Source: Eledone cirrhosa (lineage: Eukaryota). From it: 64,000 nt of DNA. Location of the stretch: NCBI GenBank assembly GCA_964016885.1, contig OZ024744.1:58032001-58096000 (forward strand). The letters are read 5' to 3'. This document shows, piece by piece, positions 1 to 64,000 of this stretch. Positions within the stretch are counted from its first letter, which is position 1; the number at the start of each line of letters is the position of its first letter. Below the pieces are notes generated by a model. It worked only from the letters and a program-made list of their open reading frames with translations, was not told the origin of the DNA and searched no databases. The position numbers were made by a program, and so were the translations under genes.

Positions 1-79
1 AAAATAAAATGTTTATAATCTGTTATAACATTTTAGGTACACAGTTGATAAGAGACGTCAAAAATTAAAACTTGTTTAT

Positions 80-1890
80 TTAGTGTTTTTTCCTGACATT
101 TTGCGAGACTTTGAATGTAGACAAAGCTTTATGGAGGCAGTTTGAGAATAATTCACTTTTTTTGTTAATTGAGTTTTCATAATTAGTAATTATTAATAGG
201 GTCTCCATAGTACAGAGGTTGCAGTTAGGTGATATTGACGAATTCGAGTAGATTCTACTATTACATAGCTTCGTCCAAAAAATCGAGTATTTTAAATTTT
301 TGTCTTTTAATGACCATATACGTTGTGATAAAGAAGTCGAAGACTTCCTATTAGGATTCGAAAAAGAGCGTTTGTGATTCCCAAATCTCGATTTAAATGT
401 CGAAGAAGTTGCCCCTATGTAATTGTATGTGATGTTATTTGCTTTTACGGTGCATTTATACACCAAATTTCTATCTAGACAATTATTTTGCAGAGGGCAA
501 TCTGGTTTATTTCTACAATTACATTTCGATTTATTATTATTATAATTTATATTAACACTATTATTACTTCAAAATGTTCTATTGATAGTGCTTATATTGC
601 TGTTAATGTTATTCATAGTATCAATATTGTTAGTGTTATTATATTCATTATTGTTATAAGTATGCGGATTCTGGTTTAGAATTCTACTATTTAATTTAGC
701 GATGTTTTTGGTCATATTCATAGTTGTAGAATAAGAAAGCTTAATTGTGTGTCTATTAAATATGGAACGGTATTTATGTTGAATAGGGAAGGAATTATCT
801 AAAGCTTTAAAGAATAGATTAGCGAGTGGTGTTTTTATTGCTACAGAAGCAGGGGGGGGGGGGGTAGGGACCATATAACTGATTTAGTTCTGGTTTTTTC
901 CCCCAATTTATTCACAGTACAGGTGTTTGAATTATAATTTTTAGAATTTCGTTTATACATGTCAGTCATATTATTATTTTTATCAGGATTAAGATTCAAA
1001 TTATTATTGTCAATATATTCTATATTATATTTATAACCTGCCTTTCTTAGCGCATCATTGTAATATCCTGCTTTTTCATCAAATATGGATTTATTAGCAG
1101 ATATTCTAGTTATGCGTTTCTGTACACTATTAACAATTGCATTTTTCACAGATTTAGGGTGATTAGAGTAATAACTAACGTAATTTAAGTTTTCATTGGG
1201 CTTATGGAAAGGGAAATAAAAACCAGAGTTTAAGTTAAGGGTAACATCAAGGAAATTAACTATTTTGGTACCACTTTCAACCTCTAATTTAAGGTCGTAA
1301 TTTTTAAAGAATTCAATTATAGTTTTCTTAACCCTATTTAGTTCTGTATTGCTGTGTTTGACAACCGTAAATAAAATATCGTCCCTATATAAACCACCGG
1401 TAATCTCCGGCAGTTTTCTATTTACCATATTTAAGATGAAAATCCCCAGAAGATCCGTGACTTGCGCTGAGACCGATGATCCCATGGTAATGTCAAAGTT
1501 TCTATTTCTATCAGAGCGGGTCCAATATTCATTGTTGAAATTAATTAGAGTTCTTCTAGCAGTTAATATGATATCGATTTCATCCGTAGTTAGATCTGTA
1601 TGTTTGTAAGCGTGGGATAAGGCCTTATTTAATAGGTTAGGTGTAATGGAAGAGTAATAGATTGCTATGTCCATTTGGATGAATTTGTGGTTTTTCTTAT
1701 CTATATTTTTAAACCAATCAATCACTTCATTGGTGTCTTTCCACAAGCTCAATTTAGACCTCAATTTCAGAATAGGTAGAATTCTATCAATAATATTCTT
1801 ACTGATTACTCCAATATCCGATTTAGATGGAGCAATCAGTCTAACTAGCAGGTCTTCCTCAATAAATAATTGTCTAAAGACTTGGTATTA
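80..1890 (-). mobile_element. Penelope-like retroelement remnant (RT + C-terminal GIY-YIG endonuclease), frameshifted, 5'-truncated
   Basis: ORF 841-1764 has RT motifs (MDIAIYYSSI, FDITMGS, GLYRDD, VNFLDVTLNL, YSNHP). ORF 80-466 is GIY-YIG (VYKC..YIGATSSTFKSRFGNHKRSF..CNLCTME..CLH). A frameshift lies at the poly-G run ~852-865. Upstream in-frame RLIAPSKSDIG. Assignment to the Hydra clade is inference only. Confidence 0.9.
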
Positions 1891-2404
1891 ACCTTCATAT
1901 GAATACACCCAATTATATTTAAAATTCCGATTGATGAATATTTTTAGATATTTCAATAATTCAATGAATTGAATTTTTTCGTTTTCCTAAAGCTAAGCCC
2001 AAATGTTGTTCTAATTTAATATCTCCCTATATTATTACATTATAAAAGTTATTCCTCTTTATCTATCTCTCTCTGTAATCAACTCTCTTTTGTTTTCTAG
2101 GCTCCTACTAGCTATATTATCCCCTCATCTGTTTCTTCCTCTATGTCTTTCTTTTCTTTCCTCTTTCTTCAGTAATTTAAATTATTTGAATCTTTAACAG
2201 TTATATTGCTGCCTTGTATTCTTTTAAGCTTTCTCACACGTACCCTCTCTATTATATGTATTATATGTATTATATGTATTATATGTGGGTTTTTTTCATG
2301 TTTTCAATATTAAGGTATATAAATATTGAGTTTTATCATATATTACTCACTACCATGACTGAATCTTAACCATTTACTATGTCAGGGTATGTCATGCATC
2401 ATCT

Positions 2405-2471
2405 TATTTTATCTGATGAGGACGTACTGTTGAAGTTAACTCAGTACCTCTGAAATATGTATAATAAAATA
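2405..2471 (+). ncRNA. Type I hammerhead ribozyme (canonical core)
   Basis: Helix I TATTTTAT/ATAAAATA; CTGATGA 2413-2419; helix II GTACTG/CAGTAC; GAAA 2452-2455; minimal helix III TATGTA; TA cleavage site. Confidence 0.75.
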
Positions 2472-2511
2472 TACTTGATCACAAGAATATCTATTTTGTT
2501 AATATTTTGAA

Positions 2512-2690
<179 letters not shown>

Positions 2691-2794
2691 AGAGAAGAGA
2701 CAGTAAAAGAGCCTGAACAATTATTGCAGGCATTTATTTGTCAGGGGCTCTGATAACACACGCTCACATGTATATACATATATATATCTATATA

Positions 2795-2877
<83 letters not shown>

Positions 2878-2878
2878 G

Positions 2879-2940
<62 letters not shown>

Positions 2941-3178
2941 AAATATTAAAAAAATAATGAATAAAACAATGAAACAGTTCCTTATATTAAACAAAAAAAG
3001 TTCATTATTTAACGATCGTCTCTAGGATATATATGTGTTAGAATTGGCATGCATATTCAACAGATCTATGTACAAAATTATACAAAATTATACAAACTAT
3101 CAAAATTAAATATACATACCCAAACATATATATGCCGTCTTCAGAATTTTCAGATTTATCTACATACATATATATATG

Positions 3179-3295
<117 letters not shown>

Positions 3296-3306
3296 TAACA
3301 GATTAA

Positions 3307-3357
3307 AGTTTAAGCAAAGAATCGCTGCTTTCACCCTTAACGGGATCTTCTGAAACT
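3307..3357 (-). ncRNA. Hammerhead ribozyme variant (U4A core)
   Basis: Reverse complement reads AGTTT CAGAAGA T CCC gttaa GGG T GAAA GCA gcgattctt TGC TT AAACT. Confidence 0.6.
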
Positions 3358-3544
3358 AACAAAGTCAATCTGTGAACGCAGAAGTGAATAATTCAAAATA
3401 CGTTGCAACCGGAAGAAGACAGGAAGACGATACTTTGGTTCGTGGAAACGTTCCCTGGCAAAGAACGGGAAAAAACGAATATATACGTCATTATTTATCC
3501 TTATCGAGCCCTCTTTGGACTTTAGTCTTCAAATTTATTGTTAT

Positions 3545-3885
<341 letters not shown>

Positions 3886-5677
3886 TCTACACTCTACTCT
3901 GCTGAATATTGAGTGCTAATTTTAGCATACCGCCTATGGAAGCACCATAGCTACCATTATACACAACTATATATATATATTGTTATACTTGGGGAGGGTC
4001 ATATTGTTGTAATAACATTGCCAAAAATAATAACTGAACACACTCACTGTTTGGTTGGTTTTTGCTTCTGTATCTTTTATATCTCCAAAGTTAATTCATT
4101 TGGGAATCAATGTTTATCATTGACTGACCAACGGTTAAAAATACAGATATATATATATAGTCTAACAGAGTTCTTTGCACATCTGCAACATCATCAGTGG
4201 TGCTATTATCATGTTTCCTCCTATTGTGCTGTATTGTAGTGTTTACGCCATTTTTATCCTTTTTATAGCTATATATATATTTATAGTTATATATATATAT
4301 ATTTGAAAAAAAAATGAAAAGAATGATTTCACTTTTTGTGTTAAATAATTTGATTTAATTTTATAATATTATAATATTATGAGTTGGTAGATCTACTTTG
4401 TCCACCCACTTCAATGTGTTCGCAAGTTCCGCATCGAGGGTCCTCGCATTTCTTAACTTGCATTGCTTCATTATTAGACGTAAATTTTGCCTTGGTAAGC
4501 AGTTTCTTTAGGTTGGGTGCTTGGTGTCTACTATATATAATTTGTGCGTCTTTTATGAGTGCATTCATTTTAGGGGACTGCTGGAGAATCGGGAGATATT
4601 GTTTGGCGGCTTTCACAATGTTGTAGTTCCTTGGATTGTGAGTGATGACAAAAGGGATAACTGTTTTTCCATTCTATTGTGTTGCTTTGTTTTTCTCAGT
4701 GTTGTCACTGGGATGTTCTGGGCTTTGGAGATGGCTGTGTTGATGAGGCTCACCGGATATTCTTGTCTTTTAAGGAACTCTTTTAATTCATATAATTTTT
4801 TTTTCCTATAGTGTTGGGGGTGTTACTACGGTGCAGATGCGTCTTGCCATGTTAAAAGGAATGTTCCTTTTAGTATGTGAGGGGTGTGCTGAACGGAAAT
4901 TCAAGTATTGGTGTGTGTTTGTTGGCTTGTAAAATAAGTCCATTTTGATATTTTACCCTTCCTTAATGACAAGGATATCCCTTTTGTCATATTTTCCCCT
5001 TCCTTAATGACAAGGATATCCCTTTTGTCATAACTCACAATCCAAGGAACTACAACATTGTGAAAGCCGCCAAACAATATCTCCCGATTCTCCAGCAGTC
5101 CCCTAAAATGAATGCACTCATAAAAGACGCACAAATTATATATAGTAGACACCAAGCACCCAACCTAAAGAAACTGCTTACCAAGGCAAAATGTATGTCT
5201 AATAAATTATGAAGCAATGCAAGTTAAGAAATGCGGAACTTGCGAACACATTGAAGTGGGTGGACAAACTAGATCTATCAACTCATAATAATATCTATAC
5301 ATATATATATAACTGTAGTTGTGTGTGTGTCCTCATTTTTGCAAAGTCTATACAAATCCACATTTCTACTCCGATTGACTTCAAACTTGCATTTATATAT
5401 TCCTTGCGGTCTAAAGATATTAACTGCAGCTTTTATTTTTCAATTTTCTGTTGTTAAAGGGGTGTTAGCCGGTTATCGATCTCCGTCGCGCCCTTATAAT
5501 ATATGTCTGTATGTCTGCATTACGACATTATGACAAACATTGATGACGTATTATGTTCGCTATTTTCCATTCATTGCCAGGGAACATCTTCATGAACCAA
5601 AGTATCGTCTTCCTGTTTTCCTTCGGTTGCAACGTTTTTCGAAATATTTAATTCTGCGTTCACAGATTGATTTTTTT

Positions 5678-5728
5678 AGTTTCAGAAGATCCCATTAAGG
5701 GTGAAAGCAGCGATTCTTTGCTTAAACT
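5678..5728 (+). ncRNA. Hammerhead ribozyme variant (U4A core) in PLE 3' pseudo-LTR
   Basis: AGTTT CAGAAGA T CCC attaa GGG T GAAA GCA..TGC TT AAACT; downstream of and co-oriented with the + strand PLE fragment. Confidence 0.6.
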
Positions 5729-7069
5729 TTAATCTGTTATTTTAATATATAATATAAGCGAGGCAAGCCAGCCCAGTTGCCACTTCTTGCCAATAAACAT
5801 TAACCCTTTGTGCGCCATTCATCTAACTGTAGACCAACAAATACCAACTAAACGGAGTGTTGACAAGAACGATGGCGAATGAATCTTCGAGGTAAGCAGT
5901 TTACTCCCGAGCTGTTAGTTCACGTGGGATTCTCTGCTACACCTTTTCCTAATAATACCGAACAACGTACTGCTGGTCACTCCTTCCTCCAAAAGCCGTA
6001 CAAAGCGGACATGTGCATCGGGCAGATGGATCGGGTGTAAATCTACACCAGGCCTAAGCGAGAAATTCGCAAGGGACTGCACCGAGAGGGATAGAGAGAA
6101 AGAGTAACTTAGTGGAAAGAGTGCGAATGAACTTTTGAGGTAAGTAGCCTATGCCTTACTGCTATGACACTGGTACCTTCTGCCAACTTAACCTGTGACT
6201 TTCTCTTTCACATTTACTCCAATAGGCCAAAACAGAGGAGTATGAAAAGGGGCTCAACAGTATTTCTATGAACAATGCACGTAGACAGCTAAACTGTACT
6301 TTCAACTTCTTAATTTTCTCCAAATAAAACAAGTTTCCTGTCAGTATATTTTCATGAGTTTTTAACAGGCACTCACAAATAAACGTTTCTCATTGGAGGT
6401 GCTATTACCAATATTCTTACATGTGCAACGCCAGGATACACTGCTAGTAATATTATAAAATTAAATCAAATTATTTAACACTACAAGTGAAGTCATTCTT
6501 TTCCTTTTTTTCAAATATATCGAACTGTACCAAGGATCTCACACATTTTCCTATATATATATATATATAATTGGAGGCTTAGTAAAATCGAATCCTTGGT
6601 GGTCTGCAAGCAAATTCGACCTACGATATGAATGAGTTAGCAAAGCACTCGACAAGGTAGGTCCTCAGAGTAATAACATACGTTTAAATAGCTTGACAAA
6701 TTGAACATTGTGGTAGGCAAAATCTAACACACAATACCAAAGTAACGAAAGAACTAACAGGTTGAAAAATACACCTGGACAAATCAAACATTGTACGTTT
6801 AAAGTGTTTCTATGAATCCGAAATCAAATATTAGACTTACGTAACTGGCAAGCTCGTGGTATTCATGATCGAACAGTATATATATATATATATATATACA
6901 TATATACATATACATACACACACACATATACATGTGTGTGTGTGTATGTTGTCAGAGCGACTGATAAATAAATGCCTGCAACAATTTTCAAGCTCTTTGT
7001 TCCAAGTTCAAATTCCTTCTGGAGCTGATAATTAAAGTACTGGTCAAGAATTGGAATTAATTATTCTCT

Positions 7070-7114
<45 letters not shown>

Positions 7115-7131
7115 ACTCTCTCTCTCTCTCA

Positions 7132-7190
<59 letters not shown>

Positions 7191-7527
7191 CTCTCTCTCT
7201 CAGAGACTACACTACACAGTGAGAGGGTCATGAGCCCTTCCTCCAAGAAATGTAGGAGGGTTGATCTAGGGACTGTATTAATCTCATCTCATATGTTACA
7301 CACAGTCAGTGATAGATAGATATATATACACACCATACACATACAGTCATATCCACATGCCCACACACACATATATATGTATATATATGTGTGTGTGTGT
7401 GTGTATGTGTTTATATATGGTTTTGGTATGCTCTTTCTATCAGCAGCTCTGTTACAGAATTTGCTGGATGTATATCATTTTGGCACTAGCATTAGGGATG
7501 TTGGCATGTCTTTTTACCCTTTTTTCT

Positions 7528-7717
7528 GGCGGTGGATTGGCAGTATTGGTAGAGAGTCGGACGCCATGCTTCCCAACATAGAGTTACGTCCCTTTATGGA
7601 CTCGGTTCAAATCTCGCCGAGGTTAACTTTGCCTTTCATCCTTACAGGGTCAATAAAATAAAGTACCAGTAATGTACTAGGGTAATTGCTGGTTTTGTAC
7701 CAAAAGTAGAAACAATT
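7528..7717 (+). mobile_element. tRNA-derived SINE, family A
   Basis: Box A-like TGGCAGTATTGG and box B GGTTCAAATC, then GAGGTTAACTTTGCCTTTCATCC..AAAATAAAGTACCAG. Other copies at ~15880, 26626, 33696, 33822, 34359, 34556, 34790 and 40076. Confidence 0.85.
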
Positions 7718-7869
7718 ATATATAATATAAATTGTGTTTCTCATGTATAATAATACGTTAAAATGATATAACATATCATTCTAATCAAATGTTTATATAA
7801 ATTTACTGATTCATGGCATTATCCTAAAGTTTCTCTAACTGAAAATTATACATACATTTGACTTGTATC

Positions 7870-8520
7870 ATTATCATCATTGTTTAATGTCTATTCTCCT
7901 ATGCTTACATGGGTTAGACGGGTTGTCACATTATGAGACAAGTCATGTCAGGTGACCACATCTTGTTCATACAGATTTGTATTTTAGTTTGGTTTTTACG
8001 GCTGCATGCCCTTCCTAACGCCTAACGCCTTACAGGATGAAGTGGGTACTTTTTTTGTTCTTATGTCACCAGTTCAACAACCTTACAGGGGGGGACAAGG
8101 TGCTTTATTTTTCATGTCACCAGCATGACCACATTACCAAATTACTGGGTAGATTGGGTGCTTTTTATCGAGGTACCAAAACAATGAACCTTCAAGGTGG
8201 ACTGTGTGGTTCCATTGTATCACCAGCACAGGGTAGACTGAGTGCTTTTTGTTGTGTCACCAATAGGACCACATAACAGGGTGGTCTGACTGCTTTTATT
8301 CTTATGTCACAAGCACAACCTCCTTACAGGGTGAACTGGGTGCTTTTTTTTCTCATATCACCATCAGTTTCACCTTTCAGAATGGACTGGGTGGTTTTGT
8401 TGTTGTTGTTTTTTTTTTGTTTTTGTTTTTTGTCTCCAACATGACCACTATACAGGATGGACTAGGAGCCTCTTGTGTCACTAGCAATACCACCTTTGGA
8501 CTTAGTGTTTTTTTGTTGTG
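7870..8520 (-). repeat. RTE-type 3' UTR followed by a degenerate array of the 48-bp unit
   Basis: (ATC)n tail, GCCCTTCCTAAC motif and diverged copies of ..ACAG.GTGGACTGGGTGCTTTTT..ATGTCACCA.. Confidence 0.65.
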
Positions 8521-8763
8521 ACAACATTGTGGAAGATAAGATGTGGAGTATGACCAGCTTTCCATGCTTGTATGCATGGATTGAGCAGGAGTGGTGGATC
8601 ATAGGTGAGGAATAATGGTTGGGGTGGAGAACAGGTAAGTTATTTCAACATTGATGAGGTGAGTGGGATATTTAGCTGGTGAGGTGGGAAGTTATTATGA
8701 CAGGATAGGGTGAACAGGGGAAGGAAGAGAGAGAAGATTGGTGCAAAATAGTGTCCTCTATAT

Positions 8764-9046
8764 CAGAAGTCCTCAACCACTGGGCCACAAAGAAATAATT
8801 AACTTGTTTTAAATTATACAATAGATAAATTGAATATTGGACTTTAATTTTAAAAAATATTTGTTTAAATATTCAATATTCATATACTCAACACACTTAT
8901 TTCCTTCCCTTTAATAAATTGCTCTTTTTATTATTGCTCTCGTTATCGAAATGCATTTAAATAACACATATTTGCAACTACCGGTCCACAGAAAGATTGT
9001 CCAGCATGAAGCCAGTCCATGGTATAACAAAAGTTGGAGACCTCTG
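8764..9046. mobile_element. hAT (Charlie-like) MITE
   Basis: Imperfect TIRs CAGAAGTCCTCAAC / GTTGGAGACCTCTG; perfect 8-bp TSD CTCTATAT on both sides. Confidence 0.85.
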
Positions 9047-9640
9047 CTCTATATGTTTGTTTCATTCCTTGCACATGTGAAGGCGGGTCTTCTGCAGTGC
9101 CACATAACAGCATCATTTACCTTAACTTGAACATAAACAAATCTACATCAAACTAATGCTATCCATGATCTGAAGCAAATGAAATCCATAATCTTTTATT
9201 CAATCCCACACACTTGATTCATTCTGTACAAGACAAAGTAAAACAAATAAAATATGTCCTTGTAAACCACACCCCCAAACTTCCCAGCAAAACAAAAACC
9301 AACCCAAACCAATTAATTATATTGGGATGATGGATGTCATCAGGCTGCAGCAATCATGTTACAAACAACTTGTGTACACTTGTATATAAATATTTACTTG
9401 TATGTACACTGACTACATCTAGTTATAAATTCCCAAATTTAAATTTCCTTTCAGTCTGGATTTTTTAATTTTTTATTTAATCAATTGAACAATTTGACAG
9501 GATGAATAATTTTGTTTTGTCGTGTGCACACATTTATCAATTTTACTGTTGATGATTCTGTTTAAAAGATAAAACTAAATTGGTTCAGGATGTCTCATGT
9601 CTTTCACCTTCATCATAAACAAAAACTATTATATATATTA

Positions 9641-10431
9641 CTATCAGCAGTACCCAGCGTTGCCTGGGTAGGTAAAATAATATCTGCTTTGATGAAAAGG
9701 TGTTGATCTTAGCGACTGCTTCTCGATGACTCATCTATGGCCACACACAGGCCATGCGAGGGATGGTGGTGATGAGCTCTATCACTGAGAAACGCGGGTG
9801 ACTGACGAAGGGGCATGCTGGGGGAGGGAGTTTCGAATTTGAATGAAATCGGTTGAAAAATGTGGGAGCTAGAGCCGAAAAGGCGGAAATTTGAGCGAAA
9901 AGGTGGTATTTTCGAATATTTAAGCGGCTGCTACGCCATTCCTGAACAAAAAATCTAAAGTGTAAAGCCACTTCAAGACGTGAAATAATCAGATCTAGCG
10001 TAGTGTAAAATTTGAACAAAGTAGGTTGATTAATGTGGGAGCTAGAGCCGAAAAAGTGGAAATTTGAGTCTAAAAGTGGTATTTTTTAATATTTAAGCAG
10101 CTGCCACGCCGTCCTTGAACAACAAAGGCAAAATATAAAGCCATTACAGGATGTGCAATGATAAATTCTATTTTGCTTTAAAATTTGAACAAAATCAGTG
10201 GCAAAATGTGGGAGCTAGAGCCAAAAATCTTATTTTTCGATACCTAAAAAAAGGTGATTTTTTATCTGCAGAATGACCCCGGAATAAAAAAAACGATACG
10301 CTGATATATAGAAAACACTCCCCGATGACTAATCTATGAGCCTGTAAAGTTTCATGAAAATCGGTCGTAAGATGTAGGCCCGTATAGGTAATACACAGAC
10401 ACACACATACTTAATTTTATATATATACAGA
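9641..10431 (-). mobile_element. Non-autonomous Helitron
   Basis: On the minus strand it starts TC(TGTATATATATAAAA) and ends with hairpin ACCCAGGcaacGCTGGGT then ATAG|T. It has three internal ~172-bp repeats (AATGTGGGAGCTAGAGCC at ~9859, 10032, 10205). Confidence 0.7.
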
Positions 10432-10484
10432 TATGTGCATGTATGCATACATGTATGTCTATGTGTGTGTGTATATAAATATAA

Positions 10485-12700
10485 TCATCATCCTCATCAT
10501 TATCCTTTAGCATCTATTTGTCCATGTTAGTGTGGGTTAGACAAGCTGTCCTGTTATGAGACAAGGCATATCAGATGACCATGTCTTGCTCACACAAAAC
10601 TGATTTTCGCCTGATTTCTACAGCTGGATGCCCTTCCTAATGCAAATCACATTTATAGTGTGTACTGGGTGCTTCTTGTTGTGACACCTACACAACCACT
10701 TAACAGTGTGGACTGGGCGCTTTTTATCATGACACCAAAATGACCACTGCATAGTGTGGACTGGGAGGGGTGGCGCATGGGGATGGGAGAGGTAGATCTA
10801 GGGTTGGAGAACTTCTCAGTTGCGGGTTGGTGGGTAGGGACATGGGTGAAGGGTGGGGTGTTAGGACGTGTGTGGGGAAGGTAGGGGAAAGTGGTGCATT
10901 CTGAATTCATGCTTCAACCTGTGCATAGGGTATAATTGCATAACACCAGAGATCTTGATGCTGTATCATCATCTTAGAGAGGTCAGCCTTTATCACCACA
11001 TCCCAAATCTTCCTAAGTCTTCCTACTCCATAGCTACTTTCAACTTTGAACAACCTGCACTTTTTTATACAGCTGTCATCCTTCATACTTGTCCATACCA
11101 ATGCAATCTTTTCTCCTGCACACTGTATGTGATCCCTCTTAAGCTTAGTTTATCTCAGTTTATTTACGCTTTGTCATTCATGTATATTACTATTACACAT
11201 GCAATGAAGCATGTTAGCTTCTTTTCTTTCCAATCTTCACAGATCCTCTGCAAACAGAGCCCATGTCTCACTACCATGCAACATGACTACTCATGCATCA
11301 TACAATCTGCCCTTCATTTTTAGGGGAAAACCTTTAGTAGCTAGCAGCAGTAATAGCTCCCTGAACTTTTCCCATCTTGTCTTCAGTCTGGCTACTGTAC
11401 TTTCTGAACAACCATCTGCTAATTTAGTCACCCAAGTAACAGAAGATGTCAACTGCTTCTACAGAACCTTCCAAGAATTTGATAGCACTTGTTTCCTATG
11501 AGCGTTTGTTACTTACTGCACCTGTGCAAACCCACATGTAAAACTTACATTCTTAGCTAACTTATCTTGGATCCCACTACATCTCTTGTGCACCCATAAC
11601 TGGCATTTGGGACAGAGGATAGGATGGAATTTCTACACACCCTTTTCCTACACACTGAGCAGGGCCATTTCCCAGAATGTATCAGGGCCTTGTTTTCCTT
11701 TCTACTTACTAAAACTCTGATCTTTGCCAAGTTGACTTGAAGACCTTTTGATTTCAGGTTATGCTTCCAGATCAGGAATCTTTTCTCTAGTTCTGTCATA
11801 GATTCAGCTATGAGAGTTAGATTATCAGCATACAGTAGTTCCCTTGAGCATCCTGTTGTAAACTCTTCTGTCATAGCCTGGAGGACAATAATAAACAGGA
11901 GAGGGCTAAAAACAAAGCTTTGGTGGAACTCAACTTGCACACTAAACTCCTTGCTACAGTCCTTATTAATTTTAACCTTGCTCACAGCACCTCTGTATTT
12001 GTACCACCCCTACTAGCCACTCTTCTTCTTCTTTCCTAAGTGCCCACCAGATAACAGAATGGGGGACCCTGTCAAAAGCTTTCTTTAGGTCGACAAATGC
12101 CAAGTAGAGGGGTTTGCCTTCAGCTAGCTACTTCTCCTGCAGATATCCTACAAGAAAGAGGGTATCCATGGTACTTCTAGCTGGAACAAATCCAAACTGC
12201 ATCTCATCTAGGTTAATTCGTTCCCTAATCAGTTGTATAATTACTCTTTCTGTAACTTTCATTACCTAGTCCATCAGTTTTAGGCCTTGCTAGTTCACCC
12301 TATCTAGGGCATCACCCTTGCCTTTGTAGCAATTAACGGTGCTGCTTCTATGCCAGTCATTGAGTATGGCACCAATTTGTATTACTTGGTTAACAATATA
12401 AGTAGTTTTGGTGTGTCCTACCATCCCAGATGGTTTCAGCAACTATACCCAATGGCCCCGCTGCTTTGCCTATTTTCGTGTCCTTAATTACTTTACTTGC
12501 TACACTGCTGCTGACTTGCATCACTGGTCCCTCTGTAGGGTCTACATAGGGCAGGTGCACTTCCTCTCTCACATTCTCCTCATTCATCAGCCTCTGAAAA
12601 TAACATTTCCATGCTGCCTTCTTTTCAGTTTCAGTGAGGGCAAGTACACCATTGTCATCTCAGACACATTTCTGCCTCACAACTTTACTATTTTCCCTAA
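10485..12700 (-). mobile_element. RTE-clade LINE, decayed and 5'-truncated
   Basis: Fragments KAAGPLGIVAE, LAFVDLKKAFDR, FSPLLFIIVLQAM..LLYADNL, KWPCSVCRK, MKDDSCIKKC; 3' UTR ends in (ATG)n. Confidence 0.9.
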
Positions 12701-13564
12701 CACACATGCTCAAACATACACATACACACACATGCATATACACAAATCTAACAGCAAATGTGTTCACACAGACAAATAAATACAACAGTATGCACTACTT
12801 AGATACATTCTGAATGAAATATTTCTTTAAATATTTTCTTTATCAATTACGTATTTTACAAACATTTTTCAAACAATTGTTTGAAATGTACTAATGTCAG
12901 GCTACATTTTCGATTTTTATTTAATATGAATTGTAAGTATGGAAGGATAGTAAATAGATGAAATTAAATAATTATTGTTTTGTTTACACAAATTGAGTTT
13001 CGAGACAGTTTTCCAAAGCATTGTAGCAATATAATGATTTCAAATGATTAAAAGCCCAAAGAATGCAGAATTAAAATGTAGTGTTTTATTCAAAATTTTC
13101 AGTCTAAAGTGACTTCCATCGGTGAATATAAGAACTGTTTTGTTTTTTTCACACCTGGAACTGTTTTTGCAAAGCTTGAAAAAGCATAACATTTTGTATA
13201 CAGATTTAAATTGTAAGTATGGAAGAATATCTGTGACATAATTGAGATGATAAATAGACATTTAAACAGTTATTTAGCTTGTATTTAGGCTTGATATCTG
13301 CATATATTGAAGAGTTTTTTCTGTTTTGTGGTTACTCTGTTCAATGATTAATACATCATATCTGTATAACATACTTACATATATTAAAGATAATCTCAGT
13401 CTCCATCTCTCACACACAAAACACATACACACAATGGGCGTCCTTACAATTTCTGTCCACCAAATTTGTTCACAAGGCATTAGTTAACCAATGGCTATAG
13501 TGAAAGATACTTGTTCAAGGTGCCACACACACAAAACACAAATTTTGTTAAATTTTGTGTCTAA

Positions 13565-13773
13565 TCCTTTAGCATTTACATTACTAGATATTTACTATTA
13601 TATTTTCACGGTAAAAGCTTTAATTCATATAATTACCTAATCTATGAGATTTTGATATTATTTATTTTGAAAACAATACCTTAACTTCAGTATCAGCAAC
13701 CGGTTACGGCCGGTTTGAACAGAAAGAAGTGAGAGAGTTCTGGCCAGATATAGCCAGTTTAGATGCTAAAGGG
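13565..13773. mobile_element. piggyBac-type MITE (degenerate copy)
   Basis: CCTTTAGCATTTA..TAGATGCTAAAGGG; homologous to 41819-42026. Confidence 0.7.
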
Positions 13774-14042
13774 CAAAATCCGTTCCCTCTCTCTTTCAAT
13801 CAATGACTTTCTATATCTTGCACACCAACTGTCACCATACACCCTATTTTCTGAAGGTGCTCTACCTGTAACTATCCACCTTCTGGAATGATGCTCCAGC
13901 CATGACTCTCCAGTACAGTTACTACCATGATTCTCATTCAACAAAATGGTTACTAATTCAGTGCATTATATCCTGGGCAACACTGGAAAAGTGGATGTGA
14001 AATGAGGATTATATATACATATATATATATATTTCATACATT

Positions 14043-14370
14043 AACAGAGAAAGCTTTAAGCAATACTCCGACCGGCTTCTGTCTCACTCAACAAACATTA
14101 GGATATACCTTAGTATAATCCCAATTTTACGTTTGGGGTGCTAACTATACGTATTTTGCAGATAGCCAGTTGTATTATTTTATATGAGCCATAATTAAAG
14201 TACATCTCCCTTTCCAAACAATTGTTTCATTATAAGTTTTCTACAAATTGGGAAAATAATGTCCAGGTTATGTAGAAGCCTACACATAGTCCGTAGGAAT
14301 ATATGTAGGTGGGCACTTATAAATCATCAGTGGATGCCCGACAAACATCGATATAGAAAAAATCCTTACC
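14043..14370. repeat. TA-adjacent interspersed repeat of unknown class
   Basis: Diverged homolog at ~50102-50442 (TCTCACTCAACAAACATTAGG, CAAACAATTGTTTCATTATAAGTTTTCTACAA, GGTGGGCACTTATAAATCATCAGTGG). Confidence 0.7.
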
Positions 14371-14957
14371 GATATTAATGTTCAGCGATGGTGCCCTTCC
14401 GTGTCAGAATGACCGTCAAATTTTAAATTCCAGCAGTCTCACAATGAGAGATCTCACACTGCCATCAAGCGGAAAGGGGAGGTCATCGCAAAACATAAGA
14501 GAATAAAATAATATGCACGCGGGTCAATTAATTCTTTCAATAATTTTAACCTTGCATGTGAAGAACTCAATTGGATATAAGAAAATAAATATATGCATGT
14601 ATTATTTATACACGCATATAGGTATTTTCTTAGGCTAAAAACAGAGATATGATACCGGAAGAACAATCAATATTTCATACAGAGAATATATATATATATA
14701 GTTTTGCAGGATTTCTTATCTGAAAACATGTGTTGAAACAGATATTGTTATACTTTGGGAGTGTCATGCACCTATTTATTTTCACTTATATATGTGTGTG
14801 TGTGTGTGTCCACACTGTAATCGGGTTGGTAACAAGACAAAAAGGACACAGATCACACTGTAAGGTGATCGTGTAGATGTCATGGCAAAAAGCACCCAGT
14901 CCACACTATAAATGTGGTTGGTGCTTGGAAGGGCATCCAGTCATAAAAACCAAACCA

Positions 14958-15220
14958 GAGGCACATGGCTTAGTGGTTAGAGCATTGGCCTTGCAATCGA
15001 AAGGTTGTGAGTTCAATTCTCAGACCGGGTGATGTGTGTCCTTGAGCAAGACACTTTATTTCACATTGCTCCAGTTTACTCAGCTGTAGAAATGAGATGA
15101 TAGGGACTGCGGTCCATATCATTCCACTGCAAAGTGATCGTGGAGGTGCCATGGCAAAAAAGCACCCAGAACTCCAGTATGGCCACAGTCTAATAACTGA
15201 AACCAGTAAAAGAATGAAAG
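14958..15220 (+). mobile_element. tRNA-derived SINE, family B
   Basis: TGGCTTAGTGGTTAGAGC (box A), GAGTTCAATTC (box B), central CCTTGAGCAAGACACTT; homolog at 35261. Confidence 0.85.
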
Positions 15221-16099
15221 AATACAGTCAAGACAATATCTGAAAATATAGACCTATGAATTTACTGTAATTCTTTTTTGAACAACCACTTATAGAAAGT
15301 AGTTGTTATTGATTTCATCATCTGAGAGAGTTAATCTTCGACCTTAAACTGACAATTGTTACAGACAAATTATTTCACAGATTTCCTATCATGTTCATTA
15401 AACAAAATAAAAGAAACTGGGATTTGCAACAACAAAAGTGATTTTAAAATAATTTTTTTTTTTTTTTTGATTGACAAATAATTATTTCTCTGTCAGTTTT
15501 CTTCTCAAGTTCTCCATTTAAACTCTTGAAAAGCGAGCAAGATAATCTTCTTTGAGTAGAAGGTTCCATTTAATGTTCTGTTTTGCCAATAATATATAAG
15601 GCAACCATTAATATATTTGTACATTAGTAAGATAGTGTAACAAACATGCTGGCAGGTAACGTTAATCTTTTGCTCTGTACCACCATTTGATCAAAATCTT
15701 CCTCTACACTGTTACTACTAGAAATCTGTTTCCTAGACAACAAGGATTAGAACTTGTGAAATCTTATTGAAGTTTTATAATGCGGATTCAATATTCAACA
15801 TTCTGTGTGCTGTCCTCTGTTGTTAATCAAATCAGTTAAACAAATTATTTATGATATCTCTCACTATTTAAGCTGAATTCGAGGTTAACTTTGCCTTTCA
15901 TCCTTACGGGGTCGATAAAATAAAGTACCAGTAATACACTGGGTAATTTGCTGGCCTTGTGCCAAAAGTAGAAACAATTATTTAAGCTGAATTCAGTTTC
16001 ACTAGTTCATTTTTCACTTAATATATCAGCAAAGCATTCAATTGTATCTGGCATGCAAATCTCTTAGCAAAATGTCCAATCCATGAGCTCCAGACGTCT

Positions 16100-16270
16100 C
16101 TCATTTCTTAGATCAGTTGCATTCTGTCAGATCACACCATCATGACACGCATTTGATAAACTCTGGAATGGTGCAAGGTTTGGCTTTGTCCCCACACTCT
16201 TTCTCTTATACACCAACGACCTATACACCCACTCCTATGCAGATGATACCAGCTTTCATTTTTCCATAAC
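16100..16270 (+). pseudogene. Small CR1/Jockey-type RT fragment
   Basis: With one frameshift it translates to SGMVQG..SP/TLFLLYTNDL..HSYADDT. Confidence 0.55.
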
Positions 16271-16494
16271 CTTCTGCACTCAAGAATCATTCACATGCAA
16301 CAGAAATAACACCTCATGCTCCCAGTACACCCAGTAAAATAGTTTGCATTAGGAAGGGTATCCAACTATAGAAACGATAAAAAATGTGGAATGTATGAAC
16401 AAGTTGTGGTTGTCCAACCAGCTTAGGCCACAGACTGTGATGACCTATCCAACCCATGCCAGTACAGAAAGTGGATATAAAATGATGATGATGA

Positions 16495-16843
16495 TAAGGG
16501 TCTTGAGGGAGAAGTTGGGTTTAAGAGGAATGAGAAGTAGTGTGCAGGAGAGGGGATTGCGTTGGTACAGACATGTGATGTCCATAGATGATGATTGCTG
16601 GGTGAAGAAGTGCCAGGAAATCTCAGTAGAAAGGCAGTCGCAGTAGAGGAAGACTGAGAAAAACCTGGGCAGAGATGGTGAGAGCTGATCTCCAATCGCT
16701 GAGACTCACAAAGGATATGACGAAGGAATGTGGCTAGTGAAGAGATGCTGTGCTAAGGACACATCCAGCCCATGCAAGCATGAAAAAACAGATGTAAAAA
16801 CTAAGATGATAATTATGATGATGATGATGATGATGATGATGAT
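16495..16843 (+). mobile_element. RTE LINE 3' end
   Basis: LREKLGLRGMRSSVQERGLRWYRHVM..CWVKKC followed by an (ATG)n tail. Confidence 0.85.
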
Positions 16844-17649
16844 CTACATTTTATATAGTTTACATCCTCAGAGTGCCTAAATGTGACACAACCAGGGCTT
16901 GATTAACAATTAAAGGACATCAAAGGATGAGGGGTAAATTAAGTGTATTAGTCATTCCAAAAAATACTTTTTTACACACTTATATGAGGACACCATAATC
17001 TTTTAAGTGTTTAGGACTTCAAAAAATAAAGGACTTAATCTGGCCTTGATCAACATTTGTAGTCAATCAGTTTAGTTGTCAACTCTTGAAAAATTCCTCC
17101 AATCTGTTCAGTTAATTAGTTAATTAGTTAAACCTAATTATAAGCATGATTTTTTTTTCCAGACAACAATGTTATACACATGTTCCAGATGATTGGGTGG
17201 AAAGACCTTCTTTCTAAATGAATTCATAACTGCAATAAAACCAGTTATACTAGTTTAAGTTGAAAACAATACCTACTTGCGAACTTATCTCATCTATTGT
17301 ATAGGAAGTTACATCATGATTTTGATTTCCCCTCTTCCTATCTATCAATCTGTCTGACTGTCTCTCTCTGACAGTCTATCTCTTGCACTCTATGTATGTA
17401 TATATATATATATATGTGTGTGCATGTATGTGTGTATATATATATAAAAAATATATGTATATATATATATATATATATATAAAATTGCGAGTTTTAAGAA
17501 TTATTAGATAAAATATACCCAATCTTTCTTCACCCTAGTCCGTAGAAATCAACTAGATAAATAATCATTTAAATGGAGCTATAAGTTTAAAATGTAACTT
17601 CGAAGAAATAATAGACAAATGATACAGACTATTTTCCGCAAGGAACAGT

Positions 17650-18312
17650 CATCATCATCATCATCATCATCATCGTTTAACGTCCATGTTCCATGCTTGC
17701 ATGGGTTTGGACGGGAGTTTTCCCACTTGAGGCAAGAGTGGTTGTCTTGCTCGCATAGGACTGTCTGGCGGGTTTTCTACAGCTGGATGCCCTTCCTAAC
17801 ACCAACCACATTTACAGTGTGGGTCTGGGAGGTTTTTACCGTGTTGCCTACACGGCCACATTACAGCGTGGACTGTGTGTTTTTTTGACGTGACACCTAC
17901 ACGATCTCATTTGTTTCGGCCTGGATGTTGTGGGACCAACATAACTTTACATTGAAAGGGACGGTGTGGATGGGGTGGTGGAGGTGGGACGGGGGTGTAT
18001 TTTGTTAGAGATGCCTACTGACTGTAGTAGGTTTTACTTTGTATTTAGGTAAGGCGGGTCTTCTCTGTTACTGAGTACCGCCAAAGGTCTCGGTCCAGTG
18101 ACATTGTCTTGGTGAGGTGTAAGTGTGTGAGGTCGGAGTTTATCAGCTCGTCCCAGGTTTTTCTGGGTCTGCCTACTCCGTGGCTACCGTCTATCTTTAT
18201 TGCCCTGCACTTTGTTATACAGCTGTCGTCTTTCATGCGCATCACGTGACCATACCAACGTAGCCTTCTCTCGAGTAAACAACATCTAATCCCTCTTATT
18301 TCTAATTTTTTT
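17650..18312 (-). mobile_element. RTE LINE 3' fragment
   Basis: [37 protein letters not shown]; nearly identical to 52220-52880. Confidence 0.9.
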
Positions 18313-18429
18313 CAGATAAAATTTATCCAGTCTTTCCTCTTAGCCCATAGAAATTAACTAGACAAATAATCAATTAAACGGAGCTAAGTCTAAAATATAA
18401 GTTACAAGAAAAAATGCATATAAACTCCT

Positions 18430-18517
18430 AGTCCCGACTATCGATAGTTTCGCTCGTACTTTGTGGATATATCCAATCTTGGTATTATCCATGAGGCTTA
18501 GAGCTTATCAAGAGACT
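18430..18517 (-). ncRNA. Type I hammerhead ribozyme, U3-A8 covariant core
   Basis: Reverse complement: AGTCTC TTGATAA GCTC..GAGC GAAA CTATCGATAG TC GGGACT. Confidence 0.85.
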
Positions 18518-18730
18518 CCCTAATTTCTACGAACTAGGGTGAAGAAAGATTGGGTATATTTTATCTAATAATTCTTCAAACTTGCAATTTTATATATAGC
18601 TCTGATTAATAATTATTTGCTTAATTAAATCTTTCATTGAACCACACCGTGAAAGGTAGCCACACTCATATCTCTGACTATGTCTAAATATATACATATA
18701 TCCCTATGAATTTATTATATATATATATAT

Positions 18731-21700
18731 ATCATCATCATCATCATCATCGTTTAACATCTATCTTCCACGCTAGCATGGGTTTAGATGAGAATTGTCC
18801 CAGTTGAGGCAAGATTGGTTGTCTTGCTCGTATAGGACTGTCTGGATGCTCTTCCTAACACCAACCACGTTTACAGTGTGGACTGGATGTTGTGTTACCA
18901 ACATAACTTTACAGAGAAAGGGGTGGTGTTGATGGGGGGTGGGGTGTATATTTGATTAAGAGGTGCCTACTGGCTGTAGGTTTCGCTTTGTACTTAGGCA
19001 AGGCGAGTTTTCTGCATTACTGATAGCGCCAAAGATCTCGGTCCAGTGACATTGTCTTAGAGAGGTGTAAGTGTATGAGGTCGGTAGGGTGACCATGTCT
19101 CGCTCTTATAGGACGATCTGGCAGGTTTTATACGGCTGGATGCCCTTCCTAACACCAACCACGTTTACAGTGTGGAACTGGGAACTTTTTACCGTGTTAC
19201 CTACACGGCCACATAACAACATGGACTGTGTGTTTTTTTGTTGTGACACCTACACGATCTCAATCTCATTATCTCATTTATTTGGACTGAATGTTGTGGT
19301 CCCACCTGTACAGAGAGAGGGTGGTGTTGGTGGGAGTGGGAAGATAGGGTAGGGTAGTGGATTGGGGTATATATTTGGATAAGAGGTGCCTACTGATTGT
19401 AGGTTTTGCGTTGTACATAGGCAAGGCGGGTCTTCTGTATTACTGTGTAGCGCCAAGGTTCTCGGTCCAGAGACATTGTATTGGAGAGGTGTAAGTGTGA
19501 AAGATCAGAATTTATCAAATCGTCCCAGGTTTTTCTGGGTCTGCCTACTCCGTAACTTCCATCAATTTTGATCGCGCTGCACTTTTTTATACAGCTGTCG
19601 TCTTTCATGCGCATCACATGACCATATCAACGTAGTCTTCTCTCAGTTAAACAACATCTGATCCCTCTTATACCTAATTTCTCACTTAGTTCATTTATGC
19701 TTTGCTGTTCACGTATATTACTATTACACACCCAACGGAGCATGCAAGCTTCGTTCCTCTCCAGTCTATGCAGGTCCTCTGCACACAATGCCCAGGTCTC
19801 ACTGCCATGTAACATAGCTGTTCGTATGCAGGCATCATACAGTCTGCCTTTCATTTTTAGAGAGAAACCTTTAGCGGCCAATAGTTGTATAAGCTCTCTG
19901 AACTTTTTCCATCCCGTTCTGACTCTAGCTACTGTACTCTCAGAGCACCCTCCACCACTGCTGATTTTGTCACGCAGGTAACGGAAGGTGTCCACTATTT
20001 CTATAGAGCCATCTGGGCAATAGAAGGAGCTAGTATCCTGTGGGCACTTGCTACTTATTGCACCTGAGCACTGGCCACATATAAAATCTAAGTTCTTAGA
20101 TAGCTTACCTGTGATCCCACTACATCTTTTATGCACCCATACTTTGCATTTAGGACATAAAATGGTATTTCTGCCTACTCCTTTCCTACACACTGAGCAT
20201 CGCCATTTCCCAGAGGGGACCTGTGCCCTATTTTCCTTCCTACATACTAGAACTTTAGTCTTAGACAAGTTAACTTTAATGCCTTTTGATTCTAGGCCAT
20301 GCTTCCCTGTTTGGAATTTCTTCTCTAGTTCAGCCATCGATTCAGCTATGAGCGTTAGATCATCTGCATATAGGAGTTCCCATGGGCAGCCGGTCTTGAA
20401 CTCCTCTGTTATAGCCTGAAGGACAGAGCCCTGATGAACACCAACTTTTACGCTAAACTCTTCACTATATTCGTTGTTAATTCTAACCTTGCTGACTGTT
20501 TCTTTATACATGTCTTGTATAGCTCTCATAAGCCATTCATCAACCCCTAGTTTTCTAAGGGCCCACCAAATAATGGAGCGGGGTACTCTGTCAAATGCTT
20601 TCTCCAAGTCAACAAAAGCTAAGTAGAGGAGTTTACTTTTAGCTAGGTACTTCTCCTGTAGTTGTCATACAATGAAAAGAGCGTCTGTGGTACTTTTACC
20701 TGACACAAACCCAAACTGCATTTCATCTAGATCAATTCATTCTCTGATTAGTTACGCTATTACTTTTTCTGTGACCTTCATGACCTGGTCAATTAATTTA
20801 ATGCCTCTATAGTTGCCCCTATCTAGTGCATCACCTTTACCCTTGTAGCAGTTAATGATGATGCTGCTATGCCAGTCATTTGGTATGACCCCGTTCTGTA
20901 TGACTTGGTTTACTATCCGGGTGACCATAGTGTGTCCCACCGTTCCAGATGCTTTCAGCATTTCAGCAACTATCTCCGAAGGCCCAGCTGCCTTGCCTGT
21001 CTTCATATCTTTGATTGCTTTACTTATTATACTACCTTCAACTTGCACTGCTGGTCCCTCTATTCGATGGGGGGCAGACTATCTTTTTCCCATCGATGTG
21101 GGGCAGACTATCTTTTTCCCATTTATTCTCCTCATTTAGTAGCCTCTCATAGTGACACTTCCAAGCTACCTTCTTATCAGTGTCAGTGATGGCAAGTACA
21201 CCATCCTCATTATGGACACACTTCTCCCCGACAATATCACGGATTTCCTTGACACATTGCCTAGCAATCCTGAACACCTCATGTTTTTGGTCCTCGCGTT
21301 GTAGAACATGCTTGAACTTTCTTTCCTCTGCTTCCCTTCTTGCAAAGTACATTTGTCTCCTAGCTTCCCTCCTGGCCACTTGATAGTGTTCTCTATTTCC
21401 CCCATCCCACCATACTTTCCAAGCCTGCTTTTTGGCCTTGATTGACTCCTCCACCTTACTGTTCCACCACCAAGTTACTCTCCTCCTGCCTATAGGTCTG
21501 CTCCAGCCACAGATTTCATCTGTCGCCTTCAGCAGGTTAACTTTCAGGAATTCCACTGTTCCTCTATATTGTACATCTCTAATTGCTCTTCCTTACTGTC
21601 AAAAGTAATATGCTTTTAAATTTGTTATTGGCTGTGAGGTCCTTTAACTTCCATTTTCTTCTCCTTAGGGTAGTCCTCCTCTGTTGTCGAGTATGTCTCG

Positions 21701-21985
21701 TCCTGACTATGAGGTCGCTAACTATGAGGCTATGTTGGGAGGTGCATTCTTCATGGGGAAGGGATTTAGTGTTTACAACAGACACTCTATCACATCTTCT
21801 GGTAAGGATATAACCTATCTGGCTGGTGTGTTCCCCTGATCTATAGGTGATCAAGTGATTGTCTCGTTTTTTGAAGTTTGTGTTACAGATAGATAGGTTA
21901 TTTGTGTCACAGAATTCCAAGATTCTGGAGCCTTCCTCATTTCTAGTACCAACCCCATAGCCTCCATGGATTCCGTCATAGCCGT
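18731..21985 (-). mobile_element. RTE-clade LINE (partial APE + RT), decayed
   Basis: APE C-terminus (RNEEGSRILEFC..CNTNFKK..ITYRSG..SQHSL), RT (KGKGDALDRGNYRGIKL, DLEKAFDRVP, GVHQGSVL, LLYADDL), Cys-rich insert, (ATG)n tail; partial 3' duplication at 18731-19080. Confidence 0.95.
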
Positions 21986-22597
21986 ATATATATATATAAT
22001 ATACATACATAGTCGTATATATATATATACATACATACATATACATTTATGTCTATGTTTCTTTCTGTCACTGTCTCTATTTTTCATTTTTCTCTCCCCC
22101 ACCCCCACCCCACACTTTCTCTTCATATGACATTTGAAGAAACTACAATAACACCACAACAAACATTGCATGTCAACTATCTATGTCACAACACACATTA
22201 CTTTCTGCATCTATATGTTATACATATGTACACACACACATACACATATATACATCCACACACTTGCACACACAGACTCACACACCTAAACACTCACGCA
22301 CACATAGTCATGCAAACGCACAAATATATGTGTGTTTTCGTTTGTGTATGAATAATGTATTTGTCTGTGTGCATGTGTATGTATATATAACTGCCTATAA
22401 ATACTTACACATACACACACATAATCATCATCATCATCATCGTCACTGTTTGAAGTCCATTTTTCCATGCTAGCATGGGTTCCACAACTTGCCCCATTGT
22501 GAGACAAGTCAGGTCTGATGACCATGTCTTGCTCATACAGAACTGATTTTGACTTGGTTTCTACAGCTGGATGCCCTTCCTAACACCAACCACATTT

Positions 22598-23282
22598 ATA
22601 GTGTGGACTGGGTGCTTTTTGTTATGTCACCAACATGACCACTTTACAGTGTGGACTGGGTGCTTTTTGTTATGTCACCAACATGACCACTTTACAGTGT
22701 GGTCTGGGTGCTTTTTGTTATGTCACCAACATGACCACTTTACAGTGTGGTCTGGGTGCTTTTTGTTATGTCACCAACATGACCACTTTACAGTGTGGTC
22801 TGGGTGCTTTTTGTTATGTCACCAACATGACCACTTTACAGTGTGGACTGGGTGCTTTTTGTTGTGTCACCAACATGACCACTTTACAGTGTGGACTGGG
22901 TGCTTTTTGTTATGTCACCAACATGACCACTTTACAGTGTGGTCTGGGTGCTTTTTGTTATGTCACCAACATGACCACTTTACAGTGTGGTCTGGGTGCT
23001 TTTTGTTATGTCACCAACATGACCACTTTACAGTGTGGTCTGGGTGCTTTTTGTTATGTCACCAACATGACCACTTTACAGTGTGGTCTGGGTGCTTTTT
23101 GTTATGTCACCAACATGACCACTTTACAGTGTGGTCTGGGTGCTTTTTTGTCGTGACACCTCTACGACCACTTTACAGTGTGGTCTGGGTGCTTTTTGTT
23201 ATGTCACCAACATGACTACTTTACAGTGTGGTCTGGGTGCTTTTTTGTCGTGACACCTGTACGACCACATTACAGTGTGGGC
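22598..23282. repeat. 48-bp tandem minisatellite, ~14 copies, within an RTE-type 3' UTR (22424-23465)
   Basis: Unit CATGACCACTTTACAGTGTGGTCTGGGTGCTTTTTGTTATGTCACCAA, head-to-tail with no spacers. Confidence 0.95.
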
Positions 23283-23468
23283 TGGCGATTTGTGTGGGGG
23301 AGATGTGTGGAGATTGAGGAGGTAGATCTAGAGGCATGTTTGAGGGAGCAGAGTGTTTGGGCATGGGTGGAGTGTTAGGATGCGGGAAGTGCAGGAGGAC
23401 AGGGAACGAAGGGAGGGGTGTTAGGATGTGGAGTGTATGGAAGGGTAAGGTGGGAAGGTGGTGCATAC

Positions 23469-23501
<33 letters not shown>

Positions 23502-23522
23502 ATATATAGGAAAATGTTCAAG

Positions 23523-23616
23523 ACCCCGACGGCAGAGCTCAAGCCGTTTCGATGGCTATTTCTGGACTAAATTAGATTTTTAGCGTGGTAATAAATAGCC
23601 AAACTTTTGAAGGGGT
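23523..23616 (-). ncRNA. Hammerhead ribozyme, probably inactivated (G5C on a U3-A8 core)
   Basis: Reverse complement: ACCCC TTCAAAA G tTTGGCTATTT..AAATAGCCA TC GAAA CGGC ttgagctct GCCG TC GGGGT. Confidence 0.65.
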
Positions 23617-24139
23617 AATTCCATATATGGGAAGATTGTAGTTGACAGAAGGATTGGTCAAAATTTCTTGTAAACACAATTAAATCTTTCATGGCGGTGG
23701 GTGGGAAGTGGGGGTGGCTGAACTTGCCTGTAGAACAATGAGGGAGTGGGTGGAGCCGGTGAAGCGTTGAAAGTGAATTCTATACAACAAATTCTAAGGA
23801 GTGTGTAAGAAATCAGGTTAGGTAGAAAGCAGGCGAAAAAAGAATTCTGGAGGAATCTGAGAGTGGGAAGTTATAAAATTAAAAGGTTAATAAATTGAGA
23901 TTAAAAAAATTCAAAATAATAAATAAAAATAATAATAATATTAACAAATTATATAATAATTGTTGTTAATAATTTAACATTAAAAATATATGTTACCACG
24001 AAAAATTCCATTAAAAAAATCATGGAAGATATAAACAATTATTAGTTAAGTTCTAAGGTAAATTCCATGAATAACTGGGACTGTGAATGCCGGGACCATG
24101 AATGCCAGCGCCATGAATGCCGGGGTTACTCACTTAGTA

Positions 24140-25510
24140 ACAGCCAGCCCAGAGGGTACACTGAGCCACTTTCTGGTATAGTTACTAATTAATCTTTCCA
24201 TTGCCTCAACTTTGCTAGTGGAAATCTCCTACATAAGGAAAAGCCATAGTAGCATTGGTATAAACATGTGTTGGAGGCACCATACCTTGTATTTCCCAGG
24301 CAATGAGCAACAGTCAATTTTCTTAAGATCTTTGGCTGTTGTGTTAACCATCTCGTTCACCTGGTTGGTATCTTTCAAGGAGTCATTGTACCATCTCCAC
24401 AGATTCATTACTGGCTCTTGTGATACTGTTGGGATTCTTTGGGCGCCCACATTAAAGTTGGTTCCTTGACTTACATTCCCTTTCCTCAGAGAGAAACAAA
24501 TGGTTTGAAAGTCATCAGACATCAGTTCACAAGGTCATCAAGTTGACTGAGTAGATTCCACGTCTCTTTGGATGCTAAGATAGTGGTGTCATCCATAAAG
24601 TCCTTCGGTGGTGGCATTTGACTTTCTACACCCAAGTCTACTGGTTTTGCCTTATTTTCTGCAGTTCTGAGTAACACCTACATTGTCAGATCAAAGATTA
24701 TTAGGGAAATTGTACATCCCATTGCAACTCCCACTTCAAGTTGAACCCAATCAGTTGTGTAGTCTCTGGTGCTGAATGGCATATGGAATCCATTAAGTAA
24801 GACTCAAGCATTTTGCATATGTGGTACATCTGGAGAGACATTTGTATCATCTGTTAAGTTACAGAACTATAGGCATTCGCCAAATCCAATAAGACCTCAT
24901 CTAAATCTGTCTTTTTTTTTTTTGCTTTCTGGATAGCCTCCCATATCCTGCTCCCATGTTCCAGGCAACTAGCAGCTCCAGGGTCTCCATCCTTCTGAAC
25001 CAATGTGTTGATATACCCATTGGGAAGTAGATAACTGGTTAGTCTCCATGCAGTCACTGTGAAGAATATCTTTCCATCTGCATTCAGGAGTGATATTTAG
25101 TGGAATTTGCTGACGCCTTCTGACTTTTGCTCCATATGGTTGTACACCCCATCTGCTTTCATCCACTGGCTACTGACATGAAGGTTCTTCCATGCCTCCT
25201 TCAGGTTATCATGTAACCACTTTAAGACTTTGGGACACCTCTTATAAAGCAGGAAATTATACCATTTGAGCCAGGAGCTTGCTTTATAGACAACTCATTT
25301 AATCTCTGGGAGTGATAGAAGCTTCATGCTCAGTTCTACTCCAGTACAGTCAGGCCATACCAAGTTTCTACTGTGTTCCAGTGGAATGTGGTGCTTGGAG
25401 GTTTGAATATGTCTTCTTCAAGAGTTCTTCCAAGGAATCCTGTTCTATTACGAGTTCCGCTGATCTTAGTTGATCAAAAATATTCCTAGAAGAACCAATC
25501 CTGTTCTCTC
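24140..25510 (-). mobile_element. HERO-like non-LTR retrotransposon RT remnant
   Basis: CLEH..IWEAIQKAK..DL..LLDLANAYSSV, GVAMGCTIS, FMDDTTI, KIDCCSLPGKYKVWCLQHMFIPMLLW; many stops and frameshifts. Confidence 0.75.
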
Positions 25511-25629
25511 CTTCACTTCAGCCATTTGTTTCTCAAGTGTGTGTGTCTATGTACATATATGTGTACGTATGTAAGTATGTATGTGTGTGTATTTATATAT
25601 GTATATGTGTGAGTGTGTATATGTATGAA

Positions 25630-26610
25630 TGTTATGTCAGGTCTCTCTCGAGTGCTACTGGTAACATGTAACCCAGTACCACCTGTCTCATGGTCGGCGA
25701 CTAAACCGGCAACCCCACCAAGCTTGCTTGGTGAAGAGGGTGATATTTGTATACCCTGTGGGATGAAATACAAGACCCAGCAAAGGGCAGAGGAACGCAA
25801 CAGAGTCAACAGCCATCCAAATAGTACTTTTTTTCCCCCCAGTTGTTGTCACAACACCTTTCTAGGAGAGGGAAACTCTGACAAAAAAACCTGCGGCTTC
25901 GGAAGTATCCAATGACAAATTCTCCTTTTCGGGTAGTGTTTTCGATGCTCAGAGAGTGGGATTGGTCGAGTGCAAGGCCTTTGCCCACTTAAAAAAAACC
26001 TTCAAAGCCCAGGCATTGCTTCTTCAGGATATGTTACGGGTTCATGTGGCTGGCCGTAGCCTAAAAGTGCACCATTTTCTGTAATCTGACAAACGCTTGC
26101 AATACTTGCAATACTCTTAGCAGAGTTTGCACCCACTATGTATGAATGTACATATGTATGTATGTATGTACGTACTTATGAAAGTATGTTTGTACATATG
26201 TATGTATGTGTGTTATGTCAGGTCCCTCTTCAGCGCTACTGGTAACATGTAATCCAGTCCAACCTGTGCATGGTTGGGTCATTGGCTACTAAACCAGCAA
26301 CCCCACCAAGCTTGGTGATATTGGACACCCTGCAGGATGAAAAATGTTAAAGGGTGGAGGAACTCAGGAGAGTTAATGGCCAGCCAATAAAGTGTTTTCT
26401 TTTGTGGAGCGAGTGACTCCTTGTCTTCATTAAGGCATCTCTTGAGGGGAAGGTCACTTTGATATAAAACCTGTGACTTCGTTTGCATCCAATGATGTAG
26501 ACCAGTTCTTCTTTTGGGGTAAATGCATTCAATGTTGAGAGTGAGATTGGCTCTGTGAAAGCCTTTCCCTACTTAAAAAAGCTTCAAGCACAGGCATCGC
26601 TTGATATGTG
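25630..26610 (+). repeat. Two diverged copies of a ~400-480-bp element (possible LINE 5' UTR or non-autonomous element)
   Basis: TGTTATGTCAGGTC..GCTACTGGTAACATGTAA..CTAAACC.GCAACCCCACCAAGCTTG..ACTTAAAAAA at ~25630 and ~26211. Confidence 0.7.
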
Positions 26611-27733
26611 ACATTATTTGCAAATTGGCAGTATCGGTAGAAAGTCGGACGCCATGCTTTGACGCATAGAGTTACAGCCTTTGCCATTCTGAGTTCAAAT
26701 CCCGCCGAGGTTAATTTGCCTTTCATCCTTACGGGGTCGATAAAATAAAGTACCAGTAATGCACTGGGGTAATTGCTGGCCTTGTGCCAAAAGTAGAAAC
26801 AATTATTTGCAATGCATTGTATTGTTGGCAAGTCCCTAACAGGACTAAAAAGCCATGTCCATGATGCTCATGTTTAAGTATCAAGCGGTGGCATTACTCG
26901 TAATCGAGTTGCAGCCATCATGTATATATGTATATATGTCAGTATGTGTGTATATGTGAGGTTTGTATATAAGTATGTATCTATGTATGCATGTATGTAG
27001 GTTTATATGTATGTATGTACATACATACATATGTATGCACAAATGAAAATAAATGCTTCAATGGAGAAGTACAGATGCTTTTTGCAAGCCATGCACCCAA
27101 ACTGTTGAGATTCATTCAGTTGACCTTTAACCTGAAGGTCTTCAGATCAGTGTCAACAAGACAAATCCTAGGGGAACATGGAAGAGTCGCATCTGATCTA
27201 CGTGTCTGTTATAGTCATCTAGACAAACAGATGGTTATGTCAAACTGGGTGAATAGTGGGACAAGGTGGGGGAGACTGTATGCCACTATGCAGGTGTGTG
27301 TGTGTGTACATATAAATATATATATATCATTATCATAATCATTAATGTCCATTTTCCATGCTAGTATGAGTTAGAGGGGTCGTCCTGTTTGAGGCAAGTC
27401 AGGTCAGGTGACCATATCTTGCTCATTTTGAACAATTTCTGGCTTGGTTTCTATGACTGGATGCCCTTCCTGATGTCAACCAGTTTACAGTGTGTGGTGG
27501 GTGCTTTTTATCAGGACACCTATACAACCACTTTAGTATAATATATAGGTGGATAGTGGAGCAAGGTTGGGGAGACTGTAGGTCTCTATGCAGGTGTGTG
27601 TATATATATATCATCATCATCAACATTGTTTAATGTCCATAATATATACAGAAAATATTGATGTAAGTTCTACTTAGACCTGTTTCTTCAATGGTCAGTA
27701 AACAACTGGGTGGAGAAGAACTAGTTTGATATA

Positions 27734-27777
<44 letters not shown>

Positions 27778-28328
27778 CATCATCATCATCATCATTTTAC
27801 GTCCGCTTTTCCCTGCTTGCAAGGGTGGGACGGGTCTTATTCAGCACAGCATCTCTCCACTCGTCACGGTCCCTCGTCATCTGCACCGTGAGCTTCAATG
27901 ATCTGAGGTCTGTTCTCACCACCTCCGCCCATGTTTTTCGTGGTCTACCTCTACCACGTCTTCCTTCAACTGGCAATTCCTGGCACTTCTTCACCCATCG
28001 GTCATCCTCCATGCGCATCACATGTCCATACCACCTCAGTCTCCTCTCCCGTACACTACATTCTATCCCTCTCAGACACAGTTTCTCTCTCAACACATTT
28101 ATGCTGGGTCGTTCACGCACATTTACACTACACATCCAACGGAGCATGCTTGCCTCATTTCTCTCCAGCCGTCGCATATCCTCTGCAGTTGCTGCCCATG
28201 TCTCACTACCATGCAGCATCGCGCTCCTCACACAGGCATCATACAACCGGCCTTTCGTACGCAGGGAGAAACCCTTCTTCGTCAACAGAGGAAGCAGCTC
28301 CCTAAACTTCTTCCAACCCGTCCTTATA
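27778..28328 (-). mobile_element. RTE LINE 3' fragment (second subfamily, stop codon directly before the tail)
   Basis: Open frame [45 protein letters not shown] then (ATG)n. Confidence 0.9.
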
Positions 28329-28902
28329 CCCTCACCCCATCCAAGTACACAACACCTTCCCCTGCCATCTCCAAACCCATAGACCTCCTTTGCTGTAATC
28401 ATCCCACCCCTATACCTATGTCCCCAATTCCTCAGGCTTCTTCCCCACCCTATTCAAGTCACCAAACCTCACCCACCCCTACCCCCACCCATATTCCCAA
28501 CCCTCATCATAAAGTTGTCACCCTGGAGCCTCGAAATTAAGTGCCCAGTATATGGTAGTCGTGTAGGCGTCACAACAAAAAAGCACCTAGACCACACTGT
28601 AAATGTGGTCGGCATTAGGAAGGGCATTCAACTGTAGAAAACAAGCCAAAATCAGTTCCATTTATGTGAATCTAGATCCTCTGACCTGATCTCTAAGAGA
28701 CTGCCCATCCTACCCATGCTAGCATGGAAAATGGACATTAAACGATGATGATGATGATATATATATGTATATATGTGTATATATATATATATATTGTTAT
28801 ACTTTGGGAGGGTCATGCTGCCAATAAAAACACTCACACCTGTTAGTTTTCACTTCAATTTATTATAAGTATCCAGTTGGTTGGTTTGATAACTGGAAGG
28901 TT

Positions 28903-28945
28903 GTCAAAGCTCTTTCGTCACATATTCTGTGACCTCCTCAGTGAC
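28903..28945 (-). ncRNA. Minimal type I hammerhead ribozyme (same family as 59143/59315)
   Basis: Reverse complement: GTCA CTGAGGA G GTCACA gaata TGTGAC GAAA GAGC TT TGAC, inside TA-flanked module 28791-29012. Confidence 0.7.
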
Positions 28946-29215
28946 TAGGTTTTTATTTTGTGTCTCTCCTTTGTTCTGACCTACACCATCTTGTTTTTGT
29001 GTGTTGTGTGTTGTATATATATATATATAAAATAATGAGTGTAACTGAAGTTGCAGCTGCACTATAGCAGATAAACAATCAAATCATGAAAGGCAATTAC
29101 AAAGCACTCAATGAGTGAGGAATTAATAAATTTCTACTCAGAGTTAACACAAAAAGTTAAGGAATAGAGACACCAAGAATAAATCTACCAGAAGCATATT
29201 GCCTCAGTAATACAA

Positions 29216-29269
<54 letters not shown>

Positions 29270-30359
29270 AATACCACACAACTAATGCACCTGTAATGTT
29301 AAAACCCTCACTGTAGAATTAAGTATGCACTACAATAAGTGTACAGACACCATCAACACTATAATACTTTCTAACTGCCAACCAAATTACTTCAATGATG
29401 GAAATAGAAGATTCTACGCACACACAACTGAACCAAGTACCACCGCCCTTAGGCAACAATATTGTACCTACATTGCAAAAAAACTTTTCCTCTAGAATAC
29501 GAACTATTTAATAATAGGTATAACTACAACACCAACAGACTACTCGACACCCACACAACACACACACATACACAAGGCACACACACAATGCATATATAAC
29601 ACCCACACAACACACATACAACATACATGTAACACACACACACAAAACACTCATAAAAACTGCCACACCAATAGGATGATTTATTGAATTTTTACCCATA
29701 GCCAATGCCAATTTTTTAGACAAAAGTCTCCCAACAAGAAACTAAAACACATTATCAAACAACTTTCCACCCCATATTAACCCCCCACCCCACCCCCACT
29801 GTACTGAGGGCCTAGGTCATAAAAAATAAAAATATATAAAACATAAGATAAAGACAATAACAAACATCATCACCACTAATTTCCTTACATATACAACTAT
29901 ATACCTCCATATCTTTCTTCACCTCTTGCTGTATATTTTTTTCCTTTTTCCTTCCTTTACCCTTTTTAATTTTTTTCCTCCAATGGCTCATCACAAAGTC
30001 CCTTTCCTGATAATTCCCCATACCTGTCAATCAAACCATACCCCCCTTACACACTAGATGTACTTTTGAAACAAGCTGAATCAAATTAGATTTAGTTTTT
30101 CATTTGCTATCAAACATAAAAGCTTAGCTAAAGGTCAGGCAATCCTTATTTTGCAAGATTCTTGATGTGAAATCATGTGTTGAAACAGATATTGTTATGT
30201 TTGGGGGTGGTCATTTTGCCAAATTTTACCAATAAAAACACATATATCATTTAACTTACACTTCAGCTTAATTATTATTAGTTACTAGTAAAAACTCCGT
30301 CAAAAAAACATCACTACACTGGCGGGTAAAATACACACACACACACAAACAATGCTCTA

Positions 30360-31300
30360 GCCAAAATGGATTTAGACCATCTTGCTCTACTACCTAAAAT
30401 GTCTTGGCTCTAAAAAGAATTGTTGAGGAACTACAGAATCACAAGAAGGAGGCAGCAATTGTATTCATAGACTTCAAGAAGGCTTTCAATTTGATCAACC
30501 AAAAGAAAATCCTCCAAATTCATTTTGTGTATAGGATACCTCATCAGATTTGAATGCAATTAAAGTTATATATGTGAATACTTCAGAACTTATAATGTCA
30601 CCCGAAAGACTCAGACTTATTCTTCATTCAAACTGGAGGCCTCCAGGAAACCCTCTGGCTCCAGTCCTTTTTGTAATCTGCCTTGATTATGCATTGTGTA
30701 ATGCCTTTGCAGCATCAGTTGAGATAATCCTGAAATGTTGGCAAAGTACCAGACATCCAGAGGAAATGCTATCTGAACTGGCAAATGACATAGTTCTCTT
30801 GAAAAATACCATCAGAGATGGCCTTATCACACAGAGTGGAGGCTGCAGTGTAGTCCATTGGATTCTTCTTGAATACTGACAAAACAAAATTCTTTTCACT
30901 TGGCAGTTCCATGAACACAGAACATTATGTAGATACCAGGAGAGGATAGGCAAGGTATGGTGAGCTCTCAAATCCTTATCAAAACAATGAAAATGAGGTT
31001 AATGCAACAGTTGAGTACATTCTTCTCTATGGATGTGAGTCATGGACATTAACAAAAAAACACACACAATGAGGATTAATGGCACATTCACACATATGCT
31101 GAGAAAGATCCAGAACATATCCTGGTTCACACCCTCGCCTTTCTGACATAATAAGGCATAGGAGGCTCACATTAGCCGGACATGTGAAACGTCACAATGA
31201 ACCTGCTGGCAGAGTTCTTTTCTGAAAACCTTATACATGCAGATGAGTTGTGTGACCAAACATCACACTAAAGGATATTCTTGAAGATGACACTGGGTAG
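30360..31300 (+). mobile_element. Old RTE-clade LINE remnant
   Basis: AAIVFIDFKKAFN, PLAPVLFVICLDYAL, ILLYGCESWTLTK, IRHRRLTLAGHV. Confidence 0.8.
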
Positions 31301-32396
31301 TGTGAGCTTGAAGTTTTAGTCTGCCAAATTTTGTTTACAAGGCATTAGATAGCCTAAGGCTATAGCAGAAGAAACCAAATGTGCCACTACCACACAGCAA
31401 GCTAGAACCTTAAGCATTTAATTGTGAAGTAAACTCATTACCCTCTTAGCCATGCCTATACCTGTAGCTATATTTAAGAAAGTGTGGTTGTGTGTGTGCA
31501 CATTTGTGTATGTATGTGTATATATTACTGGCAGAGAAAAACAAAAAGTGAGAGAGAAAGAGAGAGTAAAGAAGGAAGGAGCTAAAGGGGAAGAAAACAG
31601 AGAGAGGGATAGAGAGAGAGAGAGGGGGGAGAACAAAACAGAAGAAAGAAAAAGAGAGAAAGGAGAGAGAAAAGTTATGGGAGTGGGATAAGATGTTTAC
31701 TAAAGGGTCAACAGCCAACTGGAATTTGTCCAGTCATAATCATAATTAAAAAAAATAAAAAGGTGTGGGCACAAATAAAATTTAAAAGTGAAAAATGTAA
31801 AGAAGTAAGAAGGCTAAAAGCAGAAATAAAGTAGGGAGGATGATCACGAATGGAAGCAGCTGATTGTTTTAGCCAAAAAAGGTAACAATATGTGCCAATG
31901 TTACTGAAATTTCTAGACATATATATTGATTTCTGTTTCGCCCAGACACACAACCCTGGGGATATATATATATATATATATATCCTAGGGATATATATAT
32001 ATATATATATATCACAGATGATCCAAATTTTCCCTTCACCTACATATATATATATATATATATATAGCATTTTGTTGTTGTAGTAGTTGTTATTGTTGTT
32101 GCTGCTGTTGTTGTTGTTGTTTAGCTCCCTAAGTTAGACCAGATTGAGCAACCCTATAATCAAATATCAAGGGTGTTCCTGACAGGACACCCCTATCTTT
32201 TGTTTAAGAAACCAACACCTTGTGAGTGGAATTTAGTCGACAGAAACTGTGTATTCAATTTAGATTGTGCATGCCACATCTCTGTCATAAGATGTGATTA
32301 AAAGGATTGGCACCGAGTAAAGCATTCAGCAATAAAACGTTGCCTTAAAAAAGATCTCATTATAAATACGTATGCGTATCTATCTCCTTCTTTCTC

Positions 32397-32490
<94 letters not shown>

Positions 32491-32620
32491 GAAATATCCA
32501 CGGTAAGTTGTGGGGTATAGTCTGCATGAAGAACTCAATGTAATCCATATGTTGAAAATGTTGTAGGTTAAAATAAATCCAGGAAAACAATAAAACATTA
32601 AAAGGAAAACAGAGTCATGA

Positions 32621-33348
32621 TATAAGTTAAAACAATGAAATAAAAAATTAAGTCATTAGGAATATACTTCACTGCTTTACGATCGTTTCTAGATGATGAT
32701 AATACATTGTAACTATACTTCGTTATCGATCTATGTAAGGTTAGTTACAAAATATCAGATAAAGAGAATATTTATTTACATGCATATCACCTCTTTCCAT
32801 ATACTCTTACATGCATATACTGTCTTTCCTAGTCATGACCTTAATTTATATTCACCTAAAAACTCCATACAACACAAGTCAACATTTAATTTTTACATTC
32901 CTTTTAAACTTCGATATACCATATACATTCAACTATCAATTTGACAATCCCTTTCTTCCTAATAGATTTTTTATAGCAATTCTATTATTAATACCATTCA
33001 ACCATTCCTTTCAAAGGGTCATGACCTCAACTAAAGTGAATTATTTTTTATCTTAACATCATATGGAAAAAACAATCTGATTGGTTAGTTCTTCAGCTAC
33101 CTCCAAATAAGGTCATAGAACTAAACTTACTACTAATTTAATACTAATTTTGAATAAAATTATTATTGCTTTTGACAATAGCTGGTGATATGCATGTAAG
33201 TAAATATTCTCTTTATCTGATATTTTGTAACTAACCTTACATAGATCGATAACGAAGTATAGTTACAATGTATTATCATCACCTAGAAACGATCGTAAAG
33301 CAGTGAAGTATATTTCTAATGACTAGATTTTTTATTTCATTGTTTTAA

Positions 33349-33354
<6 letters not shown>
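32621..33354. repeat. ~170-bp inverted repeat pair ending at a (TA)n run
   Basis: 32621-32791 is the reverse complement of 33184-33354 with few mismatches. Confidence 0.85.
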
Positions 33355-33436
<82 letters not shown>

Positions 33437-34050
33437 CACCATTTTTCACCTGCTTTCCATGCTGGCAATAGTTGGGTGGATTGTCATGGTCTGAATCAGT
33501 ATTTATTTGATGTAAGAGATATCAAATCAAGGTAAGGAGTCTGATGTAGCTGATAGTAAGGTAAAAGTTTCATGTACTAATAATAAAGTAAACGACTCTT
33601 GAATAATATATAAGATCCACAGATAGCTAAGTTGATACAGTGCTGGACTATCAGTTGTAAGTCAATAGTTGTATTTCTGCTAATTTACTGTTGAATTGGC
33701 AGGGTCATTAGGACATCAGTATTTGTTCCAACTCACTGCATTCCAAGTTCAAATCCCACCAAGGTCAACTTTGCCTTTCATCCTTTCAGGATAAATAAAT
33801 ACAGTACCAGTTCAGGAACAGTGGATTGGCAGAATTATTAAAGAGTCAGATGGCTTTGTGCATTCTGAGTTCAAATCTTGCCTCCTTTTTGCCCAGGTGT
33901 TGTGACCAGCAGATAGTATCAACAATGGAAAGACAATGGAAAATTATTTCTTGGGTCCAATCTGATAATCAGCTTGTTCTTTTATATTCCCTTGTATTTC
34001 CTCACAGAAACTAGGGTATGTTACAGTGTCCATAGTAAACATTCTTAACT

Positions 34051-34219
34051 CAGGGTTTCCCAAACTTTTTCAAATGTGGAACCCTTTTTGGTTCAGAAAG
34101 TATATGGTCATAATATATATATATCAATATAAATATACTCCTCTACCTTTTATCATGGAACCCCAGACACTCCTTTGCAGAACCCTTGGATTCCACAGAA
34201 CCCATGTTGGGAACCACTG
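34051..34219. mobile_element. hAT (Charlie-like) MITE
   Basis: TIRs CAGGGTTTCCCAA / TTGGGAACCACTG; 8-bp TSD TCTTAACT/CCTTAACT. Confidence 0.8.
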
Positions 34220-35130
34220 CCTTAACTCTTTAAACACTAACATATCCAAAACCAGTTCCATTGAATTGATAAAATTTAAATGCAAATCTTGGACTGAAAT
34301 TTCATTATTACATGGTAGCTTGCAGCAGTAAACTATGTTTTATTATTAAGTTGAAATATGGTGGATTGGTAGTATTGGTAGAGGGTTGGACGCCATGCTT
34401 TGACGCATAAAGTTATGGTCCTTGCCATTCTGAGTTCAAATCCCGCCGAGGTTAACTTTGCCTTTCATCCTTACGGTGGGTCGATAAAATAAAGTACCAG
34501 TAATGCACTGGGTAATTGTGCCAAAAGTAGAAACAATTATTAAGTTGAAATGCAGGGCAGTGGATTGAGAGAGTTGTTAGAACATCGGACAAAATGCTCA
34601 GCGGTATTTGTTCTGTAGCTTTACATTCTGCGTTCAAATCCTTCTGGGGTTGATAAAATAAATTACCAATAAAGAATTAGGGTTCATATAATTGGCTTTC
34701 CCCACAACCCAAAATTACTAGCCTTGTACTTAAACTAGAAATTGTTATTAAGTTGAAATTCTTTCTGGTATTTAGTTACAACTTTTTACATTCTGAGTTC
34801 AAATCCTGCCAAGGTCAACTCTGCCTTTCATCTTTTCAGGGTTAATAAAATAAAGTACCAGTTAAATAGCGGGTCAATTTAATCAACTTTCTTATTCCCT
34901 CAAATTACTGGCTTTGTGCCAATGCTAAAAAGAATTATTGAATTGAAAGATAATTATTTCATTAAACCTCTGATAATTATTGATTACTTTGATAATTAAA
35001 CACAAAAGGTATATGAGGGTTGGCTAAAAAGTTTATAGAGTGACTGTGAAGAAGTGATGCTAGAGCTGTGAAATCTTGCATGCATTGATATATATATATA
35101 TATCTGCAACTACAACTACTGCCATATGTA

Positions 35131-35173
<43 letters not shown>

Positions 35174-35196
35174 GCAAACCACAACTACTTCCATTA

Positions 35197-35260
<64 letters not shown>

Positions 35261-35262
<2 letters not shown>

Positions 35263-35606
35263 AGGCACATGGCTCAGTGGTTAGAGCATTGGCCTTGCAA
35301 TCGAAAGGTTGTGAGTTCAATTCTCAGACCGGGTGATGTGTTGTTTCCTTGAGCAAGACACTTTATTTCACATTGCTCCAGTTTACTCAGCTGTACAAAT
35401 GAGATGATAGGGACTGGGGTCCATATCATTCCACTGCAAAGTGGTCGTGGAGGTGCCACGGCAAAAACGCACCCAGCCCTCACTGTAAATGAGGTTGGTG
35501 TTAGGAAGGGCATCCAGCTGTAGAAATCAAGCCAGAATCAGTTCCAGTCCCACCCTGGCAAGCAGGGAAAAGTGGACGTAAAATGAAATGATGATGATGA
35601 TGATGA
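35261..35606 (+). mobile_element. tRNA-derived SINE family B with RTE-derived 3' tail
   Basis: tRNA head, then GTTAGGAAGGGCATCCAGCTGTAGAAA and GCAAGCAGGGAAAAGTGGACGTAAAATG(ATG)n, both shared with RTE 3' ends in this window. Confidence 0.85.
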
Positions 35607-35609
35607 TTC

Positions 35610-35846
35610 ATTAGTTAAGCAAACCAAGACCACAAATTTCACAAGGAAGACATGATTAAAAGATTGTCAACATATTTTTAGTTTAATGTAAGGAATGTAG
35701 AGAATAATAATAATAATAATAATAATAATATTAATAATATTATTAATATTATTCTCTACATTCCTTACATTAAACTAAAACTATGTTGACAATCTTTTAA
35801 TAATGTCTTCCTTGTGAAATTTGTGGTCTTGGTTTGCTTAACTAAT
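35610..35846. repeat. Foldback with ~100-bp arms around a (TAA)n/(TTA)n centre
   Basis: ATTAGTTAAGCAAACCAAGACC..GTAGAGAATAAT mirrored by ATTATTCTCTAC..GGTCTTGGTTTGCTTAACTAAT. Confidence 0.9.
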
Positions 35847-36042
35847 AAATATTTCCAGCTCTGTGCACCTAACCTCTGCATGAACCCAGCCACCTAGCTG
35901 CTTTCTACTGCATATTGCACATTGAGCACATGCCTTTACGCTTTGGTTTCTAACTAATTCACCAATTTCTCTTCTCCTCTCCTATCTCCATCTCTCTCTT
36001 TAAGATTGGTTACTCTTGAACTGTGTATATATATATATATAA

Positions 36043-36428
36043 TAGAATATTTTCGTATCGTGAGAGAGTAGAGGTTTAAAGGGATAAACGATACATATAG
36101 TTAATTGCCAAAAGCTGGTGCATTTGTGCTCAATACTAGTGCCTCAGTACTGAACAATCTCTAGATTTGTATGCCCTTGAGAAGCCCTTTGGGCGAAACG
36201 TACGTAGGTGCTTTTGTATAAATATGTTCTAACAGTATGTATTCTCCTTTGTAATCCTTTCATTTGTAACCGCTCTGCTTATATTCTCGCCCACTAAATA
36301 TTAACAGTTCCGATATCTAACCCTGTAGGCACAAGTATTGAGCACAAATGCACCAGCTTTTGGCAAATAACTATATGTATCGCTTATCCCTTTAAACCTC
36401 AACTCTCTCACGATACGAAAATATTCTA
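36043..36428. repeat. TA-flanked module with ~102-bp terminal inverted repeats and an HHR in the spacer
   Basis: 36043-36144 is the reverse complement of 36327-36428. Confidence 0.9.
36173..36211 (+). ncRNA. Minimal hammerhead ribozyme, U3-A8 core
   Basis: GCCC TTGAGAA GCCC ttt GGGC GAAA CGTACG TA GGtGC; palindromic helix III. Confidence 0.75.
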
Positions 36429-36440
36429 TATATATATATA

Positions 36441-38907
36441 CAGTGAGTCCTCGATATACAGTATATATGTGTTCCTGAAAACCTTTACCATCTATCGAAT
36501 TACCATATAAAGAACCCATTATAACATGAAATAGATAGGGATGCGTTCGAGCACATCGAAAAAGTCATCCCTACAGAAAAGAAATGTTTTTTTTTTTATT
36601 TACTGTACCTTACACATGCCGCGTAGTCCATCAGATGATGTGCCTCTTCATTTGTCCCTTCCAAGGCTAAGGGACAGTATGGGTTTCAGCCCTTACTCAT
36701 CTTGGGCTGAGTTAGCAGAGGAGGATGAGGGTGATGTGAGAGGCTCAAAACCAACAAACTCGTTGACTGCAGTGGATGTTGAAGGGCCAGCTGTAGCTCG
36801 GTTGGCAGGTGTGACTGGCTTGAAGAAAGAATAGATGGAGGACTGTTTGGCAGTGATTCTTTTGGCTTCATACATTTCTTGGTAAATCTTGATGCTTTTC
36901 TCGACGTTTGAACCACTTTGCAGGTCATGCTCCTTCAGGGTTTCTAAGATTGTTTCGATACTCCCGAGACATTCTCTTAGAGTTTTTATGTCCAAGCCAC
37001 GCACAGGTTCTTCTTCTTTTTCTGTCTCCTGTATCGCCTTGTCTAGTTCTATGAGTTCATCATTGGAGAGTGGTTCAGCGTGGCTTTCCAAAAGGTCTTG
37101 CACATCATCATCATTAACACCATCGAAGCCAGCTCTATGGCAGAGATTTACAATATCTTTTTTAATCACACCAATGTCCTCAGCAAAGCTTTGCAAGTCA
37201 TTCACACATGCTGACCATAATTTCTTCCAGACCAAGTTCATGGTAGACTGCTTCACTTCTTCCCAAGATGCTTTGATGTTGTCTAAGCTGTGCTTGATGT
37301 TGTACAATTTCCACCATTCCCTGATCGTGGACTTATCAGGCCCATCTGTGCCCTTTATCAGCTGCTGCGTGGTTCTCCGCTGGTAGTATGCCTTAAATGT
37401 TTTGATGACTGTTTGATCCATCAGCTGAATGAGAGCTGTGGTGTTTGGGGGGAGAAACAAAACCTCAATATTTTCTGACCAGTCTTCCATTGCCCGTGGG
37501 TGGCTGGGGGCGTTGTCCACTAATAGCAGAAAACGGTTGGCAATGTTGTTAACTAATGCATATTCCTTAAGGGTTGGTGACAGATATGAGGTGAAAAAAT
37601 CCTGGTGAATTGAAGTGATCAGCCATGCCTTCTTATTAGACTTCCATATCACTGGTAGGTATTGCTTAAGTAACCCCTTGAGTGCTCTTGGAGTTTCAGA
37701 ATGGTAGATAATGAGTGGCTTTAGCTTTAAATCTCCTTCTGCATTCCCTCCAAGTAACAGAGTAACGCGGTCCTTTGCGGCTTTGAACCCCTTCGCACTT
37801 TTCTCCTCCTTGTCAATATAAGTATTACTGGTCATCTTTTTCCAATAAAGTCCTGTTTCATCATAATTAATAACCTGTTTTTTGCTGTATGCCTTCTCTG
37901 CAATGCATTTCTCTAACTCTGCCTTGAATTTTTCAGCACTCTCTTTGTTGGAACTGGCAACCTCACCTGTAACTTTTATGTTGTGAAGACTCGAACGTCA
38001 TTTGAACTTATCAAACCAGCCTTTGCTTGCCTTGAATACAAAGTCCTCCACCCCCATTTCGGTCTTGAGCCTGTCAATAATGGACAATGCTTTCTCACTG
38101 ATTACATTTAAAGACAGAGGCATATTTTGACGATTTTGGTCGTCGATCCAAATTTTGAGCAACCTTTCGATCCTATCCATAATCGGCTCACGATGTTTGG
38201 TCAACAATTTATTCTGTAGACTCGTAGCATTCTCTCCAGCTTTTTTTGACAGCCTCACTATTTTTTAAAACAGTCCTGACTGTAGACTGGGCTAGGCCTA
38301 AGTTACGACTTATGGCGGACGTACCTTGCCCCTGTTCCTTCCTTTTCAAAATGTCCAGCTTTATCTCCAAAGTCAGGCTCTTCCTCATGCGTTTGGCCTT
38401 TCCATCTGCATCAGCAATATTCGCAGGATGTTTTGGGACCATGAGGTATGGGGTTATAAGATATGCAGTGATAATTATGCTCCAAAAACACGCCGTCGGG
38501 TTTTCTCTTACTTTGAATGATGTCATAACTCTTAACTGATCACTTCAGTTCGGCAAAAATTCTCTCACTGAGAGGACACACTAGTTTGCCAAACTGAAGT
38601 GATCAGTTAAGAGTTATGACGTCATCGACCAATATCTGAACTCGCTCGTGATTGGCCAGTTTCTCGGTAAGGTCAGTTAGTACGATAGCAGTAATAACAC
38701 AATTTTCCTAGAATTCGAATAGAAGTCAGTTTCCACAAATTCAAGGGGGAATTCATTGCTTACTACAGGTGGCACTACGGTACAATATAAACAAAAACCG
38801 TATCTGAGAATTTTTTTTACCGTAAATAGAATTGATGGTAGTAATTACCCAAAACCGTATCTGTGAATTTACCGGATAAAGAACTACCGTATATCGAGGA
38901 CCCACTA
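36441..38907 (-). mobile_element. Full-length Tigger/pogo DNA transposon
   Basis: 23-bp TIRs CAGTGAGTCCTCGATATACAGTA / TACCGTATATCGAGGACCCACTA, TA flanks, ~2.47 kb. Confidence 0.95.
36693..38442 (-). pseudogene. Tigger-family transposase (HTH_psq/CENP-B + DDE_1), disrupted
   Basis: KRMRKSLTLEIKLDIL, FKASKGWFDKFK, NYDETGLYWKKM, GFKAAKDRVTLLLGGNAEGD, LLVDNAPSHP, FLPPNTTALIQLMDQ; frameshift ~38250 and stop at 37998. Confidence 0.9.
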
Positions 38908-39271
38908 TATATATAAATGATAATAATAAATGTGAATATTTCCTGTACATGCATCAGCATGTCTTTATGGGTTCTGGCTTCTGGCTTCTGGCTTCAGCAA
39001 ATATGTGTGTTGTATTGAAGTATTAAAGTAAATAATATATATCACATATGTTGTTGCAAGTTCATATTCTTCTATCATCCATTTAATTATAAGTGTTTCA
39101 CTACACTGTGCAGTCATAGAATAGAGACTATAGGGTAGTAGCGAGTCTTTAAAAAAGAAACTGTTTTATTTAAAGATCAGTTCAGGTTCAAATCTCATCA
39201 AAGGTGTTGCACTAGAACTATTTCAATTATGTCTCTGCTTATTACTGGTTCATATTCTAACTTTGCTTAAT

Positions 39272-39490
39272 TACGAGGGTATAGGTTAAAAAGTTCATAG
39301 GCTGTCTATGAAAGAGTGATGCCAGAACTGTGAAATCTTACATGCATTAATTTCAACTATTCTTATTAATCAAATCATTGTTTTTTTCCAGGGACTATAT
39401 TGAAAAATAAACCTCATTTGGTCATCCATGAGTATCTTGGTCAGCCTATAAACTTTTTAACTGATAAACTTTTTCAGCTGACTCTTTTAT
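39272..39490. mobile_element. mariner-like MITE
   Basis: TACGAGGG..AAAAAGTTCATAGGCTG with inverted CAGCCTATAAACTTTTT; partial homolog at 35013-35087. Confidence 0.55.
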
Positions 39491-40329
39491 AGTCTTGTTA
39501 GAAATATAGTAACAAAAGAGTTCATGAGAGCATAGTGTATACCAACTTCATGCTATACAGTGTGTGTGTGGTGATAGTGAACTATATACCAACATCATGC
39601 CTTAAAAATCTAAACTATTTCCACACAGCTTGTCTTAAAAAATCCTCAGCATCAAGTGGCATGAGAGGATTTATTGACAGACTCTGACAAACTTGTTCAA
39701 GCAGGCTGTGCTGACTAACTCATTCTTATAGAGTCTACAATTAGAGTGGAGCAGCTTCTAGTAATTTTGTTGTGACCATATATACACATATAAAAGTCGA
39801 TCACGTGTAAAATTCAAGCCCCTATTTTTTGTCCCAAAATTTTGATTTTTCCATGTATCTCATGTAAATATAGACCTTACTTCTTCACAAACAACAGATC
39901 AATATTTGTGAATCAAAGTTTTATCCTGAATATAAATGTTATGATAAGGAAATCAATTTTATTACATCATTATGTCTTAACGTACACATAGAGAAATATA
40001 TATGAGCAATGTATCCTTATTGTATGTGGTTTGGTAGTATGAAGGATGTTTCAATGCATAGAAATATCAGTATTATTACTGGGTAGAGGGTCAGACGCCA
40101 TGCTTAGCAGCATACAGTTACGGCCCTTTACGGTCTGAATTCAAATCCCACCAAGGTTAACTTTGCCTTTCATCCTTTCGGGGTCGATAAAATAAAGTAC
40201 CAGTAATCCACTGGAATAATTGTAGAAACAATTATTACTGTAATTCAAAAGTAGAAACAATTATTACTGTAATTCATTGTTTTACTTTTATTCATCTAGA
40301 ATCCATTTGAGCTTCTACTTATTGTATGA

Positions 40330-41560
40330 ATGACAACCCCTTTAGAGCAGATGACAAGATTTTGAGCAGAGCAGAATGGTAGGTTTCATTGAATTCTGTT
40401 GTTAGATCTTAGATCACAAAGACGAATCAGACAATATTTTTCAAAGTTCTTTATACCTTCATGAACGACAGTTCTCCATTTTTCATAGTCAGCAGCTATA
40501 GCTTCAAAAGAAGTAACAGGTATGTTTACAGATTTAAGATTATTCTTCAGTTTGTCTTTATATCTGAGTAATGGTTTGCCTACATTATGTGCACCATTAT
40601 GAAATTGACTGTATAACAGGACCTTGGGTATGTGATCCTTAGTCATTTTTAAGCATGACTAGCCTGTCTAAGTTGGAATTGCATCAGAAATGACTTAATC
40701 CCACCAATGTTATACTTCATGAACAGATTGGTATTGCAGACTCTGTCAAAAAGTGCCACAACCACAGATAGAGAGAAGACAATGTTTATGGAAGACATCA
40801 AGCTTATAAATGTGGGTGCTATAAAGTGTCCATGACTCCAAGCCACTTTTGTGTTGTCAGTATCACTGCAACTTTTGTTTTCAGGGATATACCTCTGATA
40901 TCCCATAGATGATAGTTTGCCAAAGGTGTCAGTTGCTTTGGAGACGTGATTGACGATTTCATAATCCAGGAATGCAGAGGAGTTTACTTTGCTGCCAAGT
41001 AAATAAAGGAGTTTATATACCTCAGATCCTTTCTATTAACAGTGATGGGGTCATGGGGATCCCTGTGCTTGGCTGTCCCTGTTTAACAACTACTTTTCTA
41101 GAAGGAGAGAGAGAGGGGGAGGCTTTGGCTGTTGTACCACTTCAATCTTCTTAATGCTGATTGCTTAACCAAACACCTTACAGGCAAGCAAGAAGTGGTT
41201 CATCAATTCTTCTGTCTCTTCTCGGGTGACTTTGCAATAAGTGCAGCAGCATCAGCAAACAGTAAATCGCAAATAACACTCATTCATGTAAGTGTTTTAG
41301 CCTTAAAGCACTGATGGTTGAATAACCCACCTGATGTACGGAATTCAAGTGGAGAGATGCTGTGCTGAATAGGACCTGCCCAACCCTTGCAAGCAGGGAA
41401 AAGTGAACGTAAAATGATGATGATGATGATGATGATGATGAAAGCAAAGAGAACAGGAGTCATGACCTAACCCTACTTCATACTATTTGTGACACCAAAG
41501 GGTTCAGAGCATTTGCCATTTTATATAACTGATACTTTCATGCCCTCATGAAAAGATATA
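40330..41560 (-). mobile_element. Old RTE/BovB-like LINE remnant with an inserted RTE tail (41350-41440)
   Basis: LLFADAAALIA, HVSKATDTFGKL, MTKDHIPKVLLYSQF..GKPLLRYKDKLK. Confidence 0.75.
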
Positions 41561-41818
41561 ACATTCAGCATATTGTTAGATATGCCAAACTATTTTAGGA
41601 TTTTCTGAGAACTTTATATATATTGGCAATAAAATGTTAAAAAATAATAACTCCATGGTCATCAGCTGTTGAAATGGGTGTACACTGATTTGTCCCCTTT
41701 TGACAGTACTCCTGGTCTATCTAAGGTTACAGTGTCTGACAAAATAGTCAAACACTGTCCTTGAAGTATTAAGATGAAAAAACAAAAAAAAAAACTTATA
41801 TACATGTATGACATTTAA

Positions 41819-42026
41819 CCCTTTAGCATTTACATTACTCTATATATACTATTGTATTTTCACAGCAAGCACTTTATCTCAGATAATATCAAATCTATGA
41901 GATTTTGATATTATTTATTTTGAGAACAATACCTTAACATAATTATGAGCAGTTGGTTATGGCTAGTTTGAACAGAAAGAGGTTAGAGAATTCTGGCTGG
42001 ATACGTCCGGTTTAAATGCTAAAGGG
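41819..42026. mobile_element. piggyBac-type MITE
   Basis: TTAA|CCCTTTAGCATTTA..TAAATGCTAAAGGG|TTAA: perfect TIRs and TTAA TSD. Confidence 0.9.
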
Positions 42027-43410
42027 TTAAATCATGAGTGTATGTGTGTATGGTACCATAACTCATGATAGAGTTGTAGTGGTGCCATATTGACATACAA
42101 CGTTTCTTGGGCATTTTGAAGTCTGGCAGAGCCCATCCCTCTCCAGGCCTGAGTACAGTAGATTTAGAGGAATAATCCACCCCAGCACTAGACTAGTATT
42201 CTTTTTTATCAATCTCGGTGGGATCTGGAAACAAAAAGCACACATGCAAAAATACACAAAAAATGTGACACTCAAAGAAGAACATTTTGGCTGATTTTAA
42301 CTGGCATGAGAAAAAGTGTGAGGGGCACTAAAACAGTGACACTAGTCACATGTAAGGAGAGAGGTGTCATGATAAAATAAGCAACATAACAAAAGGAGAG
42401 GTGGAAAAACCTGAGTGTCATGGGTGATATTATGATATTTTATTTTTATTTTATTTTCTGATTGACCAAATTTCATTTGAATTGCGATGAAGAGAGTATT
42501 ATACCATTTATTGATTTTGAATAAGAATTGGATTAGTTGGTGATATGACTTTTTTAGATACATTATGATTGAATCTAACCGCAAAGGAATTCCAATCTTT
42601 TTATTTACATTTTTTATCTTTAATAATTTTATTTACTTATTTATTTATTGTCAAAATTTTGTTTATATTTGAACCAGACGTTGATAACAAGTAAAAAAAA
42701 TTATATTTGTCAAGTCATTCATGTATTTTAACACTTAATATTCACAGACCCTCCACACATGCACACATTATCTGTCCCATTACATTTAATGTTGTATAGT
42801 GGTGGCTTCAATACTCTTTATATTGACCAACTCAACAACCAGGGCTGGTGCTACCATTAAGGCCCACTTGGCAGCTGCTTTGAGTGCAGATCTCAAAGAG
42901 GTACATTATTGAACTTTATAATAATTTCCTGCAATCAATAAATGAATCAGTAAACATCCTTGCTGAATAGCAGCATTACAGTAATATCAAATGTGATGGA
43001 GAGGATGTATAGGGTAATGAGATATAACATGGTTTTGGCATGGGTGAGTGGAAAATGCAGGTTTAGTAATTTTCTTAGTGTGATTAGTGCAAGTAGTGTC
43101 AAAAACTAATTATGTCAGCTTAGTGGAAATTATTTTATTTGGGAAAATGGGGTGTTTAACTGGGAGAAAGGGAGTGCACATTGCAGAACTAGCATAGGGC
43201 GCACTAAATACTCAGATGCTGACTCTGTTAACAACACTAATGGTGGTGTCAATAATCCTTACATTCATCCACTCAACAACAATAACATTTAATTGTTAAT
43301 CCAACCACATTTGGTTTTGTAAGATCTAATAATCATTATCCTTTTAAACAAAATAGTAATTCAAACATTTCACATTTCAAACAGAGATATTTGAATTTTA
43401 TTATATTATA

Positions 43411-44319
43411 CTAGCAGTGGTACTTGGCGTTGCACGGATAAGGTATTTTGGAACGCGGGCCGCCAACAGACCTAATTGTGGAAAAACTGCATGCCAGGAC
43501 AATATGTAAAGAAAATAAACCGAATACTCTGATGGCTGGATAATCTTTAAGATGTTCCTCGATGAAGCAGGAAAAATGCAGGTTTTCACCTAATGCGGGC
43601 CCTAGGGGATCAAGAAAATGAATTTTCTTATGTGCACAATATGCCTTTATATTTCGGGAAAATTGTCTAGACGTAACGCCTCCAAAAAGCCCTTAAGAAG
43701 CTGAAAAAATGAAGTTTTTCAAATAATCCGGGTCCTAGGCCATAAAAAAGTTGGATTTTCTTTGCTCACCGTAAGAAGAAGAGACTGACTAATACATAGT
43801 TACAATTTCAAGGAAATCGGTCTAACGTAACGCCTAAAAAAAACAACATAAAAAGCTTTAAAAACGCAGTTTTTCACCTAATGCGGACCTTAGGAGATCA
43901 AAAAGTTGAATTTTTGTATGTGCATAACACTCCCTGAAACATAATTAATACACATGTAAAGTTTGAAAAACATCGGTTGGGTACTTCTCGAGTTTTAGGG
44001 ATTCAAACTCACACACACACACACAGACATCCTCGGGGGAGTGACGCAATGCAGACAGCCAAACATACAGACAGATATTATAAGGGCGCGACGTTATATG
44101 TATCTAAAAAGAGAAAGACTAAGAATTATAGAGAGAGATCGCTAAATCGCCTAATGCGGTCCCTAGGGCATTGAAAATTTGAACTTTTTTTTTGCTCAGA
44201 ACACTCCCTGAAACAAGTATTACATGTGTAAAGTTTGAAAAGAGTCGGTTGGGTGTTTCTCGAGTTTTAGGGATTCAAACTCACACACAGACAGACATCC
44301 TCAGTTTTATATATATAGA
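43411..44319 (-). mobile_element. Non-autonomous Helitron
   Basis: Minus strand A|TCTATATATATAAAA..CCGTGCAACGCC..CTAG|T (AT target, no TSD); internal direct repeats (CCTAATGCGG x3; TCGGTTGGGT..GGGATTCAAACTCACACAC x2). Confidence 0.85.
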
Positions 44320-45399
44320 TAATGTACAAAGTAGCATTTCGAGAGGTGGCTGAAAAGGAGAATAGAAAGTTGTATTCATTTGTTGTTTATATTCATTTTT
44401 CCATGGACATATTTGCTATATTGTACTGGTAACTGTTATGTGTCCACTTTTGATTTGATTTAAATACATATAAATATTTAGGTATATATAAATATATATT
44501 CATCAGAAAATGGAAAAACTCGGTGTAAGAAAGCTGTTAAAACAGAAAATTGCCGTTGAAACGGCGTTGGGTAAAAAAACATTACCTCAAAGGATAGAAA
44601 TCAGCATCTCAAAGTGAGTTGACTCGAAGAATTGATGGGAAGGAAGAAATAGAATGGATGAAAGGAAATCACAAACATTTAAATACACTCATCAGTTTTC
44701 AGACCACCTGCAGTTTCAATGAGTTATTTTTGTACATATATATATATATACTACTATTAAAACTCTGTGATTGTGTGGTTGTCTGTAATGTAATACAGTC
44801 AAAATGGGAAAATACTTTGAAAAGAAGTTGACCCTGAAATGGGAATACAAATGGAATAAAACAAGTTTCACATAATTCAGAGCACGGGTTGCCGAGATAC
44901 GGGGTTTTTCTGGGTAGCTTCATAAATAGAGAGAGAAAGATAAAGAGAAAAAGATAGTGAGAGTAGTAGATTGAAAGAGAGACATAGAGAGAGAGAGAAG
45001 GAGACAGAGAAGGAAAATGGAAGAGAGAGAGAGCTGGTGGTGTTGTTGAATCAAATCATAACAAGTGACTTCAAAGAATCGAATACAGCATTTCTGTATC
45101 TATGTGTGTAGTGAATATTTCCTGCTAAATAGGAAAGATTTCTAAGTGTGTGTGTATATGTATGTGTATGTCTGTGTGTGTATATATGTGTGTGTATATA
45201 TGTGTGTGTATATATATGTGTGTGTGTATATATATATGTGTGTGTGTTTCTGTGACATCCACATATATACACACACACACATATATATATATAGGTCTTC
45301 CAATTTCATTTTACATTATATACATGCCTGTGTATATTTTAATTATTTAAAAATCATTTTTAAGTGAACATGATTTTTTTAAAATATTTTCAAGTGTAC

Positions 45400-45427
45400 G
45401 TGACCCAACGGGTCACAAGTGGTCTAG
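45400..45427 (+). mobile_element. Helitron 3' terminus
   Basis: Hairpin GTGACCC aac GGGTCAC followed by CTAG|T; 5' end not defined. Confidence 0.7.
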
Positions 45428-45444
45428 TATATACATATATATAT

Positions 45445-46455
45445 ATCCTTAAATCTACTTCCTCAATCCCCACACACTGTAAAGTGGTCATGTAGGTGTC
45501 ACCCACTACACACTGTAAATGTGGTTGGCATTAGGAAGGGCATTCAGTCATAGAAAACAAGCCAAAATCAGATCTGTATGAGCAAGACATGGTCATCTGA
45601 CCTGGTTTGTCTCACACCTGGAAACTCATCTAACCCATGGCAGTGTCGAAAAATGGACGTTAAATGGTGATGATGATGATGATTATATATATATATGTAT
45701 ACATATATGTGTAAGGTAACATGACAAACGAGCACTCAGACTCCACCCACCCCCACCCACCCACCACCACGACCACCCCAGCAACGTGGTCATACTGATG
45801 GTATGATAAATAATCACACAGTCCATCCTGTAAGGTGATCACCCTGGTGTCATGGCAGGAGGCACCTAGCCCACCCTGTAAAGTTGACATGTTGGTGAGA
45901 TGACAGAAGGTCCCCGACCTGCCTTGTAGAGTGGATGGCTTGGTGACCTGATAATGAGCATCCAGTCAACCCTGTAAGGTGGTCATGTTGCTGACACAAC
46001 AAAACATGTCCAGTTCATCCAGTAGAGGAGTCTGACATGACAAAATGCACTCAGTCTACCATGTTCAGTGGTCTGACATGGCAGAAAACACCTAGTCCCT
46101 CCTGTAGAGGGGTTATCTTAGCAACACAATAAATGTTCACTCCACCCTATAAAGTGTTCGTGAGGGAGTCACGACAAAAAGTTCCCAGTCCACACAGAAA
46201 ATTGTTCATTTTTGTGCCAAGTACTCAGTCCACACTGTGAAGTGGTCATTTTGGTGTCATGACAAAAACCACCTTGTACACACTGTAAATGAGGTTGGTG
46301 TTAGGAAGGGCACCCAGTTGTAGAAACCAAGATAGAAACAGTTCTGTATGAAAAAAACATGGACATCTGATCTTACTTGTCTCAAAATGGGACGGCCTCA
46401 TCTAACCCATGCTAGCATGGAAAATGGATGTTAAACAGTGATGGTGATGACGATA
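45445..46455 (+). repeat. Two RTE-type 3' UTR elements with a degenerate 48-bp unit array
   Basis: CACACTGTAAATG.GGTTGG..TTAGGAAGGGCA..AACCCATG..AAAATGGA.GTTAAA twice; diverged units at ~45770-46290. Confidence 0.7.
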
Positions 46456-46583
46456 AGATATATATATATATATATATACATATATAAATGAAGTTTTTCC
46501 GTAGGAAAGGTACAGGAAAAGAGAGTGCTCTATGTAGGCTACAGAGCTTATTAGTTATATAATAAACAACATAAGATAATTAT

Positions 46584-46645
46584 TTCATTTACCAGTGGTT
46601 TCTTGACGGCAGATATTTATATCTGTCTTCAGTTGTCAGAATGAA
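46584..46645 (-). ncRNA. Hammerhead copy with G8A core mutation
   Basis: Reverse complement: TTCATT CTGACAA ctgaagacagatat..caa GAAA CCACTGG TA AATGAA. Confidence 0.6.
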
Positions 46646-46665
46646 TAAATACACCATGTCATTTA

Positions 46666-46727
46666 TTCATTCTGACGATTGAAGACAGATATAAATATCT
46701 GCCTTCAAGAAACCACTGGTAAATGAA
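46666..46727 (+). ncRNA. Type I hammerhead ribozyme (canonical core)
   Basis: TTCATT CTGACGA TTGAAGaCAGATAT aa ATATCTGcCTTCAA GAAA CCACTGG TA AATGAA. Confidence 0.85.
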
Positions 46728-46794
46728 ATAATTATCTTCTGTTGTTTATTACATAACTATATTCTCTCTCTCTCTATATATATATATACATAAC

Positions 46795-46826
<32 letters not shown>

Positions 46827-46874
46827 ATAAGGAAATACAAAGTAGTTTAGATGTTAAAGTCCTTTATTGATAAT

Positions 46875-46952
46875 GCTGTGATACATATTTCGATGGCGAC
46901 ACTGGCCACGTGATTTCGCATAGTACCCAGTGCCATGATCTCATCAGACAGC
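46875..46952 (-). ncRNA. Type I hammerhead ribozyme (canonical core)
   Basis: Reverse complement: GCTGT CTGATGA GAT..GGCACTGG..CCAGTGTC..ATC GAAA TATGTA TC ACAGC, with AATAAA shortly after. Confidence 0.88.
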
Positions 46953-47059
46953 TTCTTACATAATGAGATTACAAGGGAACGGACAAACACAATGTTCATG
47001 AAGCGAATACCCATTTGAAAAATGTACGTTGAGTTCTCGAATTGAATTACATCAATATT

Positions 47060-47187
<128 letters not shown>

Positions 47188-47746
47188 ACAAAAAGTTGGA
47201 TGAATGAAATTGAAAGACAGAATTGGATAAACAGATAGATATATAGGCATCTATCTACATGATTACGTGAGTGTGATTTTGTATTATGAAAGAATGAGCT
47301 CTCGATATGTAAACATAGAGGTAAGATATATTTTTTTAATACATGGTATTATTAAATACACTAAAAAAACTGCCAGTTTTATAGACAATATTAGTAAAAC
47401 CACATATTCTCCATTATTAGAACTTATCTGTGCATCTTGTTATGTCTAATCGGTGCAGGTGGTTATTCTGAAAGTATAGTAGCTAAAATAAGAAAGAATA
47501 AGTTAAAACAGAATTTTTTCTCATAGTGAAAGAAGACATATCCAACCCGTGTAAACATGGAAAGACAGACGTAATACAATGATGATGATGATTATATATA
47601 TACATTATTCTTCTTTGCCCACTTATTCCTGAGAGAATCTCAGGGGCATATATATACATATATACATACATACACACACACACATATATATATATATACA
47701 TATATAGAATTCACAGGAATCAAAGTTATGTTCAAACCATTTATTA

Positions 47747-47791
47747 GCTTACAATTGTTTCATCCAAACCGAGGCTTGGAGTCTTCGGAGC
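47747..47791 (-). ncRNA. Minimal hammerhead ribozyme (U4C core)
   Basis: Reverse complement: GCT CCGAAGA C TCCAA gcctcggt TTGGA T GAAA CAATTG TA AGC, then AATAAA. Confidence 0.7.
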
Positions 47792-47962
47792 ATTATTTAA
47801 TGTTTGTATACATTCATGATCTCCTTTCCAACGCAAGAGACATACAGATACATATGTATATATTGATGCACAGTGGGGTGACATATATTACTGTTTAGGG
47901 TTTAAAATATATATAACTTTAAAAAGTTTTAGTATATACATAACCATAAATAGTATCCTTAA

Positions 47963-48056
<94 letters not shown>

Positions 48057-48176
48057 GTATATGTATATATGTGTATATATATGTATATATATGTATATAT
48101 ATGTATATATGTATATATATGTATATATATATATATATATGTATATATATTTGCCTGGAAACTTAGCTGAGAATAG

Positions 48177-48258
48177 ACTTCCCTGACGACGGAATGTTTC
48201 TCTATATCTTCTTCGGAAAATATATTTACTCCATTCCAGAAACTAATTAGTTGGAAGT
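48177..48258 (+). ncRNA. Type I hammerhead ribozyme, copy 1
   Basis: ACTTCC CTGACGA C GGAATG..CATTCC A GAAA CTAATTAG TT GGAAGT; predicted cut after 48252. Confidence 0.85.
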
Positions 48259-48698
48259 GATATTTTAGTAAGTAAGTTAATTTTATAATTTTCTTATTTT
48301 ACGTCTCTCATATTATTGTTCTGCAACCCCATGCATTGAACCACAATGTTACTAAGACAAAACCTATATATTTGCTAGCATTAATATGCATCTGTATGTA
48401 TATATATGTTACTAGATATTAATTCTTTATAATTATCTCCAAATTATTTGTCGAGCAATATTGGCCATGACTGCTGCTATGGTAGTAGGCAGGCCGCTGT
48501 CTTATTAGCAAACCACTTTCCACTGATTGACCTCGATGTCACGTGATTGATTCTTTTTGAATTTGCCACAAACGCAGAGGCAGTGATTTTCTCAATGGCT
48601 AGGAATTCAGTCCACGCTTTGCTATTTCCTATCCACTGAATTATTTTTTAATAAGTTTCCAGAGTCCTCGCTTTGCCTGAAAACTTAGCTGAGAATAG

Positions 48699-48780
48699 AC
48701 TTCCCTGACGACGGAATGTTTCTATATATCTTCTTCGGAAAATATATTTACTCCATTCCAGAAACTAATTAGTTGGAAGT
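48699..48780 (+). ncRNA. Type I hammerhead ribozyme, copy 2
   Basis: Same motif with CTGACGA at 48705-48711; predicted cut after 48774. Confidence 0.85.
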
Positions 48781-49087
48781 AATATTTTAGTAAGTAAGTT
48801 AATTTTATAATTTTCTTATTTTACGTCTCTCATATATATATATATATATGTTTGGAGAGGGTCATATTTGTGTAATATTGAAAGAATTAATAACAGAACA
48901 CACTCACTGTTTGGTTGGTTTTCGCTTCTCGGTTCTATGTCTTTTATATTGGTAATCTAACTTACTCGATCCTCAATGTTGCCATTGACTGACCGGCGGT
49001 CAAAAATAATACAGATACAATATAGACACAAACATATATATAGTTTATCATAAATCCTTCGTTATATTTATCATAAATATTTCGTTA

Positions 49088-49193
<106 letters not shown>

Positions 49194-49194
49194 C

Positions 49195-49231
<37 letters not shown>

Positions 49232-49232
49232 C

Positions 49233-49265
<33 letters not shown>

Positions 49266-49303
49266 CATATATATACATATATATATATATACATATATAT
49301 ACA

Positions 49304-49375
<72 letters not shown>

Positions 49376-49392
49376 TATACATATATATATAC

Positions 49393-49423
<31 letters not shown>

Positions 49424-49470
49424 CATATATATACATATATATATATACATATATATACATATATATATAT

Positions 49471-49512
<42 letters not shown>

Positions 49513-49528
49513 GTATATATATATATAT

Positions 49529-49586
<58 letters not shown>

Positions 49587-49809
49587 ATATATATATATGT
49601 ATATATATATATGTATATAAATATATATGTATATATATATACATATATAGACATATATATATATATATGTATTAGAAAGTGAGGTTTTTTTTACAAAATG
49701 AAAAATAACCGAGGTGTCCTACACGAGTGGAAGTATAAAGAAAAAGGGATGAAATCGAAAATGCAACTGAAGTCTTATTTTTTTTTTAAATATATATATT
49801 TATTTGGTT

Positions 49810-49847
49810 CCTTTACCGGTTTCGCAGTTCTTCTGCTTTTCAAAAGG
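49810..49847 (-). ncRNA. Minimal hammerhead ribozyme, U3-A8 core
   Basis: Reverse complement of 49920-49957. Confidence 0.8.
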
Positions 49848-49919
49848 TGAGTTGAGATGGAGGGTCTGTGGTTTTTCTCACATCTGTGAGAAAAACCACA
49901 GACCCTCCATCTCAACTCA

Positions 49920-49957
49920 CCTTTTGAAAAGCAGAAGAACTGCGAAACCGGTAAAGG
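49920..49957 (+). ncRNA. Minimal hammerhead ribozyme, U3-A8 core
   Basis: CCTT TTGAAAA GCAG aagaa CTGC GAAA CCGG TA AAGG. Confidence 0.82.
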
Positions 49958-50033
49958 AACCAAATAAATATATATATTTTTTTTAAAAATAAGACTTCAG
50001 TTGCATTTTCGATTTCATCCCTTTTTCTTTATA

Positions 50034-50095
<62 letters not shown>

Positions 50096-50483
50096 ATACA
50101 ATAACAGAGATAGTTTAAAGCTAAACTCTGACTGGTAACCATCTCACTCAACAAACATTAGGTTATATTAAAATATAAACCCAATTTAAGTGTTTGGGGT
50201 GCTAACAATATGTATAATGTGGAAAAACCAGTTGTATTATTTTATGAGATATAATTAAAGTTAAAGTATATCTCTCTTTCCAAACAATTGTTTCATTATA
50301 AGTTTTCTACAAGTTTGGGAGAATGTTTCCAGTTTATGTAGAAGCCTAATATATATTCATGTAAGAATATATTTAGGTGGGCACTTATAAATCATCAGTG
50401 GAAGCCCATTAAACATTGATATAAGAAAACAATTTCTTACCGCTGTCAAAAATCATGTCCTTAAAGTTGCTCTCTCTCACCTC

Positions 50484-52022
<1,539 letters not shown>

Positions 52023-52026
<4 letters not shown>

Positions 52027-52880
52027 CCGCTAAAGGGTTCTCCCTAAAAATGAAAGGCAGGTTGTACGATGCCTGCATACGAACAACAATGTTACATGGC
52101 AGTGAGACCTGGGCATTGTGTGCAGAGGATATACGCAGACTAGAGAGAAACGAAGCTTGCATGCTCCGCTGGATGTGTAATACTAATATATGTGAACGAC
52201 AAAGCATAAACGAACTAAGGAAAAAATTAGAAATAAGAGGGATCAGATGTTGTTTACTAGAGAGAAGGCTACGTTGGTATGGTCACGTGATGCGCATGAA
52301 GGACGATAGCTGTATAACAAAGTGCAGGGCAATAAAGATAGACGGTAGCCACGGAATAGGCAGACCCAGAAAAACCTGGGACGAGCTGATAAACTCCGAC
52401 CTCACACACTTACACCTCACCAAGACAATGTCACTGGACCGAGACCTTTGGCGGTACTCAGTAACAGAGAAGACCCGCCTTACCTAAATACAAAGTAAAA
52501 CCTACTACAGTCAGTAGGCATCTCTAACAAAATACACCCCCGTCCCACCACCCCCACCCCATCCACACCGCCCCCTTCTATGCAAAGTTATGTTGGTGCC
52601 ACAACATCCAGGCCGAAACAAATGAGATCGTGTAGGTGTCACGACAAGAAAACACACAGTCCACGCTGTAATGTGGCCGTGTAGGCAACACGGTAAAAAC
52701 CTCCCAGACCCACACTGTAAATGTGGTTGGTGTTAGGAAGGGCATCCAACTGTAGAAAACCTGCCAGACAGTCCTATGCGAGCAAGACAATCACTCTTGC
52801 CTCAAGTGGGACTACCCCCGTCCAAACCCATGCAAGCGTGGAACACGGACGTTAAACGATGATGATGATGATGATGATGA
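52023..52880 (+). mobile_element. RTE LINE 3' fragment inserted in (TA)n
   Basis: [41 protein letters not shown], 3' UTR and (GAT)n tail. Confidence 0.92.
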
Positions 52881-52964
52881 TATATATACATATATATACA
52901 TATATACATATATATAATATATATATATATATGATATATATATATATATATATATATACATACA

Positions 52965-53047
<83 letters not shown>

Positions 53048-53050
53048 GTG

Positions 53051-53125
<75 letters not shown>

Positions 53126-53222
53126 GTATATATATGTATATATATATATATATTATATATATATACATATATATATATATGTATATATATGTATATATAT
53201 ATATACATATATATGTATATAC

Positions 53223-53296
<74 letters not shown>

Positions 53297-53394
53297 ATAT
53301 ATACATATATATATATATATGTCTATATATGTGTATATATACATATATATATATGTCTATATATGTATATATATATACATATATATGTATATAC

Positions 53395-53480
<86 letters not shown>

Positions 53481-53535
53481 ATTTGCATTGTCGAGGCTTC
53501 CAAACGACTTAAAGATATTTACTTATTGTTCCACA

Positions 53536-56161
53536 ATGCTTCAAGCAAACTTCAATACTCTCTTATCCTTACACCTGAGCCAGGAATTGTTTGCATCCGT
53601 AAGGGAACTGTTTAGACTGTCGGAGAAATGGGCAACGCTGGCTGCCAAATCATTTTCCTGAAACGCTGCCTAAAAAACGATGTCATCCTCAACACCATCA
53701 AGAACATCCGCTTACCAGTAAGCCTACGTACACCAGCCTTCCAAAACACCACTAACCGCATACATCGCACATGTATTAAACAGATCCTGAGACATCTCAA
53801 CCGCCAATTACACGTCCATAAGCGGACACTCTCAGAGCGGACACATCGACTGTCAATAGCACCCGGCAACTTGCTCCTGAAAATCACTAAAGCAATCGAC
53901 CAGTGCTACCACTCCAGAGTCCAATACGAGAAAAAACGGCTCAAGCGAAAATATGAGTGGATCTTGTCGAAACGCCACAACGAGAACATCGACACTAACG
54001 AACAGACGGACCAGAACCACGTGGAAAACAACAACTTAACAACCGCCACCGCCGCAACCACCAACACCGAGCCATACCTCAACGATGCGACGCACCTGGT
54101 CACCGACCTAACCGGCACTCTCACGAGCGACGAGCTGAAACTCCTACACCTCGGACCTAAGTTCATCGTCTCACAACGTCTCGACGACAGACTCAAACTC
54201 AACATCGAGGCCGACTTTTGTCGAGCCGCTTACCAACTTAAATGGGTGACCGCCATCAACAGCGCCACAGAAAATAACAGCGCCGACGCAACCCACCCCA
54301 AGTTCCCCACTTACCACCCCGACAACCCACTCCACCCCCCACCCACCAACCACGAACTCGACACTAAACTCATCAGGCTAAAACACTCCATCTCGGATAT
54401 ACTTCACAAACACACACACACACACGCACAGCACATAACCTCACCAAATCTCAACTCACCACTCTCTCCAACCTAAAATCGAAGAACCTCATCTATCTCC
54501 CCTCCGACAAGGGAAAAGAATTCTGTATCATCAGCAGAGAGGCCTACAACACCCTGGCCCTCCAACACCTTGACGATGACAACCTCTACTCCAAGGTCAC
54601 GGTAATCACTCCCGCGCAGATAGAAGAACACATCAACTCCGCCTGGACCAACATCTGCGACCGGCGGAAGCTCCCGAAGAAGCTGAGATACAACCTCCTC
54701 ACGAGGAACAGCAGACTACCCGCCTTCTACCACCTCGTGAAAACACACAAACAGGGACCCGACCTGAAGATCAGGCCCATCGTATCGAGCGTGGAGGGAC
54801 CACTCTACAAAATTTCATGGCTCCTAGCCAAAATACTCAAACCCATCTTAGACACCTTGCCGGGACACGTTAACAGCTCCGAGGAGGTGTTGAAGCGCCT
54901 GCATCAAATGGATCCCGACACCAGAAGGAATAACAGATATGCCTTCAGCCTTGATGTAGTCGCTCTCTACACCTCGGTCCCGGCACTCCCGGCCGTCAAT
55001 ATACTAATGGAATGCGTCCAATCCACCGACCTACACTGCTTCGGGCTCACCACCACTGACATCCACCAACTCCTATCCATCGTCGTCGACAACACCTACT
55101 TCGGATTCCTTGACCAAATATACCAACAAACCTCGGGATTGCCCATGGGATCAAGCCTATCAGGTGTGCTAGCGATCTCTTACATGGACAACCTCGAACG
55201 CAAGGCACTCAACGCCTGCCACCCCAACGCCGTAGCCTTTTTCTCAAGGTACGTGGACGATATCCTCATCCTCATATCTTCCCAAGACACGGCGAACAGA
55301 ATCTATGAGACATTCAACAACACGGACGAGAACATTGACTTCAGTGTTGAACACCCCAACGAAGACGGGTCACTTGCCCTCCTTGACTTCCGAATCAACA
55401 TCACGGAACAGGGAAGGATCCACTGCAACTTCTACCGAAAGGCAGCCTGCAGGGACCTATTCGTTCACTACAAGTCCGCCCTCCCTAACAGTGCCAAAAG
55501 AGGATACATCACGAACGAGATCGCGCGAATCAAAAACAGATGCAGCGATCCCGCGAGTGGTGTCACTCATACCAAGCGATTCCTCGAGGTGCTGGAGACG
55601 AACGGGTACCCTACCTCGATCACAGACAGAATAGGAGACACCAGACGCAAGAGACAGAGAAGCACCCAAGGCAAGTGCTTCCTTAAAATGCCACACCTGG
55701 GCGAGAAAACCACCAACGCTATCCGCAAGGCTATACGGAGGGAGAGCCTCGACATCCACCTGGCCCACTCGGGCCCCTCCCTGCGAAGATGCCTCTCCAG
55801 GAAACCCGAAAAATCTACTGACGCATGCTCCCTCAGAGACTGCCCGATACGCCATGCGAACTGTTGCCTACGCACATACGTCGTGTATAAGATAGAATGT
55901 GAAAGGTGCAACCAATACTACATAGGTAGCACAATTCGACCTTTGCACATCCGGATCAAGGAACACACTAAAACCAGGGCCTCGTCTTTCCGGAAACACA
56001 TAGACAAATGCGGAAACAAAGACGGAAGGCCCATTGTGACAATTCTAGCGACTGAAAGAAACGTCGACACGTTACGTATCAAGGAAGCGCTTTTTATCAA
56101 ACGACTGCACCCGCAAATAAACAACCGAACAGAGAGAAACGAAATGAGATGGCTAGTTTAA
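53536..56161 (+). pseudogene. PLE polyprotein (N-terminal domain, RT, Cys linker, GIY-YIG) with two frameshifts
   Basis: [17 protein letters not shown] / CQIIFLKRC.. / NLIYLPSDKG..RPIVS..SLDVVALYTSV..GLPMGSSLS..RYVDD..LLDF..NGYP..CSLRDCP..VVYKIECERCNQYYIGST..RIKEH..KEALFI..INNR; frameshifts at ~53640 and in the (CA)n run ~54410-54425. Confidence 0.92.
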
Positions 56162-56558
56162 GTTAATAAGCGATGCAACAACACACAACACACACACACA
56201 CACGCGCAAACGAGACAACTACACACACACATGCACAGACACACAGTAGCATTCCACCATACGAACATACTACACTGCCAATACAGAGGAACAAGGCAAC
56301 AACACACGCACACACACACACTCAAGCGAGACAACAACACACGCACACACACAGTAACATTTAACAAACAGGCAGAGAATTGACTGACAGCTAGCGCCAT
56401 CCCACTCCCTCATTCGGCCGCTGACCTCTGTACGACCGACCCCATTTCACGCGCACGCGCGCTCTGCCGAATACCTCAGATATTCAAAACAACAAACAGC
56501 GAAGGACGCGTTCCGCACTTGTGCGACAGACAACCTTTTCCCCCACCCCGGAAAAAAA

Positions 56559-56594
56559 CCCCAGTTGATGGATGTGAATCCGAAATATATAGGG
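56559..56594 (+). ncRNA. Atypical minimal hammerhead in the PLE 3' pseudo-LTR
   Basis: CCC CAGTTGA T GGAT gtga ATCC GAAA TATA TA GGG, followed by ATTAAA; core differs at positions 4 and 6. Confidence 0.55.
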
Positions 56595-56874
56595 ACTATT
56601 AAATCTCTCCCAAGGTAACTCTCTCTTGTGTTGTTATTTTTATTTTATCCTTTATAATCTTCCCTTCATTCTACACATCTCACCCATCTTATACACACCA
56701 CGCATCTCAACGTACACCCACTTCCATCTCTCTCCACCACCGGACCTTGTTACCCGGAGATTTACCCATTTGCAGTGTCGAGGCTTCCAAACGACTTAAA
56801 GATATTTACTTATTGTTCCACAATGCTTCAAGCAAACTTCAATACTCTCTTATATATATGTATATATATATATG

Positions 56875-56938
<64 letters not shown>

Positions 56939-56989
56939 TATACATATATATATATACATATATATACATATATATATATACATATATAT

Positions 56990-57090
<101 letters not shown>

Positions 57091-57308
57091 ACATATATAT
57101 ATACATATATATATATATATACATATGCATATATATATATATATACATAAATATATATATATACATATATATATATACATATATATATACATATACATAT
57201 ATATATATATACACATATACATATATATATATATACACATATACATATATATATATACACATATACATATATATATATATATACATATATATGTATATAT
57301 ACATATAC

Positions 57309-57362
<54 letters not shown>

Positions 57363-57383
57363 GTATATGTATATATGTATATA

Positions 57384-57458
<75 letters not shown>

Positions 57459-57483
57459 GTATATATGTATATATGTATATGTA

Positions 57484-57527
<44 letters not shown>

Positions 57528-57547
57528 CATATATATATAAATACATA

Positions 57548-57579
<32 letters not shown>

Positions 57580-57585
57580 AATACA

Positions 57586-57617
<32 letters not shown>

Positions 57618-57674
57618 GATATACATATATATATATAGATATACATATATATATATAGATATACATATATATAT

Positions 57675-57732
<58 letters not shown>

Positions 57733-57775
57733 ATGTGTATATGTATATATGTATATATGTATATATATATATGTA

Positions 57776-57835
<60 letters not shown>

Positions 57836-57841
57836 AATACA

Positions 57842-57873
<32 letters not shown>

Positions 57874-57880
57874 GATATAC

Positions 57881-58105
<225 letters not shown>

Positions 58106-58116
58106 TATATATATAC

Positions 58117-58199
<83 letters not shown>

Positions 58200-58382
58200 A
58201 TAGGATATACGTTCCTTCACGCACAAGGCGCCAAGGTACGCATGTATTGTCCAACCAAATGCCAGTGTGGTTCAATGGCGGGTTAATAAATTAACGAGCC
58301 AGAACAAATATAAACAAGGTTTAGCAAATAATGAAAAAGTTTCAAAATAAATTTTAAAAAATTGACTTTACCTACTATAGTT

Positions 58383-58466
58383 ACCTTTACCGATCGGTTT
58401 CGAATCCCAAAAATAAAACGGAGACCATACGGCCTTCGTTGTAAAGAAAGATTCTCGTCAGAAGGT
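58383..58466 (-). ncRNA. Type I hammerhead ribozyme (canonical core)
   Basis: Reverse complement: ACCTT CTGACGA GAATC..GATTC GAAA CCGATCGG TA AAGGT; lies between ~22-bp inverted repeats (~58309-58330 / 58678-58699). Confidence 0.9.
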
Positions 58467-58692
58467 TCTTTTCATTCAAAGAATATAAAATTCCTGAATT
58501 TAAATCACAAACTAGCGCTATCAAAACTGTTCCTGGGATGAGAGTGGATGAAGAAACATGTTTATCAAGGGCCGTAGCAAAGATAGAGGCAAAAGGAGGT
58601 AGGTCAAACTAGCCACAGCTATTGCTAGCAGCAGTCAGAACGACCAATTTTGTTCTCAACGTTAGTGGAGGTAGTAGTATTTGCTAAACCTT

Positions 58693-58829
<137 letters not shown>

Positions 58830-58863
58830 CATGTATATATATGTTTATATATGTATATATATG

Positions 58864-58921
<58 letters not shown>

Positions 58922-59142
58922 GGTATATATATTTAGTTTCTGAATTTGTTTAGCAAGATTCTTTATCTGAAAACGTGTGTTGAAACCGATATTGTTATAC
59001 TTTGGGAGGGTCATGTTGCCAATAAGAAACACACGCACCAGTTGCTTTCACTTCAATTTATTATAATAAATTTATAAATTTAGGAATTTATAAATTTCTG
59101 GTTGGTTGGTTGGTTCCACAACCAGATGGTTGTTTATATATT

Positions 59143-59185
59143 GTCAAAGTTCTTTCGTCACACATTCTGTGACCTCTTCAGTGAC
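59143..59185 (-). ncRNA. Minimal hammerhead ribozyme
   Basis: Reverse complement of 59315-59357. Confidence 0.7.
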
Positions 59186-59314
59186 TGGGGATTCTTTTCT
59201 TTGTTTTTGTGCCTCTCCTTTGTTCAGTCCTACGCCATTTTGTTTCAAACAAAATGGCGTAGGACAGAACAAAGGAGAGGCACAAAAAAAAAAAATCAAA
59301 GAAAAGAATCCCCA

Positions 59315-59357
59315 GTCACTGAAGAGGTCACAGAATGTGTGACGAAAGAACTTTGAC
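59315..59357 (+). ncRNA. Minimal hammerhead ribozyme
   Basis: GTCA CTGAAGA G GTCAC agaatgt GTGAC GAAA GAAC TT TGAC. Confidence 0.7.
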
Positions 59358-59534
59358 AATATATAAACAACCATCTGGTTGTGGAACCAACCAACCAACC
59401 AGAAATTTATAAATTCCTAAATTTATAAATTTATTATAATAAATTGAAGTGAAAGCAACTGGTGCGTGTGTTTCTTATTGGCAACATGACCCTCCCAAAG
59501 TATAACAATATGTATATATATATATATGTATATA

Positions 59535-59674
<140 letters not shown>

Positions 59675-60044
59675 CTATAAAAAGTACAATACCTTCTCCA
59701 AGACATTTCATGAAATTCTATGTGTAGCTGTTATGGTTTAATTGCTGTAAGTTACAGTTTTACCCTGTCTTTTACTCCAAGGACAGCACTTTGGCATGTT
59801 TGTCAGATGCAGTGACCCTCAAATGGACCAGTAGTACTGTTGGTAGGAGTTGAAACTGCCAAAGTCTATGTCAACAGTTGAAGATCTTGGAGTTCTGTAT
59901 CTTTCATTTGTCTTTTTTTGCCATGTTTTTATTTAAAAAAAAAATTTTTTTAAAGGATTCCTCATTGAATAAATTCTATTCATTCTGCCTTGTTTTCATT
60001 CATCTTATTTACTGCTGTCTTCTCTTTGTCAATAATCCTAATTT

Positions 60045-60103
<59 letters not shown>

Positions 60104-60107
60104 CATA

Positions 60108-63023
60108 TCATCATCATCAGCATCATCATCACCATTTTACGTCCGTTCTTCCACGCTAGCATGGGTTAGACGGGGTGTCCTGTTGTGAGCAGTGTCTAGT
60201 CGGCTGACCTTGTCTTGCTCATACAGGAACTGATTCTGGCTTGATTTCTACAGCTGGATGCCCTTCCTAACATCAACCTCATTTACAGTGAGTGCTGGGT
60301 GCTTTTTTTCCGTGGTGCCTACACATCAACTTTACATGGTGGGCTGGGTGCTTTTTTGCCATGGCATCTCCACGACCACTTTGCAGTAGGAGGGGGATGC
60401 AGACATATTGTCTATATGCTCCAGCTTCGGCTTGTACCCGTGGGGGGTCAGGTCTTCTGTATTACTGTGTGACGCCAGAGGTCACGGTCATGTGTCATCG
60501 CCTTTGAGAGGTGTAATTGCGTAAGGTGGGCTTTTATCACCTCATCCCAGGTCATCTTGGGTCTCTCCACTCCGCGGCTCCCATCGACTTCTAGAGCTCT
60601 GCATCTTTTTTATGCAGCTGTCATCCTTCATATACATCACATGTCCATACCAACGCAACCTTCTCTCTTGCACACAGCATTTGATTCCTCTTATGCTCAG
60701 TCTCTCTCTCAATTGGTTTATGCTTTGCTGTTCGCGTATATTACTATTACACATCCATCGGAGCATGCAGGCTTCGTTTCTTTCTAATCTACGCAAGTCT
60801 TCTACAGACAGCATCCAGGTCTCACTACCATGTAACATTGCTGTTCGTATACACACATCATACAGTCTGCCTTCATTTTGAGGGAAAAGCCTTTTGCAGC
60901 TAGCAGTAGCAGTTGCTCCCTGAACCTCTTCCATCCCGTTCTTACCCGAGTTATTGTACTTTCCGAACACCCACCTCCGCTGCTAATTCGGTCACCTAGG
61001 TAGAAGAAGCTGTGTAGTTTCTACAGAGCCCTCCCAGAGATTGGTGGTGCTTGTTTCCTTTGGCTGTTTGCTGCTTGATGTCCCAGCGCAGCTGCTACAT
61101 GTGAAGCCTACATTCTTAGTTAAGCTTCCTGAGATCCCACTACATCTCTTGTGTACCCATTGTTTGCATTTAGGGCAGAGGATGGAGTTCCTACCTACAC
61201 CTTTCCTACTTTCTGAGAAAGGCCATTTCCCTGAGGGGATCTGAGTTCTGTTTTCTGGTCTAATTACAAGAACCTTAGTCTTTGTCAGGTTGACTTTGAG
61301 AACCCTTCTTTCTAGTCCCTGCTTCCATGTTTGGAATTTCTTCTCTAGTTCTACCATAGATTCAGCTATAAGTGCAAGGTCATCAGCATACAGGAGTTCC
61401 CATGGGCATCCGGTCTTAAACTCCTCCGTTATTGCCTGCATGACTATGATGAACAGGAGAGGGCTAAGAACAGAGCCCTGGTGGACACAGACCTGTATGT
61501 TAAATTCCTCGCTATAGTCATTGTTAACCCTAACTTTGTTGACTGCTCCCCTATACATGGCTTGTACAGCTTTCACAAGCCATTCATCTACTCCTAGTTT
61601 TCTAAGAGCCCACCAGATTACAGCACGTGGAACTCTGTCAAAGGCTTTCTCGAGATCGACAAATGCCAGGTAGAGTGGCTTACTTTTAGCTAGGTACTTT
61701 TCCTGTAACTGCCTGACAAGGAAGAGGGCATCAGTGGTGCCTTTTCCTGGCACAAACCCAAATTGCATTTCACTTAGTTTCGCCCGGTCCCTAATCAACT
61801 GTGCTATAACTCTTTATGTTACTTTCATGACCTGGTCCACCAGCTTTATACCTCTATAGTTTCCTCTATCCAGTGCATCACCTTTACCCTTGTAGCAGTT
61901 GACAATGATGCTGCTGCACCAATCCTTTGGTATGACATCTTCTAGTATTACCTGGTTGACAATACGTGTGGTTATGGTGTGACTTACCAACCCAGATGCC
62001 TTCAGCATCTCGGCAGCTATACCCGATGGACCAGTTGCCTTCCCAGTCTTCATATATTTGATTGCCTTACTTACTACGCTGCTGCTGACTTGTACTGCTG
62101 GCCCCTCTATAGGGTCTACTTGGGGTAGGGTCTCTTCTCCCCATGCATTCTCCTCATTTAGTAATCTATCATCTTCCACACATCGTTCTTCTCAGCACTT
62201 GTGAGGGCAAGCTCACCTTCATCATTCTGGATACACTTCTCTCCAATGACATCACAATTCTCTCTGACACACTGCCTTGCAATCTTGAATGTCTCTTGTT
62301 TCTGGTCCTCACGTTGCAAGACATGCTTGAATTTTCTATCCTCCGCTTCCCTTCTAGCTAAGTATAATTGCCACCTAGCTTCCCTCCTGGTCTCTATGTA
62401 ATGTACCCTGCTTCCTCCATTCTTCCATTCTTTCCATGCCTGTCTCTTAGCCTTAACTGCCTCATCTACCTTATTTGTTCCACCACCAAGTCACTCTCCT
62501 CTTGCCTGTGGTCTTACTCCAGCCACAGATCTCATCCGTCGCCTTTAGTAAGTTATTTTTTAGGAACTCCAAGTGCTCTTCTACATTGAATGTCTGTATC
62601 TGTTCTTCTTTACTCGCATAGGTGTCGAGTAAAATATCTTTAAATCTATTACTGGCTGAGGGGTCTTTCAGCTTCCAGATCTTTCTTCTCCAGGTTGGCT
62701 TCTGTTTCCAGGTTCGTCTAGTTCTGACCATGAGGTCCCTGACAACTAAGTTATGTTGGGAGGTACATTCTTCATCTGGGAAGGCTTTTGTGTTTACGAC
62801 CGTCCATCTGGCACGTCCTCTGATGAGGATAAAATCTATCTGACTAGAATGCTCCCCTGATCTATAGGTGATCAGATGGTTGTTGGGTTTTTTGAAGTTT
62901 GTGTTACATATCAACATGACATAGGCGTTGCAGAATTCTAGAAGTCTGAAGCCTTCTTCATTTCTTGTGCCAAACCCATGGCCTCCATGGACTCTATAGA
63001 CGCCGATGTTTACCTACGTGTCC

Positions 63024-63025
<2 letters not shown>
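60108..63025 (-). mobile_element. RTE-clade LINE (partial APE + RT), decayed
   Basis: [87 protein letters not shown]; (ATG)n tail. Confidence 0.95.
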
Positions 63026-63054
<29 letters not shown>

Positions 63055-63256
63055 GAGAGAGAGAGAAAGCGATAGATGTATATACTAACCTAACAAGAAG
63101 CTATTAAAGACTTTAAAAGAGTGTATATGAGTGTGTACGTGTGTGCACACGCATGGGCGCATGTAATGGAATGGAGACTAGGTTCAAATTGACTTAATAA
63201 TAAAGCTTTTATAGTAAATTCAATAAAGCAAAGCAAACGCTTAGTAATTTGTTAAG

Positions 63257-63326
<70 letters not shown>

Positions 63327-63525
63327 TGAGGAAGAGGATGAGGAGGAGGACTTCTGCTGTGCTGAAAATCTCATTAGTAGAAACTGATTTGGCATTTTTA
63401 AGCTGACTGAGACTGCAGGCTGCATCATAATTGGTTGTGGTGGTAAAGTAATTGTGGTTCCATGTATGTGAACTCTTTTATACTCATTAATAGGCATGAA
63501 GCTATAACAAAAAAGGTAAATATAT

Positions 63526-63575
<50 letters not shown>

Positions 63576-63616
63576 TCATCATCATCATCATCATACGTCC
63601 GCTTTTCCCTGCTTGC

Positions 63617-63693
<77 letters not shown>

Positions 63694-64000
63694 ACCAATT
63701 CTTCCTAATACAAAAATAAGGATTGTAATGGAATAGAAAAAAAATCAGAAAGAACAAATTTAAAAAAAAAAAACCTTTCTTATTTTTATACTGCTTGAGA
63801 TTTAATGAAGCACTGAAACAAACTAAATTACCAATTTTGTGGGTGGGTGTGTTGGTGTGTGTTTCTTTTTTTTATCAGTTAGTCAGGAGGGAGGAGAGCA
63901 TGCAAAACAAAAAAAAATGTAAAAAAATAAATAAATAAAACCAGTGTACCCCAGTATGGTCGCAACCTAATGACTGAAACCAATAGAAGTACAAAAGAAA

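What the first reader, a model, noticed from the sequence alone, without database searches (positions are those of the whole stretch)
48151..48835. Tandem double-hammerhead, non-coding element (candidate cephalopod retrozyme) predicted to release a 522-nt RNA
Seen: two ~163-bp direct repeats 522 bp apart. Each has a canonical type I HHR (CUGACGA/GAAA, helix I ACUUCC/GGAAGU) with a palindromic helix III (CUAAUUAG). There is no ORF, and (TA)n lies on both flanks. Established: minimal PLE-type HHRs with palindromic helix III tend to cleave as dimers, and metazoan non-LTR retrozymes are tandem HHR repeats processed to monomeric and circular RNAs. Inference: a read-through transcript would be cut after 48252 and 48774, giving a 522-nt monomer that could circularise and be copied by a PLE RT in trans. 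Alternative: a severely truncated PLE, since 48313-48345 reads IIVLQPHALN, resembling a GIY-YIG C-terminus.
Basis: partly seen in the sequence, partly recalled or inferred. Interest (0 to 1): 0.9.

Follow-up and report, generated by a model that had tools for sequence, protein, structure and literature searches.

The report
Penelope-mobilised hammerhead retrozyme family
This is one copy of a protein-free 522-base repeat that carries a conserved hammerhead ribozyme fold and has thousands of copies in TA microsatellites; the shape of the insertions shows it was likely spread by Penelope-type retrotransposon enzymes, and two-armed insertions pair one short-ended arm with one long-ended arm, a testable clue to how these enzymes insert.

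Summary
There are two 164-nt repeats 522 nt apart, each with a type I hammerhead (predicted cuts after 48252 and 48774). They are not LTRs: the locus is 1.31 turns of an ORF-free 522-nt unit. The genome has 2,228 exact copies of the ribozyme's 3' half, plus 9,320 in sister subfamilies. Helices I and II covary across subfamilies, although the GUU triplet and a C·A at the base of helix II are non-canonical.

Copies are head-to-tail multimers with variable 5' ends and two fixed 3' ends, +61 and +179 after the cut, abutting (TA)n. All 73 classifiable two-armed inverted insertions pair one end of each type (15 more could not be classed). This is the Penelope-like-element (PLE) 'tail' signature, so a PLE enzyme very likely copies the RNA. 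5' ends are enriched just after the cut site (12 of 54 arms that reach it), suggesting cleavage in vivo. Cleavage, circles and expression were not shown, and the autonomous partner was not found. The GIY-YIG-remnant idea is rejected.

Verdict: a new member of a known kind (non-LTR retrozyme, non-autonomous PLE) with useful mechanistic footprints.

The parts
48150..48835 (+). Whole insertion: single arm, 1.31 units; 5'-truncated at unit position +420, 3' end at the +61 site
48253..48774 (+). 522-nt unit between the two predicted cut sites (predicted monomer; 34.5% GC, no ORF)
   Evidence: circular fold -116 kcal/mol, z -3.9 against 60 shuffles
48177..48258 (+). Type I hammerhead 1; predicted cut after 48252 (GUU); long helix II with a distal UUCG hairpin
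48699..48780 (+). Type I hammerhead 2; predicted cut after 48774
48241..48252 (+). 12-nt palindrome spanning helix III (also 48763-48774); predicted dimer duplex -13 kcal/mol
48300..48313 (+). Short-end (A, +61) site, inferred RT start; used as the real 3' end at 48835
   Evidence: 48 of 97 arms end here
48418..48431 (+). Long-end (B, +179) site, inferred second RT start; 48314-48431 is the 118-nt PLE-type tail
   Evidence: 44 of 97 arms end here
48312..48345 (+).
48368..48419 (+). Long tail hairpin between sites A and B, candidate RT-binding element (inferred)
   Evidence: folds in all 22 reference units; 91% of cells paired in 27 sister-family sequences, weak covariation (3 of 24 pairs)
47966..48149 (.). 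(TA)n target, 5' flank
48836..48849 (.). (TA)n target, 3' flank

Best explanation
This is a 5'-truncated copy of an ORF-free, tandem hammerhead repeat family (a non-LTR retrozyme) that was very likely inserted into a TA microsatellite by the RT and GIY-YIG nuclease of a Penelope-like element acting in trans. Shown: thousands of dispersed multimeric copies, variable 5' ends, two fixed 3' ends at (TA)n, head-to-head two-armed insertions with one arm of each end type, and a ribozyme fold under selection. Inferred: multimeric transcripts are cut by the hammerhead, probably as a dimer through the palindrome or with protein help, into 522-nt monomers, many of which are ligated into circles. A PLE complex then cuts (TA)n and primes cDNA from both DNA ends, one at +61 and one at +179. 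Each cDNA can run past the ribozyme junction for more than one unit (circle or uncut multimer), or it stops at the 5' end of a cleaved linear RNA. The two cDNAs are joined through short microhomology.
For: Copy number: 2,228 exact hits to a 26-nt ribozyme half (control 0) and 9,320 in sister subfamilies. Arrays of up to 11 units. 92 of 97 arms from 59 unselected loci end at +61 or +179, and 86 of 97 abut TA-rich DNA. Pair rule: 43 of 43 classifiable pairs and 30 of 30 further independent pairs. The same two-end pairing (+36/+101) occurs in 7 of 7 classifiable independent pairs of an unrelated HHR family with a PLE-type GIY-YIG ORF upstream in one locus, L332. Two RT start sites delimiting a 'tail' were shown in vitro for a lizard PLE (PMC11167929). 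No indel at the cut junction in 191 crossings (nearest: one at unit position 521). Units in one arm share 285 of 313 common variants, against about 11% between loci, with no polarised recurrent unit differences (28 vs 30). 13 of 55 arms that reach the last 20 nt after an upstream cut site stop there, against a baseline of 57/1209 per 20 nt, and 0 of 42 stop in the next 20 nt (12 of 54 after dropping one rearranged junction). One locus joins the element at +177 directly to a PLE RT-GIY-YIG ORF.
Against: No autonomous PLE sharing the ribozyme or tail sequence was found. GUU and the C·A at the base of helix II predict weak cleavage (my knowledge of hammerhead rules). In the predicted circle helix I forms with probability 0.01, and in the window's RNA the dimer helix forms with only 0.14. 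The 5'-end excess is weaker against the stop rate in the ribozyme region itself (27/223 per 20 nt; p 0.013 pooled, 0.12 in the sister set), only 1 of the 13 junctions falls exactly at +1 (most +2 to +17), and other unit positions also show peaks. The lizard PLE study found HHR cleavage unnecessary for insertion and no RNA reads ending at the cut. Only 1 of 9 Xenopus retrozyme dimers cleaved in vitro. Seamless junctions and shared haplotypes fit an uncut homogeneous multimer as well as a circle. One homotypic pair exists in a related family (L317).
Confidence: 0.72

Rival explanations
1. The same non-autonomous PLE-mobilised element, but the template is a linear, mostly uncut multimeric read-through transcript; circles play no part, and long arrays are kept up by local tandem expansion of master loci.
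For: 42 of 160 arms cross two or more cut sites with no junction scars. Unprocessed RNA was the main substrate for the lizard PLE. Arrays L093 and L094 have unit-length variants (523/525 and 516/522) that suggest local expansion. The ribozyme core is non-canonical.
Against: Subfamily variants are shared by all units of most loci (285/313), 43 of 255 locus-private variants are shared within arms, and no unit-position-specific differences recur; together these imply a frequent one-unit bottleneck. Strong covariation of the ribozyme over about 30% divergence. The recurrence test has little power if sources are many.
Confidence: 0.2
2. The unit is the pLTR or 3' end of an autonomous PLE not yet found, and the copies are its truncated ends.
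For: The unit is built like a pLTR: tail, promoter-like middle (E-box-like CACGTG at 48540-48545, untested), ribozyme. Li et al. report pLTR homology for 24 of 57 Xenopus families. Only about 117 loci of more than 11,000 hits were read.
Against: Upstream of every ribozyme lies another unit, TA or an inverted arm. No significant protein match of the unit to 22 PLE ORF pieces or 30 GIY-YIG C-termini (best E 0.012-0.015 with stops, in tiny databases). Diverged subfamilies are tandem and ORF-free too.
Confidence: 0.05
3. A DNA-level satellite or foldback element, spread by recombination or DNA transposition, with a vestigial ribozyme.
For: Tandem arrays and inverted arms; some junctions are foldbacks at the same unit position (L041, L093, L120, L128).
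Against: The copies are dispersed with fixed 3' and variable 5' ends; in many pairs neither arm is contained in the other (e.g. L115, L142); some pairs have arms from different haplotypes (6 of 25) or different families (L094, L091, L056); RNA-structure covariation.
Confidence: 0.03

Closest known systems
Metazoan non-LTR retrozymes (Cervera & de la Peña 2020, PMC7229834: passages and Discussion read; Li, Clavereau & Pollet 2026, bioRxiv 10.64898/2026.07.22.740005: parts 1-3 of 5 read, Introduction to Discussion)
   Same: ORF-free, low-GC tandem units, each with a type I HHR; thousands of copies; proposed PLE mobilisation; known in a mollusc (mussel).
   Different: The unit (522-571 nt) is longer than the 150-450 nt of Cervera but within the 51-972 nt of Li. 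GUU triplet, C·A at the base of helix II and a very long helix II. In the parts read, neither paper describes fixed RT start sites, tails or two-armed insertions in retrozymes. Cleavage and circRNA were shown there and not here.
EN+ Penelope-like elements and their tail (Frangieh 2024, PMC11167929: parts 1-2 of 4 read; Craig 2021, PMC8557442, Arkhipova 2013, PMC3846280, and Cervera 2014, PMC4209133: passages read)
   Same: 5' truncation, partial tandems, an inverted 5' arm, a tail on one end only, TA bias, an HHR with palindromic helix III and an extra base 5' of helix II, and two RT start sites downstream of the HHR.
   Different: No RT or endonuclease ORF. The tail is 118 nt rather than 30-40 nt. 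Frangieh saw no strand difference in start site in vitro, whereas two-armed genomic insertions here pair one start of each type in 73 of 73 classifiable cases.
Non-autonomous Chlamys elements such as MRC1 (PMC8557442, passage)
   Same: Non-autonomous PLE derivatives that form multicopy head-to-tail insertions.
   Different: Those generally share 3' sequence with an autonomous family, and most Chlamys lack canonical HHRs; here the HHR is central and no parent was found.

Membership tests
non-LTR retrozyme | Tandem units, each with a type I HHR (at least two consecutive complete HHRs, MFE below -5 kcal/mol; Li et al. criterion) | tested here: met
non-LTR retrozyme | No protein-coding capacity; GC below 45-50% | tested here: met
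   longest sense ATG ORF 18 aa; GC 34.5%
non-LTR retrozyme | No true LTRs (the repeats are unit overlaps) | tested here: met
   5' ends spread over the whole unit; PBS and PPT were not searched for
non-LTR retrozyme | Self-cleavage of the transcript | not testable with these tools
   indirect only: covariation and the 5'-end excess after the cut site
non-LTR retrozyme | Expressed as linear and circular monomer RNA | not testable with these tools
   needs RNA data from the organism
non-autonomous PLE | PLE insertion signature: 5' truncation, partial tandems, inverted arm, one-sided tail, microsatellite target | tested here: met
non-autonomous PLE | Sequence shared with the pLTR of an autonomous PLE | tested here: inconclusive
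   none found among the PLE families sampled; the sample is small
autonomous EN+ PLE | RT plus GIY-YIG ORF upstream of the HHR | tested here: not met
canonical type I hammerhead | Conserved core with a Watson-Crick pair closing helix II next to A9/G12 and a GUC or GUA triplet | tested here: not met
   CUGANGA and GAAA core present, but C·A at the helix base and GUU, both fixed; no Rfam match

The most novel reading that the evidence does not exclude
These retrozymes record an undescribed rule of PLE insertion. An asymmetric, probably dimeric RT-nuclease complex primes both ends of one break in (TA)n, always one end at the short start site and the other at the long one. It can do so on two separate RNA molecules: about a quarter of informative pairs carry different haplotypes, and a few carry different families. 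The hammerhead palindrome may pair those two RNAs. Ribozyme-cut circles serve as rolling templates, and cut linear RNAs leave 5' ends at the cleavage site.
Probability: 0.35. Interest if true: 0.75.

Novelty: new member of a known kind. Interest (0 to 1): 0.5.

Why it matters
Retrozymes were proposed to use PLE machinery from co-occurrence and pLTR similarity. Here the insertions themselves carry the PLE signature, which is more direct genomic evidence, in a genome with at least five such families and tens of thousands of ribozyme copies. The near-strict pairing of the two start sites, the mixed-template pairs and the 5'-end excess at the cut site give sharp predictions for the existing in vitro PLE system. 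They bear on the open questions of how PLE tandem and inverted structures arise and what the hammerhead is for. A conserved GUU / C·A hammerhead is also a good test of how weak or dimer-dependent ribozymes are kept under selection.

Tried and rejected
Rfam scans found no hammerhead.

Expression: no RNA holder was listed; this says nothing either way. Laying contigs of runs X1, X2 and X4 (kind unknown, one study) showed the family in many variant forms, with TA-flanked loose ends at 48313 and 48431 in X4; contigs cannot show RNA ends.

Partner search, without success: GIY-YIG Pfam search with 150 matches and 30 loci, plus 14 fetched regions around long ORFs; pattern for the ribozyme with a GUC or GUA triplet (11 hits; no joined ORF at these loci); patterns for the shared tail motif (only tandem families); tblastn of 22 PLE ORF pieces against family loci (PLE fragments nearby but only L055 directly joined); two other HHR families of the window. 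The PLE fused at L055 has its own, unrelated ribozyme, so it is one template switch, not proof of partnership.

GIY-YIG remnant rejected. LTR-retrozyme reading rejected (variable 5' ends). Pure foldback origin of the inverted arm rejected as the general case (arms not nested). One search used a mis-set structure string and is replaced.

Literature: searches for Octopus + Penelope + hammerhead, cephalopod + hammerhead ribozyme, PLE + tail + inverted + twin priming and retrozyme + tail + inverted gave no cephalopod retrozyme paper and no statement of the pair rule. The library lacks most subscription papers, and the supplements of the bioRxiv preprint were not seen. Scan notes by place and by sequence were empty.

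Full report
Observation. The window has a 164-nt direct repeat at 48150-48313 and 48672-48835, with three differences, between (TA)n tracts. Each copy holds a type I hammerhead: helix I, CUGACGA, a 6-bp helix II extended by a distal UUCG hairpin, GAAA, a palindromic helix III and a UU cleavage site. Cuts are predicted after 48252 and 48774. Rfam does not recognise it and its folding energy alone is unremarkable. An alignment of 28 copies from young and diverged subfamilies settles it: 91% of cells pair, 10 of 19 pairs change on both sides, helix II occurs in at least four compensated versions, and helix I has lost one base on both strands in the sister subfamilies. Related sequences can beat the shuffle control without structure, but slid partners pair only 37-43%. 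Two non-canonical traits are fixed: GUU at the cut and unpaired C and A at the base of helix II.

Family. The genome (3.0 Gb) has 2,228 exact matches to the ribozyme's 3' half and 9,320 to the sister version, with reversed controls at 0. Units measure 522-571 nt and occur in arrays of up to 11. There is no ORF. I parsed the first 100 young-family hits on contig C1 (59 loci, 97 arms) and 21 loci from the best matches to the window. Of the 97 arms, 48 end at about +61 after the cut, 44 at about +179 and 5 elsewhere; 86 abut TA-rich DNA; 39 exceed one unit. 5' ends are spread over the whole unit. The window copy is a single arm running from +420 through two ribozymes to +61, so its repeats are the overlap of a 1.31-mer.

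Pair rule. Many insertions have two arms joined head to head. Of 51 pairs in the young family, 43 could be classed, and all 43 have one +61 and one +179 arm; 8 have one atypical end. In 60 sister-family regions, 39 pairs were listed: 32 heterotypic (30 after removing a duplicate locus and one already counted), 7 unclassed, none homotypic. Some loci may be segmental duplicates. An abundant 430-nt retrozyme (9,768 hits; ends +220/+276) and an unrelated family with a PLE ORF upstream at one locus (ends +36/+101; 7 of 7 classifiable independent pairs) behave alike. A 483-nt family gave 2 heterotypic pairs and 1 homotypic pair, so the rule is not absolute. The literature describes a PLE tail present at one end only and shows in vitro that it lies between two internal RT start sites, with no strand difference seen.

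Template. Divergence is 1.9% between units of an arm, 2.4% between arms and 5.2% between loci. Common variants are shared 285/313, 194/260 and about 11% of the time. Of 25 informative pairs, 17 have matching haplotypes, 6 clearly do not and 2 are intermediate (the two long arrays L093 and L094 and the hypervariable loop were left out). Three loci pair this element with an arm of another HHR family, so the two arms can come from separate RNAs. Differences between successive units show no polarity (139 vs 139) and no directional recurrence (28 vs 30). There is no indel at the cut junction in 191 crossings. This fits repeated copying of one monomer (a circle), but also a homogeneous uncut multimer.

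Cleavage footprint. Of 55 arms that reach the 20 nt just after an upstream cut site, 13 stop there, against 4.7% per 20 nt elsewhere in the unit, and 0 of 42 stop in the next 20 nt. For this I used 85 young arms and 83 of 102 sister arms, leaving out duplicates and short or odd arms; 75 passed the length filter. One junction is a rearrangement, leaving 12 of 54. Against the higher stop rate inside the ribozyme region the excess is modest (p 0.013). It suggests that about a fifth of templates are linear RNAs beginning at the cut; it is not proof.

Partner. None was identified. Several PLE families with RT and GIY-YIG domains, one with a 938-aa open frame, are present and carry their own ribozymes downstream of the ORF. 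One locus fuses the retrozyme at +177 to a truncated PLE ORF, best read as a template switch. IIVLQPHALN is on the wrong side of the ribozyme, has stops or frame changes in sister units, and overlaps a motif shared with two other tandem families. It is more likely an RNA signal beside the short start site. A long hairpin between the two start sites is kept in all 22 reference units, with weak covariation.

Known kinds. The element meets the genomic definition of a non-LTR retrozyme and has the insertion marks of a non-autonomous PLE. Cleavage and circular RNA, shown for coral, mussel and axolotl retrozymes, are untested here. Cautions: only 1 of 9 Xenopus dimers cleaved, and the lizard PLE ribozyme needed protein and was dispensable for insertion. 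My searches found no cephalopod retrozyme and no statement of the pair rule. One earlier scan note describes a similar TA-targeted PLE-type repeat in another genome; I did not test it.

Verdict. A real feature and a new member of a known kind, interest 0.5. The class is published and the idea of PLE mobilisation is in a 2026 preprint, but the pair rule, the mixed-template arms and the cut-site footprint are specific and testable.

Noticed in passing
window 46490-46760: Two-armed inverted insertion of another long-helix-II hammerhead family (1,027 exact hits; ends +36/+101). A PLE-type GIY-YIG ORF lies about 1.7 kb upstream in L332.
   Followed up: partly
window 49675-50030: Two-armed 3' end of the PLE family with a 938-aa RT-GIY-YIG ORF (L098, L099), one long and one short arm; its ribozyme-like core reads UUGAAAA rather than CUGANGA.
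   Followed up: partly
window 58200-58700 (-): Copy of a third retrozyme family: 483-nt unit, 1,229 exact hits, arrays of up to about 10 units, ends +75/+185.
   Followed up: partly
L197, L091, L094: Very abundant 430-nt retrozyme (9,768 exact hits) with ends +220/+276; forms mixed two-armed insertions and one same-strand chimera (L016) with the family studied.
   Followed up: partly
L099:6100-7000: Fourth tandem HHR family (457-467-nt unit) sharing the motif after the short start site.
   Followed up: partly
window 48266-48276: GTAAGT (5' splice-site consensus, recalled) twice, 16-25 nt after the cut, kept in all subfamilies; may echo the PLE 5' intron.
   Followed up: no
window 53616-56161 (+) and 80-1887 (-): Near-complete PLE (RT + GIY-YIG, two frames) and a second broken PLE; further single hammerheads at 2413 (+) and 46947 (-); RTE-like LINE pieces and a pogo/Tigger-like transposase at 36693-37997 (-) (names recalled from motifs).
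   Followed up: no
L054:1-594: ORF with repeated FD/MD-x5-MD motifs resembling cephalopod reflectin (recalled; Pfam gave no such family), next to a retrozyme insertion.
   Followed up: no
L100, L090 (PLE 3' UTR): An ORF-bearing PLE family also has U at the cleavage position and a mismatch at the base of helix II, so these non-canonical traits are not unique to the retrozyme.
   Followed up: no
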